Shown piece after piece: positions 1 through 64,000 of a stretch of 64,000 nt of DNA (positions are counted from its first letter, which is position 1; the number at the start of each line of letters is the position of its first letter). This stretch comes from Candidatus Omnitrophota bacterium (GTDB taxonomy: Bacteria; Omnitrophota; Gorgyraeia; Gygaellales; Profunditerraquicolaceae). Location of the stretch: assembly GCA_903852325.1 (NCBI GenBank), contig CAINQO010000035.1, positions 34,117 to 98,116 on the forward strand. Reading direction: 5' to 3'. The notes under the pieces were generated by a model that was not told the origin of the DNA, did no database searches, and saw only the letters and a list, made by a program, of their open reading frames with translations. The position numbers were made by a program, and so were the translations under genes.

Positions 1-308
1 TAAGTAATAATGCCGGCGGGGTGGAAGGTGGAATATCCAACGGACAGGAGATTGTTTTGCGCGCCTGCATGAAACCGATCGCCACGCTGCTTGATCCGCT
101 GGATTCAGTGCACATCCACACTAAAAAACCGGCCAAGGCGGCGGTAGAACGCTCGGACATCTGCGTAGTGGAATCCGCCGGGGTCGTGGCGGAAGCGGCA
201 TGCGCCCTGGTATTGGCGGACGCTTTCCTGGAGAAATTCGGCTCCGACGCTTTAAGGGACATTAAAAATGCCTACGCCGGATATCTGAAACGGATCCGTC
301 ATGCGTAG
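1..308 (+). CDS. aroC: chorismate synthase, C-terminal fragment (5' end outside window)
   Basis: Frame is open to the window edge. GGISNGQEIVLRACMKP...ERSDICVV resembles the conserved AroC C-terminus, and aroK lies downstream. Confidence 0.85.
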   Translation, partial: SNNAGGVEGGISNGQEIVLRACMKPIATLLDPLDSVHIHTKKPAKAAVERSDICVVESAGVVAEAACALVLADAFLEKFGSDALRDIKNAYAGYLKRIRHA

Positions 309-561
309 CCTGATTTACCGGAATGTTAAGATCGAGCGGTATAAAAGCTCCAATCAGCTGCTCTTAAAAGGGGAGATCGCCAATGAGGCCGGGAAATATT
401 ATACGACGGTCGCGGTGCGGGTGATCCTGTTTATCCGGAATATAATCGTGGTCAATGAAGTTTTTTTGATCAATGATCTGCCGAACGGATCGACCAAGGT
501 TTTCGAGCGGCATATTTATGATCTGACTCCGGCCGATTCGATCAATGATCACCCGCTATGA
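301..561 (+). CDS. hypothetical 86-aa protein
   Basis: ATG overlaps the aroC stop (ATGCGTAG), a typical coupled arrangement. No family recognised; possibly a small beta-rich domain. Confidence 0.35.
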   Translation: MRSLIYRNVKIERYKSSNQLLLKGEIANEAGKYYTTVAVRVILFIRNIIVVNEVFLINDLPNGSTKVFERHIYDLTPADSINDHPL

Positions 562-749
562 GGTTTTTACGGAAAACTGCTATTAGCGGCTTTGTTCTTA
601 AATAATCCGGTTAGAAAAAATCATTCCTTTCGTCTATTTAAGTGAAGGCACGACTTAATGTATGGCGCCCGCCACAAAGATTGGCGGGTCTGCCGCGAAT
701 TGCGGCGGAACATAAGTTAAGTGCTTTAAACTTAAGAGAGGAGTGGGCG

Positions 750-1004
750 ATGGATGAAAATACCATCAGCGTCAGCCGCATTTTTAAGCTGGAAACCGAT
801 TCCAAGCTTAAAGCTTTTGCGGATGTTTCTTTTTCCGGAATCGTGATCAAGGGTTTTAGCGTAGTAGACGGAGAAAAAGGATTATTTGTGAGTATGCCGC
901 GCCATCAGGGTAAAGATGGGAAATGGTATAACACGGTAATTCCCGCCACTAAAGAACTGAAACAGCAGTTCTGCGATGTTGTCCTGGAAGCGTATAAAAG
1001 TTAA
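750..1004 (+). CDS. spoVG: SpoVG family protein
   Basis: MDENTISVSRIFKLETDSKLKAFADVSF...GLFVSMP matches SpoVG. The internal ATG at 750 was chosen because AGAGAGGAG lies 6-7 nt upstream; the track ORF starting at 642 adds a non-homologous extension. Confidence 0.85.
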   Translation: MDENTISVSRIFKLETDSKLKAFADVSFSGIVIKGFSVVDGEKGLFVSMPRHQGKDGKWYNTVIPATKELKQQFCDVVLEAYKS

Positions 1005-1016
1005 ATAAAGATGTGC

Positions 1017-1060
1017 CCGGGTAAGGGTGGGAAAGATATCCTATCCTTACCCGGTATTTT
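1017..1060 (+). terminator. rho-independent terminator-like hairpin after spoVG
   Basis: CCGGGTAAGG (1017-1026) pairs with CCTTACCCGG (1045-1054) and is followed by TATTTT. Confidence 0.6.
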
Positions 1061-1069
1061 AACTATGCG

Positions 1070-1573
1070 ATGAATATTTATCTTGTCGGGTTTATGGGTA
1101 CCGGAAAAACTTCTGTCGGCCGGGTGCTGGCGGAACAGAAAAAATGGAATTTTGTCGACCTGGATGAATTGATCGAATTGCAGCAGCAGCGCAGGATCGT
1201 CGACATTTTTGCCAAGTACGGGGAAGCTTATTTCCGCAAGATCGAGAAGAAGGCTTTAAAGCAGGTGGCTACCCAGGATAAATTTGTGGTTGCTTGCGGC
1301 GGCGGGATAGTTTTAGATCCGCAGAACATTAAGCTGATGAAAAAAACCGGGACGGTAGTCTGCCTGTCGGCAAATTGTGAGACGATCTTAAAAAGAGTCT
1401 CCTCCAGCACGCAGCGCCCGATTTTAAATGTGGCCAAGCCCCGGGAGCGTATAGAGCATTTGCTGAAAATGCGCGCCCCTTATTATGCGCAGGCGCACGC
1501 CATTATCGATACTACCGGCGTTTCCGTCAAGCAGGTCGCCGCTAAGATCAGCAGGAAGCTTCTAAAAAAGTAA
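1070..1573 (+). CDS. aroK: shikimate kinase
   Basis: N-terminal P-loop GFMGTGKTSVGR and typical size (167 aa). Confidence 0.9.
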   Translation: MNIYLVGFMGTGKTSVGRVLAEQKKWNFVDLDELIELQQQRRIVDIFAKYGEAYFRKIEKKALKQVATQDKFVVACGGGIVLDPQNIKLMKKTGTVVCLSANCETILKRVSSSTQRPILNVAKPRERIEHLLKMRAPYYAQAHAIIDTTGVSVKQVAAKISRKLLKK

Positions 1574-2655
1574 TGAATGATTTTGAGGCTTTGGTAAGCT
1601 TGAATCTTATCCCGCAGATAGGCAGCGCGCGGCTGGAGCGGCTGCTTGAGCATTTCGGCCAGCCGGAGGCGATCTTCCGGGCCAGCCGGCAATCTTTAAC
1701 GGCGGTAGTGGGCGAACAGCTTGGCCAAAGTATCCTTGATTTTGATACCGGAAAACTAAAAGCGGATTTGGCTTTGGCGCAAAAGTCGGGGATAAAGGTC
1801 CTTACCCTCCTGGATCAGGAGTATCCTGCGGCGCTAAGGCAGATACCCGGGCCGCCGATGGTGCTGTATTGTTTGGGGCAGATAACTCCGGCGGATAATT
1901 TAGCGGTGGGAATCGTCGGTTCACGCCAGGCATCCTTTTACGGATTAAATAACGCCCAAAATTTTGCCGCGCAGTTAGCGGCCCGGGGGATTACCGTAGT
2001 TTCCGGAATGGCCCGCGGAGTGGATACTTTTGCCCACCGCGGCGCTTTAAAAGCAAAGGGGCGCACCCTGGCGGTGATCGGCAGCGGTTTTAAGCATATT
2101 TATCCGCAGGAAAATGCGGATCTGGCAGAAGAAATTGCTGCTTGCGGGGCGGTAATCTCCGAATTTCCCATGGAGGTAAAACCTTTGCCGCAGAATTTTC
2201 CCCGGCGCAACCGCCTGATCAGCGGCTTAAGCCTGGGAGTTTTGATCACCGAGGCAGCCAGGAACAGCGGGGCCCTGATCACCGCGGATTTCGCTTTGGA
2301 GCAGGGAAAAGAAGTTTTTGCTTTACCCGGAAGGATAGATTCAGCCGGTTCCCTGGGGACTAACGCTTTGCTTAAGCAGGGGGCAAAACTGGTCACCTGC
2401 TGCGAAGATATCCTGGAAGAGCTGAACTTGGTGGATGCGGGAGGCAAAGATATAGAACCGCCGCCGGAAAATAAAATCCCCGCGGACCGCCAGGAAAGAG
2501 AGCTTTACGGGCACATCGGAGACCAGCCGGTGGCGATCGACGAATTAGTGCAAAAATCATCCCTGGCCAGCAGCAGGGTATTGAACCTGCTTTTAAAATT
2601 ACAATTTAAAAAGCTAATCCGGATATTGCCGGGTAAACAGTATATGAGGAATTAA
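1573..2655 (+). CDS. dprA: DNA processing protein DprA
   Basis: GIVGSRQASFYG and GMARGVDTFAHRGAL motifs. Start overlaps the aroK stop (TAATG). Confidence 0.9.
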   Translation: MNDFEALVSLNLIPQIGSARLERLLEHFGQPEAIFRASRQSLTAVVGEQLGQSILDFDTGKLKADLALAQKSGIKVLTLLDQEYPAALRQIPGPPMVLYCLGQITPADNLAVGIVGSRQASFYGLNNAQNFAAQLAARGITVVSGMARGVDTFAHRGALKAKGRTLAVIGSGFKHIYPQENADLAEEIAACGAVISEFPMEVKPLPQNFPRRNRLISGLSLGVLITEAARNSGALITADFALEQGKEVFALPGRIDSAGSLGTNALLKQGAKLVTCCEDILEELNLVDAGGKDIEPPPENKIPADRQERELYGHIGDQPVAIDELVQKSSLASSRVLNLLLKLQFKKLIRILPGKQYMRN

Positions 2656-4713
2656 ATGCCTAAAAATTTAGTGATTGTCGAATCGCCGACCAAAGCCAAA
2701 ACCATCAGCAAGATCCTCGGGGATGATTTCAGGGTAGTTTCCTCGATGGGGCACGTCATCGACCTGCCGGCGAAAAAACTCGGGGTCAATGTTGAGGATA
2801 ACTTTACCCCGGATTATGTGGTGATCCCGGGAAAAAAGAAGATCCTGGCCCAATTGAAAAAAGAAGCCAAAGGAAAAGAAAATATTTATATCGCGACTGA
2901 CCCTGACCGGGAGGGGGAAGCGATCGGCTGGCAGATAAAAGAAAAATTATTCAAGGGTAAAGAAGTCAAGCGGGTCAGTTTCCATGAGATCACCCCGCAC
3001 GCGGTGGCGGAATCTTTTAAAAACGCCAGGGAGTTCGACCTGGAAATGATCCAGGCCCAGGTCGGCCGCCGGGTGCTGGACCGGATGGTGGGTTATTTTC
3101 TGAGCCCTTTACTCTGGAAGAAGCTTGCCCGGGGATTAAGCGCCGGCAGGGTGCAGTCTGTGGGATTGAGGCTGATCGTGGAGAGGGAGCGGCAGATCCA
3201 GGTTTTTGTGCCCAGCGAATATTGGCAGATCGGCGCGGAATTATTCAAGCCCCAGGTGTCCGGGGAGAGCGGTTTTTCCGCGGAACTGGAGAAGATCGGC
3301 GGCGAGAAAGCGCAAATCAAAAACGGCGGCCAGGCCAAGGAGATCTGCGAATTTTTGCGGGATAAAGAATTTAAGGTTCAGGGAGTGAAGAAGTCGGAGA
3401 AGAAGCGTTACCCGCCCGCCCCGTTTATTACCAGCACGATGCAACAGGAAGCGTTCAATAAATTAAGGTTCAACGCCTCCAAAACCATGTTGATCGCCCA
3501 GCAGCTTTACGAAGGGATCGATATCGGCGAGGATAACCCGGTGGGTTTAATTACTTATATGCGTACGGATTCTCCGCATGTCGCCGCCGAAGCGATCCAG
3601 GAGGTGCGCGAGCATATCGGCAGAAGTTTCGGCAAGGATTTTGTCCCGGAGAAGCCCAATGTTTTTAAAGCGAAGAAATCCGCGCAGGAGGCGCACGAAG
3701 CGATCCGCCCCAGCTATGTCTCCCGGAGCCCGGAGAGCCTTAAGGATTTTCTCAATCACGACCAGATCCGGCTTTATACGTTGATCTACAACCGTTTTTT
3801 GGCCAGCCAGATGAAACCGGCGGAGTTCTTAGCGACGGCGGTAGACATCCTGGCGGATAAATATTTATTCGCGGCTAACGGCAGCCATTTGCTTTTTGAG
3901 GGTTTTCTCGCCGCTTACAATAAAGAGGAGGAGGGGGAGGAAAAAGACGAGGAAGAGGAAAAAGAAAAAGATAAGAATAAAAATGTAATTCCTCCTCTGG
4001 AGCAGGGTGAGGTGCTGGGCTTAAAGGGGTTGAATCCTTCGCAGCATTTTACCAAGCCTCCGCCCCGGTATTCGGACAGCTCTTTGATCAAGGCGCTGGA
4101 AGAAGAGGGGATCGGCAGGCCTTCAACCTACGCCCCGATCATTTATACGATCATTTTGCGCGATTATGTGCGCCGGATCAAAGGCTACCTTAATCCTTCC
4201 GAGCTGGGTTTTAAGGTCAATGACCTTTTAGTGGAATACTTCCCCAAGATCCTCGACTTGAAATTTACCGCCGCTATCGAGGAGCAGCTGGATGAGGTGG
4301 AGGAAGGTAAATTGAGCCGGATAAAAGTGCTGGAAGATTTTTACCAGCCGTTTAAGGAAAGCCTGGATTTTGCCCAGGCCAACATCGTCAAGGAAGTGAT
4401 CACTACGGACCAGGTATGCGATAAATGCGGCAAGCCCTTGATCGTGAAGTGGGGCAGGCGCGGAAAATTCTTGAGCTGTTCCGCTTTTCCGGAATGCAAG
4501 AACTCCAAATCGATTACCTCCGGGGTCAAATGCCCGCTGGAAAATTGCGGAGGTGAGCTAATCGAGCGGCGCTCAAAGCGCGGATTTTTCTACGGCTGCT
4601 CGAATTTCCCCAAGTGCACGTTTACTTCGCGTAATTTACCGGATGACAAGGATGAGGCGGAGAAAAAACCCGAAGCACAGCCTGAAGCTAAACCAGAGGA
4701 TAAACAAGAATAA
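2656..4713 (+). CDS. topA: DNA topoisomerase I
   Basis: Toprim start LVIVESPTKAKTI, the YMRTDS active-site region, and two C-terminal Cys4 zinc ribbons. Confidence 0.95.
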   Translation: MPKNLVIVESPTKAKTISKILGDDFRVVSSMGHVIDLPAKKLGVNVEDNFTPDYVVIPGKKKILAQLKKEAKGKENIYIATDPDREGEAIGWQIKEKLFKGKEVKRVSFHEITPHAVAESFKNAREFDLEMIQAQVGRRVLDRMVGYFLSPLLWKKLARGLSAGRVQSVGLRLIVERERQIQVFVPSEYWQIGAELFKPQVSGESGFSAELEKIGGEKAQIKNGGQAKEICEFLRDKEFKVQGVKKSEKKRYPPAPFITSTMQQEAFNKLRFNASKTMLIAQQLYEGIDIGEDNPVGLITYMRTDSPHVAAEAIQEVREHIGRSFGKDFVPEKPNVFKAKKSAQEAHEAIRPSYVSRSPESLKDFLNHDQIRLYTLIYNRFLASQMKPAEFLATAVDILADKYLFAANGSHLLFEGFLAAYNKEEEGEEKDEEEEKEKDKNKNVIPPLEQGEVLGLKGLNPSQHFTKPPPRYSDSSLIKALEEEGIGRPSTYAPIIYTIILRDYVRRIKGYLNPSELGFKVNDLLVEYFPKILDLKFTAAIEEQLDEVEEGKLSRIKVLEDFYQPFKESLDFAQANIVKEVITTDQVCDKCGKPLIVKWGRRGKFLSCSAFPECKNSKSITSGVKCPLENCGGELIERRSKRGFFYGCSNFPKCTFTSRNLPDDKDEAEKKPEAQPEAKPEDKQE

Positions 4714-4808
4714 GGATTAGCTGCAGCCAGGTGTCCTTGCGGGGAGTTTGTGATTAAAGGCGAATGACAACGGAGCAATCTTTTAGAGGCGCCTAAAGAC
4801 ACCAAATT

Positions 4809-5678
4809 ATGGATAAATACATCGAAAAATTCGCCCGCTATCTGGAAATCGAGAAGAATTATTCTTTGCATACGATCATAAATTATAAATTGGACCTGCA
4901 GGGGTTCAATAAATTTGTTTCCGGGACCGAGCTGGAAAAGATCGATTACCTGACCTTGAGAAAATATCTGGCGGTCCTGAAAGAAAAAAATTTCGGTAAC
5001 CGCACCGTCGGGCGCAAGCTTTCCACCCTGCGCAGTTTTTTCCGTTTTCTTTGCCGGGAAGGCCATCTGAAGACCAACCCGATCCTGATGCTTTCCAGCC
5101 CCAAACTGGATAAACGCCTGCCTTCTTTTATGACCGAGGATGAGGTTTACCGGTTGATCGAATCAGCTTTCGCTAAAACCGCCCGGGATGATCTGGGACT
5201 GCGTGACCGGGCGATCCTGGAAGTATTTTATTCCAGCGGCCTGCGTATCTCCGAACTGGTCGGTTTAAACCTGGAGGATATCGATTTTATCAGCGGTATC
5301 CTGAAGGTCAGGGGGAAAGGCAAAAAGGAGCGCATCGTCCCCATCGGAGAAACCGCGCTCTCGGCGGTAAGGAAATACCTGGATAAAAGGAAAAAACAAA
5401 CGGAGGCTTTATTCTTAAACAATCATTCCGTCCGGATCACCGCCCGCGGGGTGCGTTTTGTGCTGGCAAAATACCTTAAGTCCACCGGGATGAAGCCTGG
5501 GGTTTGCGCGCATACTTTCCGGCACTCTTTCGCTACGCATCTTTTAAATCGCGGGGCGGATTTGCGCACGGTGCAGGAGCTGCTGGGCCATGCAAACCTT
5601 TCTTCCACGCAGATTTATACGCATTTAACTACAGACAAATTAAAGAGCGTCTACGATAAGGCGCATCCGCACGCCTAG
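4809..5678 (+). CDS. xerC: tyrosine recombinase XerC/XerD family
   Basis: HTFRHSFATHLL...LGHANLSSTQIYTH catalytic region and an N-terminal SAM-like domain. Confidence 0.85.
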   Translation: MDKYIEKFARYLEIEKNYSLHTIINYKLDLQGFNKFVSGTELEKIDYLTLRKYLAVLKEKNFGNRTVGRKLSTLRSFFRFLCREGHLKTNPILMLSSPKLDKRLPSFMTEDEVYRLIESAFAKTARDDLGLRDRAILEVFYSSGLRISELVGLNLEDIDFISGILKVRGKGKKERIVPIGETALSAVRKYLDKRKKQTEALFLNNHSVRITARGVRFVLAKYLKSTGMKPGVCAHTFRHSFATHLLNRGADLRTVQELLGHANLSSTQIYTHLTTDKLKSVYDKAHPHA

Positions 5679-5723
5679 AAGAACAGCAGTTAGCGGGTAG
5701 TGGTCAGCAGAAGAGGAAGGCCG

Positions 5724-6995
5724 ATGTTTATAATTTATGACTTTGTGTTTTTAATCTTCGCGGTCATTTGCCTGCCGGTTTATTTTATGCGCGGGAAATT
5801 AAGCGGCGCATTTTCCAGGCGCTTGGGTGTCCTGCCGGAACATTTGAATTTGGACCGGCCGATCTGGATCCATGCGGTAAGCGTGGGGGAGGTCAATGCG
5901 GTCAAAGGGCTCCTGTTGCAGCTGCGCCAGGCTTATCCCGGGAAAAAATTGGTAATTTCCACGGTCACCGCCACGGGGAATAAAGTCGCCAGAGAGGTAA
6001 TTAAAGAGGGGGATTTTTTGACTTATCTGCCCCTGGATTTTAGTTTTATCGTGCGCGGCGTATTAAAGAAGATCAACCCCTGCATGTTTATTATCGCCGA
6101 GACCGAGATCTGGCCGAACTTGATCAGCTGTCTGGATAAAGCGGGGATCCCGGTGATCACGGTCAACGGAAGGATCTCGGACCGTTCTTATCGCGGATAC
6201 CGCTTGATCAAATTATTTATCCGGCCGATCCTGCGCAAGGTCTCCCAATTCTGCGTGCAAACCCGGGAGGACGGACGGCGGCTGGAAAATTTAGGGGTGG
6301 AGGCAAAAAAGATCCGGGTGACCGGCAATGTAAAATTCGATATTAATCTTGGCGTTTCCGATGGCCTGGAAGCGAAAGTTTACCGGGATAAACTTTTACT
6401 GGGGGCCTCCGGGCGGTTGCTGGTTTGCGGAAGCACGCATCCGGGGGAAGAAGAATTGATCCTGGATGCCTACCGGAAAATTTTGCCGGCTTTTCCGGAT
6501 TTAAAAATCCTTATTGCTCCCCGGCATCCGGAACGCCGTAAAGAGGTTTGCCGGGTAGTGGAGCAAAAGGGATTTATGCCTTTGCTTATCTCCGCGCTGT
6601 CCGGATTCTGTCCTTCCTGCGTAAATAACCCGGTATTTATTTTGGATACGGTGGGAGAACTGTTCAATTATTATCGGGCCGCGGATATTGTTTTTATCGG
6701 CGGAAGCCTGGTAAAAAAAGGGGGGCACAATATCATTGAGCCGGCCAGTTTAAAGAAACCGGTAATTTTCGGCCCCTACATGTTTAATTTCCGGCAGATC
6801 AGCGAGTTGTTCCTGGCCAATCAGGCCGCGCTTGCCGTTTCCGGCAGCGGGGAATTATCCGAGCGGGTCAAGGAACTCCTCCAGGGCAGCCTTTTAGCCA
6901 AAGGGTTGGCGGAGCGAGCCTACGCATTAATTCTTAAAAATCAGGGAGCAACCCGGAAAAACATAGAGATCATTAAAGAAATAACTAAAACTTAA
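5724..6995 (+). CDS. waaA: 3-deoxy-D-manno-octulosonic acid (Kdo) transferase
   Basis: N-terminal membrane anchor followed by IWIHAVSVGE and the typical KdtA layout. ATG at 5724 is preferred over GTG at 5700 (GAGGAAGG upstream). Confidence 0.9.
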   Translation: MFIIYDFVFLIFAVICLPVYFMRGKLSGAFSRRLGVLPEHLNLDRPIWIHAVSVGEVNAVKGLLLQLRQAYPGKKLVISTVTATGNKVAREVIKEGDFLTYLPLDFSFIVRGVLKKINPCMFIIAETEIWPNLISCLDKAGIPVITVNGRISDRSYRGYRLIKLFIRPILRKVSQFCVQTREDGRRLENLGVEAKKIRVTGNVKFDINLGVSDGLEAKVYRDKLLLGASGRLLVCGSTHPGEEELILDAYRKILPAFPDLKILIAPRHPERRKEVCRVVEQKGFMPLLISALSGFCPSCVNNPVFILDTVGELFNYYRAADIVFIGGSLVKKGGHNIIEPASLKKPVIFGPYMFNFRQISELFLANQAALAVSGSGELSERVKELLQGSLLAKGLAERAYALILKNQGATRKNIEIIKEITKT

Positions 6996-7007
6996 GGGAG
7001 ACTACTT

Positions 7008-7478
7008 ATGGCCGCAGACATTTATATGACCCAGGAAGGTTATGAAAAACTGGTAGGTGAACTGGAATATTTAAAAACCGTCAAACGCCGCCAGCTGGCC
7101 AAAGCGATCGGAGAGGCCCGCGCTTACGGGGATATCAGCGAAAATGCGGAGTATGACGCGGCCAAGGACGCGCAAGCCCACAACGAAAAAGAAATTATGG
7201 AATTAGAGGATAAGCTTTCCCGGGTGCGCATCCTGGATAAAAATATTCCCAAAGACCAGGTTTTGATCGGGGCAAAAGTAAAATTATTGGATATGGATAC
7301 ACAGGAAGAGTTGGAGTATACTCTTGTGTCCGACCTGGAAGCGGATTATAACCAGGCCAAGATCTCCGTCAGTTCTCCGGTAGGTTCAGGTTTGCTGGGG
7401 CATAAAGTTAATGAGGTCGCCGAAATTAAAATCCCCGCGGGGATACTAAAGTATAAAATTATCGAAATAACCCGTTAA
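7008..7478 (+). CDS. greA: transcription elongation factor GreA
   Basis: MTQEGYEKL...GDISENAEYDAAK coiled-coil motif; 156 aa. Confidence 0.95.
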   Translation: MAADIYMTQEGYEKLVGELEYLKTVKRRQLAKAIGEARAYGDISENAEYDAAKDAQAHNEKEIMELEDKLSRVRILDKNIPKDQVLIGAKVKLLDMDTQEELEYTLVSDLEADYNQAKISVSSPVGSGLLGHKVNEVAEIKIPAGILKYKIIEITR

Positions 7479-7497
7479 CTAAAAGGCTTGAGGAAAA

Positions 7498-8250
7498 ATG
7501 AAGATTAAAAAAATATTCAGTTGGCAGGTGGTGCTCGGGTTTAGTTTGATCATGCTTTCCGCCGCCGTTTACGGTATCCATTATCTGATTTTCCGGGATG
7601 CCCGGTATATTTTCAGTTATTTGATCAGCGATACCGCTTTTGTTTTCCTGGAAGTATTCCTGGTGACTATGGTCGTGCACAATCTCCTGGCGCAGCGGGA
7701 AAAACAGGCGCTGTTTAAAAAAATGAACATGGTGATCGGCGCTTTTTTCAGTCAGGTGGGCAAGGAGCTGGTTAAGTTTTGCGTGGCCTTCGACGCCCAG
7801 GGAGAAGAGTTGGCCGCTAAATTCATCGTGCGCAACGAATGGACGGCCAAGCAATTTAAAGACCTGCAGAAGGAGATTTCCGGTTTTTCCTGTGCGGTTG
7901 ACTGCCATAAAGGGGACCTGGAAGGCTTGAAACTATTTTTGGTAAAAAACCGGGGTTTTCTCCTGGCACTTTTGGAGAACCAGAACCTCCTGGAGCACGA
8001 GTCCTTTACCGACCTGCTTTGGGCGGTTTTTCATCTTACGGAAGAACTGGAAGGCAGGCAAACCCTGCAGGGGCTTGATCCGGCGGACTATAAACATCTT
8101 AACGGGGACATCCAGCGGGCTTACCGGCAATTGATCCGCCAGTGGCTCCTGTATATGGAGCATCTTAAGGCGGATTATCCGTATTTGTTTTCCCTGGCGA
8201 TGCGGACCAATCCTTTCGACCGTAAGGCGACGATCCAGGTGCGCGCGTAA
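7498..8250 (+). CDS. hypothetical membrane protein (2 TM helices plus cytoplasmic helical domain)
   Basis: Two hydrophobic helices in the first ~70 aa and SD-like GAGGAAAAATG. No family recognised. Confidence 0.6.
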   Translation: MKIKKIFSWQVVLGFSLIMLSAAVYGIHYLIFRDARYIFSYLISDTAFVFLEVFLVTMVVHNLLAQREKQALFKKMNMVIGAFFSQVGKELVKFCVAFDAQGEELAAKFIVRNEWTAKQFKDLQKEISGFSCAVDCHKGDLEGLKLFLVKNRGFLLALLENQNLLEHESFTDLLWAVFHLTEELEGRQTLQGLDPADYKHLNGDIQRAYRQLIRQWLLYMEHLKADYPYLFSLAMRTNPFDRKATIQVRA

Positions 8251-8253
8251 TTA

Positions 8254-8421
8254 ATGGAATATAAGATCGGGCATTTAAAAGTCGAAATTTTTAAGATCAA
8301 AAACCGGGAAGGTTTCGCCGCGGTTTGTTACGATCATCTTACGGAGGGCAAAACCGTCCAGGAAGCTTACCAGCGGATGGAAAAAGCGCTGCGGCGCAGC
8401 AGTAAAAAGGAAAATGTTTAG
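8254..8421 (+). CDS. small 55-aa ORF, weakly HicB/UPF0150-like
   Basis: Translated by hand as MEYKIGHLKVEIFKIKNREGFAAVCYDHLTEGKTVQEAYQRMEKALRRSSKKENV. It fills the 176-nt gap between two + strand genes and is below the ORF-track length cutoff. Confidence 0.3.
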   Translation: MEYKIGHLKVEIFKIKNREGFAAVCYDHLTEGKTVQEAYQRMEKALRRSSKKENV

Positions 8422-8426
8422 TTTAG

Positions 8427-9344
8427 ATGAAAATTAAATACTGGTTTTTGCTTTCCCGGGTCCCGTTTTTAAGCGTCTTGGTCGCTCCGTATATTTTAGG
8501 TTCCCTTCTGGCCGGGCGCGCTTGCGGGATCTTTAATCTTCCGGTTTTTATCTTCGGATTATCCGGGGCAGTCCTGGTGCAGCTGGTCGCCCACTACAGC
8601 GGGGAAGTGCATGACCTGGCGGAGGACCGCCTGAGCGTGGTATTAGAAAAAAATTTCTTCAGCGGCGGGAGCGGGGTGCTGGTTGAGAACCGCCTTGTCC
8701 CTAAAAATGTAATAATTTTAAACCGGAGTTTTTTATTCCTGGCAGTGGCCGTGGGATTGATCCTGCAGGGTTATTTCCGGACGGGAAGCCTGACCTTGTG
8801 GCTGGGGATGACGGGAATATTCTGCGCTTATTTTTATTCCACCCCTCCGCTGCGCTTGGTCAGCCGGGGAATCGGGGAGCTGCTTATTGCTTACGCTTTC
8901 GGCTGGCTTTCGGTAAATGCCGGGTTTTATCTGCAAGCGGGGAGGTTCGCTATGTTGGGCACCTGGATCTCTATCCCGGTTGCCTGCAGCGTCGCCAATA
9001 TAATCCTGATCAATGAATTTCCGGATTATCTGGCGGATAAGCAGTGTTTAAAGAAGAATATGCTGGTGCGTATCGGTAAAGAGAACGGGTCGCGGGTTTA
9101 CGCGGCTTTAGCGGTGACCGGGGCGCTGGCCTTTATTTTTTCTTTGGCTAAAGGCGTGCCGCTTCAGACGGGGATTTTTTATCTTCCGGTTTTGTTTCTT
9201 TCATTAGGCCTGGCCTACCGGATGCTTAAGGGAGGATACCGGGAGCGGGTTGCGCTGGAAAAAATGTGCGGCCTGACTATCCTGGTAAACCTGGGGACGA
9301 CTTTAAGTTATCTGCTGGGATTATTATTCCGGTATAAATTTTAG
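8427..9344 (+). CDS. UbiA-family prenyltransferase (MenA-like)
   Basis: Polytopic membrane protein with the Asp-rich motif HDLAEDR and about 8-9 TM segments. Confidence 0.75.
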   Translation: MKIKYWFLLSRVPFLSVLVAPYILGSLLAGRACGIFNLPVFIFGLSGAVLVQLVAHYSGEVHDLAEDRLSVVLEKNFFSGGSGVLVENRLVPKNVIILNRSFLFLAVAVGLILQGYFRTGSLTLWLGMTGIFCAYFYSTPPLRLVSRGIGELLIAYAFGWLSVNAGFYLQAGRFAMLGTWISIPVACSVANIILINEFPDYLADKQCLKKNMLVRIGKENGSRVYAALAVTGALAFIFSLAKGVPLQTGIFYLPVLFLSLGLAYRMLKGGYRERVALEKMCGLTILVNLGTTLSYLLGLLFRYKF

Positions 9345-9356
9345 GAGGAGATTAAA

Positions 9357-9734
9357 ATGTATCAGGTGGAGATTACCCATGATCAGGAGATGGCGTTTAC
9401 GGCCAGGGCCGGGGAAGCGCAGCTGGTGATCGACGCGCAGGGGAAAGGATTTACTCCGCTGGATGCGCTTTTTGCCGGATTAGGCAGCTGTGTCGGGGTG
9501 TATATTCGAAAATACGCCGTGGGCGCAAAATTAGATTTGAAAAATTTTAAGGTTAATGTTTCCGGGGAGCTTTCCGGATCCCCGCTTACTTTTAAACAGG
9601 TCAACGTGCAGATCGATCTTAACGGCTGTCAATTGGATGAACGCAGGCAAAAAGCGCTGTTGGAGTTTATAAAAAATTGCCCGGCGCATAATACTTTAAA
9701 AGGCAACCCAACAGTGGAGTTTAAAATATGCTAG
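9357..9734 (+). CDS. OsmC family protein
   Basis: 125 aa with the GLGSCVGVY and NCPAHNTL Cys motifs typical of OsmC/Ohr. Confidence 0.8.
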   Translation: MYQVEITHDQEMAFTARAGEAQLVIDAQGKGFTPLDALFAGLGSCVGVYIRKYAVGAKLDLKNFKVNVSGELSGSPLTFKQVNVQIDLNGCQLDERRQKALLEFIKNCPAHNTLKGNPTVEFKIC

Positions 9735-10450
9735 AAATAAAATTAAGGCAATCCGGCAGTTGCATTATTTTGGATTTGTGCGGGCGCATCGACGTGGATT
9801 CGGCAAACCTGGTCGAGGTGGTCGGCCAGTGCGTGCGGGACGGTTACCCGGACCTGCTCTGCAACCTGGAGGAGGTTACCGGGATAGACTATATGGGGAT
9901 ATCGGTGATCGTCATCGCTTATAAAGAAGTAGTGAACCATCACGGGAGGATGAAATTCGTCAATATCCCGGCGCAATTACGCAGCGTATTCGCGGTTTCC
10001 GGAATGGACCGGGTAGTGGAGATTTACGGCAGCGAAGAGCTGGCGCTCAACAGTTTTAAGGAGGATAAAATTATCGAGGAAATCAAGCGGATGCAGCTGC
10101 GCCGCCGGTTCAAGCGCCTGCCGATCGATTTAAAAATAGAATTAAAATCCAAAACCGACTCTTCCGCCGCATGCCAGAAAGCGGACATCCTTAATTTAAG
10201 CGCGGTGGGGGCTTTTATTTTCGGTTGCGGCAAATTCAGGCTGAAGGATGAAGTGGTCATGAAAATGAAGCTCGGGCCCAAGCAGGAGGAGCTTCAGCTT
10301 GACGGGCGGGTGGTATGGGTACCGGATAAAGAGGTGCAGATCCACGAGTATCCGGGGATTGGAGTGGAGTTTTATGATATTTCTTCGGCCAATCAACAAA
10401 GGTTGATCGAGTTTATCGACCGGAACCTTTCCTCGCTGCCTCAGGAATGA
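9728..10450 (+). CDS. STAS (anti-sigma-antagonist-like) domain fused to a PilZ c-di-GMP-binding domain
   Basis: The N-terminal ~110 aa are STAS-like. PilZ motifs RRFKR (RxxxR, nt 10103-10117) and NLSAVG ((D/N)xSxxG, nt 10193-10210) are present. Confidence 0.75.
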   Translation: MLEIKLRQSGSCIILDLCGRIDVDSANLVEVVGQCVRDGYPDLLCNLEEVTGIDYMGISVIVIAYKEVVNHHGRMKFVNIPAQLRSVFAVSGMDRVVEIYGSEELALNSFKEDKIIEEIKRMQLRRRFKRLPIDLKIELKSKTDSSAACQKADILNLSAVGAFIFGCGKFRLKDEVVMKMKLGPKQEELQLDGRVVWVPDKEVQIHEYPGIGVEFYDISSANQQRLIEFIDRNLSSLPQE

Positions 10451-10462
10451 TCCTAAAAAAAG

Positions 10463-11119
10463 ATGAAGAAATTAAAAGTAAGGCCTAAGGCGGTTATCTT
10501 TGACCTGGATGGAGTGATCGTTGATTCGATGCCGTATCACTTCATCGCCTGGTATGAAGCGCTTCGCCCCTGGGGAGTGCGCATCAGTTGTTTTGAGGTT
10601 TACGCGCAGGAGGGGGAACGCTGGCAGGAAACCCTAAAAGGCCTGCTTAAGCGTAACCGGATTAAGCCGGAGCGCAAGGTTTTAGAGGCTATTTTTGCCG
10701 CCCGGCAAAAGATCTTTAAGCGTTATTTTAAACGCTTTATCTTCCGGGGCGCCTACGAGCTGCTCCGGGACCTGAAAAAACAGGGTTTTTTATTGGGGCT
10801 GGTCACCGGCAGCCCGATGGAAGAGGTAAGGAAGATCCTGCCCGCCGGGGTGCTTAAACTTTTTGCCGCCACGGTCGCCGGAAATCAGGTCAAGAAAGGC
10901 AAGCCGCATCCGGAACCATATCTTAAAGCCGCCGCCGGCTTAGGCCTGGCGCCGCGGGACTGCCTGGTGATTGAAAATGCCCCTTTCGGCATTACCTCTG
11001 CCAGGCAGGCAGGAATGCCTTGCATTGCTGTTTCTACCAGCCTTCCCAAAGAATACCTGGCCGGAGCCGATTTTACGATCGAAAACCTGGGCCAGATCCA
11101 AGGATTGATCCCGCTTTAA
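10463..11119 (+). CDS. HAD-superfamily hydrolase (beta-phosphoglucomutase-like)
   Basis: Motif I is IFDLDGVIVDS. The later GKPHPEPY and ENAPFG motifs are also present. Confidence 0.85.
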   Translation: MKKLKVRPKAVIFDLDGVIVDSMPYHFIAWYEALRPWGVRISCFEVYAQEGERWQETLKGLLKRNRIKPERKVLEAIFAARQKIFKRYFKRFIFRGAYELLRDLKKQGFLLGLVTGSPMEEVRKILPAGVLKLFAATVAGNQVKKGKPHPEPYLKAAAGLGLAPRDCLVIENAPFGITSARQAGMPCIAVSTSLPKEYLAGADFTIENLGQIQGLIPL

Positions 11120-11223
11120 TCAAAGGATTTTTTAACTTTTGCCGTCTCTTGAAATAAATACTTCCCAGTGGTTTATTTTTACATATCTCATTGCTAATCT
11201 TAGGTTTTAGTTTTGAAAATCAT

Positions 11224-11252
11224 TTGCCTGGCGAATGGCGGTGTGGTATTAT
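11224..11252 (+). promoter_or_regulatory. sigma70-like promoter candidate for the UPF0016 gene
   Basis: TTGCCT (11224-11229), a 17-nt spacer, then TGG-TATTAT (extended -10, 11247-11252). It sits in an AT-rich intergenic region. Confidence 0.35.
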
Positions 11253-11288
11253 AGATGTTTAAATAAACCGATTTTATAGAGAGGAGCA

Positions 11289-11567
11289 ATGCCGATGGAT
11301 TGGAAAGTGTTTGCGGCTACATTTGCAGCGGTATTTTGCGCAGAATTAGCGGATAAAACTCAAATGGTCGGTATCGGCATGGCGGCTAAAACGGGGAAAC
11401 CTATTTCGGTTTGGGCCGGGTCAGTGGCCGCCTATGTTATCGTCACTGTAATTTCGGTGTTTTTAGGTTCACTGGCGGCCAGATTCATCCGGCCGGAAAT
11501 GATCCGCTATGTCGGCGCTTCATTATTCATTTTGATCGGCGCGCTTATGCTGCTTAAAATACTTTAA
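11289..11567 (+). CDS. UPF0016 / GDT1 (TMEM165) family single-domain membrane protein
   Basis: ELADKTQ signature (E-x-G-D-K-T type), 92 aa, 3 TM helices; SD is GAGAGGAG. Confidence 0.75.
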   Translation: MPMDWKVFAATFAAVFCAELADKTQMVGIGMAAKTGKPISVWAGSVAAYVIVTVISVFLGSLAARFIRPEMIRYVGASLFILIGALMLLKIL

Positions 11568-11573
11568 AAGCCT

Positions 11574-12635
11574 ATGTCCTTAGCCAGGGAGTATCTTTAT
11601 AATCTGGTTACCGGTAAGACCAAGGGTCCCGGAGCCGCATTTTTAAGAGGGATTTTATTTATTCTTTCCCTGATTTACGGTTTTATTGTCATTCTCCTTG
11701 CCGGTTTCTATAAAATAAGGCGCCGGCGCCTTCCGGCCAAGGTGGTCAGTGTCGGCAATATCACCCTGGGCGGGACAGGAAAAACTACTTTAGTCCAATA
11801 TTTATCGGTTAAATTGAGCGCCGCAGGCAATAAAGTGGCTGTCTTGACCCGGGGGTATAAACGTAACGCGCAGCTTGAGGGGACCAGGGGGATGGGGGAT
11901 GAGCCGTTAATGCTCGCGGAAAAACTTCCGCAAATTCCGGTGATCGTGAACAAGGACCGGCTAAAAGCCGCCAGGCAGGCGGTCAGGGATTATGCTTGCG
12001 ATACGCTGATCCTGGATGACGGGATGCAGCAGTGGAAACTGGATAAAGACCTGGAGATCGTGACCATCGACGCGGCAAATCCTTTCGGCAATTTACGCCT
12101 GCTTCCGGCGGGGTTTTTGCGTGAGCCGCTCTCTGCCCTTAAGCGTGCGGATATTTTTGTCATTACCCAAACTTCCTGCGTCCGGGATCCAGGCGCTTTA
12201 GCGGATAAGCTTACGCGGATCAACCCCCGGGCGCTGATCGTCGAATCCAACCACGCGCCAAAAGGGTTAAGTCCCCTGGAGGCCCCGGATAAAGAATTAG
12301 GGTTGCCGGCGCTTAAAGGTAAGACCGCGGCGGTATTTTCCGGGATCGGTAACCCGGAGGGTTTTGAAAAATGCCTGCGCGGGCTGGGCATTAAATATAT
12401 GAAAATTTACCGGTTCCCGGACCATCATGCTTATACCCAAAATGATATCCTGGAAATCCTCCAGGCAGCCCGGAAGGATAAGCTGGAGATGGTGATCACG
12501 ACGCAAAAAGACGCGGTGAAACTCCGCAAAACAGGGATCAAGGATTCCGGGATACTGGTCCTGGAGATAAAACTAGAGATCACTAAAAATGAAGCAGAAT
12601 TTGATCGTCGATTACTGCGCTTACATTCTATTTAG
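11574..12635 (+). CDS. lpxK: tetraacyldisaccharide 4'-kinase
   Basis: N-terminal TM helix plus the GNITLGGTGKTT P-loop. Confidence 0.9.
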   Translation: MSLAREYLYNLVTGKTKGPGAAFLRGILFILSLIYGFIVILLAGFYKIRRRRLPAKVVSVGNITLGGTGKTTLVQYLSVKLSAAGNKVAVLTRGYKRNAQLEGTRGMGDEPLMLAEKLPQIPVIVNKDRLKAARQAVRDYACDTLILDDGMQQWKLDKDLEIVTIDAANPFGNLRLLPAGFLREPLSALKRADIFVITQTSCVRDPGALADKLTRINPRALIVESNHAPKGLSPLEAPDKELGLPALKGKTAAVFSGIGNPEGFEKCLRGLGIKYMKIYRFPDHHAYTQNDILEILQAARKDKLEMVITTQKDAVKLRKTGIKDSGILVLEIKLEITKNEAEFDRRLLRLHSI

Positions 12636-14592
12636 GGTAGTAAGTTTTTTTACTTATTTCCTCCCCTTGAATTTCAGCCTGTTCCTGGGCCGCCGGCTGG
12701 GGGACCTGGTATTTTTTTTAGACCGCAGGCACCGGGCGGTCGCTTACGCCAATATCCGCCGCACCGTCGCGGAAAAATTGGACACCGGGGCATGCGCCAG
12801 GATCGCGCGCAAAAGCTACCAGGCGTTCGGGCAAAATTTAATCGAGATTTCTTTTATTCCGCGCATCAATAAGCGGTATTTGCAGAAATATATCCGGATT
12901 GAAGATAAGGAATACGGCTATCAGGCTTTTGACCGGGGCAAAGGGGTAATTTTTTTGATCGTCCATGAAGGGAATTGGGAGCTTTCCAATATCATCATGG
13001 CAAATTTAGATGTGGCCTTTGTGTTGTTTGTCCGGGACCAGGGGTTACCCCGGTTAAACGCCCTGCTGAATAAATACCGGCTGGCCCATGGAGCTAAGAT
13101 CATGCATAAGGACGCCAGCCTCCGGCAGCTGATCGAAGTGCTTAAGAGTAACCAGTCCGTGGGGATGACCGTGGACCAGGGGGGGAAAATCGGGGTAGGG
13201 GTAAATTTCTTCGGCAAAGATGCCTCGATGTCTACGGGAGCGGTAAAGCTGGCGCTAAAATACGATTGCGCGATCATCCCTATTTTTTATACCCGGGTGA
13301 AAGGCCCCTATTCTAAAGTAATCTTAGACCAGGTTTTTACGGCTACCCGCACCGGGGATGAAGAAAAAGACCTCCGGGATAACCTGCAAAGACTGTTTGT
13401 CATTTATGAAAAATACCTGCGTAAATATCCGCATGAATTGCTCTGGACGTATAAGATTTATAAATACAGCCGGGAGCGGGATGTGCTGATCCTTAGCGAC
13501 GGCAGGACCGGCCACCTGCGCCAATGCGAGGCAATAGCGGAGTTGACCCGCCGGCAATTGGAGGAGCGGGGGATAAAAACGCACCTGGCGGTCCGGGAGA
13601 TAAAATTCCGCTCCAAGCCGCGCGCCTTTTTATTGGGTTTATTGGCGAAGTCCACCGGTAAATATGAATGCGGGGGGATTGGGGCGCGTTATTTACGCCA
13701 TGCCTTGACCCCGGAAAGCTGGGAAAGCCTGATGGGGGTCAACCCGGAGATCGTGATTTCCGCCGGCGGCTCGGCCGCGGCGGTAAATTATCTTTTGAGC
13801 GTTGAAACCCAGTCTAAGTCCATCGTCTTGATGCGGCCGGGCTTGCTGAGTTTGAATAAATTTAACTTAGCGCTTATTCCCCGGCATGACTGGCCAGAGG
13901 GCCGTGGTTTGCCATTTTTTTGGCAAAGCCATCTGGGAGGCGGCAAGCTCCCGGCTAAAAATACCATAATCACCGAAGGGGCGCTTAATTTAATTGATTC
14001 CCGGTACCTGATCCAAAAAGCTAAAAGTTTTTCCGGATCAGGATTATTGCGGGGGCCTTTGCATGACCCCTGTATCGGGGTATTGCTCGGCGGAAACAGC
14101 AGGGATTTTTCTTTAGAGCCGCAGGCTATCCGGGAATTGGCGCAGGAGGTCAAAAAAGCCGCCCGGGAGTTAAACGCGGATATCCTGATCACCACCTCCC
14201 GGCGCACTCCGGAAACCGTAGAGTCGCTGCTCAAGGATGAATTTACCGCAGAGCCGCGCTGCAAGCTGTTGGTGATCGCCCGGGAAAACAGTAATCCGGA
14301 TGTGGTGGGAGCGATATTGGGATCAAGCCGGGTTTTGATCAGCTCTCCGGAAAGTATTTCGATGATCTCTGAATCCGTAGCCGCGGAAAAATACGTGGTC
14401 GTGTTTCAGGCGGGCAAGCTGGGCGCAAAGCACACGCGTTTCCTGAAATATTATCAGGATAAGGGTTATATTTATTTAGAACAGATCCAAGGCGTTTCCC
14501 GGAGGATCAGTCAGTTGCTCAAAGACAGGCCGGCGGTGAATTTTCCGCAGGACAATTTAAAAGTCAGCGAGGGGTTAAAGAGGATATTGTAA
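12589..14592 (+). CDS. fusion of an LpxL/LpxM-like lipid A secondary acyltransferase (N-terminal) and an ELM1/DUF1022-like domain (C-terminal)
   Basis: N-terminal ~295 aa carry VHEGNWE (HX4E acyltransferase motif). The C-terminal ~370 aa begin VLILSDGRTGHLRQCEAIAE, as in ELM1-family proteins. The start overlaps lpxK by 47 nt and is uncertain. Confidence 0.75.
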   Translation: MKQNLIVDYCAYILFRVVSFFTYFLPLNFSLFLGRRLGDLVFFLDRRHRAVAYANIRRTVAEKLDTGACARIARKSYQAFGQNLIEISFIPRINKRYLQKYIRIEDKEYGYQAFDRGKGVIFLIVHEGNWELSNIIMANLDVAFVLFVRDQGLPRLNALLNKYRLAHGAKIMHKDASLRQLIEVLKSNQSVGMTVDQGGKIGVGVNFFGKDASMSTGAVKLALKYDCAIIPIFYTRVKGPYSKVILDQVFTATRTGDEEKDLRDNLQRLFVIYEKYLRKYPHELLWTYKIYKYSRERDVLILSDGRTGHLRQCEAIAELTRRQLEERGIKTHLAVREIKFRSKPRAFLLGLLAKSTGKYECGGIGARYLRHALTPESWESLMGVNPEIVISAGGSAAAVNYLLSVETQSKSIVLMRPGLLSLNKFNLALIPRHDWPEGRGLPFFWQSHLGGGKLPAKNTIITEGALNLIDSRYLIQKAKSFSGSGLLRGPLHDPCIGVLLGGNSRDFSLEPQAIRELAQEVKKAARELNADILITTSRRTPETVESLLKDEFTAEPRCKLLVIARENSNPDVVGAILGSSRVLISSPESISMISESVAAEKYVVVFQAGKLGAKHTRFLKYYQDKGYIYLEQIQGVSRRISQLLKDRPAVNFPQDNLKVSEGLKRIL

Positions 14593-14598
14593 TTAAAA

Positions 14599-14664
14599 AG
14601 GAAGGGCGGATTGAATCCCGCCCTTCCTCAGCGATTTAAGTTAGCAAAGGAAGGGTTGGGATGA
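14599..14664 (+). promoter_or_regulatory. three-arm SD-copy / anti-SD / SD switch with short uORF upstream of the GT4-GT9 gene
   Basis: AGGAAGGGCGG (14599-14609) pairs with CCGCCCTTCCT (14618-14628). The same middle arm can instead pair with AGGAAGGGTTGGGA (14648-14661), which holds the SD and the A of ATG 14661. The uORF runs from TTG 14611 to TGA 14664. Confidence 0.55.
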
Positions 14665-16754
14665 AGATTTTACAAATTTTGCCGGAACTTAATGTCGGAG
14701 GGGTAGAGACCGGGACGGTGGACCTTTCCCGTCATCTGGTGCGCCTGGGGCATAAATCGGTGGTGGTTTCCGCCGGCGGAGCGCTGGTCAAAGAACTGGA
14801 GGAGGCGGGGGCTAAACACTATCAACTGCCGGTAAATAAAAAATCCATCATCTCCATGATCAAGCTGGTTCCGGAGTTAGCCGAAATTATCAAACGGGAA
14901 GGGATCGAGATCGTACATGCCCGCTCAAGGGCGCCGGCCTGGATCGCTTATTTTGCCTGCCGAAGGACCCAGGCGGTATTCGTTACCACTTGCCACGGTT
15001 ATTACCAGAAACATCTTTTTAGCGCGGTAATGGGCTGGGGCAAAAAAGTGATCGTTTTAAGCAACGTGATCGCCCGGCACATGATCGAGGATTTTGCCGT
15101 TCCCCATGAGCGGATCAAGCTGGTGCCGCGCAGCGTGGATCTGGAGAAATTTAAATACCGGGACCCTAAAAACAAAAGGAAAGAAGATTTTAATGTCGGT
15201 ATCATCGGCCGGATCACCCCGCTAAAAGGGCATTTGCATTTTATCAAAGCCATGGCACGCATTTCCCGCTCCGTCCCGCGCCTGAAGATCTGGATCGTCG
15301 GCGATGCTCCGGCTTCCAAGGAAGCTTATAAAGAAGAACTGCAAATTTTAGTGCGCCGCCTGGGTTTATGGCATTGCACGGAATTTCTGGGCACGCAGCG
15401 GGATATTCCGGGAATATTGGAGAACCTGGATCTGGTGGTTTTAGCCACGACTACTCAGGAGGCCTTCGGCAGGGTGGTTGTAGAGGCGCAGGCCTGCGGG
15501 GTACCGGTGGTGGCGACCAGGGTCGGAGGGGTGATCGATATTATCGAGGACGGCAAGAACGGGCTCCTGGTCCCTCCGGCGGATTCCAAAAGCATGTCGG
15601 AGGCGGTGATGCGTATTTTTAAGGACGCGGAATTCGCCCGCATCCTGGCGGAAAATGCCTACGCTAAGGTCAAAGAAAAATATAATGTGGAATTGATGGT
15701 CAAAAATACTTTAGAGGTTTACCGGGAGGCGCTGAATAATTTTAAGATCCTGGTGATCAAGCTCAGTTCTTTAGGGGACGTGATCCTTTCTACGGCGGCC
15801 TTAAGGGCGATCCGGGAAAAATTTCCCCAAAGTAAATACAAGATAAGTTTTCTGGTCGGGGAAGAATCCAAGGACCTGCTTTTGCGCTGCCCGTATATCG
15901 ACGAACTTCTGGTTTGCGACTTAAAAAATAAGGACCGCGGCCCCTTCGGTTTGCTGAGGATGGGTCAGCTTTTACGGAAGAAAAATTTCGACTCGGTGAT
16001 CGATCTGCAAAATAGCCGTTCCAGCCACCTGCTGGCTTATCTGAGCGGTTGCGTCCACCGCTACGGATATGACAATAAAAAGTTTTCCTTTTTGCTCAAC
16101 TACCGGATCCAGGATCAAAAAACCCCGCTGGACCCGGTAACCCACCAGTTCAGGATCCTTAAGCTGCTGGGGATCGACCTGTTGAATAATGCCCTTGAGC
16201 TTTGGCCTTCCGCGGAAGACCGGGAGAAGGTGGAGGAACTTTTTAATTCCCAATGGTTGAGCCAGGTGCAGAAAGTGGTGGGGATCAATATCAGCGCTTC
16301 CTCCAGATGGGAGACAAAACTCTGGCCGCTGGAATACGTGATCACCCTGTGTGAAGAACTGGAAGCCAGGGATATCCGGGTGGTCATTACCGGTAAGCAA
16401 GAGGATCAGCCGCGCGCCAACATGCTCGTCGATTCGCTTAAGAACACCAAGGTGATCAATGCCTGCGGCAAGACCAATATCAACGAATTGGCGGTGTTGA
16501 TCAAAAAATGCAATGTGTTCATCTCCGCCGATTCTTCTCCTTTGCATATCGCTTCCGCGGTGGGCACTCCTTTTGTCGCTTTGTTCGGCCCGACGGATCC
16601 TTTGCGGCACCTTCCCCCCGGGGCTAATTACGCGGTGATCGATAAGAAATTGAATTGCAGCCCTTGTTATAAAAATAGATGCCGCAGTAAGCGCTGCATG
16701 ATCGAGATCGATCCGGCGCAGGTTTTTGAAGCGGTAATGAAGTTATTGAAATAA
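14661..16754 (+). CDS. fusion glycosyltransferase: GT4 (N-terminal) plus GT9 heptosyltransferase-like (C-terminal)
   Basis: The N-terminal half has a GT4 E(x7)E-type region (EAFGRVVVEAQACGVPVV). The C-terminal half starts FKILVIKLSSLGDVILS and ends with GPTDP...CSPC, typical of GT9. Confidence 0.8.
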   Translation: MKILQILPELNVGGVETGTVDLSRHLVRLGHKSVVVSAGGALVKELEEAGAKHYQLPVNKKSIISMIKLVPELAEIIKREGIEIVHARSRAPAWIAYFACRRTQAVFVTTCHGYYQKHLFSAVMGWGKKVIVLSNVIARHMIEDFAVPHERIKLVPRSVDLEKFKYRDPKNKRKEDFNVGIIGRITPLKGHLHFIKAMARISRSVPRLKIWIVGDAPASKEAYKEELQILVRRLGLWHCTEFLGTQRDIPGILENLDLVVLATTTQEAFGRVVVEAQACGVPVVATRVGGVIDIIEDGKNGLLVPPADSKSMSEAVMRIFKDAEFARILAENAYAKVKEKYNVELMVKNTLEVYREALNNFKILVIKLSSLGDVILSTAALRAIREKFPQSKYKISFLVGEESKDLLLRCPYIDELLVCDLKNKDRGPFGLLRMGQLLRKKNFDSVIDLQNSRSSHLLAYLSGCVHRYGYDNKKFSFLLNYRIQDQKTPLDPVTHQFRILKLLGIDLLNNALELWPSAEDREKVEELFNSQWLSQVQKVVGINISASSRWETKLWPLEYVITLCEELEARDIRVVITGKQEDQPRANMLVDSLKNTKVINACGKTNINELAVLIKKCNVFISADSSPLHIASAVGTPFVALFGPTDPLRHLPPGANYAVIDKKLNCSPCYKNRCRSKRCMIEIDPAQVFEAVMKLLK

Positions 16755-16806
16755 GCAATATACCTGGCGCTTAGTGGTATTGCGCCAGTACGCGCCACGT
16801 GGCGCG

Positions 16807-16894
16807 AGGGGCGGGATGACCCCGCACCATCTTCTAATTCACGCTTTAAGTCCTAAGGTTTAATAACAATTAACTATAAGGATGGTGCGGGGTG
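16807..16894 (+). promoter_or_regulatory. anti-SD/SD hairpin module upstream of the GT4 gene (degenerate uORF)
   Basis: CCCCGCACCATCTT (16820-16833) pairs with AAGGATGGTGCGGGG (16879-16892) over 14 bp including one G-U. The GTG start is at 16892. Confidence 0.55.
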
Positions 16895-17992
16895 CGGATT
16901 TTATTTTTAGCCAATCATCTTAATGTCGGGGGGATCTCCAGTTACTTGCTGACCTTGGGTAGCGGATTGAAAGAAAAAGGGCATGAGGTTTATTTGGCCT
17001 CCGGGGGCGGTGAATTAGAGGAAAAATTCCGGCAGGCCGGAATAATCCTGATCAATGTCCCCTTGAAAACAAAAAGCGAGATCAGTCCGAAGATCCTGAT
17101 CAGTTACTGGAAATTAAAAAAGGCCGCTGCCGGTTTGCGGATCGAGCTTATTCATTCGCACAGCCGGACCACCCAGGTTTTGGGATGCTGGCTGGGCCGC
17201 TCCCTGGGCAGGCCGCATATTTTTACCTGCCACGGTTTCTTTAAACCGAAACTGCCGCGCAAGGTTTTCGGCTGCTGGGGCCAAAGGGTAATTGCTATCA
17301 GCTCCCAGGTCAAAGAGCACTTGACCGCGGATTTTAAATTCAGCGAAAATAAGATTAGCGTGATCCATAACGGCATCGACACGCAAAAATTCGGGGATTT
17401 TTCGGGAAGGGACCGCTTGCGCAGCAGTTTAGGGGTCGCCCCGGATGGTTTTTTGATCGGGATCATCGCCCGCCTCTCCGATGTGAAGGGGCATCTTTAC
17501 CTTATCCGGGCGATGCCGGAGATTTTAAAAAAATTCCCCGGGACCAAATTAGCGATAATCGGTCAGGGTAAGACCGAAGGCTCTTTGGTCAAAGAAACAG
17601 GGAATTTAGGGTTAGAGGGCAATATTTTATTTGTCCCGGAAGCAAAAGATACCCGGGAATGGCTTTGCGCCATGGATGTTTTTGCCATGCCTTCGCTGCA
17701 GGAAGGCTTGGGGCTGGCTTTGATGGAAGCGATGGCTCAGGGTTTAGCCGTGGCCGGATCGGCGGTAGGGGGGATCAAAACCCTGGTCCAGGATAAAATT
17801 ACCGGACTGCTGGTCCCGGCGCGGGATGCGGGGGCGCTGGCGCAGGCGATCATCTCTTTGCTTGGGGATCCGGATTTACGCCGTAATTTAGGGGATCAGG
17901 CGCGCGAATTTATCGCCGCTAATTTTTCTAAAAAAGAAATGGTGGAAAAGACCGAAGGCCTTTACCGGCAGGTTTTAAATCCCAATGAGTGA
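16892..17992 (+). CDS. GT4 family glycosyltransferase
   Basis: MRILFLANHLNVGGISSY start and a C-terminal EGLGLALMEAMAQGLAV motif. Confidence 0.85.
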   Translation: MRILFLANHLNVGGISSYLLTLGSGLKEKGHEVYLASGGGELEEKFRQAGIILINVPLKTKSEISPKILISYWKLKKAAAGLRIELIHSHSRTTQVLGCWLGRSLGRPHIFTCHGFFKPKLPRKVFGCWGQRVIAISSQVKEHLTADFKFSENKISVIHNGIDTQKFGDFSGRDRLRSSLGVAPDGFLIGIIARLSDVKGHLYLIRAMPEILKKFPGTKLAIIGQGKTEGSLVKETGNLGLEGNILFVPEAKDTREWLCAMDVFAMPSLQEGLGLALMEAMAQGLAVAGSAVGGIKTLVQDKITGLLVPARDAGALAQAIISLLGDPDLRRNLGDQAREFIAANFSKKEMVEKTEGLYRQVLNPNE

Positions 17993-19037
17993 AAAAACAG
18001 AAAATCCGCGGATTTTGATCTTTAATGTTAACTGGCTGGGGGATGTTTTATTCTCATCCGCCGCCATCAGGAATATCCGCAGGAATTTCCCGAAAAGTTA
18101 CATTGCCTGCGTGATCCCTAGCCGCTGTTACCCGGTGCTCAAGGATAACCCGTATCTGGACGAGGTGATCATTTTCGACGAGCATGACCGGCACAAAGGG
18201 ATACTGGAGAAAATGAATTTTGTCAGTCTCCTGAAGAAAAAGCAGTTCGATAAAGTGTTTTTACTGCACCGCTCCTTCAGCCGGGCGCTCATCTGCCGTC
18301 TGGCCGGGATAAAGCAGCTTATCGGCCACTATACCAAAAAACGGGCCTTCCTTTTGACGCACAAAATTTTTCCTCCGAAAAAAGATTCCCTGCATCGCAT
18401 CGATTATTATCTGGATATTATTGAAAAGTCCGGTTTAAGGGTGGAGGACCGGTACCTGGATTTTTTTGTCAGCCATGAAGACCAGGAGCATGTCGACAGC
18501 TTTTTTAAGAAAAATTCCCTTTCCGATAAGGATCTGGTCATTGCCCTTAATCCCGGAGGCAATTGGGTGCCGAAACGCTGGCCGCCGGAATACTGGGCGG
18601 CCCTGGCGGATAAATTGATCAGCCAAACCGGCGCCAAGGTAATTATTACCGGCAGCATTTCGGATTTGTTGCTGGCCGGCCAGATAAAAGAGAGGATGCG
18701 CGAAACGCCTTTGACCGGCTGCGGGGTTTTTAATTTAAAACAGTTAGGGGCGCTGGCCAAGAAAGTGGACCTGTTCATTACCGCCGATACCGGGCCGCTG
18801 CATATTGCCAATGCGGTAGGGGCAAAAAAAATAATCGCTATTTTCGGCCCTACCGCGCAAAAGGTCACCGGGCCGTTCCCTTCGACCAATGTGGTCATCC
18901 TGCAAAAAGATACCGGCTGCCGGATCCCCTGTTATAAGGTGAACTGCCCGGACAGCCACTGCATGCGGGCGGTTACGCCGGATGATGTCCTGGCTCAGGT
19001 CAAGCAAATATTTAATCCCCGGCGGGAAACCCCGTAG
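17985..19037 (+). CDS. GT9 family glycosyltransferase (heptosyltransferase-like)
   Basis: ILIFNVNWLGDVLFSS start, then DTGPLHIANAVG and FGPT...C..PC motifs. Overlaps the previous gene by 8 nt. Confidence 0.85.
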   Translation: MSEKTENPRILIFNVNWLGDVLFSSAAIRNIRRNFPKSYIACVIPSRCYPVLKDNPYLDEVIIFDEHDRHKGILEKMNFVSLLKKKQFDKVFLLHRSFSRALICRLAGIKQLIGHYTKKRAFLLTHKIFPPKKDSLHRIDYYLDIIEKSGLRVEDRYLDFFVSHEDQEHVDSFFKKNSLSDKDLVIALNPGGNWVPKRWPPEYWAALADKLISQTGAKVIITGSISDLLLAGQIKERMRETPLTGCGVFNLKQLGALAKKVDLFITADTGPLHIANAVGAKKIIAIFGPTAQKVTGPFPSTNVVILQKDTGCRIPCYKVNCPDSHCMRAVTPDDVLAQVKQIFNPRRETP

Positions 19038-19070
19038 GTTTACCTGGGGATAAACGGGGATTTCCTGATG

Positions 19071-19106
19071 GGGAGGAAGCCCCGGACTTTAGTCTAAAGG
19101 GGCTTC
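19071..19106 (+). promoter_or_regulatory. hairpin between a strong SD (GGGAGG) and the ATG of the double-GT9 gene
   Basis: GAAGCCCC (19076-19083) pairs perfectly with GGGGCTTC (19099-19106). The ATG is at 19112. Confidence 0.45.
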
Positions 19107-19111
19107 ACAAA

Positions 19112-21127
19112 ATGAAAATCCTTTTTGTCACCTTAAGCAATATCGGCGATTGCATCCTCACCTTGCCGGTGCTGGATGGGCTGCGGGAAAAATACCCGCA
19201 GGCCAAAATCACCTGCTTAGTCCCTCCGGGGCCCAAAGAAATCTTTACCGCTAACCCTGCCGTGGCCCGGGTGTTTATTTTTGATAAACACGCCAAATTG
19301 CAAGAGAAGGTCAAATTATTTTTTTCCTTAAGCCGGGAGGAGTTTGACCTGGTGATCGATCTGCGGAATAGTTTTTTCGGCGCTTTCTTACCGGCGAAAA
19401 AATGGAACTTGTTCAGCGGCCCCTTGCGCCGGATACCCGGAAAGATCAAGCACATGAAAGACCGGCATTTATACCGGGCATTAGGCCGGGATTATCCTCT
19501 CTTAAGGAAATACCGTTCTTTTAATATTAAGCCGCAGGATGATGATTATATCGAAAAAATATTGGGCCCGGCCGCAGGGAAGAAACTGATCGTGGTTGCC
19601 CCCGGGGCAAAAAGCCGGTCCAAGTGCTGGGCTAAGGAAAATTTCCGCCTGCTCTGCGGCCGGCTGGCGGAAGAGGGGAATCAAATCGTGCTGACCGGGG
19701 ATAAAGCGGATCAGGAGGCCTGTGCTTATATCCGCCGGGAGGGAATAATCGATCTGTGCGGCCGGACCGACCTGGCGCAATTAGGGGCCCTGCTTAAACG
19801 GGCGCGGCTTTTGATCAGCAATGACAGCGCGGCAATGCACCTGGCCAGTTACCTGAACGTGCCGGTGGCGGCGATTTTCGGGCCGACGGATGAAAAAAAA
19901 TACGGCCCCTGGTCGGATAAAAATATCGTGATCAAAAAAGAGGTTTTTTGCCGCCCCTGCGCCAAAGCCCAATGCCGCTCCCTGAGCCTTGATTGCCTGG
20001 AGGCGATCAAGCCGGAGGATGTCCTGCGGCAGATCGAGCCGTTGCTTAAAGAACAAAAGGATGCCGCACTTTCTTTGCAAAATGAAATCCGAAACGGATT
20101 CCGCCGGATCCTGGTGGTGCGCACCGACCGGTTAGGGGACGTGATTTTATCCACCCCGGCGGTAAAAGCCTTAAGGCAGGCGTTTCCGCAAAGCTATATC
20201 GCGATGCTGGTTTCTTCCTACGCTAAAGACGCGGTGGAAGGTAACCCGGATTTAGATGCGGTGCTCGTTTTCGATAAAGAAGCCAAAGATAAGGGCGTGT
20301 TCGGCAGTTTAAAGTTGGCGGGTGAGCTTAAACAAAAGCAGTTTGATCTGGCGGTGATCCTGCATCCCACGGTGCGGGTGCATTTATTGATGTTTATCGC
20401 CGGGATTCCCCGGCGCGTAGGTTATGACCGCAAATTTGATTTTTTACTCACCGACAGGATCCCGCACGTAAAACAAGAAGGGCAAAAACACGAATCCGAA
20501 TATACCCTGGATTTAATCCGCTACCTGGGGGTCGCTCCGCAAAGCCCCGCATTGTTTGTGCCGGTAAAACAGGAGTCGGAAAAGTGGGTGGAAGCTTTAT
20601 TCCGGCAAGAAGGGATCGGCCCCAAAGATAAATTGCTGGTGATCCATCCGGCGGCAAGCTGTATTTCTAAAATTTGGCCGGCAGAAAGGTTTGCCCTGGT
20701 CGCCGACAGGCTGGCGCAACAATACGGTTTTAAAGTCTGCATTATTGCCGGGCCGAAAGATATAAGTAAAGCGGAACTGGTGAGCAGGAGTATGCAGGTT
20801 CCTGCTCTGAACCTGGCGGCAAAAACAACGGTCAGTCAGCTGGCCAGTTTAATCAAAAGGGCGCAGCTATTTATTTCCACGGATTCCGGACCGGTGCATA
20901 TTGCTTCCGCTTTTTCTATCCCCCAGGTTACGATTTTCGGGCGCAGCCAGGCAGGGCTTAGCCCAGTGCGTTGGGGCCCGCAAGGGGAGAGGATCAGGAT
21001 TTTACATAAAGAAGTCGGCTGTACGGCTTGCCTGGCGCATGACTGCCTTCGGGAATTTGCCTGTATTAAATCCATTACGGTTGAGGATGTACTTGAAGCA
21101 GCGGAGGAACTGATTAGTGGATTCTAG
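19112..21127 (+). CDS. tandem double GT9 (two heptosyltransferase-like domains in one polypeptide)
   Basis: Domain 1 starts MKILFVTLSNIGDCILTLP. Domain 2 starts FRRILVVRTDRLGDVILSTP at about aa 330. Each has DS(A/G)..H and FGP...C..C motifs. Confidence 0.8.
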   Translation: MKILFVTLSNIGDCILTLPVLDGLREKYPQAKITCLVPPGPKEIFTANPAVARVFIFDKHAKLQEKVKLFFSLSREEFDLVIDLRNSFFGAFLPAKKWNLFSGPLRRIPGKIKHMKDRHLYRALGRDYPLLRKYRSFNIKPQDDDYIEKILGPAAGKKLIVVAPGAKSRSKCWAKENFRLLCGRLAEEGNQIVLTGDKADQEACAYIRREGIIDLCGRTDLAQLGALLKRARLLISNDSAAMHLASYLNVPVAAIFGPTDEKKYGPWSDKNIVIKKEVFCRPCAKAQCRSLSLDCLEAIKPEDVLRQIEPLLKEQKDAALSLQNEIRNGFRRILVVRTDRLGDVILSTPAVKALRQAFPQSYIAMLVSSYAKDAVEGNPDLDAVLVFDKEAKDKGVFGSLKLAGELKQKQFDLAVILHPTVRVHLLMFIAGIPRRVGYDRKFDFLLTDRIPHVKQEGQKHESEYTLDLIRYLGVAPQSPALFVPVKQESEKWVEALFRQEGIGPKDKLLVIHPAASCISKIWPAERFALVADRLAQQYGFKVCIIAGPKDISKAELVSRSMQVPALNLAAKTTVSQLASLIKRAQLFISTDSGPVHIASAFSIPQVTIFGRSQAGLSPVRWGPQGERIRILHKEVGCTACLAHDCLREFACIKSITVEDVLEAAEELISGF

Positions 21128-21144
21128 GTTGAGGAGTGGGGATT

Positions 21145-21247
21145 GGGTCGAGTAGTGGGATAGGTAGTGCGGGTGAGTTGTGGGGTAGACCAACTACTAA
21201 TCCACACAACCTAACGCACTACTTTACCTAACCCACACTACTCACCC
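21145..21247 (+). repeat. imperfect long hairpin with a GT-rich arm and an AC-rich arm (AGTAGTG / GGGTTAGG motif family)
   Basis: Arm 21145-21188 versus arm 21194-21247 share the blocks GAGTAGTG, TAGGT, AGTGCG, GTTGTG and GTAG. The element is related to 58420-58490. Confidence 0.5.
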
Positions 21248-21276
21248 TATGCTCGATTTTGGCTATCCAGTAATGC

Positions 21277-21304
21277 TTGATTTGTCAGCAAATTGTGTTA
21301 AAAT
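21277..21304 (+). promoter_or_regulatory. sigma70-like promoter candidate immediately upstream of ATG 21316
   Basis: TTGATT (21277-21282), a 16-nt spacer, then TGT-TAAAAT (21299-21304). There is no SD before ATG 21316. Confidence 0.3.
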
Positions 21305-21315
21305 CATTATCTATT

Positions 21316-22245
21316 ATGATCAACTTAAAGAAGGTTAAAAGATATTCGCTTAAAGCCCGTTTAAGCAAGGTAAATAAGGGGGATTTTGCCCTTAAACCGG
21401 CTAAAGGCAGGAGTTTTTCCGTTTTTTTTGACTCCTTACCTAATATTTTAAAAGCCAAAGATTTACGCTCGGTTTCTGCCGATATTATCGCGGCGCGCCG
21501 GAAAAATAAAGGGGTGATTTTAATGGCCGGGGCCCACGTGATCAAGTGCGGGCTTAATCCGGTTTTGATCGAGTTGTTGGAAAAAAAAGTGATTACCTGT
21601 ATCTGCCTTAACGGGGCCGGATTGATCCACGATTTTGAGATCGCCTACCAGGGGAAGACTTCGGAAGATGTGGCCGCCAACCTCAAAGACGGGAAATTCG
21701 GGATGGGGATCGAGACCGCGGATTTTATCAACGCCGCGGTCAAAGAAGGGACTGAGGCGGGCTTTGGATTAGGTTATGCCTTAGCCAATAAAATGGCCGG
21801 GGCAGCTTTACCCAATAAAGATCTAAGCCTGATTTATAATGCCTATAAGCGTAAAATCCCGGTTTGTGTTTTTGCGGCGATCGGTACGGATATAATCCAT
21901 CAGCACCCTTCTTTCGACGCTGCGGCAACCGCCGTGGGCTCATTGCGGGATTTCCATATCCTGGTGGAGAGGATCCGCTCCTTGAATCAGGGGGGAGTGG
22001 TTTTAAATTTCGGCTCCGCGGTGCTTTTGCCTGAAGTATTTTTAAAGGCTTTGAACCTTGCCCGCAACCTGGGCAGCAAAGTGAAAGATTTTACTTCCGC
22101 TAATTTCGATATGATTTACCAGTACCGCGCGGCACAGAATGTAGTGAGCCGTCCCACCGCTTCCGGGGGTAAAGGCTATTATATTATCGGTCACCATGAG
22201 ATCATGCTGCCGCTTTTAGCCCAAAGTATATTGGAAAAAATCTGA
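21316..22245 (+). CDS. deoxyhypusine-synthase-like (DHS-fold) family protein, function unknown
   Basis: MAGAHVIKCGLNPVLIELLEKKVITCICLNGAGLIHDF and IPVCVFAAIGTDIIHQHP resemble DHS-family blocks; this is a by-eye call only. ATG 21316 is preferred over the track's TTG at 21277. Confidence 0.45.
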   Translation: MINLKKVKRYSLKARLSKVNKGDFALKPAKGRSFSVFFDSLPNILKAKDLRSVSADIIAARRKNKGVILMAGAHVIKCGLNPVLIELLEKKVITCICLNGAGLIHDFEIAYQGKTSEDVAANLKDGKFGMGIETADFINAAVKEGTEAGFGLGYALANKMAGAALPNKDLSLIYNAYKRKIPVCVFAAIGTDIIHQHPSFDAAATAVGSLRDFHILVERIRSLNQGGVVLNFGSAVLLPEVFLKALNLARNLGSKVKDFTSANFDMIYQYRAAQNVVSRPTASGGKGYYIIGHHEIMLPLLAQSILEKI

Positions 22246-22317
22246 CCCCGCACCTTCTTCGTATTCGATCTGAAGGTCAGGGGTAAAAAATAGTTAATAA
22301 TAGGAAGGTGCGGGGTG
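22246..22317 (+). promoter_or_regulatory. anti-SD/SD hairpin module between the DHS-like gene stop and the heptose kinase start
   Basis: CCCCGCACCTTCTT (22246-22259) begins directly after the TGA stop (22243-22245). It pairs over 14 bp with AGGAAGGTGCGGGG (22302-22315). The GTG start is at 22315. Confidence 0.6.
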
Positions 22318-23328
22318 AAGAACCTAAAAGAGATTGTCCGCAAATTCAAGCGGGCTAATATTTTGGTCGTCGGAGACCTGATCCTGGATGAATACATCTG
22401 GGGCGCGGTGGAGAGGATCTCTCCGGAGGCTCCCGTGCCGGTGCTTTGGGCCAACAAACGTACTTTTGTTCCCGGGGGCACCGCTAACGTGGCCAATAAC
22501 ATCGGCTCCTTCGGGGCAAAAGTGACTCTTTTGGGGGTCACCGGTTCCGACGCGAACTCCAAGATTTTGCTGGGCGAATTAAAGAAGAGAAAGATCGATA
22601 CGCGGGGTATTTTTGTCGAAAAAAATCGGCACACTACGGTCAAGACGCGGATCCTGGCCGGGCATCAGCAGGTAGTCCGGGTGGATTGGGAACATACCCA
22701 TGATCTGTCTCAAGAGTTAAACGATAAGATTTTAAAATTCATCCAGAAGAATATCGATGATTTCGACGCGATCATTATCGAGGATTACGGCAAAGGGGTA
22801 ATCAATGTCCCGCTCTTGAAAACGCTGATCGCTTTGGCGAAAAACCATAAAAAAATCATTACCGTTGATCCGAAAGAGGAGAACTTTCAGTTTTATCGGT
22901 CGGTAGATTCGATCACTCCTAACCGCAAGGAGCTGGAAAACGCGATAAGGAATTTGAAGATCCAGGACACGACCAACGGTTTCAAGATCAATACGGATAA
23001 ACTCTTTACGGATAAGGATGTGGACCGGGCTGCCCGGGAGATCCTGGAATACCTGCGTCTTGATTCTATTCTGGTTACCCTGGGGGAGCACGGGATGAAA
23101 CTTTTGGAAAAGAACGGCCGCCTTACCCATATTCCCACGGTAGCCCAGGAAGTTTTCGATGTTTCCGGCGCGGGGGATACCGTAATCAGCACCTTTACCC
23201 TGGCTTTAAGCGTGGGCGCTTCCAAATTAGAGGCGGCGCACATCGCCAATTTTGCCGCAGGGATAGTGGTAGGTAAATTGGGCACGGCAGTGACCAACAC
23301 TAAAGAACTATTAGAAAGGATTAAATAA
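22315..23328 (+). CDS. hldA: D-glycero-beta-D-manno-heptose-7-phosphate kinase (RfaE domain I type, stand-alone)
   Basis: ILVVGDLILDEYIWGAVERISPEAPVPV and the PfkB C-terminal motif DVSGAGDTV. No adenylyltransferase domain is present. Confidence 0.85.
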   Translation: MKNLKEIVRKFKRANILVVGDLILDEYIWGAVERISPEAPVPVLWANKRTFVPGGTANVANNIGSFGAKVTLLGVTGSDANSKILLGELKKRKIDTRGIFVEKNRHTTVKTRILAGHQQVVRVDWEHTHDLSQELNDKILKFIQKNIDDFDAIIIEDYGKGVINVPLLKTLIALAKNHKKIITVDPKEENFQFYRSVDSITPNRKELENAIRNLKIQDTTNGFKINTDKLFTDKDVDRAAREILEYLRLDSILVTLGEHGMKLLEKNGRLTHIPTVAQEVFDVSGAGDTVISTFTLALSVGASKLEAAHIANFAAGIVVGKLGTAVTNTKELLERIK

Positions 23329-23329
23329 T

Positions 23330-24082
23330 ATGGACGTAATCGGGGTGATCCCGGCCAGGTATTCATCTACCAGGTTCCAGGGTAAGGTCCTGGCGGACAT
23401 TCTGGGCAAGCCGATGCTCCAGCATGTCTGGGAAAGGGCCAAACAATGCCGTATGCTGGACGATCTGGTCATTGCCTGCGATAACGAGTTGATCCTGAAA
23501 ACCGCCTTAGGGTTCGGAGCCAAGGCGCAAATGACCTCTAAAGAGCATTCCTGCGGCACCGACCGGATCAGTGAAGTAGTTAACCCGCTGGATGTGAAGG
23601 TGATCATCAATATTCAGGCGGATGAACCGCTGATCCACCCGATGATGATCGACAGTGTCGCCCGGGCTTTGCTCGAGGATAAAATGCTGAACATGGCGAC
23701 GTTAATGAAAAAGATCGACGATGTCCTGGAACTTTTGGACCCTAATGTGGTTAAGGTGGTCGTGGATAAAAATAATTTCGCTTTATATTTTTCCCGCGCC
23801 CCGATCCCTTACCTGGCGCCGAATGCCGAAATCGACCAGGTCACTTACTACAAGCACATCGGGCTTTACGGTTACACCAAGGATTTTTTATTTACTTACA
23901 AAAACCTTCCGGTTTCTAACCTGGAAAAAACGGAAAAATTAGAGCAGCTGCGCGTGTTAGCGGAGGGGTTCCGGATCAAAGTGCTCCAGACGCAGTTCGA
24001 CACCGTGGGAGTGGATACGCCTAAAGATTTGGAGAGGGTTTTGTGGCAATTAAAAAAGGGGAAGAACGATGCATCCGGTTAA
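23330..24082 (+). CDS. kdsB: 3-deoxy-manno-octulosonate cytidylyltransferase (CMP-Kdo synthetase)
   Basis: VIPARYSSTRFQGKVLADILGKPM start and the IQADEPL motif. Confidence 0.95.
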   Translation: MDVIGVIPARYSSTRFQGKVLADILGKPMLQHVWERAKQCRMLDDLVIACDNELILKTALGFGAKAQMTSKEHSCGTDRISEVVNPLDVKVIINIQADEPLIHPMMIDSVARALLEDKMLNMATLMKKIDDVLELLDPNVVKVVVDKNNFALYFSRAPIPYLAPNAEIDQVTYYKHIGLYGYTKDFLFTYKNLPVSNLEKTEKLEQLRVLAEGFRIKVLQTQFDTVGVDTPKDLERVLWQLKKGKNDASG

Positions 24083-24881
24083 TGTGGGAAAAATAAAATT
24101 CGGAGACCGCTACCCGCTGGTTTTGATCGCCGGCCCTTGCGCGATCGAATCGGAAAGTTCCTGCCTTGAGGCGGCGGCAAAGCTCAAGGAGATTACCGCC
24201 GGCTTAGGCGTTCCGTTCATCTTCAAGTCCAGCTTTGATAAGGCCAACCGGCTTTCCGTGGGGTCTTACCGCGGTCCGGGGCTAAAAAAAGGGTTGGCTA
24301 TTTTAAAGAAAGTAAAGTCGAAACTGAAACTCCCCATTTTAAGCGATGTGCATTGCGTGCATGATGTCGAGCCGGCCGCGCAGGTCCTGGATATTATCCA
24401 GATCCCGGCGTTTTTGAGCCGCCAAACCGATATTGTTTTAGCCGCCGGGCGCACCGGTAAAGTGGTGAATATTAAAAAAGGCCAGTTCCTGGCCCCCTGG
24501 GATATTTTACCGATTATCAAAAAAGTGGAAAGCACGGGGAATAAACAGATTTTAATCACTGAACGCGGAGCAAGCTTCGGTTACAATAATTTAGTCACGG
24601 ATTTCCGGAGTTTAGCGATCATGCGGGATTTTGGCTATCCGGTAATTTATGACGCTACCCACAGCGTGCAGCTTCCCGGAGGCCAGGGCGGCTGTTCGGG
24701 AGGGCAGACCCAGTTTGTCGCCGGGTTGTCCCGGGCGGCGGTGGCTTTTGGCTGCGACGGTTTATTTTTGGAGGTGCACGCTAACCCCAAAGCCGCTCCC
24801 TGCGACGGGCCGAACATGATCAACTACCGGGAATTGGAAGAGCTTTTAAAGCAAATCAAAAGGATCAGCCAGGTAATATAA
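24069..24881 (+). CDS. kdsA: 2-dehydro-3-deoxyphosphooctonate aldolase (Kdo-8-P synthase)
   Basis: VLIAGPCAIES, FKSSFDKANR and DATHSVQLPGG motifs. Confidence 0.95.
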   Translation: MHPVNVGKIKFGDRYPLVLIAGPCAIESESSCLEAAAKLKEITAGLGVPFIFKSSFDKANRLSVGSYRGPGLKKGLAILKKVKSKLKLPILSDVHCVHDVEPAAQVLDIIQIPAFLSRQTDIVLAAGRTGKVVNIKKGQFLAPWDILPIIKKVESTGNKQILITERGASFGYNNLVTDFRSLAIMRDFGYPVIYDATHSVQLPGGQGGCSGGQTQFVAGLSRAAVAFGCDGLFLEVHANPKAAPCDGPNMINYRELEELLKQIKRISQVI

Positions 24882-24899
24882 ACTTTAATAAGGTGCGGG

Positions 24900-25868
24900 A
24901 TGAGTATTGATTTGATCAAACGGGCAAAAGAAGTTTTGGAAATCGAAGCGCAGGCAGTGCGCCGGTTAAAGGGGTGCCTGGATAAAGGTTTTATTAAAGC
25001 GGTTGAGCTGATCCTGAAGAGCAAGGGCAGGGTAGTGGTTAGCGGAATGGGCAAGACCGGAATTATCGCCCAAAAATTTTCCGCGACTCTTGCTTCGACC
25101 GGGACCCCCAGTTTATTCCTGCATACCGCCGAAGCTATTCACGGGGATTTAGGCAAGGTTACCGCGGATGATGTGGTGATCATCCTTTCTAACAGCGGTT
25201 CGACCGAGGAGATGAAACAGCTTTTGCCGATCCTCAAAAAGATCGGCGCTCCGATCATTTCTTTGACCGGCAACACCAAATCCATTCTGGCCAAATACAG
25301 CGATGTGGTCCTGGATGTCTCCGTGAAAAAAGAGGCCTGTCCGTTAGGTTTGGCCCCCACGGCTTCCACTACCGCGGCTTTGGCGATGGCCGATGCCCTG
25401 GCGGTCTGCCTGCTGGAACGTAAGGGGTTTAAAGAAAAGGATTTTGCATTTTTCCATCCTGGGGGCACTTTAGGCAAGCGCCTGCTTTTGAGCGTCGCGG
25501 ATATCATGCGCCAGGGGCAGTCTAATGCCATTGTCCGCGAGGATAAATTGGTGGCGGAAGTTTTGTTGGCGATTACCCGGGCCCGGGCCGGCAGCGCTAT
25601 TGTGGTGGATAAGCAGGGAAAACTGAAGGGGATATTCACCGACGGAGACCTGCGCCGGCATTTAGCCACCGACAAGTATTTACCGCAGCGGCCGATCAAA
25701 GAAGTAATGACCAAAAACCCCACGGTAGTGAGCAAAGATATGCTGGCGGCAGAGGCGATGCGGATATTACAGGCCAGGAAGATCGATGAAGTCCCGGTGG
25801 TGGATAAATTCAGGCGCCCGGTGGGCTTATTGGATGTCCAGGACCTGCTTAAAGCCGGATTAATTTAA
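24900..25868 (+). CDS. kdsD: arabinose-5-phosphate isomerase (SIS plus tandem CBS)
   Basis: GRVVVSGMGKTGIIAQKF SIS motif and a C-terminal CBS pair. Its initiation string AAGGTGCGGGATG belongs to the recurrent family. Confidence 0.9.
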   Translation: MSIDLIKRAKEVLEIEAQAVRRLKGCLDKGFIKAVELILKSKGRVVVSGMGKTGIIAQKFSATLASTGTPSLFLHTAEAIHGDLGKVTADDVVIILSNSGSTEEMKQLLPILKKIGAPIISLTGNTKSILAKYSDVVLDVSVKKEACPLGLAPTASTTAALAMADALAVCLLERKGFKEKDFAFFHPGGTLGKRLLLSVADIMRQGQSNAIVREDKLVAEVLLAITRARAGSAIVVDKQGKLKGIFTDGDLRRHLATDKYLPQRPIKEVMTKNPTVVSKDMLAAEAMRILQARKIDEVPVVDKFRRPVGLLDVQDLLKAGLI

Positions 25869-25872
25869 TCGA

Positions 25873-25963
25873 GGCGCAGCAATCAATGACTGCGCCGAAG
25901 ATTATCCGCCAACGATCCAGTGGCGGATAAATTTAGAAAGAAACTCCGGGCTTAGCCCGGAGT
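25873..25963 (+). promoter_or_regulatory. three consecutive stem-loops in the kdsD-kdsC spacer
   Basis: Three perfect stems: GGCGCAG/CTGCGCC (25873-25896), TTATCCGCCA/TGGCGGATAA (25902-25930) and ACTCCGGG/CCCGGAGT (25943-25963). Confidence 0.5.
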
Positions 25964-25974
25964 GATCCATTAAA

Positions 25975-26517
25975 ATGCCCTGGGAATCCCTCAATCAAGA
26001 CCTAAAAACACGTTTCAGCAAGATCCGCCTCCTGCTTTTGGATGTGGACGGGGTTTTAACCGACGGCCGGATCGTTTATGATTCCCGGCGCCGCGACTCT
26101 AAATTTTTCGACGTGCATGACGGCCTGGGGGTTTATGTCTTGCATAAATTCGGGATCAATACGATCCTGATTACCGCCAAGAATTCCAAAGCGATCGCCC
26201 CGCGCTCTAAGGATATGCGGGTGGTGGAGGTTTTTGCGGGGATCACCCCTAAAAGCATGGTTTTAGATAGGATCCTCAAGAAATACGGGGTGGAAAAAGA
26301 GGCGGTTTGTTTTATGGGGGATGACCTGGTGGATCTGTCCCTGATGCGCAAGATCGGCCTTCCGGTGGCTCCCGCCAATGCCCGGGAAGAAGTCAAGGAG
26401 GCAGCAGTGTATGTCACCAGCTGTTCCGGCGGCAGGGGAGCGGTCCGGGAAGTGGCGGAGTTGATCCTGAAATCCCAGGATAAATGGAAAGATGTTTTAA
26501 AACTTTATGAAGCATAA
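25975..26517 (+). CDS. kdsC: Kdo-8-phosphate phosphatase
   Basis: IRLLLLDVDGVLTDGRIVY and GDDLVDL HAD motifs; 180 aa. Confidence 0.9.
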   Translation: MPWESLNQDLKTRFSKIRLLLLDVDGVLTDGRIVYDSRRRDSKFFDVHDGLGVYVLHKFGINTILITAKNSKAIAPRSKDMRVVEVFAGITPKSMVLDRILKKYGVEKEAVCFMGDDLVDLSLMRKIGLPVAPANAREEVKEAAVYVTSCSGGRGAVREVAELILKSQDKWKDVLKLYEA

Positions 26518-27403
26518 AGATTTAGTTTTAACTTTTGTATTTTTATTCTTTGCCTGCGGTTCCTTGTTTGCGGCGGTAGAAGTCAAGGATCCCGGTGAAT
26601 CTGCCGGACAGGTGGGGGATTTTTCCCTTGCTGGTTTCGGGGACAAAGGAAAGAAAGCCTGGGACCTGGCGGGTAAATCCGCCAATATTTTCACCGATGT
26701 GGTTAAATTGCAGAAAGTCGTCGGTAATGATTACGCCCTCACCGATACGATCAACCTTACCGCCGATAACGGGGACTTTAACAAGAAAAGCGGCCTGGTG
26801 CATTTGCAGGACAATGTCGTCATCACTACCGCCAGCGGCGCCAAGATGACTACCGATACCCTGGATTGGGACAGGAAGCAGCAGATCGTCAAGACCTTGG
26901 ACAGGGTCAATCTGGCCAAGCAGGATATGAACCTTTCCGGCCAAGGCGCCCAGGGAAAGACGGAATTAAAGCAAATCAAGCTGGAAAAAGATGTGCGCCT
27001 GGATATTCAGACCCTGGATAAGCAGGTGAACAAAAAAGAAAAGATCGTCATTACCTGCGACGGGCCGCTGGACGTCGATTATGAAAAAAATATTGCCATA
27101 TTCAATAATAATGTTAAAGTAGAAAAGCCGGATATGACCATTTACAGCGATAAAATGGAAGTTTTTTTTACCCCTAAAGAGCAGCCGGCGCAGCCTAAAA
27201 CGCCTGCTCCCGGGATGGCGGCGCTCTCCAGTTCCGTGGATCGGATCGTCGCTTCGGGGAATGTGCGCATCGTGCGGGGGGAGAATACTTCTTTCAGCCA
27301 GCAGGCAATTTATACCGCCGCGGATAAAAAAATCACTTTGACCGGAAAGCCGCAAATTATCATTTACCAGACGGAGAACGCGAATGCAGCTTTTGGAAAC
27401 TAA
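26507..27403 (+). CDS. LPS transport periplasmic protein, apparent LptC-LptA (OstA-like) fusion with a lipoprotein-type signal
   Basis: Signal peptide ending FFACG. The first ~170 aa are LptC-like, and the C-terminal ~120 aa are OstA-N-like ([21 protein letters not shown]). The gene lies directly upstream of lptB. Confidence 0.65.
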
Positions 27404-28106
27404 GGGCCTGGCTAAATCCTATGACGGTCGCTGGGTGGTTAAGGGCGTGGATATCACGGTCAAGCGCGGGGAGATCGTCGGGCTTTTAGGCCCCAACGGA
27501 GCCGGCAAGACTACTACTTTTTATATGATCGTCGGGATCGTCCCCCCCAACAAGGGCACGATCGTTTTTGATAACCATGAAATCACCCGGATGGCGATCC
27601 ACGAGCGGGCGCGTTTCGGGATCGGCTATCTTGCCCAGGAACCCTCGATATTCCGGAAACTGACCGTGGAAGAAAATATCAACGCGATCCTGGAGACTTT
27701 GCCTTTGAGCCGCGCGCAGAGAAAAAACCGGCTGGCGTTTTTGCTGGAGGAGTTGAATATCGCGCACCTGGCAAAGCATAAAGCCTACACTTTAAGCGGC
27801 GGAGAGAGAAGGCGCCTGGAGATCACCCGGGCGCTGGTGACCAATCCTTCTTTTATCCTGCTGGATGAACCTTTCAGCGGGATCGACCCGATCGTCGTCA
27901 ATGAAGCGCAGGAGATCATTAAGGAATTAAAGGCCAAAGGCCTGGGTATTCTTTTGACCGACCATAATGTGCGGGAGACCCTGGCGATCACCGACCGGGC
28001 GTATTTAATTTCCGAAGGGGCGATCCTTATTTCCGGATCCGCGGAGGAGCTGATTAATCACCCTCAGGCCCGCCAGGTTTATTTAGGTGAGAAGTTTAGG
28101 ATGTAA
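27384..28106 (+). CDS. lptB: LPS export ABC transporter ATP-binding protein
   Basis: Walker A is GPNGAGKTT, the signature is [11 protein letters not shown] and Walker B is ILLDEP. The C-terminus is YLGEKFRM. Confidence 0.95.
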
Positions 28107-28248
28107 CCCCGCACCTTCTTCTGTATTCGGAAGAAAAACGGATTGATTAAAGGCGCGGGACAATAATAACCATGGTCATTTCTTTAAACATCAAGGTTCA
28201 AAGCTTAGATGCAGGGAATGATATAATTAAGAAAGAAGGTGCGGGGTG
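28107..28248 (+). promoter_or_regulatory. anti-SD/SD hairpin module (109-nt loop) between the lptB stop and the tig start
   Basis: CCCCGCACCTTCTT (28107-28120) begins directly after the TAA stop. It pairs perfectly over 14 bp with AAGAAGGTGCGGGG (28233-28246). The GTG start is at 28246. Confidence 0.6.
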
Positions 28249-29133
28249 AAAACCGAAGTTAAGAAATTAGACGGAACTAAACGTGAAATTAATGTCGCCG
28301 TGACCGGCGACTTGGTCAAAAATAAATTTGAAGAAGTTTTCGCACAGGTCGCCAAAGAAGCCAAGGTCCCGGGTTTTCGCCCGGGAAAAGCGCCCCGGGA
28401 TCTTCTGGAAAAGCATTACGGTTCCAGCGTCCATGAGCAGGTGTTAAAGGAGCTGGTCCCGGATGTGTATAACCAGGCGGTCGCGGCGGAAAAACTCGAT
28501 GTCATTGAGCTGCCCCAGATCACCGATGTGCAGCTGGATCGGGCCAGCCTTTCTTTTAAAGCGGTCGTGGAGGTCAGCCCGGAAATTACGCTGAAGAATT
28601 ATAAAAACCAGGTAATTAATTATAAGCTGCCGGTTGTTTCCGCGGATGAAGTGAAACGCCAGATCGACTCGGTCAAGGAATCGCGTAAGGCCGAAAACCT
28701 GGATGATAAATTCGCCCGCTCCCTGGGTTATCCTGATTTAGGGGAATTGGAAAAAGCGGTGGAAAGACAGATCTTTCTTACCAAGGAGAATCAGGAACGC
28801 CAGCGGATTGAAAATGAATTAATCGAAAATATTACCAAAGGGGTGGAATTTAAGCTGCCGCAAGGATTGGTGGACCGGCAGGTTCAGGATATGCTGCGGC
28901 AGACCAAGATCGATTTGGCGATGAAAGGGCTGCCCCGGGAGAAGATCGACGCGCAGGATAAATTGCTTTTAGAGGGGATCGAACCGGAAGCAAAAAAGCA
29001 GGTCAAGATTTACCTGATCCTGGCGCAGATCGCGAAAAAAGAGAATATCGCCATCGACGACCATATGCCGCGCAAGGTGATGGAGTTTCTGCTGGGTGAA
29101 GCAGAGTGGAAGGCTGCACAAGAGAATAAATAG
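28246..29133 (+). CDS. tig: trigger factor-like chaperone lacking the PPIase domain
   Basis: The N-terminal ribosome-binding signature GFRPGKAP is present. The C-terminal arm domain follows directly, giving 295 aa versus about 430 for canonical TF. Confidence 0.8.
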   Translation: MKTEVKKLDGTKREINVAVTGDLVKNKFEEVFAQVAKEAKVPGFRPGKAPRDLLEKHYGSSVHEQVLKELVPDVYNQAVAAEKLDVIELPQITDVQLDRASLSFKAVVEVSPEITLKNYKNQVINYKLPVVSADEVKRQIDSVKESRKAENLDDKFARSLGYPDLGELEKAVERQIFLTKENQERQRIENELIENITKGVEFKLPQGLVDRQVQDMLRQTKIDLAMKGLPREKIDAQDKLLLEGIEPEAKKQVKIYLILAQIAKKENIAIDDHMPRKVMEFLLGEAEWKAAQENK

Positions 29134-29266
29134 CGGTATTCATGTTGATTAGCTCCGCGCCTAAGCCTTGGATGTTACGCTTAGCATATATTCGAATATT
29201 GTAACGCGCGGAGTAAATTAAAAATTACCACTTATTATAAATAATTTTAAATTTAAGGAGGCAAAA
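29131..29266 (+). promoter_or_regulatory. structured leader/repeat upstream of clpP (copy 1 of 2)
   Basis: About 90 nt are shared with 55531-55645. The 8-bp stem CTCCGCGC/GCGCGGAG (29153-29160/29206-29213) encloses hairpin CTAAGC/GCTTAG and the palindrome ATATTCGAATAT. Confidence 0.55.
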
Positions 29267-29881
29267 ATGGATATTAAGAACCAAATATTGGTCCCGATGG
29301 TTATTGAGCAGAACCCGCGCGGTTTTGAACGCGCATACGATATTTACTCGCGCCTGCTTAAGGACCGGATCCTGTTCATCGGCACCCCCATCGACGATTA
29401 TGTCGCTAATTTAGTGATCGCCCAGCTTCTTTTCCTGCAAATGGAGGACAAAGATAAAGATATTAATATCTATATCAATTCTCCCGGGGGTTCGGTAACC
29501 GCGGGCCTGGCAATTTATGACACGATGCAATTTATCAAATGCGATGTGGCCACCTATTGCGTGGGCCAGGCAGCCAGCATGGGGGCGGTATTACTGGCGG
29601 CGGGAAGAAAAGGAAAACGTTTCGTGCTCCCCAATTCCCGGGTAATGATCCATCAGCCCTGGGGAGGGGTGCAGGGAGCGGCCTCGGATATTTCCATCCA
29701 GGCCAAAGAGATCTTAAAGCTGCGCGATCGGCTCAATGAAATCCTGGCGCACCATACCGGCCAGCCGCTGGAAAAAATACAAAAGGACACGGACAGGGAT
29801 TATTTTATGTCCGCTCAGGAATCCAAAGATTACGGTTTGGTCGATGAAGTGATCTTGCCGGAAACACCGAAAAAGAATTAA
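29267..29881 (+). CDS. clpP: ATP-dependent Clp protease proteolytic subunit
   Basis: The active-site context GQAASMGA and the MIHQP motif are present; 204 aa. Confidence 0.95.
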
Positions 29882-29936
29882 AATATAACTAAAAGAAGCG
29901 ACAATTGTCGACGATCATTATCAGGAGAGATATAAA

Positions 29937-31076
29937 ATGAAGAAAGAGTACTTATTGACCCCGGGTCCTACCCCTTTACCGCCGCAGGTCAGCCTGGCCA
30001 TGGCCAAACCGATCATTCATCATCGCACTCCGCAGTTCCAGGAGATCCTGAAGGAGGCCAGCGCCGGATTAAAATGGGCTTTCCAGACGGCTAACGACGT
30101 TTTTATTATTTCTGCATCGGGTACCGGAGCGATGGAAGCGGCGGTGGTCAATCTGCTTTCCTGCGGGGATGCCGCGTTAGTAGTCCAGGGCGGTAAATTC
30201 GGCGAAAGATGGACGGAGCTTTGCAAGGCTTACGGGATCAAGGCTGAGGTTGTTGACGTGGAATGGGGCAAAGCGGTCAGCCCGGAGGAGATTGCTAAAA
30301 GATTGAAAGCCAATCCGCAGATCAAGGCGGTATTTGCCACTTTATGCGAAACTTCCACCGGCGTGGACAATGATATCCAGGCGATTGCCGCCGTGGTCAA
30401 GCAGACTCCGGCAGTTTTAGCGGTGGACGCGATCAGCGGCCTGGGAGCGGTCGATCTTAAAACCGATGCCTGGGGGGTGGATGTGGTAGTGGCCGGTTCG
30501 CAGAAAGGCCTGATGCTTCCTCCGGGGCTAGGGTTTATTTCTTTAAGCGCCAAGGCCTGGAAATTGGTCGAGGAGTCCAAAACCGGCCGGTATTACCTTG
30601 ATTTGAGAAAAGCGAAAAAAGCCCTGGATAAAAATGATACGCCGTTTACTTCCGGGATCACCTTGATCATCGCTTTAAATGAAGCTTTAAAATTAATGCA
30701 GGCCGACGGCCTGGAAAACATATTTAAGCGCCACCGGGTAATGGCGGATGCCACCCGCGCCGCGGTTAAGGCTTTGGGGATGGAGCTGTTTGCCCCCACC
30801 GCTGCTTCTGACGGGGTTACCGCGGCTAAGGTGCCTGCCGGCCTTGACGGGGAAAAATTGGTCAAGACTATGCGGGATACTTACGGGGTAACCATTGCCG
30901 GCGGACAGGAAGAGCTTAAGGGCAAAGTCATCCGCATCGCGCATATGGGTTATATCGCCGAATCTGATATTATTTTAGGGATAACCTGCCTGGAAAAAGT
31001 CCTGGCCCAGATGGGCTATAAATTCAACTTAGGGGCAGGGGTCAAGGCAGCGGAAGAGGTATTTTTGAAGGGCTAA
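29937..31076 (+). CDS. class V aminotransferase (serine-pyruvate / alanine-glyoxylate / phosphoserine aminotransferase type)
   Basis: SGTGAMEAAVVN and the PLP-lysine context SQKGLM. It is adjacent to serA. Confidence 0.8.
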   Translation: MKKEYLLTPGPTPLPPQVSLAMAKPIIHHRTPQFQEILKEASAGLKWAFQTANDVFIISASGTGAMEAAVVNLLSCGDAALVVQGGKFGERWTELCKAYGIKAEVVDVEWGKAVSPEEIAKRLKANPQIKAVFATLCETSTGVDNDIQAIAAVVKQTPAVLAVDAISGLGAVDLKTDAWGVDVVVAGSQKGLMLPPGLGFISLSAKAWKLVEESKTGRYYLDLRKAKKALDKNDTPFTSGITLIIALNEALKLMQADGLENIFKRHRVMADATRAAVKALGMELFAPTAASDGVTAAKVPAGLDGEKLVKTMRDTYGVTIAGGQEELKGKVIRIAHMGYIAESDIILGITCLEKVLAQMGYKFNLGAGVKAAEEVFLKG

Positions 31077-31090
31077 ATTTAGAGAAAGAG

Positions 31091-31220
31091 CAAATCCTAG
31101 GCACTAAATCCTAAACTCTAAACAAACTCAAAAAATTTAAACTCAAAACCCGAAACATGGGTTTGGAGTTTTGGATTTTGGATTTGTTTAGGATTTAGAG
31201 TTTAGTGTTTAGAGTTTAGA
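31091..31220 (+). repeat. inverted pair of heptamer tandem arrays forming a long imperfect hairpin
   Basis: The left arm is built of CTAAAYY-type 7-mers (31091-31151). The apex is AAAACCC-gaaacat-GGGTTT. The right arm is built of TTTAGRR/TTTGGAK 7-mers (31159-31220). Confidence 0.5.
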
Positions 31221-31240
31221 ATAATAATGAGGGGTGAGAG

Positions 31241-32827
31241 ATGATCAAAGTTTTAGTCAGTGATGCGTTAAGCCAGGAAGGGCTCAAAATATTCAATGAT
31301 TGCAAAGAGCTTACCGTAGATGTCAAGACGGATTTAAAACCCGATGCGCTCAAAGAAATCATCAAGGATTATGACGCTTTGGTGGTCCGCAGTGCGACCA
31401 AGGTGACCAAGGAAATAATCCAGGCCGCCGAAAAACTAAAAGTGATCGGCCGGGCCGGAGTAGGTTTGGATAATGTGGATCTGGAAGCGGCGACCGCCAA
31501 AGGGATCATCGTTATGAACACCCCGGCGGGAAACACGATCTCTACCGCCGAACATACCTTCAGCATGATCCTGACCTTATCCCGGAATATCGCCCAGGCA
31601 AACGCCTCGATGAAGAAGGGGGAATGGAAACGTTCCAAATTCATGGGGGTGGAATTATACAATAAGGTTTTGGGGATCGTTGGGTTCGGCCGGATCGGTT
31701 CGGAGGTGGCTAAGCGCGCGCTTTCATTCGGAATGAAGGTGTTGGCGTATGACCCGTTTTTATCTGCCCAGGTTGCCGAGAGCATCGGGGTGGAGATTGC
31801 CGAATTGAAGAAGGTACTGCAGGAATCCGACTATATTACCGTGCACACTCCTTTAACCGAAGAAACCAGGCACATGATTTCGGATAAAGAATTCGCTTTA
31901 ATGAAAAAGAATGTGCGCATCGTCAATTGCGCCCGCGGCGGGATCATCGACGAACTGGCTTTAGTCAAAGCGGTTAAAGAAGGTAAGGTTTCCGGAGCGG
32001 CGATGGATGTTTTTGAAAATGAACCGCTGGCCGCCGACAGTGAACTTTTGAAGCTGGATAACGTGATTACTACTCCGCATCTAGGGGCTTCTACCGAAGA
32101 GGCGCAGATCAATGTCGCCATCGAAGTGGCGGAGATCGTGCGCGACGCGCTCCTGGGCCGGGGGATCCGTAACGCCGCCAATTATCCCTGCTTAGAAGCG
32201 GAGGTGTGCAAGATCCTTAATCCCTACATTAACCTGGCGGAAAAACTGGGGATGTTCAGCGCCCAGCTGGTTGAGGGCCGGTTCCAGGAATTAGTGATCA
32301 ACTATAGCGGACAGATCACTAAGTATGATTTAAGTTCGGTAACCATGGCCCTGGCCAAAGGACTGCTTACCCCGATATTAAAAGAGACGGTTAATTTCGT
32401 TAACGGCATCTCTTTGCTCAAAGAAAGAGGGATAAAGCTGCGCGAATCGAAATCCGCGGAAGAAGGAGAGTTCGTTAATCTTATTCAGTTGGAAATTAAG
32501 ACCGACAAAGAAAGCAAATCGGTTTGCGGGACCCTTTCCAGCAATAAGCAGCCCCGTATCGTAAAAATCGACGATTATTACCTGGAATTATACCCGATCG
32601 GAGAAATGGTGTTTATCCGGAATTGGGATAAGCCGGGACTGATCGGAAGCCTGGGGACATTCATGGGTAAGAACGGGATCAATATCGCCGCAATGACCTT
32701 CGGCCGGGATAAACCGGGCGGAAAGGCGATCAGCGTGTTGAACGTGGATAGCCTGGTCAGCCAGGAGATCCTGGACAAGATCAGGGAATTGGAAAATATC
32801 CTCACTGCTAAAATAATCCGGACGTGA
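31241..32827 (+). CDS. serA: D-3-phosphoglycerate dehydrogenase (long form with ASB and ACT domains)
   Basis: GIVGFGRIGSEVA NAD-binding motif; 528 aa with a C-terminal ACT-like region. Confidence 0.95.
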   Translation: MIKVLVSDALSQEGLKIFNDCKELTVDVKTDLKPDALKEIIKDYDALVVRSATKVTKEIIQAAEKLKVIGRAGVGLDNVDLEAATAKGIIVMNTPAGNTISTAEHTFSMILTLSRNIAQANASMKKGEWKRSKFMGVELYNKVLGIVGFGRIGSEVAKRALSFGMKVLAYDPFLSAQVAESIGVEIAELKKVLQESDYITVHTPLTEETRHMISDKEFALMKKNVRIVNCARGGIIDELALVKAVKEGKVSGAAMDVFENEPLAADSELLKLDNVITTPHLGASTEEAQINVAIEVAEIVRDALLGRGIRNAANYPCLEAEVCKILNPYINLAEKLGMFSAQLVEGRFQELVINYSGQITKYDLSSVTMALAKGLLTPILKETVNFVNGISLLKERGIKLRESKSAEEGEFVNLIQLEIKTDKESKSVCGTLSSNKQPRIVKIDDYYLELYPIGEMVFIRNWDKPGLIGSLGTFMGKNGINIAAMTFGRDKPGGKAISVLNVDSLVSQEILDKIRELENILTAKIIRT

Positions 32828-34569
32828 AAAGTCTTAAGTACTTATTCTTGATTTTCGGCTTTCTGGCTTCCTGCGCCGGCAGCTTGCACGCTAAGGAGAT
32901 CACCGTAGTTTACAGCGGCCAGACGCATGCCGCCCTTTACCCTTGCAGCTGCCCGATCCGCCAGGACGGGGGGTTGACCCGCCGGGGGACGTTGATCAAA
33001 GAATTAAAGAAGCAGTATCCGGGGATGCTGCTTTTGGATTCCGGAAATTTTACCGCCGGCGGAAGGATGGACGAATATACCTTGAACACCCGCCTGGATA
33101 TGCAGCGCTCCGAGGTCAATTATAAAGCCATGGAGCTGATGGGTTACGACGCGGTGGGGGTGGGTCCGGAAGAATTTAATTTCGGGAAAGAGTTTTTTTT
33201 AAAAAACGTCAAGAAAAATAATCCCGTTTACTTGAGCGCTAATTTATCGCTCCAGACCGTTGTTCCTTATCTCATTAAGGAGGTCGGGGGGGTGAAGGTG
33301 GCGGTCCTGGGGTTGACCGGCTTATCCGCCAAGCAAAAGGCGGAAGGGATAAAGATCGATCTTCCGGAGATCAGCGGATTGATCGATGACTTAAGGCTTA
33401 AACAGGGGGCGCAGGTCTTGATCATCCTGAGTACCCAGGGGGAACGCGAAGATTTAAAACTGGTTTCTAAAACCAAAGGCATCGATATCATTATTATCGG
33501 CGACCAGCCGCTGAAAGAAGACCCTTTGACTAAGGTTGATTCGACCTTCATGTTCCGTCCGGCCTGGCAGGGCCGCCAGCTGGGAAGGATAGCCATATCG
33601 GTAGAAAACGGGAAACTGGCCGGTTGCCGCCTGGAAGAATTGCCTTTGATCCCGGGAATAAGCGATGATCCGGAAATCGGCGCGATCGTGCCGGCCTGTT
33701 ATGCCGATGCTAACTGTAAAAATAAGGAGCAGGTGGGGATTTGCCAGAATGCCGGTGCGCCCAACGCCTCCTGCAGGTTCGACAAACCCAATAAAGTAAA
33801 TTTAACGCTCATCACCAGGAAAGATTGCCGCATCTGCAACACCGGGCCGGAGGTTTTACGGTTAAAGAATAAATTTCCCGGGCTTTCCGTGGAAAGCCTT
33901 GAGCTGACGGATAAAAAAGCGCGCTCCCTGGTTAAAGAATTAGAGATCACTACTTTGCCGGCTTTTATCCTGGAGAAAAAGATCGAAGAGGAGAATAATT
34001 TCGAGAGCGTTAAGGATGATCTGCTGCTTAAAGGTGATTTTTATCTATTAAAGCCGCAAGCCAGCGGGATCTCCAACTTTATCGACCAGGAAACAAAGCC
34101 GGGAAAATTCGATTTATTTTTCAGCCTGTTCGATAAAGACGCGCCGTTATTATTAGCTACCGTAAAAGAGTTTAACCCGGCGCTGCATTTTCTGGCCGAA
34201 GAAATAAAAGAGGGTTTTACCGCCGGACAGGGGACCGCTGAGGTGGAAGAGGATTTGCGCGCGGTATGCGTGCAGAAGATCTATCCGGAGAAATTCTGGG
34301 ATTATCTGGCTTGCCGGGCTAAAAATATCCAGAGCACTTACTGGCAGGATTGCCTGGGCGCGCAGGAAAGCCAAAATATTTCCGGATGCGCCAGGGGCCC
34401 GCAGGGGGCGCAGCTGCTTAGGGAAAATACCGGCCTGAATAAAAAATTACAGGTTTCCTTCGGGCCAAGCTATCTCGTGGACAACCAGGAGATTTTTTCC
34501 TCCCGGGGCGTTCCGTCAAAAGAGAGGTTAAAAGAAATATTACAAAAGAAGCAGGGGGATAAAAAATGA
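32824..34569 (+). CDS. hypothetical lipoprotein: degenerate metallophosphoesterase/5'-nucleotidase-like N-domain plus thioredoxin-like C-terminal region
   Basis: Lipobox FLASC. The N-domain resembles calcineurin-like phosphoesterases but lacks an obvious DxH motif. CRIC (CxxC) sits in a thioredoxin-like context. The GTG start overlaps the serA stop (GTGA). Confidence 0.55.
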   Translation: MKSLKYLFLIFGFLASCAGSLHAKEITVVYSGQTHAALYPCSCPIRQDGGLTRRGTLIKELKKQYPGMLLLDSGNFTAGGRMDEYTLNTRLDMQRSEVNYKAMELMGYDAVGVGPEEFNFGKEFFLKNVKKNNPVYLSANLSLQTVVPYLIKEVGGVKVAVLGLTGLSAKQKAEGIKIDLPEISGLIDDLRLKQGAQVLIILSTQGEREDLKLVSKTKGIDIIIIGDQPLKEDPLTKVDSTFMFRPAWQGRQLGRIAISVENGKLAGCRLEELPLIPGISDDPEIGAIVPACYADANCKNKEQVGICQNAGAPNASCRFDKPNKVNLTLITRKDCRICNTGPEVLRLKNKFPGLSVESLELTDKKARSLVKELEITTLPAFILEKKIEEENNFESVKDDLLLKGDFYLLKPQASGISNFIDQETKPGKFDLFFSLFDKDAPLLLATVKEFNPALHFLAEEIKEGFTAGQGTAEVEEDLRAVCVQKIYPEKFWDYLACRAKNIQSTYWQDCLGAQESQNISGCARGPQGAQLLRENTGLNKKLQVSFGPSYLVDNQEIFSSRGVPSKERLKEILQKKQGDKK

Positions 34570-35804
34570 CACATAAGCCGAAAATTTATCTTTTAGATGT
34601 GACTAATCGCGACGGGGTGCAGACCTCGCGCATTTGCCTTTCCAAGCTGCAAAAAACCATGATCAACTGGTACCTTGACCAGATGGGCGTATATCAATCG
34701 GAATTCGGATTTCCGCTTACCCGCCATGAGACAAATTATCTTAACGCTAACCTGGAACTGGTCAAATTAGGGGGGTTTTCCCGGATCCGCTTGAGCGGCT
34801 GGCTGCGGGCGACAAAAGAGGATGTCAAGGGGGCTTTGAAGCTTGTCCCGCATTTAAAATATCTGAACCTTTCTATCTCCACCAGCGACCAGATGATCGT
34901 GCATAAATTTAAAGGCAAGCTTGACCATCAGTCGGTGATCGCAGAGATGCAGGAAGCGGTGGCTGCGGCTAAGGAAGCCGGGGCGGAATGCATCGGGGTA
35001 AATGCCGAGGATGCCTCGCGGACTAACCTGGATTACCTGGTGGAGTTTTCCCTTAAAGCCAAAGAAGCGGGGGCCGACCGTATCCGCTACTGCGACACTC
35101 TGGGGTGCGATACGCCTTTTAGCATCTATGACCGGATCAAGTTCCTGGCGGAAAATGTTGGCCTGCCCATCGAAGTGCACTGCCACAATGATTTAGGACT
35201 GGTGGTGGCTAACTCCATCGCCGGGGCAAGGGCGGCGGCGGATGCCGGGCAGGATTCTTACATCAATACTTGCGTGAACGGGATGGGGGAGCGCGCCGGT
35301 AACGCCGATCTGGTTTCCGTGATCCTGGCGATTAAATACGGCCAGGGGATGAATGGTTATACCCTGGATGAAAAAGTGGATTTAAAGATGGCCTGGAAGA
35401 TCTGCAAATACGCTTCTTATGCTTTCGGGGTTCCTATCCCGATCAACCAGCCGGGAGTGGGGGCCAATGCCTTCGCCCATGAATCCGGGATCCATGCCGA
35501 CGGGGCTTTAAAGGACAGGCGCAATTACGAACTTTACGATTATGAGGAGCTGGGCCGCGGGGAACCGGAGATAATCGAAACCGGGCGCAAGATCACCGCC
35601 GGAGAATATTCGGGGATCAAGGGGTTCCGCAATGTTTATGAAAAACTGGAAGTGGCTTTCAAGGACGACGCAGAAGCAACGCGCATTTTGGAGCTGGTCC
35701 GCTACGCCAATGTGCATAACCAGAAACCGCTGGTCGACGATGAATTGAATTTTATCGCTAAATATCCGGATATCGCGCATAAGATATTTACGATGACCCC
35801 GTAA
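34566..35804 (+). CDS. homocitrate / 2-isopropylmalate / citramalate synthase family (HMGL-like) enzyme without a LeuA regulatory domain
   Basis: LLDVTNRDGVQ and HCHNDLGLVVANSIAG motifs; 412 aa. Confidence 0.75.
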   Translation: MTHKPKIYLLDVTNRDGVQTSRICLSKLQKTMINWYLDQMGVYQSEFGFPLTRHETNYLNANLELVKLGGFSRIRLSGWLRATKEDVKGALKLVPHLKYLNLSISTSDQMIVHKFKGKLDHQSVIAEMQEAVAAAKEAGAECIGVNAEDASRTNLDYLVEFSLKAKEAGADRIRYCDTLGCDTPFSIYDRIKFLAENVGLPIEVHCHNDLGLVVANSIAGARAAADAGQDSYINTCVNGMGERAGNADLVSVILAIKYGQGMNGYTLDEKVDLKMAWKICKYASYAFGVPIPINQPGVGANAFAHESGIHADGALKDRRNYELYDYEELGRGEPEIIETGRKITAGEYSGIKGFRNVYEKLEVAFKDDAEATRILELVRYANVHNQKPLVDDELNFIAKYPDIAHKIFTMTP

Positions 35805-35852
35805 ATATCGAACGAGAGAGTAGTTAGCAGGCTGAATGCGGGTTAGTTAACA

Positions 35853-37198
<1,346 letters not shown>

Positions 37199-37217
37199 GT
37201 GGTTGAGGATAAAACAC

Positions 37218-37246
37218 TTGACTAGTAAATTTGGTTATGGTATATT
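37218..37246 (+). promoter_or_regulatory. sigma70-like promoter candidate for the OmpA-family gene
   Basis: TTGACT (37218-37223), a 17-nt spacer, then TGG-TATATT (37241-37246). SD GGAGG precedes ATG 37292. Confidence 0.45.
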
Positions 37247-37291
37247 TAAACTTCAACAAAAAAATAAATCAATTTACGCATTGGAGGAAAA

Positions 37292-37942
37292 ATGAGGAAT
37301 AAATTTCTTAAATCAATATTCGTATTTTTTATCACTTTAAGTTTGGCCGGATGTACCTTTATTTTCCAGGCCGGTAAGCGCAGCGACGCGCAGAAAATCG
37401 AAGAATTAAGCGCGCAATTGGATGAACTGGCGCGCTCCAAGGGGCTTCTGGAACAGAAACTCGGCCAGGAAATCAATGATAAGCAGATCAAGCTCCAGAT
37501 GATGGAAAAGGGGCTGGTGATTACCGTGGTCGGGGACCTGATCTTTGATTCCGGTAAAGCCAAGATCCGCCCTGAAGCCTATTCTTTGCTGACCAAGGTT
37601 TCGGATGTATTAAAAGATAATATGGCCCAGTTCAATATCGGCATTGAAGGGCATACGGATAACGTTCCGATCAAACAAAGCGGCTGGAAATCTAATTGGG
37701 AACTTTCTACGGCCAGGGCTTTAAGCGTCCTGCATTATCTGGCCAAAGATCAGGGTATACAGCCGGAACGCTTGTCAGCGATCGGCTATGGCGAGTACCG
37801 CCCGGTAGCTTCCAACGAAACCAAGGACGGCCGCAAGCAGAACCGCCGGGTGGAGATAGTTATTTTACCCAACGTTACCAAGGTTAAGGGTGGCTCATCC
37901 GGCGCCGCGGAAGCGAAAGAACCGCAGGAAAACCTTAAATAA
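37292..37942 (+). CDS. OmpA-family (MotB/Pal-like) peptidoglycan-binding lipoprotein
   Basis: Lipobox SLAGC, a coiled-coil linker, and the OmpA-C motif GHTDNVPI...NWELSTARA...NRRVEIV. Confidence 0.85.
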   Translation: MRNKFLKSIFVFFITLSLAGCTFIFQAGKRSDAQKIEELSAQLDELARSKGLLEQKLGQEINDKQIKLQMMEKGLVITVVGDLIFDSGKAKIRPEAYSLLTKVSDVLKDNMAQFNIGIEGHTDNVPIKQSGWKSNWELSTARALSVLHYLAKDQGIQPERLSAIGYGEYRPVASNETKDGRKQNRRVEIVILPNVTKVKGGSSGAAEAKEPQENLK

Positions 37943-37944
37943 AA

Positions 37945-38328
37945 ATGGATGAAGCTTTAAAAGACCGTATTTTAATAACTTTATCGGTATTAACGGCAAT
38001 CTTTTTTTTCAGCACCTTGAGCTCCTGCAATAGCGCGATGCGCCAGCGGTCGGCGCGCGATAAAGAGATGGCCGCCCGGTTAGCCTTGGAAGAGAAATCC
38101 GGCAAGTATTCGCAGGAAAAATCCGCCTTAGAAGAAAAGGCCAAGGCCAAAGAGAATGAAGTTGTCGAGTTAAAAGCCACCCTGGATGCAACCAAGAAAG
38201 CCTTACTTCAGGACCAGCTGGTCAGTCAAAGCTTGAAAGACGAGCTGCAAAAAGTTACCAAGCTGAAAGAAAATCTGGAAGAACAATTGCAGCAGGCTGT
38301 GTCAGACGGGAAGAAACCTAAAAAATGA
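37945..38328 (+). CDS. hypothetical membrane-anchored coiled-coil protein
   Basis: One N-terminal TM helix followed by a heptad-rich, K/E-rich sequence. The gene starts 3 nt after the previous stop. Confidence 0.55.
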   Translation: MDEALKDRILITLSVLTAIFFFSTLSSCNSAMRQRSARDKEMAARLALEEKSGKYSQEKSALEEKAKAKENEVVELKATLDATKKALLQDQLVSQSLKDELQKVTKLKENLEEQLQQAVSDGKKPKK

Positions 38329-38374
38329 AATAAAGGGGGAAAATAGGGGTGAGGTCGGTAAGATTTTAAGTTTC

Positions 38375-38396
38375 AGGGGAGAGAATCCCCTTTTTT
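38375..38396 (+). terminator. rho-independent terminator
   Basis: GGGGA-gagaa-TCCCC followed by TTTTTT (38391-38396). Confidence 0.65.
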
Positions 38397-38417
38397 ATTG
38401 GAAGGAGGCAGGCGGCA

Positions 38418-39401
38418 ATGAGAAAAATATTAAAGAAATCCAAAGAGGCCTTGATCAAAACTATTTCTAAGGCTAAATCCAAATTGCGGGCGGGTTTGAA
38501 AAGGAAGCCGGCAGCGGCTAAAGTTTCCGCAAGGCAGGCAGCCAAAACCGCCGTGGGTCTTGATGAGACCATCATTGCCAATACCAAATTTTACCAGGCC
38601 CCGCAGGCGCCTTTTATTCCGGTGCGCCCGCAGGAACTGCCGGCGTTTTACGACCAGGACAGGATCATCCTGCAGGTGCGCGATCCGCATTGGCTGCACA
38701 CTTATTGGGAGGTCAGGCAGAAGACGCTCGAAGATCTCCGGCATCGGCTGGGAGATGATTTTTCCCGCGCCAAAAAAGTTTTAAGGGTTTATGATGTTAC
38801 CAATATTATGTTTAACGGTTCCAACGCTAACCGCTTTTTCGATATCCAGATCAATGATTTTGCCAGCAGCTGGTATGTGGACACCGCCGGACCCGGCCGG
38901 GCCTGGTGCATTGATTTAGGTTTAATGCTGCCCGACGGGCGCTTTATTACCATTTTGCGTTCCAATGTTGTGCAAACCCCCCTGGACGGGCCATCCTGGG
39001 TCACCGATGAAGAGTGGATGATCCCCGATGAAATGTTTGCCCGGCTTTACGGGATGGGGTTTGGTTTGGGTAAAAGTTCCCCGGTGGGCGGTGCCTGGCA
39101 GCAGAGGATCAAAGAGGGATTGTTCAGTTCCGGGCTGTCCAGCGGAAGCCCGGTAAAAAAACAGGTCAAAGAAAGAAGCTTCTGGTTAAAAGTTGACTGC
39201 GAATTGATCGTTTACGGGGCCACCGAGCCCGACGCCAAAGTTACCGTTCAGGGAGCGCCGATCAAACTAAGGCCGGACGGCACCTTTACTTTGCGTTATT
39301 ATCTTCCCGATGGAAAACAGGTGATTCCGGTCAAAGCCGTTGCTGCGGATAAGCTGGAAGAACGCACCATCACTCCGATCGTAACCCGGGAAACCAAATA
39401 A
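38418..39401 (+). CDS. DUF4912-like protein (usual partner of GH57 branching enzymes)
   Basis: The RIILQVRDPHWLHTYWEV motif and its position directly upstream of the GH57 gene. Confidence 0.7.
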   Translation: MRKILKKSKEALIKTISKAKSKLRAGLKRKPAAAKVSARQAAKTAVGLDETIIANTKFYQAPQAPFIPVRPQELPAFYDQDRIILQVRDPHWLHTYWEVRQKTLEDLRHRLGDDFSRAKKVLRVYDVTNIMFNGSNANRFFDIQINDFASSWYVDTAGPGRAWCIDLGLMLPDGRFITILRSNVVQTPLDGPSWVTDEEWMIPDEMFARLYGMGFGLGKSSPVGGAWQQRIKEGLFSSGLSSGSPVKKQVKERSFWLKVDCELIVYGATEPDAKVTVQGAPIKLRPDGTFTLRYYLPDGKQVIPVKAVAADKLEERTITPIVTRETK

Positions 39402-39406
39402 AAAAT

Positions 39407-40987
39407 ATGCCTAAAGGATACCTTTGTTTAGTCTTGCATGGCCACCTGCCTTTCGTGCGCCATCCGGAACATGAAAATTTTTTAGAGGAAGATTGGCTGT
39501 ATGAAGCGATCACCGAAACTTATGTGCCGTTGCTTTCCGTTTTTCAGGGGCTGGTCAATGAGGGGGTCGATTTCAGGATCACCATGACCCTTAGCCCTAC
39601 GCTGATTTCCATGCTCAGCGACCCGCTTTTGCAGGGCCGTTACCTAAAGCATATCAATAAGCTTATCGAGCTGACCCAAAAAGAGATCGAGCGGACAAAA
39701 TGGCAGCCGGAGTTCCGGGATCTGGCGCAGATGTATTTCGATAGATTTTCCCACGCCCGCAACATGTTCCAGCAGTATGATTCCAACCTGGTTACCGCTT
39801 TTAAAAAATTCCAGGACCTGGGAAAGCTGGAAATAATTACCTGCGGGGCGACGCACGGATTTTTCCCGCTGATGGATGTTTCCCGGGCTTCGGTGCGCGC
39901 TCAGGTAAAAGTGGCGGCGGACCATTACGAGCGGACCTTTGGCCGGCGGCCGCGGGGGATCTGGCTGCCGGAATGCGGGTATGCTCCGGGCCAGGATGAG
40001 ATACTTAAAGAAGCGGGGATCCGTTATTTTTTCACCGATTCCCACGGATTGCTGCACGGGACTCCCCGGCCCAAATACGGGGTATTTGCCCCGGTTTATT
40101 GCAAGGGCAGCGGCGTCGCGGCTTTCGGCCGGGACCTGGAGTCTTCTAAGCAGGTGTGGAGTTCCATCGAAGGTTATCCCGGCGATTATAATTACCGGGA
40201 ATTTTACCGGGATATCGGTTTTGACCTGGAGTTCGATTACATCAAGCCTTATATCCATCCGGATGGAGTGCGGATCAATACCGGGATAAAATATTACCGG
40301 ATTACCGGCACGACCAACCATAAAGAGCCTTATGTGGCGCAGTGGGCCAGAGACAGGGCGGCCGATCACGCCGGAAATTTTATGTTCAACCGCCAGAAAC
40401 AGGTTAGCTACCTTAATGACCTGATGGGTAAGGCCCCGATCCTGGTTTCCCCTTATGACGCCGAGCTTTTCGGGCATTGGTGGTATGAGGGGCCGATGTG
40501 GCTGGATTTTCTGTTCCGCAAGATCGCTTTTGACCAGAATGAGATCAGCCTGATCACTCCTTCAGAATACCTGGAGCAAAATCCGCGCAATCAGGTAGTC
40601 ACCCCGTCTTTTTCCAGCTGGGGATATAAAGGTTATTCGGAAATGTGGCTGCAGGGAAGCAATGACTGGATTTACCGCCACCTGCATGTCGCCTCCGAAC
40701 GGATGACCGAGCTGGCCAGGAACCATCCCTCATCCGACGGGCTTATGCGCCGGGCATTAAATCAGGCTTTACGCGAATTACTGCTGGCGCAAAGTTCCGA
40801 TTGGGGGTTTATCCTGGGCACCGGCACGCACACCAGTTACGCCATACGCCGCACCAAGGACCATCTTTTGAGGTTTACCAGGATTTATGAAGATATTAAA
40901 TCCAACAATCTCGATGGAAATTGGCTTGCTGATATAGAATATAAAGATAATATCTTCCCGGATATAAATTACCAGGTCCATCAGTAG
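39407..40987 (+). CDS. GH57-family 1,4-alpha-glucan branching enzyme (DUF1957 type)
   Basis: GYLCLVLHGHLPFVRHPE start and the WLPECGY and ELFGHWW motifs. Confidence 0.85.
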   Translation: MPKGYLCLVLHGHLPFVRHPEHENFLEEDWLYEAITETYVPLLSVFQGLVNEGVDFRITMTLSPTLISMLSDPLLQGRYLKHINKLIELTQKEIERTKWQPEFRDLAQMYFDRFSHARNMFQQYDSNLVTAFKKFQDLGKLEIITCGATHGFFPLMDVSRASVRAQVKVAADHYERTFGRRPRGIWLPECGYAPGQDEILKEAGIRYFFTDSHGLLHGTPRPKYGVFAPVYCKGSGVAAFGRDLESSKQVWSSIEGYPGDYNYREFYRDIGFDLEFDYIKPYIHPDGVRINTGIKYYRITGTTNHKEPYVAQWARDRAADHAGNFMFNRQKQVSYLNDLMGKAPILVSPYDAELFGHWWYEGPMWLDFLFRKIAFDQNEISLITPSEYLEQNPRNQVVTPSFSSWGYKGYSEMWLQGSNDWIYRHLHVASERMTELARNHPSSDGLMRRALNQALRELLLAQSSDWGFILGTGTHTSYAIRRTKDHLLRFTRIYEDIKSNNLDGNWLADIEYKDNIFPDINYQVHQ

Positions 40988-40988
40988 G

Positions 40989-41711
40989 ATGCAGGAAAAT
41001 CCCGACAGAATTCCCAAGCATGTCGCTTTTATCATGGACGGCAACGGGCGCTGGGCGAAAAATAAAGGTTTGGCGCGCACCGCCGGGCACCGCCGGGGAG
41101 TGCAGCGGGTAAAAGAGATCATCCGCGGCGCCGCCGGACTGGGCATTGAAGCGGTGACCTTTTTTGCTTTTTCGACGGAAAACTGGAGCCGCCCCAAGGC
41201 CGAGGTCGCCGTGCTGATGCGTTATCTGGATAATTTTCTCGATAAAGAGATCGAGGCCTTGCATAAAAGTAATGTGCGTTTTACGGTGATCGGGCGGGCT
41301 GATCCGCTCCCCAAATATCTCCAGGCCAAGATCGCTAAGTGCGAAGAAAAGACCCGGAAAAATTCCGGGCTCAGGGTAATCCTGGCTTTAAATTACGGCG
41401 GCAGGCAGGAGATCGTGGATGCCGCCGAAAAATTTGCCCGGGAGGTACTGGAGAAGCGGGCGGATTTAGGGGGTTTGGATGAAGAAGGATTCAGCCGGTA
41501 TTTATATACCTCCGGGATCCCCGATCCGGACCTGTTGATCCGCACGAGCAATGAGATGCGGATCAGTAATTTTTTACTCTGGCAATTGTCTTACACGGAG
41601 TTTTACTTCCCGCATAAATTCTGGCCGGATTTCGGGATCGAAGATCTTAAGGAAGCGATAAAAGAATATCAAAAAAGGAATAGGAGATTCGGGGGATTAG
41701 ATGCTCATTAA
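40989..41711 (+). CDS. uppS: undecaprenyl-diphosphate synthase (isoprenyl transferase)
   Basis: HVAFIMDGNGRWA and FSTENWSRP motifs. Confidence 0.95.
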   Translation: MQENPDRIPKHVAFIMDGNGRWAKNKGLARTAGHRRGVQRVKEIIRGAAGLGIEAVTFFAFSTENWSRPKAEVAVLMRYLDNFLDKEIEALHKSNVRFTVIGRADPLPKYLQAKIAKCEEKTRKNSGLRVILALNYGGRQEIVDAAEKFAREVLEKRADLGGLDEEGFSRYLYTSGIPDPDLLIRTSNEMRISNFLLWQLSYTEFYFPHKFWPDFGIEDLKEAIKEYQKRNRRFGGLDAH

Positions 41712-42489
41712 AAGGATATTTACTTCCGCCGCATTGATCGCCATCATTACCGGAGTGATTTTTTCCGAATGGCTCTGCAGCCTGACGATCATCGCCTTTA
41801 TTGTCCTGGGGCTGTATGAATATTTCGCGATGTTGGAGAAAAAAGGGATCTGTATTTATAAATATTTCGGCATCGGGGTTGGGGCGATCATTCCTTTATC
41901 GATCATGTTCCGGTTTGAGCCGACCAAGAGCTGGGAGCTGCTTTTTATCGTCCTGGCTTTGATCTTTCTTATTTTGATGCAATTTAAACGCCGGGACAAC
42001 TCCGGGGTGATCGTGGACATCTCCACCACTCTTTTCGGTATCCTTTATGTTTCCTGGTTCTTCAGTTTTATGATCAAGATCCGCTATCTTCCCGGCGGGT
42101 TGGGATTTTTAGTCGCCCTGCTCTCCATCACCAAATTGGGGGATATCGGAGCATATTTAGTGGGGAGCAAGTGGGGAAAGAAACTTTTAATGCCCCGGAT
42201 CAGTCCGAAGAAAACCGTGGAGGGTTCATTGGGGGGGTTGATTTTCAGCATCGCCGGAGGCTTGGTTTGCAAGCCGCTTTTGCCTTTTAATTTCGGCCAG
42301 CTTTTTTTTGTTTCCGCCTGCCTGGGTATCCTGGGGCAGCTTGGGGATTTGTCGGAATCTTTGCTCAAACGGGACTGCCAGGTTAAAGATTCCGGAAATA
42401 TTTTCCCGGGAATGGGGGGAGCCTTGGATGAAATTGACAGCTTATTGTTTACCGCTCCGGTTTTTTATTTTATCTTAGCGCGGTTATAA
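41701..42489 (+). CDS. cdsA: phosphatidate cytidylyltransferase
   Basis: Polytopic membrane protein with the C-terminal signature SLLKRDCQVKDSGNIFPGMGGALD. Confidence 0.9.
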   Translation: MLIKRIFTSAALIAIITGVIFSEWLCSLTIIAFIVLGLYEYFAMLEKKGICIYKYFGIGVGAIIPLSIMFRFEPTKSWELLFIVLALIFLILMQFKRRDNSGVIVDISTTLFGILYVSWFFSFMIKIRYLPGGLGFLVALLSITKLGDIGAYLVGSKWGKKLLMPRISPKKTVEGSLGGLIFSIAGGLVCKPLLPFNFGQLFFVSACLGILGQLGDLSESLLKRDCQVKDSGNIFPGMGGALDEIDSLLFTAPVFYFILARL

Positions 42490-42492
42490 AAA

Positions 42493-43674
42493 ATGAATCC
42501 TGCTCCAAAAAATATTGCGGTTTTAGGTTCCAGCGGCTCTATCGGTCAAAGTACTTTGGAAGTGGTCAGGGGCCTGCCGCGTGAATTTAAAATTGTCGCC
42601 CTAAGCGTTAATTCCGATATTGTCCGGTTAGAACAACAGATCAGGGAATTTAGGCCGAAATTAGTCTGTGTCGGGGATCCCCGGCAAGCGGTAAAATTAA
42701 GCGCCCGGACCGGTCCAGGGGTAAAAGTTCTTTGCGGAAAATCCGGCCTGGAAGAATTGGCGCAGCATAAAGATATTCAACAGGTGATGGTGGCGATTAC
42801 CGGCGCAAATGCTTTAGCTCCGTTAATCAGCGCGATCAAAAGCGGCAAAGAAGTGGCTTTGGCTAACAAAGAAGCGCTGGTGATGGCCGGCTCGCTGGTG
42901 ATGCGTTTAGCCAGCCGGCATAAAGTTTTGATCCGTCCGGTAGATAGCGAACAGTCGGCGATCTGGCAGAGCCTGGGCGATAGCGGGGCGGAAAATATCA
43001 GGAAGATATACCTGACCGCTTCCGGCGGGCCGCTTCGGACCTGGCCGGCAAGTAAGTTTAAGCGGGTGTCGGTGGAAGAAGTATTGCGCCATCCGCGTTG
43101 GAAAATGGGCAGGAAGATCACGGTAGACTCGGCAACCTTGATGAATAAAGGGCTGGAGCTGCTGGAAGCGATGTTCCTGTTCGGCCTGGGGGAGGATAAA
43201 ATAAAAGTATTGGTCCACCCGGAAGCGTTGATCCATTCCATGGTCGAATTTAAGGATGGGGTGACCATGGCGCAGCTTTCCGTCACGGATATGCGCGTGC
43301 CTATCCAGTACGCCTTGACCTATCCCCGGCGCCTGCCGAATACGATCAGGGGAATAGATTTTTACCGTTTGCATAAACTGCATTTTGCCAAACCTGATCT
43401 ACAAAAGTTTCCCTGCCTGGCGCTGGCTTACCAGGCTGCCCGGCAGTTAGGCACCGTGCCGGCGGTTTTAAATGCCGCCAATGAAGCCTGCGTAGAGATG
43501 TTCCTTGAGCGCAAGATCGGTTTCTTAAGTATCGCCGGGATCGTGGAGAAAGTGATGCGCCGCCATACCAGGATTTCTTCTCCGGGATTGCGGGAAATAA
43601 TGGATGCCGATAGCTGGGCCAGGGAGGAAGTTTTGCGCATCGCCGCCGGCTCAAAAACTATGAGGGTTTTATAA
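42493..43674 (+). CDS. dxr: 1-deoxy-D-xylulose-5-phosphate reductoisomerase
   Basis: IAVLGSSGSIGQSTL, LANKEALV and HPRWKMG motifs. Confidence 0.95.
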   Translation: MNPAPKNIAVLGSSGSIGQSTLEVVRGLPREFKIVALSVNSDIVRLEQQIREFRPKLVCVGDPRQAVKLSARTGPGVKVLCGKSGLEELAQHKDIQQVMVAITGANALAPLISAIKSGKEVALANKEALVMAGSLVMRLASRHKVLIRPVDSEQSAIWQSLGDSGAENIRKIYLTASGGPLRTWPASKFKRVSVEEVLRHPRWKMGRKITVDSATLMNKGLELLEAMFLFGLGEDKIKVLVHPEALIHSMVEFKDGVTMAQLSVTDMRVPIQYALTYPRRLPNTIRGIDFYRLHKLHFAKPDLQKFPCLALAYQAARQLGTVPAVLNAANEACVEMFLERKIGFLSIAGIVEKVMRRHTRISSPGLREIMDADSWAREEVLRIAAGSKTMRVL

Positions 43675-43677
43675 ATC

Positions 43678-44760
43678 ATGATTACTGTCCTGATTTTTAT
43701 TTTTATCTTGAGCCTGTTGATTATAGTGCATGAGTTCGGCCATTTTATCTGTGCCAGAGCCAACGGGGTGCGGGTGGAGCAATTTTCCCTGGGGTTCGGG
43801 CCGCTCATCTTTAAAAGAAAAAAAGGGGATACCGAGTATAGCCTGAATTTGATCCCTCTGGGCGGTTACGTCAAGATGGCCGGGGACACCCAGTCGGAAT
43901 ATAAAGGGAAAGGCGATGAGTATTTCGCCAAGCCGGCGGGAAAAAGATTTCAGATTATTTTTTGCGGGCCGCTCCTGAATTATTTCCTGGGATTTTTATT
44001 TTTCTGGCTGATCCTTTTTATCGGCTATCCCGGTTTGACCGCTAAAGTCGGCGGTCTGGTTGAAGGTTACGGCGCCCAAGCCGCGGGTTTGGCCGTCGGG
44101 GACAATATCCTTTCAGTGGATGGCAAGAAAGTTTTGCTTTGGGAGGAGCTGCAGCAGGCGGTACGGGAAAGAAAAAACCCCGGCAGCGTCGCTTTGCAGG
44201 TTTTACGCGGGGATAAGGAATTCAGTGTCAATGTTCCGATCAAATCTAAGGTGCTTGATGACCAATTGGGCGAGAAGCGCGCTTTGGGGATCATCGGTAT
44301 TTCTCCTTTTGATGAAGTAATCGAAGTCAGGCACGGCTTTTTAGAGTCGGCGGGGCTGGGATTTAAAAAAACCCTGGAACTGACGGCGATGACCTATACC
44401 GGTTTATGGAGACTGGTTACCGGAAAAATGTCGATGCGCGATTCGATGACCGGTCCGCTGGGGATATTTTTTATCACCTCCCAGGCGGCAAAATTAGGGT
44501 TGGTCGCCTTACTGCACCTGGTGGCCGTGTTAAGCGTGAGCCTGGCGATCTTTAATCTTTTGCCGTTGCCGATCTTAGACGGCGGCCACATTTTTTTGCT
44601 GGGGCTGGAAAAATTAAGGAAAAAAGCGCTGGGGGTAAAGGCGGAAGAAATTATCAATAATGTCGGGCTTTCCCTGATGATCACCCTGGCCTTATTTGTT
44701 ACTTATAACGATATCCTCAGGCTTTACGGGGAAAAGTTCAGCAAGCTGGCGGGTAAATAA
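43678..44760 (+). CDS. rseP: RIP metalloprotease RseP (site-2 protease, M50)
   Basis: HEFGH zinc motif in TM1, a PDZ domain, and the NLLPLPILDGG motif. Confidence 0.9.
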   Translation: MITVLIFIFILSLLIIVHEFGHFICARANGVRVEQFSLGFGPLIFKRKKGDTEYSLNLIPLGGYVKMAGDTQSEYKGKGDEYFAKPAGKRFQIIFCGPLLNYFLGFLFFWLILFIGYPGLTAKVGGLVEGYGAQAAGLAVGDNILSVDGKKVLLWEELQQAVRERKNPGSVALQVLRGDKEFSVNVPIKSKVLDDQLGEKRALGIIGISPFDEVIEVRHGFLESAGLGFKKTLELTAMTYTGLWRLVTGKMSMRDSMTGPLGIFFITSQAAKLGLVALLHLVAVLSVSLAIFNLLPLPILDGGHIFLLGLEKLRKKALGVKAEEIINNVGLSLMITLALFVTYNDILRLYGEKFSKLAGK

Positions 44761-44762
44761 GC

Positions 44763-45839
44763 ATGGAAATAAAAAGAAGGAAATCCCGGGTAATTAAAAT
44801 CGGGAATTGCGCGATCGGAGGCAGGAATCCGGTAGCGATCCAATCGATGGCCAAGACTAAAACCGCCGACATTGATAATACTGTGGCCCAGATCCGGCAA
44901 TTGGAACTGGCCGGCTGCCAGATTGTCCGTTTGGCGGTTAAGGATGAGGATGACGCCAGGGCGATAAAGGCAATAAAGGCGCAGGCTAAAATCCCCCTGG
45001 TTGCGGACATCCATTTTTCCTACCGCCTTGCCTTGGCTGCGATTGAAAGCGGGGCGGATAAGATCAGGCTTAACCCGGGAAACATCGATAAGCCGCAGGA
45101 AATTAAAACGGTGGTCAGCGCCTTAAAATCCGCCGGGATACCTTTACGCATCGGATTAAACAGCGGTTCGGTAAAGGATGGGACGCGCAGGAATGCTTCG
45201 ATGACCGCTAAATTGGTCGCCGCGTGCCTGGATTATGTTAAAACGATCGAGAAATTAAAATATAACCGCCTGGTTATCTCACTCAAGGCCAATAATGTCC
45301 TGGATACGGTGGAAGCTTACCGTAAGGTGGCCAAGCTTTGCGACTACCCTTTGCACCTGGGTGTCACCGCTACCGGCAGCCCCTATAACGGGATAATCAA
45401 ATCCAGCATTGCTTTAGGGGCTTTGCTCCTGGAGGGGATTGGTGATACAATAAGGGTGTCCCTTACCGATAATCCCGTAGAAGAGATCAGGGCGGCCAAG
45501 GGTATTTTAGAGTCACTGGGGTTACGCCAGATTAAGGGGGTCCAGGTAATCAGCTGTCCGACCTGCGGGCGCTGCGAATTGGACCTGATCAATATCGTTA
45601 AAGAGCTGGAAACTAAATTAGCGCAGGAAAAATACCCGTCCTCCTTTAAAGGCTTAAAGGTTGCGGTGATGGGGTGCGTGGTTAACGGCCCGGGAGAGGC
45701 AAAAGAAGCCGATCTGGGAGTGGCCTTTGGCAGGGATACCGGGCTTTTGTTTGCGCGGGGTAAACCGGTTAAAAAAATATCCGCGAAAGATTGCGTGCGC
45801 ACTTTATTAAAAGAGATCGATTTAAGAAAAGCGCAATAG
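44763..45839 (+). CDS. ispG: 4-hydroxy-3-methylbut-2-en-1-yl diphosphate synthase
   Basis: RKSRVIKIGN, IRLNPGN and SCPTCGRC cluster motifs. Confidence 0.95.
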   Translation: MEIKRRKSRVIKIGNCAIGGRNPVAIQSMAKTKTADIDNTVAQIRQLELAGCQIVRLAVKDEDDARAIKAIKAQAKIPLVADIHFSYRLALAAIESGADKIRLNPGNIDKPQEIKTVVSALKSAGIPLRIGLNSGSVKDGTRRNASMTAKLVAACLDYVKTIEKLKYNRLVISLKANNVLDTVEAYRKVAKLCDYPLHLGVTATGSPYNGIIKSSIALGALLLEGIGDTIRVSLTDNPVEEIRAAKGILESLGLRQIKGVQVISCPTCGRCELDLINIVKELETKLAQEKYPSSFKGLKVAVMGCVVNGPGEAKEADLGVAFGRDTGLLFARGKPVKKISAKDCVRTLLKEIDLRKAQ

Positions 45840-45882
45840 TTTAATAACCGTATTTTTAGCTAACTGTCTAAGAGGAGAGAAT

Positions 45883-47145
45883 ATGGCTCAGCAGACATTA
45901 AAAGGCAGGGTCCGCGAAGATTTTCTGGCTAAATACAGCAGCGTTCTATTCAAAAGCGCCGGCAATAAGGGCGAGGTGGCCAACGTCGTGCGCAATATCC
46001 TGGAAGGGATCTTGAGCCAGCCGCGCAGTCCGCTTAAAGAAATTGAGCGGGACGCGATCATTAATGAACTGGTCGATGAATTCGCCGGACTGGGTCCGAT
46101 CGAACAATTAATGATGGATCCGGATGTTACGGAAATTATGATCAACGGGACGCATAATGTCTATGTGGAAAAGTTCGGCAAGAAAGTGCTCACCGGGATG
46201 CGTTTTGACAGCGATCAGCAATTAATGTATGTCATCCAGAAGATACTTTCGCCGACCAGAAGAAGGGTCGACGAATCGGTGCCCTATACGGACATCTGCC
46301 TTCCCGACGGCTCCCGCGTGAATATTATTATTCCGCCTTTGGCTTTAGACGGCCCGACGATCACCATCCGTAAGTTCCTGAAAAAGATCACTACCGCCGA
46401 AAACCTGATTGAATTAGGGACGCTGGACCGCAGGATGGCGGATTTTTTGATCGCCTGCATTAAGGCCAAGGCCAATATTATCTTTGCCGGCGCTACCGGA
46501 AGCGGTAAAACGACTACGGTGGGGGTGCTCTCCGGCTATATCGGTAATGACGAGCGGACGATTACGATTGAAGATACGGCAGAATTACATTTGGCGCAGG
46601 ACCATGTGGTCAGATTGGAAACCAAGCCGCCGAATATCGAAGGCAAGGGTGAAATTACCATCCGCGACCTTTTCCGCAATACCCTGCGTATGCGTCCGCA
46701 GAGAATAATCTTAGGAGAGATCAGAAGCGCCGAGGCGCTGGATATGCTTCAAGCAATGTGTTCGGGGCACAGCGGAGCGCTTTCGGTTATTCACGCTGAT
46801 ACACCGCAGGATGTTTTGCACCGGTTAGAGACGATGATCCTGATGTCCGGGATCCCGATCAGTTTGGAGGCAATCCACCGGCAGATCGTTTCGGCGCTGC
46901 ATTTGGTCATTCAGCAGGACCAGTTGGTTGACGGCGGCCGTAAGATCACCCGGATCAGTCAGGTTAACGGTTTAAAGGACGGCTGGGTAAATCTGGAAGA
47001 CCTTTTTTATTATGAAATTGAAAGCGTGGATAAGGAGGGCAGGGTCCACGGCCGTTTCCGGGCTACGGGTGTTGTCCCGGTATTCTACCCTATTTTTGCC
47101 AAAAGAGGGGTAGTGTTGAACAAGGATGTTTTTAATAAGGACTAA
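45883..47145 (+). CDS. CpaF/TadA-like type II/IV secretion ATPase (orphan)
   Basis: Walker A is GATGSGKTT, followed by RIILGEIR and the His box GHSGALSVIHA. No tadB/C or pilin genes are nearby. Confidence 0.85.
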   Translation: MAQQTLKGRVREDFLAKYSSVLFKSAGNKGEVANVVRNILEGILSQPRSPLKEIERDAIINELVDEFAGLGPIEQLMMDPDVTEIMINGTHNVYVEKFGKKVLTGMRFDSDQQLMYVIQKILSPTRRRVDESVPYTDICLPDGSRVNIIIPPLALDGPTITIRKFLKKITTAENLIELGTLDRRMADFLIACIKAKANIIFAGATGSGKTTTVGVLSGYIGNDERTITIEDTAELHLAQDHVVRLETKPPNIEGKGEITIRDLFRNTLRMRPQRIILGEIRSAEALDMLQAMCSGHSGALSVIHADTPQDVLHRLETMILMSGIPISLEAIHRQIVSALHLVIQQDQLVDGGRKITRISQVNGLKDGWVNLEDLFYYEIESVDKEGRVHGRFRATGVVPVFYPIFAKRGVVLNKDVFNKD

Positions 47146-47152
47146 AATAAAA

Positions 47153-48403
47153 ATGAATTGGAGTAAAGTATTTATTCCCACGCTGAAAGAAACCCCTAAA
47201 GAAGCCGAGTCTACCGGCCACCAGTTGTTGCTGCGCGCCGGGTTTGTGCGGATGCTTATGGCCGGGGCCTACACTTATTTGCCGATGGGTTTAAGAGTGC
47301 TGGAGAATATTCAGGGGATCATCCGCCAGGAAATGAATGCCACAGGGGCAAGCGAGCTGCTCCTGCCGGCGCTGCATCCTTTAGAGCTTTGGCAGAAAAC
47401 CGGCAGGGATAAGGACCTGGGGGAAGTGATGTTTAAATTTAAGGACCGCCGGGGCAGGGAGCTGTCTTTGGGGCCGACGCATGAAGAAATAATCACCGAT
47501 CTGGTGAAAAATAATCTTTCCAGTTACCGGCAGCTTCCGCTGGTTTTATACCAGATCCAAACCAAATTTCGCGATGAGATCCGGCCGCGGTTCGGCCTGA
47601 TCCGCTGCTGCGAATTCATTATGAAGGATGCCTATAGTTTCGACGAGGATGAGGCGGGGTTGGATAAAAATTACCAGTTGATGTTTGAGGCGTATAAAAG
47701 GATATTCGCCCGGTGCGGATTAAAGGTGTTGATCACCGAAGCCGATTCCGGGGTGATGGGGGGCAAGGTCTCCCATGAATTTATGGTTGAGGCGCCTTTA
47801 GGGGAAGATGTGGTTTGTTTCTGCCCGCAGTGTAAGACCGCTAAAGCCGCCAAGGGCGGTTCCAGCCTTTGTTTTACCTGTAATACGGAAATGCGGCAGG
47901 TGAATACCATCGAGATCGGCCACATCTTTAAATTAGGCACTAAATACAGCCAGGCGCTGGAGGCGGTTTTTCCCGATAAGAGCGGCCAGTTGAAGCCTTT
48001 GATCATGGGTTGTTACGGTATCGGGGTATCCCGCCTTGTCTCGGCGATCATTGAACAGAACAATGACGCTGACGGGATCCTTTGGCCCAAAGAAGTCGCT
48101 CCTTTTCAAATTATTCTTTTGCCTTTGGACGTAACCAATCCGGAGATTATGGAGGCGGCCAACAGCCTGTACCGCCAACTGGCAGAAAACGGAATAGAGG
48201 TGTTGTTTGACGACCGTAATGAACGGGCGGGGGTAAAATTCAAGGATGCCGATTTGATTGGGGTCCCCTTAAGTATCGTCATCGGCAAAAAAAGCATCGA
48301 AGAAAAAAGTATTGAATTAAGGGTGCGCAAGGATAAAAGCTCCCAGCTGGTCCCGCAGGCGCAGGCCTTAAACATGGTAAAGAATTTATTGGCTAATCTT
48401 TAA
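47153..48403 (+). CDS. proS: prolyl-tRNA synthetase, bacterial type without the INS editing domain
   Basis: Class II motifs FRDEIRPRFGLIRCCEF and GCYGIGVSR. A CxxC...CxxC insert lies at about 47810-47895. ATG 47153 is preferred over the track start at 47126. Confidence 0.9.
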   Translation: MNWSKVFIPTLKETPKEAESTGHQLLLRAGFVRMLMAGAYTYLPMGLRVLENIQGIIRQEMNATGASELLLPALHPLELWQKTGRDKDLGEVMFKFKDRRGRELSLGPTHEEIITDLVKNNLSSYRQLPLVLYQIQTKFRDEIRPRFGLIRCCEFIMKDAYSFDEDEAGLDKNYQLMFEAYKRIFARCGLKVLITEADSGVMGGKVSHEFMVEAPLGEDVVCFCPQCKTAKAAKGGSSLCFTCNTEMRQVNTIEIGHIFKLGTKYSQALEAVFPDKSGQLKPLIMGCYGIGVSRLVSAIIEQNNDADGILWPKEVAPFQIILLPLDVTNPEIMEAANSLYRQLAENGIEVLFDDRNERAGVKFKDADLIGVPLSIVIGKKSIEEKSIELRVRKDKSSQLVPQAQALNMVKNLLANL

Positions 48404-48417
48404 AAAGCGGAGCGGTT

Positions 48418-48876
48418 TTGGCCAACGAAGGATTAATTGAACAGTTAAATGATTTATTTTCCGGCTTTTTGGAGAACAAGGGGCTGGAGCTTGTGGAATT
48501 ACTCCACCAGTACGGCGGCCCGAAATTGATCCTGACCGTTTTAGCGGACAGGCCGCAGGGAGGGATAACCCTTGCCGAGTGCGCCCGGGTTTGCAAGGGA
48601 TTAAAAGAACTTTTGGAGGAAAAAAACCTGATTCCCGGCGACTATATCCTGGAGGTGGCTTCTCCGGGGCTGGACCGGCCGCTGAAAAGCGACAAAGATT
48701 TTAGCCGCGCGGTAAATAAAGAAGCGGTATTTTTCCTGAATGATCCGGTAAACGGCAAAATCCAGTGGCAGGGGATAATTCAGCAGGCCGATGAAAATTC
48801 CGTATCCATCCAGGTTGCAGGAGAAGCGATTGGGATCCCATTGATAAAAATAAATAAAGCAAGATTAGTAATTTAA
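48418..48876 (+). CDS. rimP: ribosome maturation factor RimP
   Basis: LEVASPGLDRPL motif and position upstream of nusA. The start is TTG with GGAG 5 nt upstream. Confidence 0.85.
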   Translation: MANEGLIEQLNDLFSGFLENKGLELVELLHQYGGPKLILTVLADRPQGGITLAECARVCKGLKELLEEKNLIPGDYILEVASPGLDRPLKSDKDFSRAVNKEAVFFLNDPVNGKIQWQGIIQQADENSVSIQVAGEAIGIPLIKINKARLVI

Positions 48877-48891
48877 TCGGAGAAATAAAAA

Positions 48892-50184
48892 ATGAGTCAG
48901 GAACTTTTGGCAATTATCGAACAGATTGAACGCGAAAAAGGAATTAAAAAAGAGATCATGCTTGAAGCCGTGGAAAGCGCGATGCTTTCCGCCGCAAAAA
49001 GGGTGATCGATTTAAAGCCGGATGAGGAATTTAAGGTGCAGATCGACCGGGTTACCGGAGAGATCCGCGCTTTCCGGAATAATGAGCCGGTGACCAATAT
49101 TGATTTCGGCAGGATCGCCGCTTCTACCGCGCGCCAGGTGATCATCCAGAAAATGCGGGAAGCGGAAAAGGATGTGGTTTTTATGGAATTTCAGGCCCGG
49201 GTCGGTGAAATTGTCAGCGGCACGGTGTACCGATTTGAAAAAGGGAATGTGATCGTGGATTTATTGGGCAAGGCTGAAGGGGTCCTTTTAAAACGGGAAC
49301 AATCCCCGAAGGAAGAATTTAAGCAGGGGCAGCGTATCCGCGCTTATGTGGTCGAAGTAAAAAAAGACACTAAGGGGCCGCAGATTATCCTCTCCCGGGC
49401 GCACCCAAATTTGGTTAAAGAGTTGTTCGAGCTGGAGGTTCCCGAGATCTATGAAGGGATCGTGGAGATTCGGGGGATTTCCCGTCAGGCCGGAGAGCGC
49501 ACCAAGATCTCCGTTTATTCCAAGAACGATAAGGTCGACGCGGTAGGGGCATGCGTGGGGATGCGCGGAAACCGGGTGCGCAATATCGTCAATGAATTGC
49601 AGGGAGAAAAGATCGATATCGTGCGTTTCAATGAAGATGTGCGTGAATATATCAAGGCGGCATTATCGCCGGCCAAGGTTTCGGAAATCAAGCTGGACCG
49701 GGATAAAATGAAGGCCGAAGTCGTCGTGGATGATGACCAGCTTTCTTTGAGCATCGGAAAACACGGCCAGAATGTTCGCCTGGCATCGCGCCTGGTCGGT
49801 TGGGAACTGGATATCCGCACCAAGAGTATGATCGCCGCGGAAGCGCTGGGCGGCACTGCGCCCGCTGCCGAAGCTGTTGCGGAAACAGGAGCGCCGGCCG
49901 GGGAAGAAGAAGCTAAGCCCAAGAAAGCAAAAAAAGCGGCTAAAAAATCCGCCAAGCCAGAGTCAAAAAAAGAAAGTAAAAAAGAAGCGAAAAAAGAAGA
50001 GGGCAAGGAAGCCTCTTTGGGGGAATCTCTGGGGGTAAGTGAAAAGATCGCCGAGAGCCTCAAAGCCTCCGGGGTTAAAAACGCCGCGGACGTGATTAAA
50101 TTGGGAGTGGAAGGGCTTACCCAAATCAAAGGGATCGGTGAAAAGAAGGCGGAAAAAATCATTGCGGAAGCAAAAAAATTGTAA
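48892..50184 (+). CDS. nusA: transcription termination/antitermination factor NusA
   Basis: S1 plus two KH domains (GACVGMRGNRV) and a Lys-rich linker with a C-terminal HhH. Confidence 0.95.
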   Translation: MSQELLAIIEQIEREKGIKKEIMLEAVESAMLSAAKRVIDLKPDEEFKVQIDRVTGEIRAFRNNEPVTNIDFGRIAASTARQVIIQKMREAEKDVVFMEFQARVGEIVSGTVYRFEKGNVIVDLLGKAEGVLLKREQSPKEEFKQGQRIRAYVVEVKKDTKGPQIILSRAHPNLVKELFELEVPEIYEGIVEIRGISRQAGERTKISVYSKNDKVDAVGACVGMRGNRVRNIVNELQGEKIDIVRFNEDVREYIKAALSPAKVSEIKLDRDKMKAEVVVDDDQLSLSIGKHGQNVRLASRLVGWELDIRTKSMIAAEALGGTAPAAEAVAETGAPAGEEEAKPKKAKKAAKKSAKPESKKESKKEAKKEEGKEASLGESLGVSEKIAESLKASGVKNAADVIKLGVEGLTQIKGIGEKKAEKIIAEAKKL

Positions 50185-50239
50185 TCGCTTTTATATAAAA
50201 TAAAGCTGCACTTTAAAGAGCGCAGAGAAAAGAGAAAAA

Positions 50240-52546
50240 ATGCCCAAAACAAAAAAAGAAAAACCCCCGGTAGAAAAAACAGCTAAACCTAAAAAAACCG
50301 CGGCCAAGGAAGCAGCTAAGCCTAAGGCGGTCAAAGCGGCCAAGCCTAAACCTTCCGCAGTAAGGGCGGTCAAGGAAAGTAAGCCAAGCCCGAAGCCGGT
50401 ATTTAAATCCATGCTTAAACCGGGGCCAAAGCCTGATTTTAGGCCCCTGGTTAAAACTCAGATTAAGCCGGTGGTAAAACCTGAAATCAAGCCGGAAATA
50501 AAGCACGAGGTTAAGCCGGCAATAAAACCCGAACTCAAACCCGAGCATAAGCCTGAAGTTAAGCATGAAATTAAGCATGAGGTAAAGCACGAAGCAAAGC
50601 ACGAAGCAAAGCACGAGGTGAAGCCTGAAATTAAACATGAGGTAAAACCGGAAACGAAATCTGATATAAAACCTGAGGTTAAAGTTGCGCATAAGCCGGA
50701 AGTTAAGGCTGAGCATAAGCCGGAAGTTAAGGTTAAAGTTTCGGCCCCGGTTCCGGTTGTTCCTGTCGAAGTTAAGGCTCCGGCGGCCCCAGAAAAAGAG
50801 ATTGAGCTGGAATTGCCGATTACCGTTAAAGATTTGGCCGTAAAATTGCAGGAAAAATCTTCAATCCTCATCAAGCACCTTATGGGGATGGGGATAATGG
50901 TGGGGATCAATCAGCCCCTGGACGAAGTTTCTTTAAATAAATTATGTTTAAAATATAATTTCAAAGTAAAAAAAGCGCTTAATGCCGAAGAGATAGTTTT
51001 GCAGGCGCACAGTAAAATAGACAAACCCCAGGATAAAAAGACCCGCGCTCCGATCGTCACCTTTATGGGGCATGTTGATCACGGTAAAACTTCTCTTTTG
51101 GATGCGATCCGTAATACTAAAGTAGCGGATAAAGAGCACGGAGGGATCACCCAGCATATCGGCGCCTACCGGGTGCAACTTCCCCAGGGGGAGATCACTT
51201 TCCTGGATACGCCGGGCCATGAAGCGTTTACCGCGATGCGCGCCCGCGGCGCCAGGATCACCGATATCGTGGTTTTAGTCGTCGCTGCGGATGACGGGAT
51301 TATGCCCCAGACGCAGGAAGCGATCGATCATGCCAAAGCCGCGCAGGTCGCGATCATTGTGGCGGTCAATAAAATCGATAAGGCGCAGGCAAATTTGGAT
51401 ATGGTCAAAAAACAGCTGGCCGCGGCCGGTTTAACTCCCGAGGATTGGGGAGGTAAAACCATTACCGTGCCGGTTTCGGCAAAGACCGGAGCGGGGATCG
51501 ATACCCTGCTGGAAATGATCCTGCTGCAGGCGGAAATGATGGAATTAAAGGCCAATCCTGACCGGTTGGCCAACGGAGTGGTAGTGGAAGCCAGGATGGC
51601 CAAAGGCCGGGGCCCGGTCGCCACCCTGCTTATCCAGAACGGAACTTTGCATCTTAATCAAAATATAATCGTCGGCAATCTTTACGGAAAGATCCGGGCG
51701 ATGCTTAATGACCGGGGGCAGGGAGTGACCGCGGTAGGGCCGGGAACTCCGGTAGAAATTTTAGGCATCAGCGGGATTCCTCAGGTAGGGGAGCAATTTT
51801 TCGCGATCGAAGATGAAAAGCAGGCCAAAGAATTGATCCAGGCGCGCCAGGAAAAAGAAAGGATCGCCCAGGTCAAGGAAGTAAAAAGGGTTAATCTGGA
51901 AGAGCTGCATGCCCAGATTGCCGCCGGTGAGATCAAGGAATTAAATTTGATTATCAAGGCCGATGTTCAGGGATCCCTGGAGGCGATTAAAGATACCCTG
52001 GAGAAATTGAATGTCTCTGAGATAAAGATCAATATCCTCCACATGGCTGCCGGCAACATCAATGCCTCCGACGTGATTTTAGCGGTAGCTTCCGATGCCC
52101 TGCTGGTGGGGTTCAACGTTTTATCCGATGAGCCGGCCAAGGAGCTGATCGCCAAAGAAAAGATCGAGGTAAAGATATACAACATTATTTATGAGCTGGC
52201 CAACGATATAAAAGCGGCGGTGGAAGGAATGCTTGACCCGAGGTTAAAGAAAATATTTTTGGGCCGGGCGGAAGTCAGGAAAATGTTCAAGCTTTCCCAT
52301 TCCGGAATTATCGCCGGCTGCATGATTACCAAGGGCAAGATCAACCGCCACTGCCAGGTTACCGTAATGCGTAACGGGGATGCGATTTTTGAAGGCAAAA
52401 TTTCCAGCCTCAAACGGTTTAAGGATGATGTCCGCGAGGTAGGGGAGGGTTTTGAATGCGGTATCGCCATCGGCGGTTTCGACCAATTAGCCGAAGGGGA
52501 TATCATTGAAGCCTACGATATCGAGAAAATAGCCAGGAAGCTGTAA
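50240..52546 (+). CDS. infB: translation initiation factor IF-2 with a repetitive K-(P/H)-E-x N-terminal region
   Basis: The G-domain motifs are [17 protein letters not shown] and NKID. The N-terminal 12-nt-period repeats span about 50430-50745. Confidence 0.95.
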
Positions 52547-52566
52547 TTAAGCTGCGCAGAATAAAT

Positions 52567-53550
52567 ATGAATAAGAAGCGGATATTAAGCGGAATGCGTC
52601 CGACGGGCAAGCTGCACCTTGGGCACCTGGTGGGGGCGCTTTCCAACTGGATCAAGCTGCAGGATGAATACGACTGTTTTTTTATGGTGGCGGATTGGCA
52701 CGCGCTGATGTCGGAGTACGAAAATCCGGCTGAGCTTAAGGCGAACATGCTGGATAATGTGCTGGATTGGCTGGCCTGCGGGATTGACCCGGGAAAATCG
52801 GTGATTTTTATCCAGTCGCAGATCCCGGAGCATCTTGAGCTATATTTTATCCTTTCCCTGATCACCCCCCTGGGGCTGCTTGAGCGCTGCCCTACTTATA
52901 AGGAACAACTGCGCCAGGTAACCAACCGGGATTTAAGCACCTACGCTTTTTTAGGTTATCCGGTATTGCAGGCCGCCGACATCCTGCTTTATAAAGCCGA
53001 TAGCGTACCGGTTGGAGAGGATCAATTGCCGCATTTAGAGCTGACCCGCCAGATCGCGCGTAAGTTCAACCATATTTATAAAACAGATTGTTTTTCCGAT
53101 CCCAAGGCCTTGCTTACCCAGACTACCCGGCTTTTGGGTTTAGACGGCCGCAAGATGAGCAAGAGTTATAATAATTACATCGCTATTTCCGAGGCGCCGG
53201 AAGTGATCCGTAAAAAAGTGCAGGGGATGTTTACCGACCCGGCGCGCATCCGGGTCACCGACCGGGGGCATCCGGAAAAATGTAATGTTTATTATTATTA
53301 TGAAGCTTTTTTCCCCGAGATAAAAGACAAGGTCCATGACCGTTGTGTTAATGCCCAGATCGGCTGCACGGAATGCAAAAAAGAACTGGCGGACCGGTTG
53401 ATCGGATTATTGGCGCCTATTCAGGAAAAAAGGAAGGCTTTGGAAAAAGATAAAAAGTATATTCAAGAAATTTTATCCGTTGGACGGGAAAAGGCCGACC
53501 TTTCAGCCAAAAAAACCATCGCCCAGGTCAAAGGGCTTTTAAAGATATAA
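52567..53550 (+). CDS. trpS: tryptophanyl-tRNA synthetase
   Basis: SGMRPTGKLHLGH (HIGH-type motif) and KMSKS are both present. Confidence 0.95.
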   Translation: MNKKRILSGMRPTGKLHLGHLVGALSNWIKLQDEYDCFFMVADWHALMSEYENPAELKANMLDNVLDWLACGIDPGKSVIFIQSQIPEHLELYFILSLITPLGLLERCPTYKEQLRQVTNRDLSTYAFLGYPVLQAADILLYKADSVPVGEDQLPHLELTRQIARKFNHIYKTDCFSDPKALLTQTTRLLGLDGRKMSKSYNNYIAISEAPEVIRKKVQGMFTDPARIRVTDRGHPEKCNVYYYYEAFFPEIKDKVHDRCVNAQIGCTECKKELADRLIGLLAPIQEKRKALEKDKKYIQEILSVGREKADLSAKKTIAQVKGLLKI

Positions 53551-53719
53551 AGGAAGGGCGGGATGAACCCTGCATTTTCTTGTTATTCAATATTAAAGTC
53601 TTAGGAATTTGATGATTAAACAGAAGGAAGGTGCGGGGGTGAATCCCGCTCCTTCTAATTGTTCAATGCTAAAACCCATACGTTTTAAAGAATTCAATAA
53701 GAAAGAAGGAGCGGGATGA
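53551..53719 (+). promoter_or_regulatory. tandem (about 2.5 copies) anti-SD/SD hairpin modules with two uORFs between trpS and scpA
   Basis: The arms lie at 53551-53562, 53568-53582, 53621-53639, 53644-53656 and 53704-53716. The last pair is a perfect 13-bp helix covering the SD GAAGGAG and the A of ATG 53716. Confidence 0.6.
53639..53719 (+). CDS. candidate 26-aa leader peptide (uORF2); its stop overlaps the scpA ATG
   Basis: The frame GTG 53639 to TGA 53717-53719 encodes (V/M)NPAPSNCSMLKPIRFKEFNKKEGAG. It is preceded by an SD copy GAAGGTG and is homologous to the uORF at 35853-35933. Confidence 0.35.
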   Translation: MNPAPSNCSMLKPIRFKEFNKKEGAG

Positions 53720-54489
53720 ATTATAAAATCCGCTTAGAGATGTTTGAGGGGCCCTTAGACCTGCTGCTTTACCTGGTCAAGAAAGACCACCTGAATATCT
53801 ACGATATCCCCATCGCCAAGGTCACCCAGCAATACCTGGAATATATCAACCTGATGCAGCTTTTGGATTTGAATGTGGTCGGGGAGTTTTTGGTGATGGC
53901 GGCGACCCTGATGCAGATAAAATCCAAGATGCTTCTTCCGGCGGAGGAGTTGGCCGCGCAGGAGGAGGAAGAGGATCCGCGCGCTGAGCTGGTCAAGCGG
54001 CTTTTGGAATATGAAAAATTCAAACAGATCGCCGAAAATTTAAAACAGCGGGAAGCCAGCCAGCAGGAAGTTTTTAAACGCCCCAAGACCGAGACCCCGC
54101 AGGAGCTGCAGGTGCAGGATAAGGAAGAGGAAAAGTATTTTGAAGCCAGCATTTTTGACCTGATCGATGCCTTTTCCCGGGCGATCAAAGACATCCCCCG
54201 GGAAGTTTTTTACGAAGTGATTAAGGATCAGTTTACGGTCGAGCAGAAGGTGCATGATATTCTGCATTTATTGCTGGTAGAAACAAAAATCAAGCTTTCG
54301 GATCTTTTCTCCAAGAGCAAGGGCAAGCTAGAGATCATCGCCATATTTTTGGCGATCCTTGAGCTGGCGAAAATGAAGGAGATCCTTGCCCGCCAGGACG
54401 CCGATTTTGCCGACATTATCATTATCCGCAACAAGGAAAACATAATCCCTTATGAACGAAGAGACCAGACACCCGCTGCTGAAGGCTAA
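53716..54489 (+). CDS. scpA: segregation and condensation protein A
   Basis: FEGPLDLLLYLVKKDHLNIYDIPIAKVTQQYLEYI N-terminus. Confidence 0.9.
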   Translation: MNYKIRLEMFEGPLDLLLYLVKKDHLNIYDIPIAKVTQQYLEYINLMQLLDLNVVGEFLVMAATLMQIKSKMLLPAEELAAQEEEEDPRAELVKRLLEYEKFKQIAENLKQREASQQEVFKRPKTETPQELQVQDKEEEKYFEASIFDLIDAFSRAIKDIPREVFYEVIKDQFTVEQKVHDILHLLLVETKIKLSDLFSKSKGKLEIIAIFLAILELAKMKEILARQDADFADIIIIRNKENIIPYERRDQTPAAEG

Positions 54490-55504
54490 TTCCGTTATCA
54501 CCGACGTAAAAGAATCCGAAGAGGATATTGTTTTAAATATATCCCTGCGGCCAAATAAATTTACGGATTTTGTCGGGCATAAGGATATCGTGGATAACCT
54601 TAAAATTTCCATCCAGGCCGCCAAGCAAAGGAGCGAGCCCCTGGAGCATGTGCTTTTAAGCGGGCCTCCGGGTTTAGGCAAAACTTCCCTGTCGCATATT
54701 ATCGCTCACGAAATGGGGGCAAAGATCACCGCCACCAGCGGCCCGGCGATCGAGCGGGCCGGGGACCTGATCGGGATCCTTACCAACCTGGAAAGAGGGG
54801 ATATCCTGTTTATCGACGAGATCCACCGGATGTCTAAAGTCGTGGAAGAATTCCTGTATCCGGCGATGGAAAGTTTCCAGATCGATTTTATAATCGATAA
54901 AGGCCCTTACGCTAAAACGATTAAATTCAACCTCAAGCCTTTTACCCTGATCGGCGCCACCACCCGCACCGGGCTTCTGGCCGCTCCGCTCAGGGGGCGC
55001 TTCGGTTTGTTCTACAGCCTGGATTTTTATAAAGAGGAGGAGCTGGCCAGAATAATCAAAAATTCAAGCCAGCTGTTGACGATAAAGATCGATGACGCGG
55101 CGGCACTGGAGATCGCCAAGCGTTCCCGGGGGACTCCCCGGATCGCCAACCGCCTCCTGCGCCGGGTAAGGGATTACGCTCAGGTGTTGAAAATGGATAA
55201 AGTCGAACGGGCCTCGGCCTCCAAGATCCTGGATGACCTGGGTATCGACCAGGCCGGGTTTGATGACCTGGACCGTAAAGTTTTGAGATTAATTTTGGAA
55301 TCATTCGGCGGAGGGCCGGTGGGGATAGAATCTTTGGCCGCCAGCCTCAATGAAGAAGTGGATACGATCGAAGATGCGGTGGAACCCTATCTGTTGATGG
55401 CCGGATATTTAAAGCGCACTTCCCGGGGGCGCCTGGCCACCCGTAAAGCTTATGAACATTTCGGTTTAAAATTCAACCGGGAACAGCAGGAAGAGATTTT
55501 CTAA
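54452..55504 (+). CDS. ruvB: Holliday junction branch migration helicase RuvB
   Basis: LRPNKFTDFVGH, GPPGLGKTSL, IDEIHR and RGTPRIANRLLRRVRD motifs. Confidence 0.95.
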   Translation: MNEETRHPLLKANSVITDVKESEEDIVLNISLRPNKFTDFVGHKDIVDNLKISIQAAKQRSEPLEHVLLSGPPGLGKTSLSHIIAHEMGAKITATSGPAIERAGDLIGILTNLERGDILFIDEIHRMSKVVEEFLYPAMESFQIDFIIDKGPYAKTIKFNLKPFTLIGATTRTGLLAAPLRGRFGLFYSLDFYKEEELARIIKNSSQLLTIKIDDAAALEIAKRSRGTPRIANRLLRRVRDYAQVLKMDKVERASASKILDDLGIDQAGFDDLDRKVLRLILESFGGGPVGIESLAASLNEEVDTIEDAVEPYLLMAGYLKRTSRGRLATRKAYEHFGLKFNREQQEEIF

Positions 55505-55645
55505 ATTAACAATTGCCACTGATTATAATAGGTAGTGGTTGAAAGCGTCGAACTAAGCCTATAGGTTACGGTTTATATATATTCGAATATTGAAACGTTC
55601 GACGTAAATTAAAAATTACCACTGATTATAAACAATTTTTAATTT
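55505..55645 (+). promoter_or_regulatory. structured leader/repeat upstream of queH (copy 2 of 2)
   Basis: The 8-bp stem CGTCGAAC/GTTCGACG (55546-55553/55597-55604) compensates for the copy-1 stem. It carries the same ATATTCGAATAT palindrome and the AAATTAAAAATTACCACT tail. It is flanked by direct repeats AATT(G/A)CCACTGATTATAA (55511-55528 and 55614-55631). Confidence 0.55.
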
Positions 55646-56203
55646 ATGGATATTCTGTTGCACATCTGCTGCGGGCCTTGTTTGATTTATCCTTTCGGCA
55701 AATTAAAAGAAAAAGGATTTAATATCCGGGGTTATTACTATAATCCCAATCTCTATCCGCAGGATGAATATCTTCGCCGCGTTGAGGCGCTGCAGCTCTT
55801 ATGCCGGGAATTTTCGCTGGAGGTCGCCTATCCCGGGCACAACCCTGAGGATTTTTCCCGGACAGTTAAATCCCTGGAAGATCCTTTGGCAAAACAGCGC
55901 TGCGTTTTATGCTGGTCATTGCGTTTGCGTAAGACCGCCCAGGCGGCCAGGGAAGCCGGCGTAAAAACGTTCAGCACTACTTTATTGGTCAGCCCGTACC
56001 AGGATCATGACGCGTTGCGCCGTTTAGGCACTCAGATCGCCCGGGAAACCGGCGTAGATTTTTATTATGAAGATTTCCGCCCCGGGTTTAAATGGGCGCA
56101 GCAGGAAGCGAAAGATAAAGGTATTTACCGGCAAAAATATTGCGGCTGCGAATATTCCATGGTGAAAACAAAACCGGCCGCACCGGTCCAGGCAAAAAAA
56201 TGA
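55646..56203 (+). CDS. queH: epoxyqueuosine reductase QueH (DUF208)
   Basis: LLHICCGPC start and the later CxxC and CGCEYS motifs. It lies in a locus with queA and tgt. Confidence 0.85.
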   Translation: MDILLHICCGPCLIYPFGKLKEKGFNIRGYYYNPNLYPQDEYLRRVEALQLLCREFSLEVAYPGHNPEDFSRTVKSLEDPLAKQRCVLCWSLRLRKTAQAAREAGVKTFSTTLLVSPYQDHDALRRLGTQIARETGVDFYYEDFRPGFKWAQQEAKDKGIYRQKYCGCEYSMVKTKPAAPVQAKK

Positions 56204-57378
56204 AAGCTAAAATATTACTCTTAATTTTATTTTGCGTTTTAGGCGGGAGGCCCGGGGCTGGGGCTCAGGATGATGCGCTTGGCGTTAAAACGCAGGAACC
56301 GCGGGGGGTCTGGGTATCGGTTTTTTCCGGGAAGAAAATACTTTATTCCGAGCAGGGGGTTTATGACCTGATCGCCCAGTGCAAGAAGGCCAGGATCAAT
56401 GAAATTTACCTGCAAATCTTCCAATCCGGCAACGCTTATTATGATTCCCGGATCGGCGATAAAACAAAATACAGCCAGATGGTCGCTTCTGCCGGCTTAG
56501 ATACCCTGGATTTATTGCTGCGGGAGGCTAGCCAGAGCAATATCAAAGTTTTTGCCTGGGTGAATGTCCTGGGGCTGGGAAGGAATGACAAGGCGGATAT
56601 CCTGAAAAAATACGGTAATTCCATTCTTACCCGCGACCAATACCTGAGGCCGTCGAAGATCTCCACTACTACCGAGCTGGATAAATATTATCAAAGAGAG
56701 GATATGATATTCCTGGAGCCCGGAGACCCTAAAGTGGAAGCTTACGCGCTGACGATCATCAATGAAATCATTAACCGTTATCCGTTGTTCAGCGGAATAC
56801 ACCTGGATTATATCCGTTATCCTTCTCCGGTCCCGTTCCCTCCCGGTTCACGCTTTAATAAGTTCGGTTTAACCTACGGATACGGCCCGGCCAATATCGA
56901 AAGGTTCCGAGAAAAGACCGGGATCAATGTTTTAGATACCCTCAATAACGAGGATGAATATCTGGCTTGGGATAACTGGAAGCGCCAGCAGGTCACGGAT
57001 CTGGTGCGTAAAATTTCCAGCCTGGTTAGAGTCAAGTCTCTGGCTTTAACTGTTTCCTGCGCGGTGGTCCCGGTGGTTGAGCGCGCTTACGCTAATGCGT
57101 TCCAGGACTGGTCGGAGTGGCTGGATGAGGGGATCGTCGATTATGTGGTATTGATGTCCTATACTAAAGACAACCAGTTTGCTAAAGAAGTGGTCAAAAG
57201 CGCCCTGGGCCACCGCGGCAAAGGTAAGATTTATGCCGGGATCGGGGTATTTTTGATGAAAAACAATCCGGATCTGTTTTTTAACCAGTTACACGCGGTT
57301 ACCGCGCTGGCTCCCGACGGCATAGTTTTCTATTCTATCGATGACCTGAACGATCAGATCATCGGCTACCTGGATTAA
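56200..57378 (+). CDS. secreted GHL10 / DUF187 (YngK-like) glycoside-hydrolase-like protein
   Basis: Signal peptide, then RGVWVSVF and a TIM-barrel-like pattern. ATG 56200 overlaps the queH stop (ATGA); the track start at 56140 was rejected. Confidence 0.6.
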   Translation: MKAKILLLILFCVLGGRPGAGAQDDALGVKTQEPRGVWVSVFSGKKILYSEQGVYDLIAQCKKARINEIYLQIFQSGNAYYDSRIGDKTKYSQMVASAGLDTLDLLLREASQSNIKVFAWVNVLGLGRNDKADILKKYGNSILTRDQYLRPSKISTTTELDKYYQREDMIFLEPGDPKVEAYALTIINEIINRYPLFSGIHLDYIRYPSPVPFPPGSRFNKFGLTYGYGPANIERFREKTGINVLDTLNNEDEYLAWDNWKRQQVTDLVRKISSLVRVKSLALTVSCAVVPVVERAYANAFQDWSEWLDEGIVDYVVLMSYTKDNQFAKEVVKSALGHRGKGKIYAGIGVFLMKNNPDLFFNQLHAVTALAPDGIVFYSIDDLNDQIIGYLD

Positions 57379-57415
57379 ACCCAAAGCCACATTTAAATAA
57401 AATAAGACTATCGCA

Positions 57416-58408
57416 ATGTTAAAGCTTGCTGAATTTGACTATCTTCTTTCCAAGGAGCTGATCGCCCAATACCCTTTAGAAAAAAGGGAGGCGGCCAGGC
57501 TTTTAACGGTTAACCGCAAAGACGGCCGGATCAGCCATACGGTGTTCAGCCAGCTCGGGAGTTTTTTGGAAAAAAATGATTTACTGGTGCTTAACGATAC
57601 CAAGGTGCTGCATTGCCGTTTGATCGGGAAGAAGATCACCGGAGGTAAAGTGGAAATTTTGCTTACCCGCCGCTTAAACGGCACCGCTTTTTCCTGCCTG
57701 GTCCAGCCCAGCCGGACCAAGGTGGGGGAAAAGATCCTTTTTGCCGCGGGGGCGATCACCGGAATTTTAAGCGGACGGGGGCAGATCAGTTTTAAACAGG
57801 CGGATGCGGATGCGATTTACGGTTATGGAGTGGTTCCTCTTCCTCCCTATATCAAGCGGGAGCCGGAAGAGCTGGACACCCGGTATTATCAGACGGTTTA
57901 TGCCAGGAACGAAGGGGCGCTGGCCAGCCCCACTGCCGGTTTGCATTTTACGCCGGAAGGCTTAAAACAGCTTCAGGGCGCGGGGGTTAACCTGGCCTAT
58001 GTCACTTTACATGTGGGGTTAGGGACTTTTCGTCCGGTAAAATGTGAAAATATAACCGAGCATAAAATGGAGCCGGAAAGTTTCCTGGTTCCCGACGCGA
58101 CCATTGAGGCGCTGGCGACAGTAAAAGAGCATAAGGGCAGGGTGATTGCCGTGGGTACCACCAGCTTGCGGGCGCTGGAGACTTATGCCTCCGGCAGCAG
58201 GCAGGGGAATACCGATTTATTCATTTACCCGGGATATAAATTCAAATTAGTGGACGCTTTGTTGACCAATTTTCATCTGCCGATGACCACTCTTTTTATG
58301 CTGGTTTGCGCTTTTGCCGGAAAAGAGTTAATGCTTAAGGCGTATCAGGAAGCGGTGGAGCAAAAGTATCGTTTTTACAGCTACGGCGACGCAATGTTAA
58401 TAGTGTAA
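57416..58408 (+). CDS. queA: S-adenosylmethionine:tRNA ribosyltransferase-isomerase
   Basis: FDYLLSKELIAQYP, LPPYIKR and GTTSLRALE motifs. Confidence 0.95.
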   Translation: MLKLAEFDYLLSKELIAQYPLEKREAARLLTVNRKDGRISHTVFSQLGSFLEKNDLLVLNDTKVLHCRLIGKKITGGKVEILLTRRLNGTAFSCLVQPSRTKVGEKILFAAGAITGILSGRGQISFKQADADAIYGYGVVPLPPYIKREPEELDTRYYQTVYARNEGALASPTAGLHFTPEGLKQLQGAGVNLAYVTLHVGLGTFRPVKCENITEHKMEPESFLVPDATIEALATVKEHKGRVIAVGTTSLRALETYASGSRQGNTDLFIYPGYKFKLVDALLTNFHLPMTTLFMLVCAFAGKELMLKAYQEAVEQKYRFYSYGDAMLIV

Positions 58409-58419
58409 ATAATTTTGGT

Positions 58420-58490
58420 TTAGTAGTGAGGGTTAGGCTAGGCAGTGTGTTAAGTAGTGGGGTTGGGTAGTGGGTAATACTCACTACTAA
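58420..58490 (+). repeat. GT-rich stem-loop of the AGTAGTG / GGGTTAGG motif family
   Basis: A perfect 11-bp stem TTAGTAGTGAG/CTCACTACTAA (58420-58430/58480-58490) encloses a 49-nt G/T-rich loop. Positions 58421-58454 match the reverse complement of 21210-21247 at about 27 of 34 positions. Confidence 0.5.
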
Positions 58491-58517
58491 TACATTTCTG
58501 AATTTTAGGGTTAATAA

Positions 58518-60307
<1,790 letters not shown>

Positions 60308-60314
60308 GGAAAAG

Positions 60315-60432
60315 TTTCGCCTCAGATTCTGCGTCAAAATTCTCTGGAATTTTGACGCATTCGGCGAAATAAATTCGCAGACGGCCTGGCGGCCTACGAC
60401 TTACGTCGCTGCCGCTTCCGTAAGTCGTCTGC
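60315..60432 (+). promoter_or_regulatory. structured trmD-rplS spacer (candidate L19 leader / attenuator)
   Basis: Hairpin I has outer stem TTTCGCC/GGCGAAA and a perfect 13-bp inner stem TGCGTCAAAATTC/GAATTTTGACGCA (60330-60359). Hairpin II is GCAGA+CGACTTACG / CGTAAGTCG+TCTGC (60377-60432) with an inserted GGCC-tggc-GGCC mini-hairpin. Confidence 0.5.
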
Positions 60433-60461
60433 TCATTTAAGAAAGGGAAGGAGTAATAAGC

Positions 60462-60818
60462 ATGGACATTAAATCAATTGAGGCAGGTTTTACGAGAAAA
60501 GAGATGCCGGCGATCAATGTCGGGGATACGGTGAAGGTAATGACCAGGATCCCCGAAGGGCCGGATAAGTTCCGCTTGCACCCGTTTGAGGGAGTGGTGA
60601 TCGCTAAAAGCGGTTCGGGCACCAAGCTTAATTTTACGGTGAGAAAAGTTTCTTCCGGCGAGGGGGTCGAAAGGGTGTTCCCGCTGTATTCGCCGGTAAT
60701 CGACCGGATCGAGATCATCCGTTTAGGTAAGGTTAAACGCGCCAAGCTCTACTACCTAAGAGAGAAAATCGGCAAGCATGCCACTAAGATCGAAGTCAAA
60801 GAAGAAAAAGTCCAGTAG
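60462..60818 (+). CDS. rplS: 50S ribosomal protein L19
   Basis: The GDTVKV...RLHPFEGVVIAK...FTVRK pattern; SD is GGGAAGGAG. Confidence 0.95.
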   Translation: MDIKSIEAGFTRKEMPAINVGDTVKVMTRIPEGPDKFRLHPFEGVVIAKSGSGTKLNFTVRKVSSGEGVERVFPLYSPVIDRIEIIRLGKVKRAKLYYLREKIGKHATKIEVKEEKVQ

Positions 60819-61434
60819 CCCCATATCCTACGAAAAAAAACTTAAGCACCAGGGCTATGATTTAATTATCGGCTTGGATGAGGTAGGGCGCGGTTCTTTA
60901 GCCGGCCCTGTAGCCGCGGCTGCGGTCTGGTTGAAAGATTTTAAATTCAAGCACCGGGTAGATGATTCCAAAAAATTGACCCCGGAAAGAAGAGCGCGCG
61001 CTTTTTCCGAAATAAAAAGCAAATCTTTATACGCCATTGCCCTGATCAACCACCGCAAGATCGACCAGGTCAACATCCATCAGGCGACCATTTTAGCCAT
61101 GCAAAAAGCGGTGGCGCAGCTGTCCCGGCAATTAAGCGCTGAAGAATTAAAACGCGCTTTTGTGCTTATCGACGGCAACTTGCGGATCGAATTAGAGCTG
61201 CCTTACCGCAGCATCGTCGGGGGGGATGCCAAATCGCGCAGTATCTCCGCGGCGAGCATCCTGGCTAAGGTGTACCGGGACCAAATTATGGGTATCTTTG
61301 ACGGGCTTTACCCGGAATACGGATTTATCAGGCACAAAGGTTACGGGACTGCCCTGCATTTAAGGGCGATCAGGGAAAAAGGCCCGGCAGCCATCCATCG
61401 CAAAAGTTTTATCGAGTGGGCAGGGAAAACTTAG
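60778..61434 (+). CDS. rnhB: ribonuclease HII
   Basis: IGLDEVGRGSLAGPV and the DSKKLT motif. The start overlaps rplS by 41 nt and is uncertain. Confidence 0.88.
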   Translation: MPLRSKSKKKKSSSPISYEKKLKHQGYDLIIGLDEVGRGSLAGPVAAAAVWLKDFKFKHRVDDSKKLTPERRARAFSEIKSKSLYAIALINHRKIDQVNIHQATILAMQKAVAQLSRQLSAEELKRAFVLIDGNLRIELELPYRSIVGGDAKSRSISAASILAKVYRDQIMGIFDGLYPEYGFIRHKGYGTALHLRAIREKGPAAIHRKSFIEWAGKT

Positions 61435-61796
61435 ATTTCGCAAAAACCGCGGAAGACGCGGCCGCCGGATTTATAAAGGCTAAAGGATATAAGATCCTTG
61501 AGCGTAATTATAGAAATAAATTCGGGGAGATCGATATTATCGCCCGGGAGAAGGGGGTGATCTGTTTCCTGGAGGTTAAGGCCAGGCGCAGCCGGCAATG
61601 CGGGGCGCCGGAAGAAGCGGTTGGCGCCATGAAACAAAAGCAGATCTGCCGGGTGGCGGTCAGTTATTTAAAATCCAAAAACTCCCTTGCGCTTCCGGCG
61701 CGTTTTGATGTCGTAGCGCTTTTATATTCCGGGAATCTCCCGGAGATAGCGTTGATCAAAAACGCTTTTGAATTAAACCCGGATTTTACCATTTAA
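61416..61796 (+). CDS. yraN: YraN family (UPF0102) endonuclease-like protein
   Basis: GEIDIIAREKGVICFLEVKAR motif; the exact start is uncertain. Confidence 0.8.
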   Translation: MGRENLDFAKTAEDAAAGFIKAKGYKILERNYRNKFGEIDIIAREKGVICFLEVKARRSRQCGAPEEAVGAMKQKQICRVAVSYLKSKNSLALPARFDVVALLYSGNLPEIALIKNAFELNPDFTI

Positions 61797-61799
61797 ATT

Positions 61800-62363
61800 A
61801 TGAAATATAAAACCCAGAGCCTGACTCAGTACTTAAAAGACCTTTCCGCCAAGCTTCCCGCTCCGGGAGGCGGATCCGCGGCGGCATTTACCGCCGCGAT
61901 GGGGTCAGCGTTGCTGAGCATGGTGGTGAATTTTACTTTAGGCAAACCTAAGTACGCGCGTTTTGAGAAAGAATTAACTCTGATCCTGTCTAAGACAGAG
62001 GCTTTCCGGAAAGAATTCCTGGAATTGGTGGATGCGGATGTCGCCGCCTACCGCAGTAAGAATATCAGAAAAGCTTTGGCCGTGCCCCTGAAAGTGGCGC
62101 GGCTTTGTATCCGGGCGCTGGATTTGTGCCTGCCGCTGGCAAAAAAAGGAAATGTTAATTTGGTCAGTGATGTGGCGGTAGCGGCTGATCTTCTGGAGTC
62201 CGCTTTTTCCGCCGCCGCTTTTAATGTTAGAATTAACCTGAAAAATTTAGGGGACCAGAAGCTTACGCAAAAGACGCGCCAGGAACTTGAGCGGATGCAT
62301 AAGATCGCGCGTGAGATCCGCAAGGATACGGAGGAGAGGGTTGGCAAAGTTATTAGAGGGTAA
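61800..62363 (+). CDS. cyclodeaminase/cyclohydrolase family protein (FTCD C-terminal-like, methenyl-THF cyclohydrolase candidate)
   Basis: LSAKLPAPGGGSAAAFTAAMGSALLSMV motif; directly upstream of folD. Confidence 0.75.
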   Translation: MKYKTQSLTQYLKDLSAKLPAPGGGSAAAFTAAMGSALLSMVVNFTLGKPKYARFEKELTLILSKTEAFRKEFLELVDADVAAYRSKNIRKALAVPLKVARLCIRALDLCLPLAKKGNVNLVSDVAVAADLLESAFSAAAFNVRINLKNLGDQKLTQKTRQELERMHKIAREIRKDTEERVGKVIRG

Positions 62364-63186
62364 GGAAGTCGCGGATAAGATCAAACAGGAGCTTAAAGCC
62401 AGCGTCCCGGGCTTAAAAAATCCTCCGGTATTGGCCAGCATTTTAGTGGGAGATAATCCCAGCGCGGTAGCTTATGTAAAGACCCAGGCTAAAACCGCTG
62501 CCAGCCTGGGGATTGTTTATAAACTGCATCAGTTTCCTACGATCAGCGAGGAACAATTAATCGATTTTGTGCTTAAGCTTAATGATGACCCCTCGGTTAA
62601 CGGGATCATTCTTCAGGTTCCGCTGCCTAAAGAGATCGACTATATGACCGTTTGCGAATTTATCCTTCCCCATAAAGATATTGAAGGGATGCATCCGACC
62701 AATATCGGTAAAGTGCTTTTTGGCCGGGCCAGGATCGCTGCCTGCACCGCTAACGCCGTAATTGAGCTTTTGAATTCTACCGGAGTGGATTTATACGGGA
62801 AAGAAGTAGTGGTCGTTGGCCACAGCGAGATCGTCGGCAAACCTTTAGCGATGCTCCTTTTGGAAAAGTTTGCCACGGTCACTATCTGCCATATCGCTAC
62901 CAGTCAGGCCGGTAAATTAAAAGAGCACGTGCAAAGGGCGGAAATCCTGATCGTGGCGGTGGGCCATCCGGGTTTAATCAAGGGGGAATGGGTAAGGCCG
63001 GGCGCGATTGTCGTGGATGTGGGCATGAATCATGTGGAGAATGATAGGATCGTCGGGGACGTGGAGTTTGATGCGGCCAAGGAACGCGCTGCCTACATTA
63101 CCCCGGTGCCTGGCGGAGTGGGCCCGATCACTGTCGCGATTTTAATGCGTAACCTTGTGGAAGCAGCCAAAGAGCAGCAGTCCTAA
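62341..63186 (+). CDS. folD: bifunctional methylene-THF dehydrogenase / methenyl-THF cyclohydrolase
   Basis: LLEGKEVADKIK start and the VGHSEIVGKPLAMLL and PVPGGVGP motifs. TTG 62341 with GGAGGAG upstream is preferred over the track ATG at 62287. Confidence 0.9.
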   Translation: MAKLLEGKEVADKIKQELKASVPGLKNPPVLASILVGDNPSAVAYVKTQAKTAASLGIVYKLHQFPTISEEQLIDFVLKLNDDPSVNGIILQVPLPKEIDYMTVCEFILPHKDIEGMHPTNIGKVLFGRARIAACTANAVIELLNSTGVDLYGKEVVVVGHSEIVGKPLAMLLLEKFATVTICHIATSQAGKLKEHVQRAEILIVAVGHPGLIKGEWVRPGAIVVDVGMNHVENDRIVGDVEFDAAKERAAYITPVPGGVGPITVAILMRNLVEAAKEQQS

Positions 63187-63221
63187 GGGAACATCTCCTT
63201 AAATCACCCAAAATTAAGCCA

Positions 63222-64000
63222 ATGACCTTTAAAGAAAAAATCCAGGCGGGTAAATTTTTACTTACTTCCGAGGTGGGGCCGGAAAAAGGGATTCACGCAG
63301 ACAGGTTATTAAAAGACGCCGAGCTGATCCGCAATAAAGTCGACGCGATTAACGTTACGGACTTGCAGAGCTCGGTAATGCGCCTGGGCTCATTGACCGT
63401 AAGTTTCCTGCTCAAACAAAAAGGTTTTGAACCGATTTATCAGCTGACCTGCCGGGACCGCAACCGCCTGGCGCTGCAATCCGACCTGCTTTCGGCCGGC
63501 GCTTTGGGGATCCAGAATATCCTTATTGCTACCGGAGACCATCCCAGTTTAGGTGACCATCCCCAGGCAAAACCGGTGTTTGACCTGGATTCGGTGCAAT
63601 TGATCCAGGTGGCTAAAAAACTGGAATCAGGTTTCGATATGCAGGGGCATAAGTTAGACGGAGAGCCTCCGGAATTCTGCGTGGGGGCGGTGGTTAATCC
63701 CGGCTCCGACCCTTTGGAGCCGCAAATAATGAAAATGGAGAAAAAATTTGCCGCCGGCGCGGAATTTTTCCAGACCCAGGGGGTTTTTGACCTGGCTGCT
63801 TTCGAAAACTTTATCTCTCGGACCAGGCATATCAAGGCCCCGGTGGTGGCCGGAATAATTTTACTCAAGTCGGCGGCGATGGCCCGTTATATGAACAAGC
63901 ACGTTGCCGGAATCAGCGTTCCGGATAATTTGATCCAGGAAATGCAGGAAAGTAAGGACAAAACGGCAACTTCTATCCAAATTGCCAGCCGACTGATCAA
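63222..64000 (+). CDS. metF: 5,10-methylenetetrahydrofolate reductase, N-terminal ~259 codons (3' end outside window)
   Basis: Hand translation gives MTFKEKIQAGKFLLTSEVGPEKG...LTCRDRNRLALQSDLL...AEFFQTQ, which stays open to the window edge. It is absent from the ORF track because it has no stop. Confidence 0.85.
   Translation, partial: MTFKEKIQAGKFLLTSEVGPEKGIHADRLLKDAELIRNKVDAINVTDLQSSVMRLGSLTVSFLLKQKGFEPIYQLTCRDRNRLALQSDLLSAGALGIQNILIATGDHPSLGDHPQAKPVFDLDSVQLIQVAKKLESGFDMQGHKLDGEPPEFCVGAVVNPGSDPLEPQIMKMEKKFAAGAEFFQTQGVFDLAAFENFISRTRHIKAPVVAGIILLKSAAMARYMNKHVAGISVPDNLIQEMQESKDKTATSIQIASRLI

Follow-up and report, generated by a model that had tools for sequence, protein, structure and literature searches.

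Two copies of a folded element lie upstream of clpP and queH

The window (the whole 64,000-nucleotide stretch of DNA analyzed here) contains two related copies of an element of about 110 nt, both on the forward strand. Copy A (29131 to 29255) lies between tig and clpP, and copy B (55529 to 55646) lies between ruvB and queH. An earlier note on this DNA had described two shared regions upstream of clpP and queH. We found these regions to be real and their features correctly placed. The ends of the element are placed only to within a few bases.

Copy A starts within tig, because the TAG stop codon of that gene (29131 to 29133) supplies its first three bases. Its 5′ tail, TAGCGGTATTCATGTTGATTAG (29131 to 29152), resembles the TAG(G)GTAGTGGT..GAAAG of copy B and of the family members L114, L106a, and L095. 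The tail leads into the P1 domain (29153 to 29213), which is defined by a covariance model match of 60.8 bits (E = 9e-14) plus pair counts. The arms of P1, CTCCGCGC (29153 to 29160) and GCGCGGAG (29206 to 29213), are paired. They enclose an inner hairpin, P2 (CTAAGC at 29161 to 29166 and GCTTAG at 29179 to 29184), and a conserved core, TATATTCGAATATTG(T/A)AAC (29187 to 29205), that holds the palindrome ATATTCGAATAT (29188 to 29199). The hairpin P4 (29214 to 29255) follows and is made of an A-tract arm (29214 to 29226), a loop (29227 to 29242), and a T-tract arm (29243 to 29255). This 3′ arm, AATTTT(T/A)AATTTA, ends 11 nt before the ATG of clpP at 29267, and a Shine-Dalgarno sequence, AGGAGG, begins at 29256.

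Copy B has a 5′ tail, TAGGTAGTGGTTGAAAG (55529 to 55545), and a P1 domain (55546 to 55604) that matches the covariance model at 59.8 bits (E = 1.7e-13) and folds with a z-score of −2.6. Its P1 arms, CGTCGAAC (55546 to 55553) and GTTCGACG (55597 to 55604), are also paired. P2 is TAAGCC/GGTTTA with one G-U pair (55554 to 55559 and 55570 to 55575). The same core lies at 55578 to 55596, with the palindrome at 55579 to 55590. P4 of copy B (55605 to 55646) is a perfect 13-bp A/U hairpin (55605 to 55617 paired with 55634 to 55646) with a 16-nt loop (ΔG of −5.4 kcal/mol, z-score of −3.1). The final base of this hairpin doubles as the A of the queH start codon, ATG.

Most of what had been read from these two copies stands: the 8-bp enclosing stem differs between them at four positions that are all compensated, the inner hairpin is present in both, with one G-U pair in copy B, and both carry the core with its palindrome. 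The outer pairing AGCGGTA/TACCACT that the earlier note had proposed forms six of its seven pairs, but it contains a C·A mismatch (full pairing with TACCACT would require AGTGGTA). The tail TAAATTAAAAATTACCACT (29214 to 29232 and 55605 to 55623), which had been called invariant, is present in both copies, but it is really the 5′ arm and loop of the 13-bp A/U hairpin P4. The genes clpP and queH do both begin with ATGGATATT, as had been pointed out. However, this is a coincidence of ancestral coding sequence, because queH of relatives without the element already starts with (T/A)TGGATATT or ATGAATATC.

With up to three mismatches allowed, the tail matches three times in the window, against 0.03 matches expected by chance. 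The third match is a partial extra P4 5′ arm and loop, TAAATTAACAATTGCCACTGATTATAA, on the forward strand at 55502 to 55528 (repeat family D9), and it opens with the ruvB stop codon, TAA. A CCACT/AGTGG hairpin is possible between this stretch and 55529 to 55539, and the arrangement resembles the spacers between tandem copies elsewhere. The copy B insert seems to have a TA target duplication and 12-bp terminal repeats; we rejected this reading because the extra partial P4 arm accounts for them.

The copies belong to a dispersed noncoding repeat family

We found 18 copies, spread over seven contig sets. This species carries four of them within about 76 kb, the third and fourth just outside the window. 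The remainder come from five other metagenome contigs, and one of these contigs was shown to belong to the same Omnitrophota clade. A pattern scan of metagenomes gave 29 matches, of which 7 were true copies. One match, a tandem array at L107 with the 17-mer TATTCGAATATTGAAAC, was judged to be an unrelated repeat caught by the pattern. BLAST and the covariance model brought in diverged copies, for 15 in all, and two further same-species copies came from outside the window.

The unit is about 105 to 120 nt long and noncoding, with stop codons in all six frames. A 20-codon open reading frame in copy A was rejected as a small peptide, since it is not conserved in the other copies. The order of parts is a short 5′ tail, TAG(C/G)..AGTGG..GAAAG, then the P1 domain of about 60 nt, then P4. 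The 8-bp P1 has the pattern CNNCGNNC/GNNCGNNG, and it encloses two blocks: TAAGCC-N10-(G/C)G(C/T)TT(A/G), which folds weakly as hairpin P2, and TATATTCGAATATTGNAAC.

The family is patchily distributed among related uncultured Omnitrophota. The model had no match in about 105 kb of five distinct relatives with the same gene neighborhood (21-kb regions with the same gene order), and no copy was present at 15 Omnitrophota clpP loci. A figure of about 80 to 130 copies per genome is only an extrapolation from the 4 copies in 76 kb.

Searches of known families returned no match to the element. Rfam 15 gave no match in the whole window at the gathering threshold. With the element alone, at E values up to 10, it gave noise (E of 1.8 or worse). 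In seven host loci it gave rRNA, tRNA, and one subthreshold match elsewhere (SurA sRNA in L094, 25 bits against a gathering threshold of 100). A tRNA- or tmRNA-like origin was rejected, as ARAGORN found nothing and the core TTCGAAT has no T-stem. Viral contigs and phage and plasmid records gave chance coding matches or nothing. In literature full text, no paper contained the palindrome and none contained both "Omnitrophica" and "structured RNA." Queries on MITEs, repeats, or noncoding RNA in Omnitrophota or Omnitrophica gave no Omnitrophota paper among the 15 top-ranked matches listed.

Covariation supports the enclosing stem

The earlier note had made its structural claim depend on further copies keeping the stem, and they do. 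Among 16 distinct copies of the 18, 98.4% of the P1 cells are Watson-Crick pairs, and about 12 different stem sequences occur. Variation is confined to four of the eight pairs and always affects both sides, which makes 31 double changes; none of the 127 cells holds a wobble pair. P1 keeps its complementarity as its sequence varies in a combinatorial way. None of 500 shuffles reached the observed P1 covariation score, and slid controls were 21 to 40% paired. RNAalifold predicts P1 independently, and it supports P1 only. Loop sequences are conserved, whereas the stems covary. The alignment therefore supports the enclosing stem as a selected nucleic acid structure, because further copies keep it with many independent compensations.

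The inner pairings vary in strength. P2 is 84% paired among the family copies and is absent from the RNAalifold prediction; one of its pairs runs through the series G-C, G-U, and A-U, with five G-U cells. A pseudoknot between the P2 loop (GTTAC) and the core GNAAC was rejected because the pairing is perfect in just 2 of 15 copies. The palindrome could form a hairpin, P3. The palindrome is invariant, and therefore P3 receives no covariation; in diverged copies, no more than three or four A-U pairs are left, and their register is shifted. In genomes with different stems, 11 of the 18 copies carry the exact palindrome, and a twelfth has it with one base changed. The other six (L095b, L095c, L106c, L087b, L106d, and the L138 copy) have lost it, and four of these six retain a perfect P1.

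P4 varies from a G-C-free hairpin to a terminator-like shape

P4 directly follows the P1 domain in every copy. Of 15 copies, 14 fold P4, at z-scores between −3 and −8, and the loops measure 10 to 18 nt throughout. P4 of the window copies and L114 has no G-C pairs, with a ΔG of about −5. Copy A has the weakest P4 of the family, with 12 of 13 positions paired and a ΔG of about −2 to −3 kcal/mol. An intrinsic terminator is a G+C-rich stem with a short loop and a U-tract after it. P4 of L106a, L106c, L087b, L094b, and L106d is terminator-shaped, with three to five G-C pairs and a T-tract, and in L087b it coincides exactly with the 3′ end of the 5S rRNA. As modeled, P4 is shaped like a bidirectional terminator. 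TATAAA-like boxes are frequent in P4 loops. The folding energy of the element shows no strand preference.

Junctions that hold the element are tight in relatives

The copies adjoin unrelated genes. Their neighbors include tig/clpP, ruvB/queH, metF/acsB, sigma-70/apt, GYD/LOG, RodA/radical SAM, response regulator/MerR, glyoxalase, flavodoxin, and HD protein genes, and one copy lies in sense orientation in a 23S-5S rRNA spacer. The window copies, L114, and L106a are upstream of genes and co-oriented with them. L093, L094a, L094b, and L101 are antisense to both neighbors, and the L138 copy lies between convergent genes. All four copies of this genome sit on the gene-sense strand. Copies also form tandem, inverted, and truncated clusters: three within 360 nt at L095, four plus a 5′-truncated fragment within 7.9 kb at L106, and a convergent pair at L087, with orientation alternating in L095 and L087.

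We compared the host junctions with those of relatives. The gap between ruvB and queH is 0 to 13 nt in five relatives (L123, L124, L127, L130, and L131; RuvB 87 to 91% identical), versus 141 nt in the window. In L123, the ruvB stop codon TAG directly abuts the queH start codon TTG, with no element. The tig-clpP junction is about 20 to 40 nt without the element in L006 and L007. The metF-acsB gap is 0 nt in L127, L130, and L131, versus 154 nt in this genome. By this sequence comparison, the copies at tig-clpP, ruvB-queH, and metF-acsB are shown to be recent, lineage-specific insertions, because the junctions are 0 to 40 nt and element-free in relatives whose proteins are 87 to 93% identical. 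The genomes that supply the nearest empty sites differ by about 10% at the protein level.

Breaks in other assemblies of the species fall within the element or next to it. This genome also has a second family, clearly MITE-like, at the same kind of junction, and the two families split the coupled gene pairs ruvB-queH, metF-acsB, trpS-scpA, and tig-clpP. TA brackets many copies (TA|G... ...TTTA), and these bases could be the element's own; given how diverged the available empty sites are, no clean target-site duplication was found.

Interpretation of the element

We think it probable that the two window copies represent a new structured, nonautonomous, mobile intergenic repeat, similar to MITE, REP, and CIR elements and without clear terminal repeats. 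The repeat family is previously undescribed and has at least four copies within about 76 kb of this genome. As a nonautonomous element, it would be mobilized in trans, and its propagation may depend on a folded single strand. P1 would then display the conserved interior to a hairpin-recognizing enzyme or another protein, as in REP/RAYT, IS200/IS605 ends, and attC, and P4 would be a terminator-like insulating module. Because the window copies run in the same direction as the operons they interrupt and have the weakest, G-C-free P4, read-through into clpP and queH is likely on this model. There the element would have become an incidental structured leader between cistrons, and the ancestral stop/start coupling would have been removed. 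Several observations weigh against this reading: no terminal inverted repeats common to the copies, clean target-site duplication, or partner transposase was found; the conserved loops with covarying stems and the P2 pair series fit a functional RNA; all copies in this genome share the gene-sense strand; and the sense copy in the rRNA spacer is compatible with a processed RNA.

These observations bear on a different reading, in which the element is a multicopy functional RNA module. The P1 domain would be a small RNA or a processing or stability element with P4 as its intrinsic terminator, expressed from its own promoter or cut from operon or rRNA precursors, and spread by duplication. In this reading, UAUAUUCGAAUAUUGNAAC, which is invariant and unpaired, would act as a seed, bind a protein, or mediate a kissing dimer. 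We regard this as unlikely, though the P1 covariation around conserved loops, the G-U cells of P2, and the hairpin directly after the domain (strong in L106a, L106c, L087b, and L106d) all favor it, and the tandem arrays look like tandem small-RNA genes. However, there is no conserved promoter-like block upstream of P1, the folding energy lacks strand asymmetry, RNAalifold backs P1 alone, and Rfam has no match. A helix without any wobble pair is unusual for an RNA, and P1 has none. The three recent junction insertions, the truncated copies, and the assembly breaks are typical of mobile repeats. The two ideas could also be combined, and we would give a similarly small chance to the P1 domain being a new class of structured RNA that is itself mobile, with an approximately 60-nt three-part fold, an invariant palindromic loop, and many copies per genome, self-spreading or spread. 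Such an RNA would be cut from operon or rRNA precursors or terminated at P4, and it would, for example, give a processing or "punctuation" signal, regulate as a dimerizing RNA, or guide its own insertion. If this were true, the element would be a mobile functional RNA and more than selfish DNA.

The palindrome could instead be a protein site in a mobile DNA cassette, either the operator of a dimeric regulator or a site for a DNA methyltransferase or restriction-modification system, with the AT-rich P4 giving a promoter or UP-like sequence to the downstream gene. The earlier note had offered a DNA operator in a duplicated cassette as its alternative. A duplicated cassette is nearer the truth, but the palindrome does not define the element, as a third of the copies have lost it, most of these with P1 perfect. 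We find a protein-site cassette improbable. Its attractions are the persistence of the palindrome despite differing stems, the TATAAA-like boxes, and the precedent of GANTC exposed in Caulobacter CIR repeats (PMC2229807). TTCGAA, which like TCGA lies within the palindrome, shows depletion in the window, where it occurs 4 times (twice within the element) versus 10.2 expected (O/E of 0.39); its O/E is 1.07 in relatives that are element-free in the regions examined. However, these are small counts, and the depletion fails correction for 48 palindromes. A dimeric protein site would leave the compensated flanking stems unexplained, and a sigma-70 promoter within the element was rejected for want of acceptable −35/−10 spacing. 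A riboswitch-like or dedicated cis-regulatory 5′ leader that coregulates clpP and queH, the function first proposed for this region, is the least credible reading, and we consider it very improbable. The window copies do lie directly upstream of both genes in the same orientation, the stem is compensated, and a domain followed by a hairpin recalls an aptamer and expression platform. However, the orthologous junctions of close relatives are empty, the other copies adjoin unrelated genes, and they include antisense, convergently placed, tandem, inverted, and truncated ones; the shared gene starts are ancestral. As a general function, the leader model is already contradicted.

Read as a mobile intergenic repeat, the element matters in several ways. 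To our knowledge, Omnitrophota are uncultured and their noncoding repertoire is essentially uncharted; the new repeat family brings unusually clean covariation and a model usable for genome-wide scans. Mobile structured inserts actively rewire operon junctions in this compact genome, because the element and the second MITE-like family repeatedly split translationally coupled pairs. As a result of these inserts, housekeeping genes may become subject to termination, RNA processing, or independent initiation of translation. Stems that vary yet are always complementary, around a conserved interior, point to a putative structure-reading mobilization or binding factor. Such repeats also break assemblies of these genomes and can pass for riboswitch candidates in covariation screens.

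Comparison with known systems

Like riboswitch leaders, the element has a P1 helix that closes the domain and carries compensatory changes, internal loops that are conserved, and a hairpin immediately after the domain. Unlike them, it is tied to no gene family, orientation, or orthologous position, is recently inserted, and includes tandem and truncated copies.

Integron attC sites have R″ and R′ boxes, RYYYAAC and GTTRRRY, in cassette arrays beside intI. We rejected an attC identity. P1 has AAC/GTT at its end in just half or so of the copies, and the others have GCGC, GAGC, GACC, GCAC, or GGGC there, so the R boxes are not conserved, and the flanking genes are core housekeeping genes in the same order as in relatives.

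REPs are G+C-rich imperfect palindromes of 20 to 40 nt with a conserved 5′ GTAG. The likeness to REP/BIME with RAYT and to IS200/IS605 ends would be, by analogy, recognition of a hairpin instead of duplex sequence. Like REP/BIME, the element is extragenic, often at gene 3′ ends, forms clusters of alternating orientation (L095 and L087), and includes possible terminators or mRNA stabilizers. In contrast to REPs, the loop closed by its P1 is large (about 43 nt) and conserved, and GTAG occurs in the 5′ tail of some copies only. The DNA examined showed no Y1/HUH transposase gene. The sole recombinase-family (Phage_integrase) gene in the Pfam listing for the first 13 kb or so of the window and about 8 kb upstream is that of a XerC-like tyrosine recombinase, which lies in its usual gene context, dprA-topA-xerC.

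Bacterial MITEs (Correia/NEMIS, RUP, ERIC, and YPAL) are noncoding, A+T-rich, multicopy elements of about 100 to 200 bp (PMC2229807). The element is likewise under 300 bp, noncoding, A+T-rich, multicopy, and dispersed, with three junctions filled here and empty in relatives. Both are intergenic, occur in either orientation, give filled versus empty sites between relatives, yield stably folding transcripts, and can contain protein-site, promoter, or terminator motifs and change how neighboring genes are expressed. The element also ends in TA(G)... and ...TTTA, as MITEs do. YPAL inserts beside dyad symmetry and makes long duplications (PMC2229807), which the 27-nt direct repeat of 55502 to 55528 and 55605 to 55631 may parallel. 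Unlike MITEs, the element has its inverted repeats inside (P1 and P4) and no common terminal inverted repeat. In the copies compared, inverting the 5′ tail (TAG..AGTGG..) does not give the 3′ end (..AATTTTTAATTTA); the sole complementarity is AGTGG(T)/(A)CCACT, 5 to 7 bp long and limited to the window-type subfamily. Also unlike MITEs, it yielded neither a demonstrable target-site duplication nor a partner insertion sequence. A stem free to vary around a conserved interior is the opposite of transposase-bound terminal repeats.

The CcrM-associated intergenic repeats (CIR) of Caulobacter are about 110 bp long and fold into two arms and a linker, with a short, highly conserved palindromic motif exposed in a loop (PMC2229807). 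The element differs in having no sequence similarity to CIR, in belonging to another phylum, and in its motif, ATATTCGAATAT rather than GANTC, for which a methylation role is only putative. Its two arms are a stem around about 43 nt and an A/T-tract hairpin. However, like CIR, it is about 110 bp long and strictly intergenic, has stop codons in all frames, is only partly MITE-like, and adopts a two-arm fold with a linker, rather than one long hairpin, with a conserved short palindrome in a loop.

Results

The tig-clpP spacer is filled by one copy of a structured element of about 110 nt (copy A, 29131-29255), and the ruvB-queH spacer is filled by another (copy B, 55529-55646), as read from the sequence of both regions. 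The two copies can be aligned from about 20 nt 5' of an 8-bp closing stem, P1, through to the downstream start codons. P1 is CTCCGCGC/GCGCGGAG in copy A and CGTCGAAC/GTTCGACG in copy B. Four positions differ and all four are compensated, as an earlier note on this DNA had proposed, and the stem is the dominant feature of the thermodynamic folds of both copies. The window contains the 15-mer TATATTCGAATATTG exactly twice, and the 19-mer tail has three matches there at 3 mismatches or fewer, versus 0.03 expected. The shared element is real and statistically solid. Some of its described parts needed revision. The outer pairing of copy A exists but contains a C.A mismatch. The "invariant tail" belongs to a 13-bp all-A/U hairpin, P4, of which it forms the 5' arm and loop; the 3' arm of P4 abuts the start codon region in both copies. 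The ATGGATATT common to both gene starts is ancestral coding sequence.

ClpP and RuvB place the window in the uncultured Omnitrophota, and its genes are tightly packed, all on one strand over 64 kb. To collect more copies, we scanned metagenome contigs for the exact pattern TATATTCGAATATTGNAAC. The whole element architecture was present in 7 of the 29 loci returned, and the remainder were chance coding matches. The scan also picked up a tandem array with a period of about 33 to 45 nt (L107:1950-2230) that is unrelated to the element. Its units contain TATTCGAATATTGAAAC, flanked by ATGCGCG/GTGCGCAT, and the 17-mer in common with the element core is probably a coincidence of selection. Diverged copies that lack the exact core (L095b, L095c, L094b, L106c, L087b, and L106d) came from BLAST and from a covariance model, for which 12 sequences were aligned in register by hand; a 5'-truncated fragment follows L106d. 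We assign L106 to the same clade as the window on the basis of its flavodoxin, which has 80% identity to the flavodoxin of the RuvB relatives.

DNA around the window proteins in other assemblies of the species revealed two more copies just outside the window. Copy C (L133:19644-19797, approximately window 64095-64248) occupies the metF-acsB junction, about 130 nt beyond the end of the window. The two strands of its P1 are CTCCGAAC/GTTCGGAG, and its core has one G. Copy D (L138:2191-2292) is found about 4 kb ahead of the window, where a NUDIX gene and a DEAD-helicase gene converge. It has a diverged core, GATTTTCGATTATTGTATC, and a perfect P1, and the final TTA of its P4 doubles, on the opposite strand, as the stop codon of the helicase gene. 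A model search with filters off found no copy within the window besides A and B. Four copies in about 76 kb extrapolate to roughly 80 to 130 per genome.

P1 is the constant of the family. The search for further copies suggested in the earlier note found them with the stem preserved: P1 is paired in 98.4% of cells across 16 distinct copies. Positions 1, 4, 5, and 8 are invariant (C, C, G, and C), and positions 2, 3, 6, and 7 vary in combination, so that about 12 different stems occur. Changes are always two-sided, with 31 double changes and no wobble. The covariation score was reached by none of 500 shuffles, and sliding the partner strand lowered the pairing to 21 to 40%. RNAalifold, which was not fitted to the proposed structure, predicted exactly P1 and nothing else. 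The inner hairpin P2, TAAGCC/(G/C)G(C/T)TT(A/G), is weaker (84% paired), and one of its pairs runs through a G-C, G-U, and A-U series. The core, a conserved block with a palindrome containing TTCGAA, is invariant in 11 of 18 copies, has a single change in copy C, and is degenerate in the other 6. Four of those six keep a perfect P1. Therefore, the stem, not the palindrome, is constant family-wide. A folding-energy comparison found no strand asymmetry of folding.

P4 follows P1 directly and folds in 14 of 15 copies, with an A-rich 5' arm, a loop of 10 to 18 nt, a U-rich 3' arm, and z-scores of -3 to -8. Its sequence varies between subfamilies with complementarity kept, and in several copies it is shaped like a bidirectional intrinsic terminator. 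The weakest P4 hairpins, those of the window copies and the metagenome contig L114, have no G-C pair and a dG of about -5 or weaker. The 5' tail before P1 is short, TAG(C/G)..AGTGG..GAAAG, and its TAG serves as the tig stop codon at copy A and as that of a sigma-70 gene in L114. Where copies stand in tandem, their P1 domains are separated by an A-tract and a CCACT...AGTGG hairpin, which explains a partial repeat at 55502-55528. A solitary match to the 5'-tail consensus, TAGCGGGTAGTGG, is found at 5691-5703, in a 21-nt spacer after a XerC-like tyrosine recombinase gene (4809-5678), where it overlaps a GTG start at 5700. It could be a remnant or a chance match.

The dedicated leader for clpP and queH that had been proposed fails on orthology, gene content, and orientation. 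Orthologous junctions of relatives with 87 to 93% identical proteins lack the element. The ruvB-queH distance is 0 to 13 nt in five relatives (in L123, a TTG start directly follows the TAG stop), the tig-clpP distance is about 20 to 40 nt in L006 and L007, and metF and acsB abut, stop codon to ATG, in three relatives. No copy was present in about 105 kb of sequence from five distinct relatives that share the gene order. One relative has an unrelated 118-nt hairpin-rich insert in the metF-acsB junction (L126:17905-18022), which is empty in three others. Insertion may thus favor tight stop/start junctions in this clade, as hot spots.

The genes adjoining the copies are functionally unrelated, and a 23S-5S spacer houses one copy. 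Five or six copies are in sense orientation between codirectional genes, four are antisense, and one is between convergent genes. L095 has three copies in 360 nt in both orientations, L106 has four copies and the fragment in 7.9 kb, and L087 has a convergent pair at the end of an rRNA operon (L087:2236-2883). Copy a of this pair (2498-2558, minus strand) is the sense copy of the 23S-5S spacer, with a P4 that reaches the 5S gene (2340-2456). The antisense copy b (2236-2294, plus strand) has a strong P4 (2295-2339) that sits immediately past the 5S gene, exactly at its 3' end, the expected place of the operon terminator. In four other assemblies of the window species (L002 to L005), contigs stop 75, 48, 129, and 146 nt before the clpP ATG, either within copy A or at its edge, as a repeat would be expected to cause.

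Each window copy appears to separate genes that were formerly translationally coupled, or nearly so. Transcription probably reads through, because the window P4 variant lacks G-C pairs, and clpP and queH would then acquire a structured intercistronic leader. clpP has kept the ancestral AGGAGG. The AUG from which queH now starts stands at the foot of P4 and has no Shine-Dalgarno sequence. At acsB, a new AAGGAAAG follows the insert.

A second repeat family in the window (16817-16893, 22243-22317, 28104-28248, 35852-35932, and 53551-53715) behaves as a true MITE would. Its terminal inverted repeats are CCCCGCACCTTCT ... AGAAGGTGCGGGG, with TGA(A) flanks, and compensated variants of these repeats occur at 16817 and 53640. 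The upstream gene has its stop codon in the left TGA or TAA, the next gene has its start codon in the right (G)GTGA or (G)ATGA, and the Shine-Dalgarno sequence (GAAGGTG or GAAGGAG) comes from the 3' repeat. At trpS-scpA, the window has a 165-nt insert with nested units of this family, whereas stop and start overlap as ATGA in the relatives.

Discussion

We suggest that the element is most likely a nonautonomous mobile intergenic repeat, because it inserted recently into tight junctions, is patchily distributed among close relatives, and occurs in either orientation, and also because it forms clusters, truncated copies, and several subfamilies within one genome. The structural inference of the earlier note was right, but its functional label was wrong. 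A functional RNA module, either a small RNA with a terminator or a processing signal, is unlikely but deserves consideration, given the conserved loops, the G-U series in P2, the copy in an rRNA spacer, and the sense orientation of all four copies of the window genome. Against this reading, no promoter is conserved, P1 contains no wobble pairs, and the element behaves as an insertion. A riboswitch is contradicted as a general function and is very improbable. On present evidence, the element is not a new regulatory RNA class.

We consider it improbable, more so than an RNA module, that the element is a protein-site cassette with the palindrome as operator or methylation site. Two observations suggest such a site, the exact palindrome and a depletion of TTCGAA in the window genome. 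However, a third of the copies dispense with the palindrome, and the statistic is weak (observed/expected [O/E] of 0.39, versus 1.07 in relatives that lack the element in the regions examined). This O/E is the third lowest of 48 palindromes with an expectation of at least 5. The whole window has 4 occurrences (9505, 29191, 55582, and 63801), 2 of them inside element copies, versus 10.2 expected, all small counts. The depletion may hint that the invariant palindrome is linked to restriction-modification or methylation.

For a mobile repeat, the features would fit a need for structure on a single strand of either polarity, because the stem is strictly Watson-Crick with free sequence, the interior is conserved, and folding has no strand asymmetry. 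A structure-specific enzyme could recognize the element as a DNA hairpin, as for REP/RAYT, IS200/IS605 ends, or attC. Intrastrand template-switch repair that keeps the arms complementary would also be compatible. No terminal repeats, secure target duplication, or transposase were found for the element in the sequence examined.

The element has no family match in Rfam 15, no match in phage or plasmid records or viral contigs, and no description found by a full-text literature search. By behavior, it belongs with the bacterial MITE and REP-type small repeats (PMC2229807). However, it lacks the terminal repeats of a MITE, the size and GTAG of a REP, and the R box of attC, and so it is a small structured mobile intergenic repeat outside any named family. 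It is a clean new family of repeats from an uncharted phylum, under a constraint that depends on structure, and its effects on operon architecture can be seen. The nearest precedent by architecture is the Caulobacter CIR repeat, which is described as only partly MITE-like, with mobility unknown, and which comprises about 110 bp with two arms, a linker, and a conserved methylation palindrome exposed in the loop (PMC2229807).

Follow-up and report, generated by a model that had tools for sequence, protein, structure and literature searches.

The 165-base spacer between trpS and scpA in an organism placed in Candidatus Omnitrophota is, with a probability of roughly 70%, a tandem array of a non-autonomous, MITE-like element whose units act in translational hand-over. 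The spacer lies in a window of 64,000 nt, the whole stretch of DNA that was analysed. That it arose by tandem insertion of a mobile element into an ATGA junction is very probable. The spacer can be regarded as transposon-derived rather than as a dedicated scpA switch, and it seems built for the passage of ribosomes. In the following paragraphs, we describe the anatomy of the spacer, the element family to which its units belong, the evidence from RNA folding and from translation-related signals, and the competing explanations.

The original prediction described the spacer as a tandem array of 2.5 copies, a fair wording for the two units that are matched by the family covariance model and the right-end fragment that precedes them (Table 1). 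The units are old, and their inner parts are only 64% identical. A repeat search of the spacer recovered a period of 76 nt at 71% identity, as well as a recurrence of the segment comprising SD and start at a distance of 153 nt and 84% identity; Tandem Repeats Finder reported zero arrays at 53300-54000, because the units are too diverged. The SD copy that had been noted directly behind the trpS stop lies at the coordinates given for it. This half copy is evidently the remnant of a third unit that was mostly deleted, and it is missing in the relatives L202 and L203, both of which have two units only. It acts as the SD for ATG 53563. The 13-codon uORF1 that opens there was recovered as described. 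The left arm of unit 1 provides its codons 2-6, and the sequence ATGAA at 53563-53567 can be taken as the copy of the target's old start codon.

Table 1. Genes, small ORFs and element copies in the 64-kb window
Feature	Position	Strand	Details
Short variant, arms CCCGCCCTTCCT / AGGAAGGGTTGGG	14609..14668	+	28.5 bits
Copy with AT inserted in both arms (CACCATCT / GATGGTG)	16814..16899	+	65.2 bits
Copy upstream of heptose-7-phosphate kinase gene	22239..22322	+	Left arm directly after upstream TGA
Solo right arm (AATAAGGTGCGGG + ATG), without left arm	24882..24899	+	From intergenic listing
Long copy, 127-nt arm spacing	28100..28253	+	Internal right-arm decoy 28149-28159
Canonical copy, 71-nt core	35851..35937	+	88.3 bits; 26-codon small ORF ends in GTGA overlap
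trpS (tryptophanyl-tRNA synthetase)	52567..53550	+	ORF; PF00579 on identical gene; TAA stop 53548-53550
Half copy (solo right arm), SD-like AGGAAGGGCGGG	53551..53562	+	84% identity to right end 53702-53720
uORF1, 13 codons, peptide MNPAFSCYSILKS	53563..53604	+	Truncated by TAG 53602-53604
Element unit 1, decayed	53568..53639	+	Covariance-model match of 34.3 bits at 53570-53636
Two trpS-scpA units	53570-53723	+	From covariance model
uORF2	53612..53719	+	ATG 53612 or GTG 53639, one frame; TGA 53717-53719
Element unit 2, intact, 73 nt	53644..53716	+	Covariance-model match of 84.6 bits at 53637-53723
scpA (segregation and condensation protein A)	53716..54489	+	PF02616

Within unit 1, the left arm spans 53568-53581 and the right arm (SD2) 53625-53638, and the final G of the unit gives rise to GTG 53639. 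The hairpin formed by these arms is G-U-rich, as had been claimed, with 9 Watson-Crick and 3-4 G-U pairs. Unit 2 consists of a left, anti-SD arm (53644-53656) and a right arm that contains the scpA SD, AAGGAG (53704-53716), and it is flanked on both sides by TGAA (53640-53643 and 53717-53720). The arm pairing that had been called perfect in this unit extends to an inverted repeat of 14 nt with 100% complementarity (53643-53656 / 53704-53717). The proposal for uORF2 also held: counted from GTG 53639 it has 26 codons, and its TGA overlaps the scpA ATG (53716) in an ATGA. The uORF2 frame crosses the left arm of unit 2. GTG 53639 shares its frame with ATG 53612, which follows the uORF1 stop by 7 nt, so that the ORFs tile the entire spacer with gaps of at most 12 nt.

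The element is not confined to this spacer. Seven loci were found in the window by combining an intergenic listing with the family covariance model (Table 1). They share a common plan, in which a stop or xTGA(A) is followed by (C/T)CCCGCNCCTTCT, an A+T-rich inner part with common motifs, AGAAGGNGCGGG(G/A) and the TG of the host start. The short variant is preceded by a solo right arm, and its small ORF, which begins with TTG, ends in an ATGA overlap. As these copies precede unrelated genes, a device specific to scpA is ruled out.

Beyond the window, metagenomes were scanned for the two arms together, leaving the variable base unspecified; this yielded at least 118 stretches, and 98 unique oriented copies were defined among the matches listed. 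The element is about 73 nt long and has terminal inverted repeats of 13-14 nt, (C)CCCGCNCCTTCT and AGAAGGNGCGGG(G); its ends can also be written as (C)CCCGCACCTTCT...AGAAGGTGCGGG(G). Its core measures 59-89 nt with a mode of 71 nt, which is too small for a transposase. The right arm, AGAAGG(T/A)GCGGG, is an SD located 4 nt upstream of the start, and the left arm is its exact anti-SD. The arms are maintained as a pair: 95.8% of the cells are paired, and 11 of the 13 pairs have changed on both sides, compared with 0 of 500 shuffles. Whole variant arm sets, such as CCCGTTACAAA / TTTGTAACGGG, are fully compensated. The inner parts are 55-70% identical across the family.

The flanks of the 98 unique copies, among the matches listed, are highly uniform, with A-T-G-A-A on the left at 84-92% and TGAA on the right at 91-100% per position. 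In the same set of listed matches, the terminal bases covary (C..G in 68 copies, T..A in 24), which means that the regenerated start is either GTG or ATG. The resulting 4-nt direct repeat, mostly TGAA, corresponds to the TG of the start codon plus the following two bases. TGAA is so dominant that most copies alone cannot distinguish a duplication from a part of the element. The rare flanking tetranucleotides match on both sides (TGAG in 5 copies, TGCG in 2, TGTA in 1, and further TCAA, TTGA, TTAA, TAAA and TGGA). Since these flanks vary in concert, they represent a real 4-nt target-site duplication and not a fixed end of the element, and empty sites carry a single TGAA. Some copies sit away from start codons. 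The bias towards start codons is best explained by a preference for TGAA or ATGAA together with survival at only those sites where the gene is rescued by the SD and start that the element brings.

The family shows the features by which MITEs are recognized, namely small size, terminal inverted repeats, target-site duplication, dispersed copies, and presence or absence at orthologous sites. An autonomous, transposase-bearing element with the same ends was not found in ~1.9 Mb of DNA. In this DNA, 29 pairs of the same arms lie 250-6000 nt apart; classed by arm spacing, they are most simply combinations of neighbouring separate small elements, and they pointed to no transposase. Viral contigs yielded 0 matches to the two-arm pattern. 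Alignment of the inner parts placed 62 copies forward and 2 reverse with respect to the host gene, with 34 ambiguous, among the matches listed; the strand scores of the covariance model were discarded as an orientation test because the modelled flanks drive their difference. An orientation bias of 62:2 is unusual where an element with symmetric ends moves by cut-and-paste; strand-specific targeting or selection would be required to produce it. This bias is the sole feature of the element that resembles the IS200/IS605 family. Two assignments to known families were rejected: REP or REPIN (RAYT) sequences, because the ends (C/T)CCCGC... contain neither GTAG nor CGTC and the arms are not self-palindromic, and an IS200/IS605-derived palindrome-associated element, because the flanks vary in concert and the two ends pair with each other.

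To place the insertion at trpS-scpA in context, this junction was compared across 80 Omnitrophota species representatives. The original prediction had proposed conservation of the spacer in relatives as its own test, and on this point it failed, as the spacer is missing in 72 of the 80 species. The trpS stop overlaps the scpA start (..AAAATATGAATTATAAA..) in 34 of them and is separated from it by a gap of 0-10 nt in 28, so that 62 of the 80 have either an ATGA overlap or a gap of no more than 10 nt. The element is present exactly at the trpS-scpA ATGAA in 8 species, and other inserts are found in 3. We take the ancestral state to be a trpS stop overlapping the scpA start (..AAAATATGAATTAT..). 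In the scpA tree, no fewer than 4-5 separate branches contain filled sites, which implies that the junction was repeatedly hit or that the element was cleanly lost many times. Two tandem units at trpS-scpA also occur in L027, L202 and L203. The nearest relatives, L202, L203 and L201, were found by exact-protein look-up, and the last of these contains a different hairpin element of 123 nt inside the same trpS-scpA ATGAA. Filled and empty states were found at three orthologous junctions in total. At infB-trpS, L013 and L082 carry the element and the window lacks it. Upstream of the heptose-7-phosphate kinase gene, the window and L205 carry it, and L204 and L206 have an empty site with an ATGA overlap.

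Folding of the RNA from 53540 to 53730 predicted a minimum-free-energy structure of two adjacent long hairpins (-56.5 kcal/mol, z -4.7), and 0 of 200 shuffles were as stable. Unit 2 folded alone reaches -31.5 kcal/mol (z -6.9) and unit 1 -24.7 kcal/mol (z -3.9), the latter compared with -12.5 kcal/mol for its antisense strand. Relative to the units of L202, L203 and L028, unit 2 bears a compensated A:T to T:A change, which also improves the SD to AAGGAG. The tight local hairpins that had been proposed as alternative folds do exist, at 53545-53590 (-13.8 kcal/mol) and 53615-53662 (-21.2 kcal/mol), but they are weaker than the long stems, and the alternative local folds are ~20 kcal/mol less stable than the two long hairpins. 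Three weak terminator-like matches were found at 53300-53900, against 0.9 ± 1.0 expected; two of them are on the + strand (53558-53573 and 53635-53653), with stems of 5-7 bp. No U-run follows the long stems, where GTGAAT and ATGAATTATAAA stand instead. Identity as an intrinsic terminator was rejected on these grounds, in agreement with the earlier view that the structure is not a simple terminator.

Searches for known RNA families gave no alternative identity. Rfam produced 0 matches over the whole window at the gathering threshold and, at permissive E-values, solely a chance match of the spacer to a plant miRNA model (18.9 bits, E = 0.32), which leaves no match to a curated structured RNA such as a riboswitch, leader or T-box. 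A T-box or Trp-leader attenuator for trpS was also dismissed, because the leader peptides are not rich in Trp and the structure follows trpS instead of preceding it. A scan for tRNA and tmRNA found none, and the peptides of the small ORFs (13-35 codons) matched no Pfam family.

Signals related to translation were then analysed across the family. In the frame of the old ATG, the stop-codon rate is 0.048, compared with 0.130 and 0.120 in the other frames, and 46 of 85 copies are free of stops in this frame, compared with 14.7 ± 3.3 (maximum 28) in shuffles. The reverse complement shows a similar stop depletion, and the open frame may characterise the master copies instead of the individual host loci. 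Core lengths at 85 independent host loci leave a remainder of 2 on division by three in 50 cases, of 1 in 22 and of 0 in 13 (p = 2e-6). With the modal length of 71 nt set aside, 31 of 66 cores still have a length of 3n+2 (p = 0.015). A core of 3n+2 brings the small ORF onto the TGA of xTGA. At 36 of the 85 loci, the small ORF ends exactly in the xTGA overlap, and these are 36 of the 41 loci that have both a left start and a 3n+2 length; their peptides follow the pattern MNPAPS-x-(K)KEGAG. About 40% of the copies, including unit 1 in the window, have an internal stop or a length other than 3n+2 and hence lack a full relay ORF, so that a complete relay is not obligatory.

The manner in which the arms decay is also informative. 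In 39 copies that were not selected by their arms, one-sided arm changes gave G-U in 20 cases versus A-C in 2 (p = 6e-5), or 10 versus 2 when this census is counted by copy (p = 0.019); at the two free positions of the pattern-selected set, the two classes are balanced (G-U 5, A-C 4). Unit 1 of L202 has kept 13 of 13 pairs with zero mismatches, 7 of them as G-U. Arm pairing thus looks constrained on the mRNA strand; strand-biased deamination, in place of selection, could account for part of the C-to-T changes seen in the left arm. Among 25 gap-free copies of 71 nt, codon-position entropy is in slight excess at third positions (1.25 versus 1.03-1.04 bits). We do not claim selection on the peptide sequence itself.

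The arrangement of these signals is that of a coupling hairpin: both the SD and the start codon's first base fall within the right arm, and the xTGA overlap is present. The left arm, for its part, coincides with small-ORF codons 2-6 or sits 1-2 nt past the upstream stop. The organism makes use of SD sequences, as an SD-like 5-mer precedes 28 of 61 genes, compared with 10.6 at random positions. Stop depletion, core length and the exact overlap partly support the view that translation through the element matters. Whether they amount to a selected translational relay is, judged from sequence patterns, about an even bet.

The mechanism that we propose begins with insertion of the element into a start codon, which would duplicate TGAA, while the last base of the element (G or A) would rebuild GTG or ATG. 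Each insertion would restore the xTGAA target, so that further copies could land there. At trpS-scpA, three such insertions would have taken place; all that is left of the first is its right arm, the second has decayed, and the third is intact. SD2 and the scpA SD would each be locked in a long stem of the relaxed mRNA, with SD0 (53551-53562) free. Ribosomes leaving trpS, or loading on SD0, would initiate at 53563 and within six codons would have opened the left arm of unit 1. When uORF1 ends at 53604, translation could restart at 53612, or ribosomes could load afresh on the freed SD2 at 53639. Ribosomes on uORF2 would then melt the left arm of unit 2 and thereby open the second hairpin. They would terminate at TGA 53717-53719, atop the scpA ATG, with the scpA SD (AAGGAG, 4 nt upstream) now accessible. 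The net effect would be that scpA stays translationally coupled to trpS, as in the ancestral ATGA overlap, and the element would act like a mobile version of a bicistronic-design leader. Of the relay and switch that were originally envisaged, the hand-over fits the stop depletion, the 3n+2 lengths, the xTGA ends and the G-U decay, and the part that did not stand is a purpose-built multi-step switch for scpA. For the family as a whole, we tentatively suggest a mobile translational-coupling cassette that targets start codons and ATGA overlaps, a possible natural, transposable bicistronic design. If this is true, insertion would be nearly cost-free, which would explain the tandem stacking in the regenerated target.

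Several other explanations account for part of these observations. The units may be neutral transposon debris, that is, tandem MITEs whose hairpins and small ORFs are idle while scpA uses its own SD during breathing of the stem or from a separate transcript. We consider this unlikely. Debris would suit the clearly insertional nature of the element, the decay of unit 1 with its truncated ORF, the 40% of the family that lacks a complete relay ORF and the divergence of inner parts to 55-70% identity. However, idle sequence does not account for stop depletion specific to the old-ATG frame, lengths skewed to 3n+2, the 20:2 excess of G-U over A-C in arm mismatches or the compensated arm change in unit 2, and a stem of -31.5 kcal/mol over the SD and start would silence scpA unless it is opened. 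A different mode of movement for the same family, by a single-strand or strand-specific mechanism (IS200/IS605-like PATE, REPIN/RAYT-like or another site-specific system) instead of the staggered cut of a MITE, appears rather improbable. It would agree with the strong tetranucleotide target, with the near-uniform orientation relative to the target strand (62:2 among the matches listed) and with an element that is entirely a hairpin, and the G-T-tolerant asymmetry of the arms could mean that one DNA strand is the active one. Yet eight rare flanking tetranucleotides match on both sides, where a carried right-end cleavage site predicts otherwise, the ends are true terminal inverted repeats and not distinct left-end and right-end hairpins, and there is no GTAG or CGTC tag.

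A role at the transcript level, in which the hairpins are intrinsic terminators, REP-like 3' stabilisers of the trpS mRNA, or RNase III sites that uncouple trpS from scpA, is in our estimate very unlikely. Stems that are long and perfectly paired typically serve as RNase III substrates and as REP-like stabilisers, and terminator-like matches do exceed expectation (three weak ones versus 0.9 ± 1.0). Against this, the terminator-like stems have 5-7 bp only, the long hairpins are without U-runs, and a transcript-level role offers no account of why the element sits at the start codon and regenerates it, of the SD in its right arm, of the 3n+2 lengths or of stop depletion in one particular frame. 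The proposal of a dedicated riboregulatory switch of scpA, in which alternative SD/anti-SD pairings sense a signal, draws on the mutually exclusive local and long-range pairings and on the internal right-arm decoy of some family members. We regard it as extremely improbable and, on comparative grounds, largely refuted: the spacer is missing at trpS-scpA in 72 of the 80 related species, the module also precedes unrelated genes, the inner part (55-70% identical) has no conserved core of the ligand-binding kind, Rfam has no match, and the alternative folds are weaker by ~20 kcal/mol.

A full-text literature search returned no description of the Omnitrophota element or of any SD/anti-SD MITE, only cases for comparison. 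The tandem MITE-like array that we favour can be compared with several known systems. Known bacterial MITEs that are co-transcribed with genes include the Correia elements of Neisseria, ERIC/RU-1 of enterobacteria and RUP of pneumococci (PMC3184786). Like the Omnitrophota element, they are short and transposase-less, have terminal inverted repeats and a short target duplication, occur as many dispersed copies that are present or absent between relatives, and form a long hairpin within mRNAs (PMC3184786). In contrast to them, the Omnitrophota element targets a start codon or an ATGA stop/start junction, its inverted repeats are SD and anti-SD with a last base that rebuilds the start codon, and its body keeps the old start's frame open. 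[quoted passage not shown] Unlike it, REP2 lacks terminal inverted repeats and introduces a promoter, and the descriptions of REP2 and the Borrelia IR are without a target duplication, an anti-SD partner or a stop/start overlap (PMC3184786).

Small mobile sequences with open frames form another group for comparison, and the Omnitrophota element differs from them in the fate of its frame, which is a separate leader ORF that ends in the xTGA overlap. Rickettsia palindromic elements are ORF-carrying small mobile sequences. RU-1/2/3 are likewise small mobile sequences that carry open frames (PMC2759123). Both are small and palindromic, as is the Omnitrophota element, and their open frames allow insertion into translated regions to be tolerated; these elements, however, join the host protein.

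The closest functional analogue is translational coupling by SD-sequestering hairpins, together with synthetic bicistronic design (BCD; 10.1101/2023.02.09.527918; PMC7538156). In these systems, the helicase activity of the ribosome opens structure around the downstream start. They likewise comprise a leader cistron that contains a second SD and a stop overlapping the next start. They are fixed operon features or engineered parts, whereas the Omnitrophota cassette is repeated, inserted and apparently mobile, with a putative function in coupling. A further parallel is offered by IStrons, group I and II introns and inteins, which are mobile and reduce their own cost by undoing their effect on the host gene product (PMC4227781, PMC3073962). 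They act by RNA or protein splicing, whereas the Omnitrophota element is proposed to act at translation initiation or re-initiation.

If the mechanism holds, it would represent a mobile element that neutralises its own insertion at translation initiation and not by splicing, and a natural counterpart of the engineered bicistronic leaders used for context-independent expression. It would also explain how the packed operons of uncultured bacteria with small genomes tolerate repeated insertions at gene junctions. The element could be viewed as a compact 73-nt part that consists of an anti-SD, an open leader, an SD and a start. For scpA, the results mean that chromosome-condensation genes have no ancestral regulator in this spacer. 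For genome annotation, GTG starts after GGTGCGGG and 26-35-aa 'hypothetical proteins' in these genomes should be viewed as element-derived; a 35-aa product is annotated at uORF2 on an identical public contig.

Elements of more than one family occupy the junction between trpS and scpA, making it a hotspot. In L201, one of the related or metagenome stretches compared, a 123-nt hairpin (L201:1369–1505; −44.4 kcal/mol), different from the SD/anti-SD element, occupies exactly the same trpS|scpA ATGAA and is flanked by ATGAA on both sides. Two further stretches, L017 and L059, carry a CCTGCCTGC(C)GGCAGGCAGG palindrome at this junction, just upstream of scpA, which in L017 lies inside an element remnant.

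The inner part of the SD/anti-SD element itself has a near-uniform orientation relative to the host gene, which is unexpected given its symmetric ends: among 98 unique oriented copies from the metagenome scan, 62 are forward and only two reverse, with 34 ambiguous. One subfamily contains an internal decoy of the right (SD) arm, GAAGG(T/C)G.(A/G)GG, located about 25–40 nt past the left (anti-SD) arm. The decoy is found in the window (see table) and in many metagenome copies of the element (for example, in L134, L183, and L168). It provides the anti-SD with a closer alternative partner, and pairing with this decoy would leave the real SD free.

The element also appears to have entered gene annotation. 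On a public 612-kb contig whose scpA is identical to that of the window, a 35-aa gene has been called at the equivalent position (locus coordinates 2897–3004), and this gene corresponds to the TTG/ATG-extended element ORF. Because of this match, “hypothetical proteins” of this kind in Omnitrophota probably derive from the element.

Features of the window and their positions
Feature	Position	RNA fold
Internal right-arm decoy	22270–22282	
Internal right-arm decoy	28149–28159	
TAGTGGG/CCCACTA-type repeat, near-perfect hairpin of 149 nt	21128–21276	−62.4 kcal/mol, z −5.2
TAGTGGG/CCCACTA-type repeat	58409–58520	
TTTAGAGTTTAG-like hairpin repeat	31077–31240	−49.1 kcal/mol, z −6.8
Shared intergenic block, locus 1	29134–29266	
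Shared intergenic block, locus 2	55505–55645	
IF2 gene	50240–52546	
Extended element ORF	53609–53719	

Two other hairpin repeat families are present in the window, the first being an intergenic palindromic family with TAGTGGG.../...CCCACTA-type motifs and the second a repeat with TTTAGAGTTTAG-like motifs. Both have counterparts in the infB|trpS spacer of other stretches: sequences resembling the TAGTGGG/CCCACTA-type repeats fill it in two relatives (L202 and L203), and that of L201 holds an element similar to the TTTAGAGTTTAG-like repeat. The IF2 gene of the window encodes a long N-terminal low-complexity region with KPE(V/I)K-type repeats.

Two intergenic loci in the window have about 90 nt in common, including long identical blocks (..ATATATTCGAATATTG.AACG....GTAAATTAAAAATTACCACT.ATTATAAA..). 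Each lies upstream of a gene with the start ATGGATATT. The shared sequence may represent a duplicated promoter or leader, or a further repeat.

Follow-up and report, generated by a model that had tools for sequence, protein, structure and literature searches.

On the evidence of sequence comparison with relatives, the 141-base spacer ahead of queH (55505-55645) is a lineage-specific insertion and a member of a family of structured elements that are dispersed over several Omnitrophota MAGs. The window, the whole 64-kb stretch of Candidatus Omnitrophota DNA that was analysed, holds two copies of the element, ahead of queH and of clpP. Each element consists of a core of about 60 nt followed immediately on its 3' side by an A-rich/U-rich hairpin. 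The explanation that we favour for the whole, with a confidence rather better than even, is that of an inserted structured element with a doubled half-hairpin, the start codons and the Shine-Dalgarno sequence (SD) being native to the target loci. Compact operon junctions of an uncultured phylum, ruvB|queH and tig|clpP, at which relatives show translational coupling or something close to it, have been broken open, and these small structured insertions change the transcription and translation required of the downstream gene. The motif is new and uncatalogued; genomes carry at least two copies of it, and it is now accessible to modelling and to searches.

Insertion into the ruvB-queH and tig-clpP junctions

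In the syntenic relatives compared, which conserve the order trpS-scpA-ruvB-queH-GHL10-queA-tgt, ruvB and queH are separated by 6, 13 and 0 nt. This empty-site comparison had been proposed in an earlier, sequence-only reading of the same DNA, and its outcome is positive for an insertion. As that reading held, the queH spacer is a paralogue of the leader of clpP; the clpP leader proved to be an insertion as well, the tig-clpP spacer measuring 14-16 nt in three relatives. With spacers of these lengths (0-13 and 14-16 nt), the element is not conserved in the 5' UTR of either queH or clpP orthologues. The queH spacer is identical across four independent assemblies from other sequencing runs and is therefore not an assembly artefact. 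The nearest relatives compared are distant (QueH identity 73% or less), so the age of the insertion and its exact edges cannot be fixed to the base.

The window features described here all lie on the + strand. The ruvB ORF (54452..55504), which carries Pfam RuvB domains, ends in ...QEEIF* as in relatives, and its TAA stop (55502-55504) doubles as the first three nucleotides of a direct repeat, DR1 (TAAATTAACAATTGCCACTGATTATAA, 55502..55528). Bases 55506-55517 of DR1 pair with GGUAGUGGUUGA (55531-55542) in hairpin Ha (55506..55542), whose stem has 11 pairs; since three of these are G.U, Ha folds well on the + strand only (-8.0 kcal/mol, against -4.3 on the - strand). The structured core of the queH copy follows at 55546..55604 and is identified by covariation and by a score of 84.6 bits with model R1. 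It comprises P1 (55546-53 with 55597-604), J1 (CUAAGCCUAUAG, 55553-64), P2 (GUUAC at 55565-69 with GAAAC at 55592-96) and P3 (AUAU-UCGA-AUAU, 55579-90), with a fold energy of -15.2 kcal/mol (z = -2.6). Next comes hairpin Hb (55605..55646; -5.4 kcal/mol, z = -4.1), a 13-bp stem made of A-U pairs only, formed by UAAAUUAAAAAUU (55605-17) and AAUUUUUAAUUUA (55634-46); the hairpin ends with the A of the queH AUG. Hb agrees with the 3' module of the clpP copy in 39 of 42 positions, and corresponds, in degenerate form, to the terminator-like hairpin found 3' of the core in other genomes.

The core of the clpP copy (29153..29213; R1 score 78.3 bits) belongs to a different subfamily, with a P1 formed by CUCCGCGC/GCGCGGAG. 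Its 3' A/U module (29214..29255) folds into a weak hairpin (-2.7 kcal/mol), and its homology with the queH copy ends with AATTTA at 29250-55. The two copies thus form a mosaic: identity is 70% between their cores, each of which has a closer counterpart, at 93-95% identity, in another MAG (95% between the clpP core and that of L021), whereas their 3' modules are 93% identical. Outside the cores, the two copies have about 10 nt 5' and 42 nt 3' in common. Across MAGs, same-subfamily cores at 93-95% identity are followed by unrelated 3' hairpins. In the MAGs with the same core subfamilies, no gene neighbouring the core has an orthologue in the window from which divergence could be gauged.

The core family and its structure

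A genome scan, a metagenome scan and model R1 retrieved seven further cores in other Omnitrophota MAGs (59.6-88.5 bits), which with the two window copies make up the family of nine analysed here. By exact pattern, there are two copies per species-representative MAG. The cores are 59-61 nt long and are short imperfect palindromes that form a stem-loop. The 8-bp closing stem P1 has an invariant CG at its centre, with compensatory changes in the pairs around it, while the interior is nearly invariant (CUAAGCC...GUUAC...AUAUUCGAAUAUUG.AAC), with CUAAGCC, GUUAC and AUAUUCGAAUAU as its invariant loops. Paired cells amount to 94% in the core alignment and to 25-50% in slid controls. We counted 15 compensatory cells against 4.8 +/- 1.9 in shuffled alignments, with none of 500 shuffles reaching 15, and both partners have changed at four P1 pairs and one P2 pair. 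The helices contain G.U pairs and no A.C pairs. The core might adopt a pseudoknotted or three-way-junction fold, in which CUAAGCC of J1 would pair with the sequence that follows GUUAC.

With stems that covary, loops that do not vary and no match in Rfam, the motif is well supported and uncatalogued. Rfam 15, whose families include preQ1 riboswitches, ribozymes and T-boxes, yielded no match in the window at its gathering score; under permissive settings the spacer gave chance-level matches only (E 0.16 or higher), and in six family loci the only credible matches were tRNA genes, with no match of any kind overlapping an outside member. The core was absent from the viral contigs and the phage and plasmid collections searched. 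In these collections, a degenerate 17-mer of the repeat gave 46 scattered single matches with no core nearby, which we discarded as chance matches. A resemblance to tRNA or tmRNA, suggested by the T-loop-like UUCGAAU, was also dismissed, as ARAGORN finds nothing. Six of the nine core copies contain a 10-codon mini-ORF, MLRLxYIRIL; we do not take it for a peptide, since AUU CGA AUA UUG is free of synonymous variation and the AUG is missing from two copies. A CsrA-type GGA motif (AGGAUGU) occurs in J1 of most copies but not of all, the queH copy being among those that lack it; any CsrA-type role for it is speculation.

The seven outside cores are all intergenic and antisense to both neighbours, and so are not leaders. 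Their neighbours include ftsA|yggS, ybaB-like|recR, thrS/tRNA, recG and a radical SAM gene, and they have the start of a divergent gene on one side and the end of a convergent gene on the other. An A-tract/hairpin/U-tract directly follows six of the seven, with fully Watson-Crick hairpins of -6.7 to -15.4 kcal/mol. Both window copies, on the other hand, are sense-oriented between co-directional genes, and their 3' hairpins are A-U only, without any G-C pair (-5.4 kcal/mol for queH, about -3 kcal/mol for clpP). The hairpin abutting the core starts with UAAA in seven of the nine members and with CAA in L018 and L023b. An intrinsic-terminator scan of the window and four outside copies detected nothing above shuffle expectation or consistent between loci; the outside hairpins fail a simple terminator rule because their loops span 10-16 nt and they have at most three G-C pairs. 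Over the same two window copies and four outside copies, a sigma-70-like scan, which may not represent the promoter type of this phylum, likewise gave nothing beyond shuffle expectation and no consistent promoter before the cores.

The site downstream of ftsA is occupied in L019 and L021, decayed in L027/L028 and absent in L025/L026, and it bears a different hairpin in L029. This pattern is patchy and does not decide between vertical inheritance and mobility.

The direct repeat and the start codons

The sequence-only reading had reported an 18-nt repeat on either side of the core, and re-reading confirms it: AATTGCCACTGATTATAA (55511-55528) and AATTACCACTGATTATAA (55614-55631) are identical at 17 of 18 positions. 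A repeat search extends the pair to 27 nt (25 identical), from 55502-55528, that is DR1, whose 5' end is the ruvB stop codon, to 55605-55631, which is DR2 (TAAATTAAAAATTACCACTGATTATAA); DR1 and DR2 contain the first and second 18-mer, respectively, and the direct-repeat score is 44, against 14.5 +/- 2.4 in shuffles. The repeat is not a common AT-rich motif, which would have told against the insertion or cassette idea: with up to three mismatches the 18-mer occurs three times in the 64-kb window, where 0.04 occurrences are expected. All three sites fall within the two copies of the element; the third (29223-29240) belongs to the clpP leader, where it is part of a third copy of the 27-mer (29214-29240).

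What is repeated is the 5' arm and loop of the A/U hairpin, doubled in the queH copy so as to flank the core. DR2 occupies the normal position of the module, where its partner is AAUUUUUAAUUUA, ending on the queH AUG; DR1 is on the 5' side of the core, with GGUAGUGGUUGA as its partner. Since each repeat is part of a hairpin, the core is flanked by two hairpin modules. The repeat is a partial duplication specific to this copy, neither a target-site duplication nor a hallmark of the family; the insertion footprint suggested earlier is not supported. The 27-mer also lies within the clpP copy, where it has no upstream partner (left-flank local alignment scores there are at the shuffle mean, so that not even a degenerate repeat was detected), and it is missing from the empty sites of relatives. 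Among the nine members tested, significant flanking direct or inverted repeats occur in the queH copy only, which argues against target-site duplication and rules out flanking repeats as a family-wide feature.

The queH gene (55646..56203; Pfam QueH) starts with ATGGATATT (MDI), its ATG at 55646 directly following TTTTTAATTT, and the absence of an SD noted before was borne out: the best anti-SD duplex in the 20 nt before the ATG has an energy of +0.6 kcal/mol, against -12.1 for clpP. The element brings no SD, and queH had little or no SD ancestrally. Relatives have queH starting 0-13 nt after ruvB, an arrangement that looks like translational coupling. There, ATGGATAT, which encodes MDILLH, stands directly after ruvB, and the N-termini of 21 QueH homologues show MDILLHICCGPC to be the N-terminus of QueH across the phylum; judged from these sequences, MDILLH is the ancestral QueH start. 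The SD (AAGGAGG) and ATG of clpP (29255..29269) lie outside the element. Both the SD and the MDIKNQ start are present in relative L017, which has no core and reads AAAGGAGGATTAAAGATGGATATAAAG, and in element-free relatives a GGAGG-type SD comes directly after tig. The clpP SD and both start codons hence belong to the target loci. The 12-nt gap that had been described relative to the clpP copy (AAGGAGGCAAAA) is formally correct and is better read as the endpoint of homology, which stops at AATTTA, upstream of the SD. Both queH and clpP begin with ATGGATATT, which the favoured explanation leaves as a coincidence. For annotation, the warning is that identical 'leaders' followed by identical first codons need not represent a copied cassette.

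Alternative explanations and possible function

The sequence-only reading had suggested that whole cassettes of 5' UTR and start codon are copied between unrelated genes; spelled out as a model, a cassette of promoter, 5' UTR and start codon, like Neisseria REP2 or Borrelia IR-A, would be copied before such genes, and the queH copy would then have lost its SD by a 12-nt deletion. Two copies do stand directly upstream of ORFs in sense orientation, the alignment picks up again after the gap with TGGATATT, and such repeats exist in other bacteria (PMC3184786). We nonetheless regard this as very improbable: the queH start is ancestral and directly follows ruvB in relatives, the clpP SD and MDIKNQ occur in core-less L017 (with the SD of other relatives directly after tig), the shared sequence ends before the SD, and the seven members elsewhere run antisense to the genes beside them, with the 3' end of a convergent gene coming next. 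There is also only a slim chance that the spacer is a cis-regulatory switch of queH (attenuator, thermometer or riboswitch), in which GGUAGUGG(UUGA) would pair with either DR1 or DR2 and thereby open or close the AUG hairpin. DR1 and DR2 are near-equivalent partners, a forced AGUGGU:ACCACU pairing with DR2 lies only about 2.5 kcal/mol above the MFE, and the AUG sits at the foot of Hb with low predicted accessibility. The alternative pairing proposed earlier for GGTAGTGG (55531-55538) is thus energetically possible; however, DR1 and Ha are specific to the queH copy and so have no comparative support, any duplication automatically yields alternative pairing, relatives express queH without any leader, no Rfam riboswitch matches, and the core is common to loci unconnected with queuosine.

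Further readings involve mobility. If the insert were MITE-like or transposon-derived, moved by a transposase in trans, the 18/27-nt repeats would be a target-site duplication or its ends terminal inverted repeats. Presence/absence polymorphism at two loci is consistent with this, as are the 14-nt inverted repeat at the ends of the queH insert (TAAATTAACAATTG / CAATTTTTAATTTA, 13 of 14 matching, P = 0.012), the ability of the whole insert to fold as one long stem-loop (-34.6 kcal/mol) and the near-identity of cores at non-orthologous sites across MAGs. We think it unlikely, as the repeat is sequence of the element and not of the target, the terminal inverted repeat is a duplicated hairpin arm facing its partner, the other eight members have no flanking repeat (inverted-repeat P = 0.07-0.9), no transposase lies nearby, and the core is unmatched in viral contigs, phages and plasmids. 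Target-site duplications of known transposons measure a few bp, which 27 nt far exceeds. One described example is 5 bp long (PMC3184786). Unlikely, too, is the idea that the core alone is mobile and site-specific for the 5' foot of A/T-rich hairpins, so that the flanks shared in the window would form a repeat of their own, a hairpin module into which two different cores were inserted. It draws on the contrast between the window, where flanks are shared and cores differ, and other MAGs, where cores agree and hairpins do not, and on the UAAA at which most cores abut their hairpin. Such a choice of site would resemble that of class C group II introns at terminators. A published parallel is the targeting of REP sequences by some IS elements (PMC3184786). 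Against it, an unoccupied hairpin module was not found, except possibly Ha, no mobilising enzyme was identified, gene conversion between copies could give the same pattern, and the family is known from nine members only. In its strongest form, in which the core would represent a novel type of small structured RNA/DNA unit, able to travel alone between genomes and loci and landing specifically at the 5' foot of A/U-rich terminator hairpins, we give this idea little credence; it would explain the core identity across MAGs at unrelated sites, the locus- or genome-specific flanks, and two different cores at the same position of one repeated module.

Returning to the inserted structured element with native start sites, several known systems offer partial likenesses. 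REP/BIME sequences, which are imperfect extragenic palindromes of 21-65 bp that form stem-loops and can stabilise upstream mRNA (PMC3184786), resemble it in size and fold, in lying between genes, often at 3' ends or within operons, and in occurring singly or clustered, as the L018 array appears to be. Those of Enterobacteria, Pseudomonas and Stenotrophomonas, however, number tens to hundreds per genome and have a stem of fixed family sequence, whereas our element, of which two copies were counted in 64 kb and two per MAG by exact pattern, has a closing stem that differs by compensatory changes and, inside it, an A/T-rich, complex and asymmetric interior with invariant loops; no RAYT (Y1/HUH) transposase gene was seen in the family loci inspected. 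Bacterial MITEs such as the Neisseria Correia element are likewise below 200 bp, intergenic and presence/absence polymorphic, can form a long RNA stem-loop and can be co-transcribed with neighbours; our family as such lacks their terminal inverted repeats and target-site duplication, the repeat of the queH copy being internal element sequence. The closest precedent for a copied cassette is given by Neisseria REP2 and Borrelia IR-A, repeats of 120-150 nt with internal stem-loops that carry promoter, RBS and ATG (PMC3184786) and that, like both window copies, lie immediately upstream of ORFs. Our element has neither RBS nor ATG of its own, and most members are not sense-oriented upstream of ORFs. 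Small RNA genes that share a bidirectional intrinsic terminator with a convergent gene, and sRNAs that lie within operons or derive from 3' UTRs, match the outside copies in their divergent-start/convergent-end placement and in the perfectly Watson-Crick A-tract/hairpin/U-tract that follows, and match the family in conserved, covarying structure with invariant single-stranded loops. In contrast to such genes, the element has no identified promoter or Rfam family and is known here from its sequence, and near-identical cores at non-orthologous sites in different genomes would be unusual for ordinary sRNA genes.

Our best guess is that the element is a transcribed small structured RNA, now an intercistronic spacer. 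The + strand would be the one transcribed. Elsewhere the family would represent a small RNA unit ending at a bidirectional terminator shared with the convergent gene, while the window copies are probably read through as intercistronic structured RNA. Such an RNA would undo the coupling of queH to ruvB, and might also serve to stabilise the transcript or to process it. Translation of queH would then begin by SD-independent initiation, where a weak hairpin has its foot in A/U-rich sequence. Should the core prove to be independently mobile or to act as an RNA in trans, it would give new access to the study of gene regulation and genome plasticity in Omnitrophota. SD-poor starts are not unusual in the window, with about 43% of 61 crude ORF starts failing to reach -4.5 kcal/mol.

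Insertion at two loci

The spacer between ruvB (stop TAA, 55502-55504) and queH (ATG at 55646) is 141 nt long, and every base of it is the same in four further assemblies from separate runs, which rules out an assembly artefact. The two 18-mers of the sequence-only reading are present (55511-55528 and 55614-55631, identical at 17/18 positions), and the true repeat is 27 nt long (55502-55528, hereafter DR1, and 55605-55631, DR2; 25/27 identical). With up to three mismatches allowed, shuffling predicts 0.04 occurrences of the 18-mer in the 64-kb window, where three are seen; the third (29223-29240) lies within the tig-clpP spacer, which holds the paralogous copy of the element.

The sequence-only reading had suspected an insertion and proposed empty sites in relatives as the check; these were found at both loci. 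In three relatives (QueH 65-73% identical to that of the window), the ruvB-queH spacer measures 6 nt (L006, TAG TAAGCA ATGGATATC), 13 nt (L009) and 0 nt (L011, TAG TTGGATATT). The full trpS-scpA-ruvB-queH-GHL10-queA-tgt order is kept in two of the three, the third being a short contig with the local part only. Likewise, the tig-clpP spacer is 14-16 nt in three relatives (Tig 85-87% identical), barely more than a GGAGG-type Shine-Dalgarno (SD) sequence, and a fourth relative, L017, has 141 nt of unrelated G/T-rich repeats there and no core. Since the relatives' spacers are short at both places, the window elements at queH and clpP are both insertions. The window belongs to an Omnitrophota MAG, and the QueH, Tig and FtsA homologues all carry the label Candidatus Omnitrophota or Omnitrophica. 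The window Tig ends in ...EWKAAQENK* (29116-29133), about three residues beyond the relatives' ...DWQAAS*, ...NWQPVS* and ...NWVVV*; the insertion may have supplied the altered last codons and stop codon.

The queH start indeed lacks an SD: the best anti-SD duplex 5' of the ATG is +0.6 kcal/mol, versus -12.1 kcal/mol at clpP. SD-poor starts are common in the window, where about 43% of 61 ORF starts, taken from crude ORF calls, are weaker than -4.5 kcal/mol. A public gene call (P0001, 181 aa) places the QueH start at TTG 55658; ATG 55646 is favoured because homologues begin MDILLH. The N-terminus MDILLHICCGPC is found in 16 of 21 full-length QueH homologues inspected, with near variants in the remainder, and ATGGATAT directly follows ruvB in relatives. 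At clpP, the core-less L017 has AAAGGAGGATTAAAG ATGGATATAAAGAATCAA, the same SD and MDIKNQ start as the window. The homology of the two window copies stops at AATTTA (29250-29255; 55641-55646), and beyond it each locus keeps its own ancestral sequence, which has an SD before the ATG at clpP and only the ATG at queH. The proposal that whole 5'-UTR-plus-start-codon cassettes are copied between genes is therefore not supported, since the QueH start is ancestral, the clpP SD and MDIKNQ start exist where there is no core, and homology ends before the SD. Nor is a segment missing from the queH copy; the element never had an SD. The SD and both start codons belong to the target loci, never to the element, and queH was formerly positioned for translational coupling. 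Both clpP (29267-29275) and queH (55646-55654) open with ATGGATATT, each start being ancestral at its own locus; this could be coincidence or a microhomology anchor guiding ectopic copying.

Structure and distribution of the core

Each window copy consists of a folded core of about 60 nt (29153-29213 at clpP, 55546-55604 at queH) followed by a 42-nt A/U-rich module. A conserved-core pattern gave four matches in two Omnitrophota MAGs of the genome collection, and two genuine matches in JGI metagenomes besides a chance match (L024). The core covariance model R1 retrieved a seventh, more diverged outside copy (L023:9185-9248) and also matched weak relatives inside a tandem hairpin array at L018. 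The structure described here is based on the nine strong members, two in the window and seven outside.

The closing stem P1 has 8 bp and occurs as CUCCGCGC, CGUCGAAC, CGCCGAAC, CAUCGAGC, UACCGGCC and CACCGCGC, every variant fully paired around an invariant central CG step. A near-invariant 5' bulge, CUAAGCCU(N1-4)GAU, is accompanied by P2 (GUUAC/GUAAC, with a compensatory GAUAU/GUAUC in one copy) and by an invariant P3 (AUAU-UCGA-AUAU). In the model-based alignment, 94% of cells are paired (25-50% in slid controls), five pairs have changes on both sides, and 15 cells are changed on both sides versus 4.8 ± 1.9 in shuffles, none of 500 of which reach 15. The presence of G.U and the absence of A.C pairs in the core helices identify the modelled strand as the one that folds, in the window the plus strand. 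In 8/9 copies, the bases that directly follow GUUAC are a complement of the bulge CUAAGCC (summed best-helix length 45 versus 29.2 ± 2.9 under a composition null); since the copies are related, this is only suggestive of a three-way junction or pseudoknot. None of the members matches a family of Rfam 15, ARAGORN gives nothing tRNA- or tmRNA-like, and the viral, phage and plasmid collections contain no match to the core. Six of the nine copies (window 29173-29205 and equivalents in L018-L022) contain a 10-codon mini-ORF (AUG UUA CGN UUA NNN UAU AUU CGA AUA UUG UAA, MLRLxYIRIL). It probably does not encode a peptide: the queH copy and L023a have no AUG, and synonymous variation is lacking at the conserved codons.

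All seven outside copies lie between genes, on the strand opposite to both neighbours, and hence cannot be their 5' leaders. Two (L019 and L021) occupy an orthologous site at an ftsA/yggS-like junction, and others lie at a ybaB-like/recR junction (L023b) or in a group of tRNA genes 5' of thrS (L018), or adjoin recG (L020) or a radical SAM gene (L022). Immediately 3' of the core, 6/7 have a long, entirely Watson-Crick hairpin (-6.7 to -15.4 kcal/mol) whose 5' arm is rich in A and whose 3' arm is rich in U, and which abuts the convergent gene's stop codon. It resembles a shared bidirectional terminator, although these hairpins fail a simple rule-based terminator scan. A scan for sigma-70-type promoters, which may not be the host's type, found none consistently before the cores. 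Unlike these copies, those of the window lie in sense orientation between co-directional genes, and their 3' hairpins have A-U pairs only (-5.4 kcal/mol at queH, about -3 at clpP).

The L018 array (5294-6100, 5' of thrS) comprises about seven related hairpins interleaved with three opposite-strand tRNA genes. In each, a variable 8-bp closing stem surrounds UUAGACUGGAUAUUC...GGUAGC or a core-like interior, one being a broken core, and the array as a whole is BIME-like or resembles a cluster of sibling sRNAs. A decayed core homologue, UUUAACCUGAAUGAUACG...UGUAUCG (R1 13.9 bits), lies downstream of ftsA at L027:2500-2562 (minus strand) and at the same coordinates of L028, followed by an A/U hairpin; this site in L025 and L026 has only an ordinary G-C-rich terminator.

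The direct repeat and the mosaic of cores and flanks

DR2 (55605-55631, plus strand) is the 5' arm and loop of the 3' hairpin Hb, whose partner arm AAUUUUUAAUUUA (55634-55646) has the A of the queH AUG as its last base. DR1 (55502-55528, plus strand) is a second copy of that arm and loop, 5' of the core, and pairs with GGUAGUGGUUGA (55531-55542) as hairpin Ha (-8.0 kcal/mol on the plus strand and only -4.3 on the minus strand, because three pairs are G.U). The queH core is thus bracketed by two modules sharing their 5' halves. When flanking repeats were tested in the nine members, only the queH copy scored (direct repeat, P < 0.001; 14-nt inverted repeat, P = 0.012), so the direct repeat is not a family hallmark; the two window copies look alike in their left flanks, though no more than expected by chance. 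The queH repeat thus arises from element sequence, part of which is duplicated in this copy alone. The sequence-only reading had suggested a footprint of duplication or insertion, or alternative pairing partners for GGUAGUGG. Being absent from the empty sites and single in the clpP copy, the repeat is no target-site duplication. GGUAGUGG can pair with DR1 or DR2 because the two are near-identical, which makes the alternative pairings an automatic result of the duplication, without comparative support as a switch. The whole insert folds as one long stem (minimum free energy -34.6 kcal/mol), a forced alternative being about 2.5 kcal/mol costlier.

The queH and clpP cores are 70% identical to each other, while each is closer to a core of another MAG (queH to L019, 93%; clpP to L021, 95%). 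In contrast, the two window 3' modules agree at 39/42 positions and do not resemble the 3' hairpins that accompany other members of their subfamilies. Two explanations suit this pattern. Gene conversion may let copies within one genome swap their flanks, or the mobile unit may be just the core, inserting at the 5' foot of A/U-rich hairpins. The latter would mean that a repeated hairpin module received two different cores at one position; we consider a self-contained mobile structured unit targeting terminator hairpins improbable. Altogether, the repeat observation holds and the insertion reading has support, which the footprint and cassette readings lack; of greatest interest is an uncatalogued, covariation-supported element family with its mosaic behaviour, rather than the repeat itself.

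Possible roles and related elements

The element would be transcribed on the modelled strand. Elsewhere it may act as a small RNA unit ending at the shared terminator, and the two sense-oriented window copies would be read through as intercistronic RNA, uncoupling the downstream gene with a possible effect on mRNA processing or stability. Initiation can be S1-dependent and favoured by low structure, and queH could start in this SD-independent way from its A/U-rich region.

The element agrees with REP/BIME sequences in size, stem-loop, intergenic or operon-internal position and clusters, and differs in composition, in its variable stem and apparently in copy number, with 2 copies in the 64-kb window (PMC3184786). 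As a family, it shows neither the terminal inverted repeats and target-site duplication of MITEs nor the RBS and ATG inside the repeat of the Neisseria REP2 and Borrelia IR-A cassettes (PMC3184786). With small RNA genes that have shared bidirectional terminators it has conserved structure in common. We class it broadly among small dispersed structured intergenic elements.

Other repeated elements were also seen. A second leader family (absent from the tig leader of relative L013) occurs in the tig leader (28096-28120 with 28233-28257), the scpA leader (53640-53721) and at 35854-35935, 22246-22317 and 16856-16894. Its hairpin, CCCCGCACCUUCUU paired with AAGAAGGUGCGGGG, covers the SD and GTG/ATG start, with compensatory differences between copies, for example CCCGCGCC/GGTGCGGG versus CCCGCTCC/GGAGCGGG. 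Long low-complexity hairpins, an A/C-rich arm AAATCCTAAACTCTAAAC... opposite a G/T-rich arm GTTTAGGATTTAGAGTTTAG..., lie in the aminotransferase/serA spacer (31077-31240) and at L017:2377-2517 and L029:1990-2140. Repeats of this kind occupy the L017 tig-clpP spacer and the L029 spacer downstream of ftsA, and appear to be a further dispersed element that fills spacers in these genomes.
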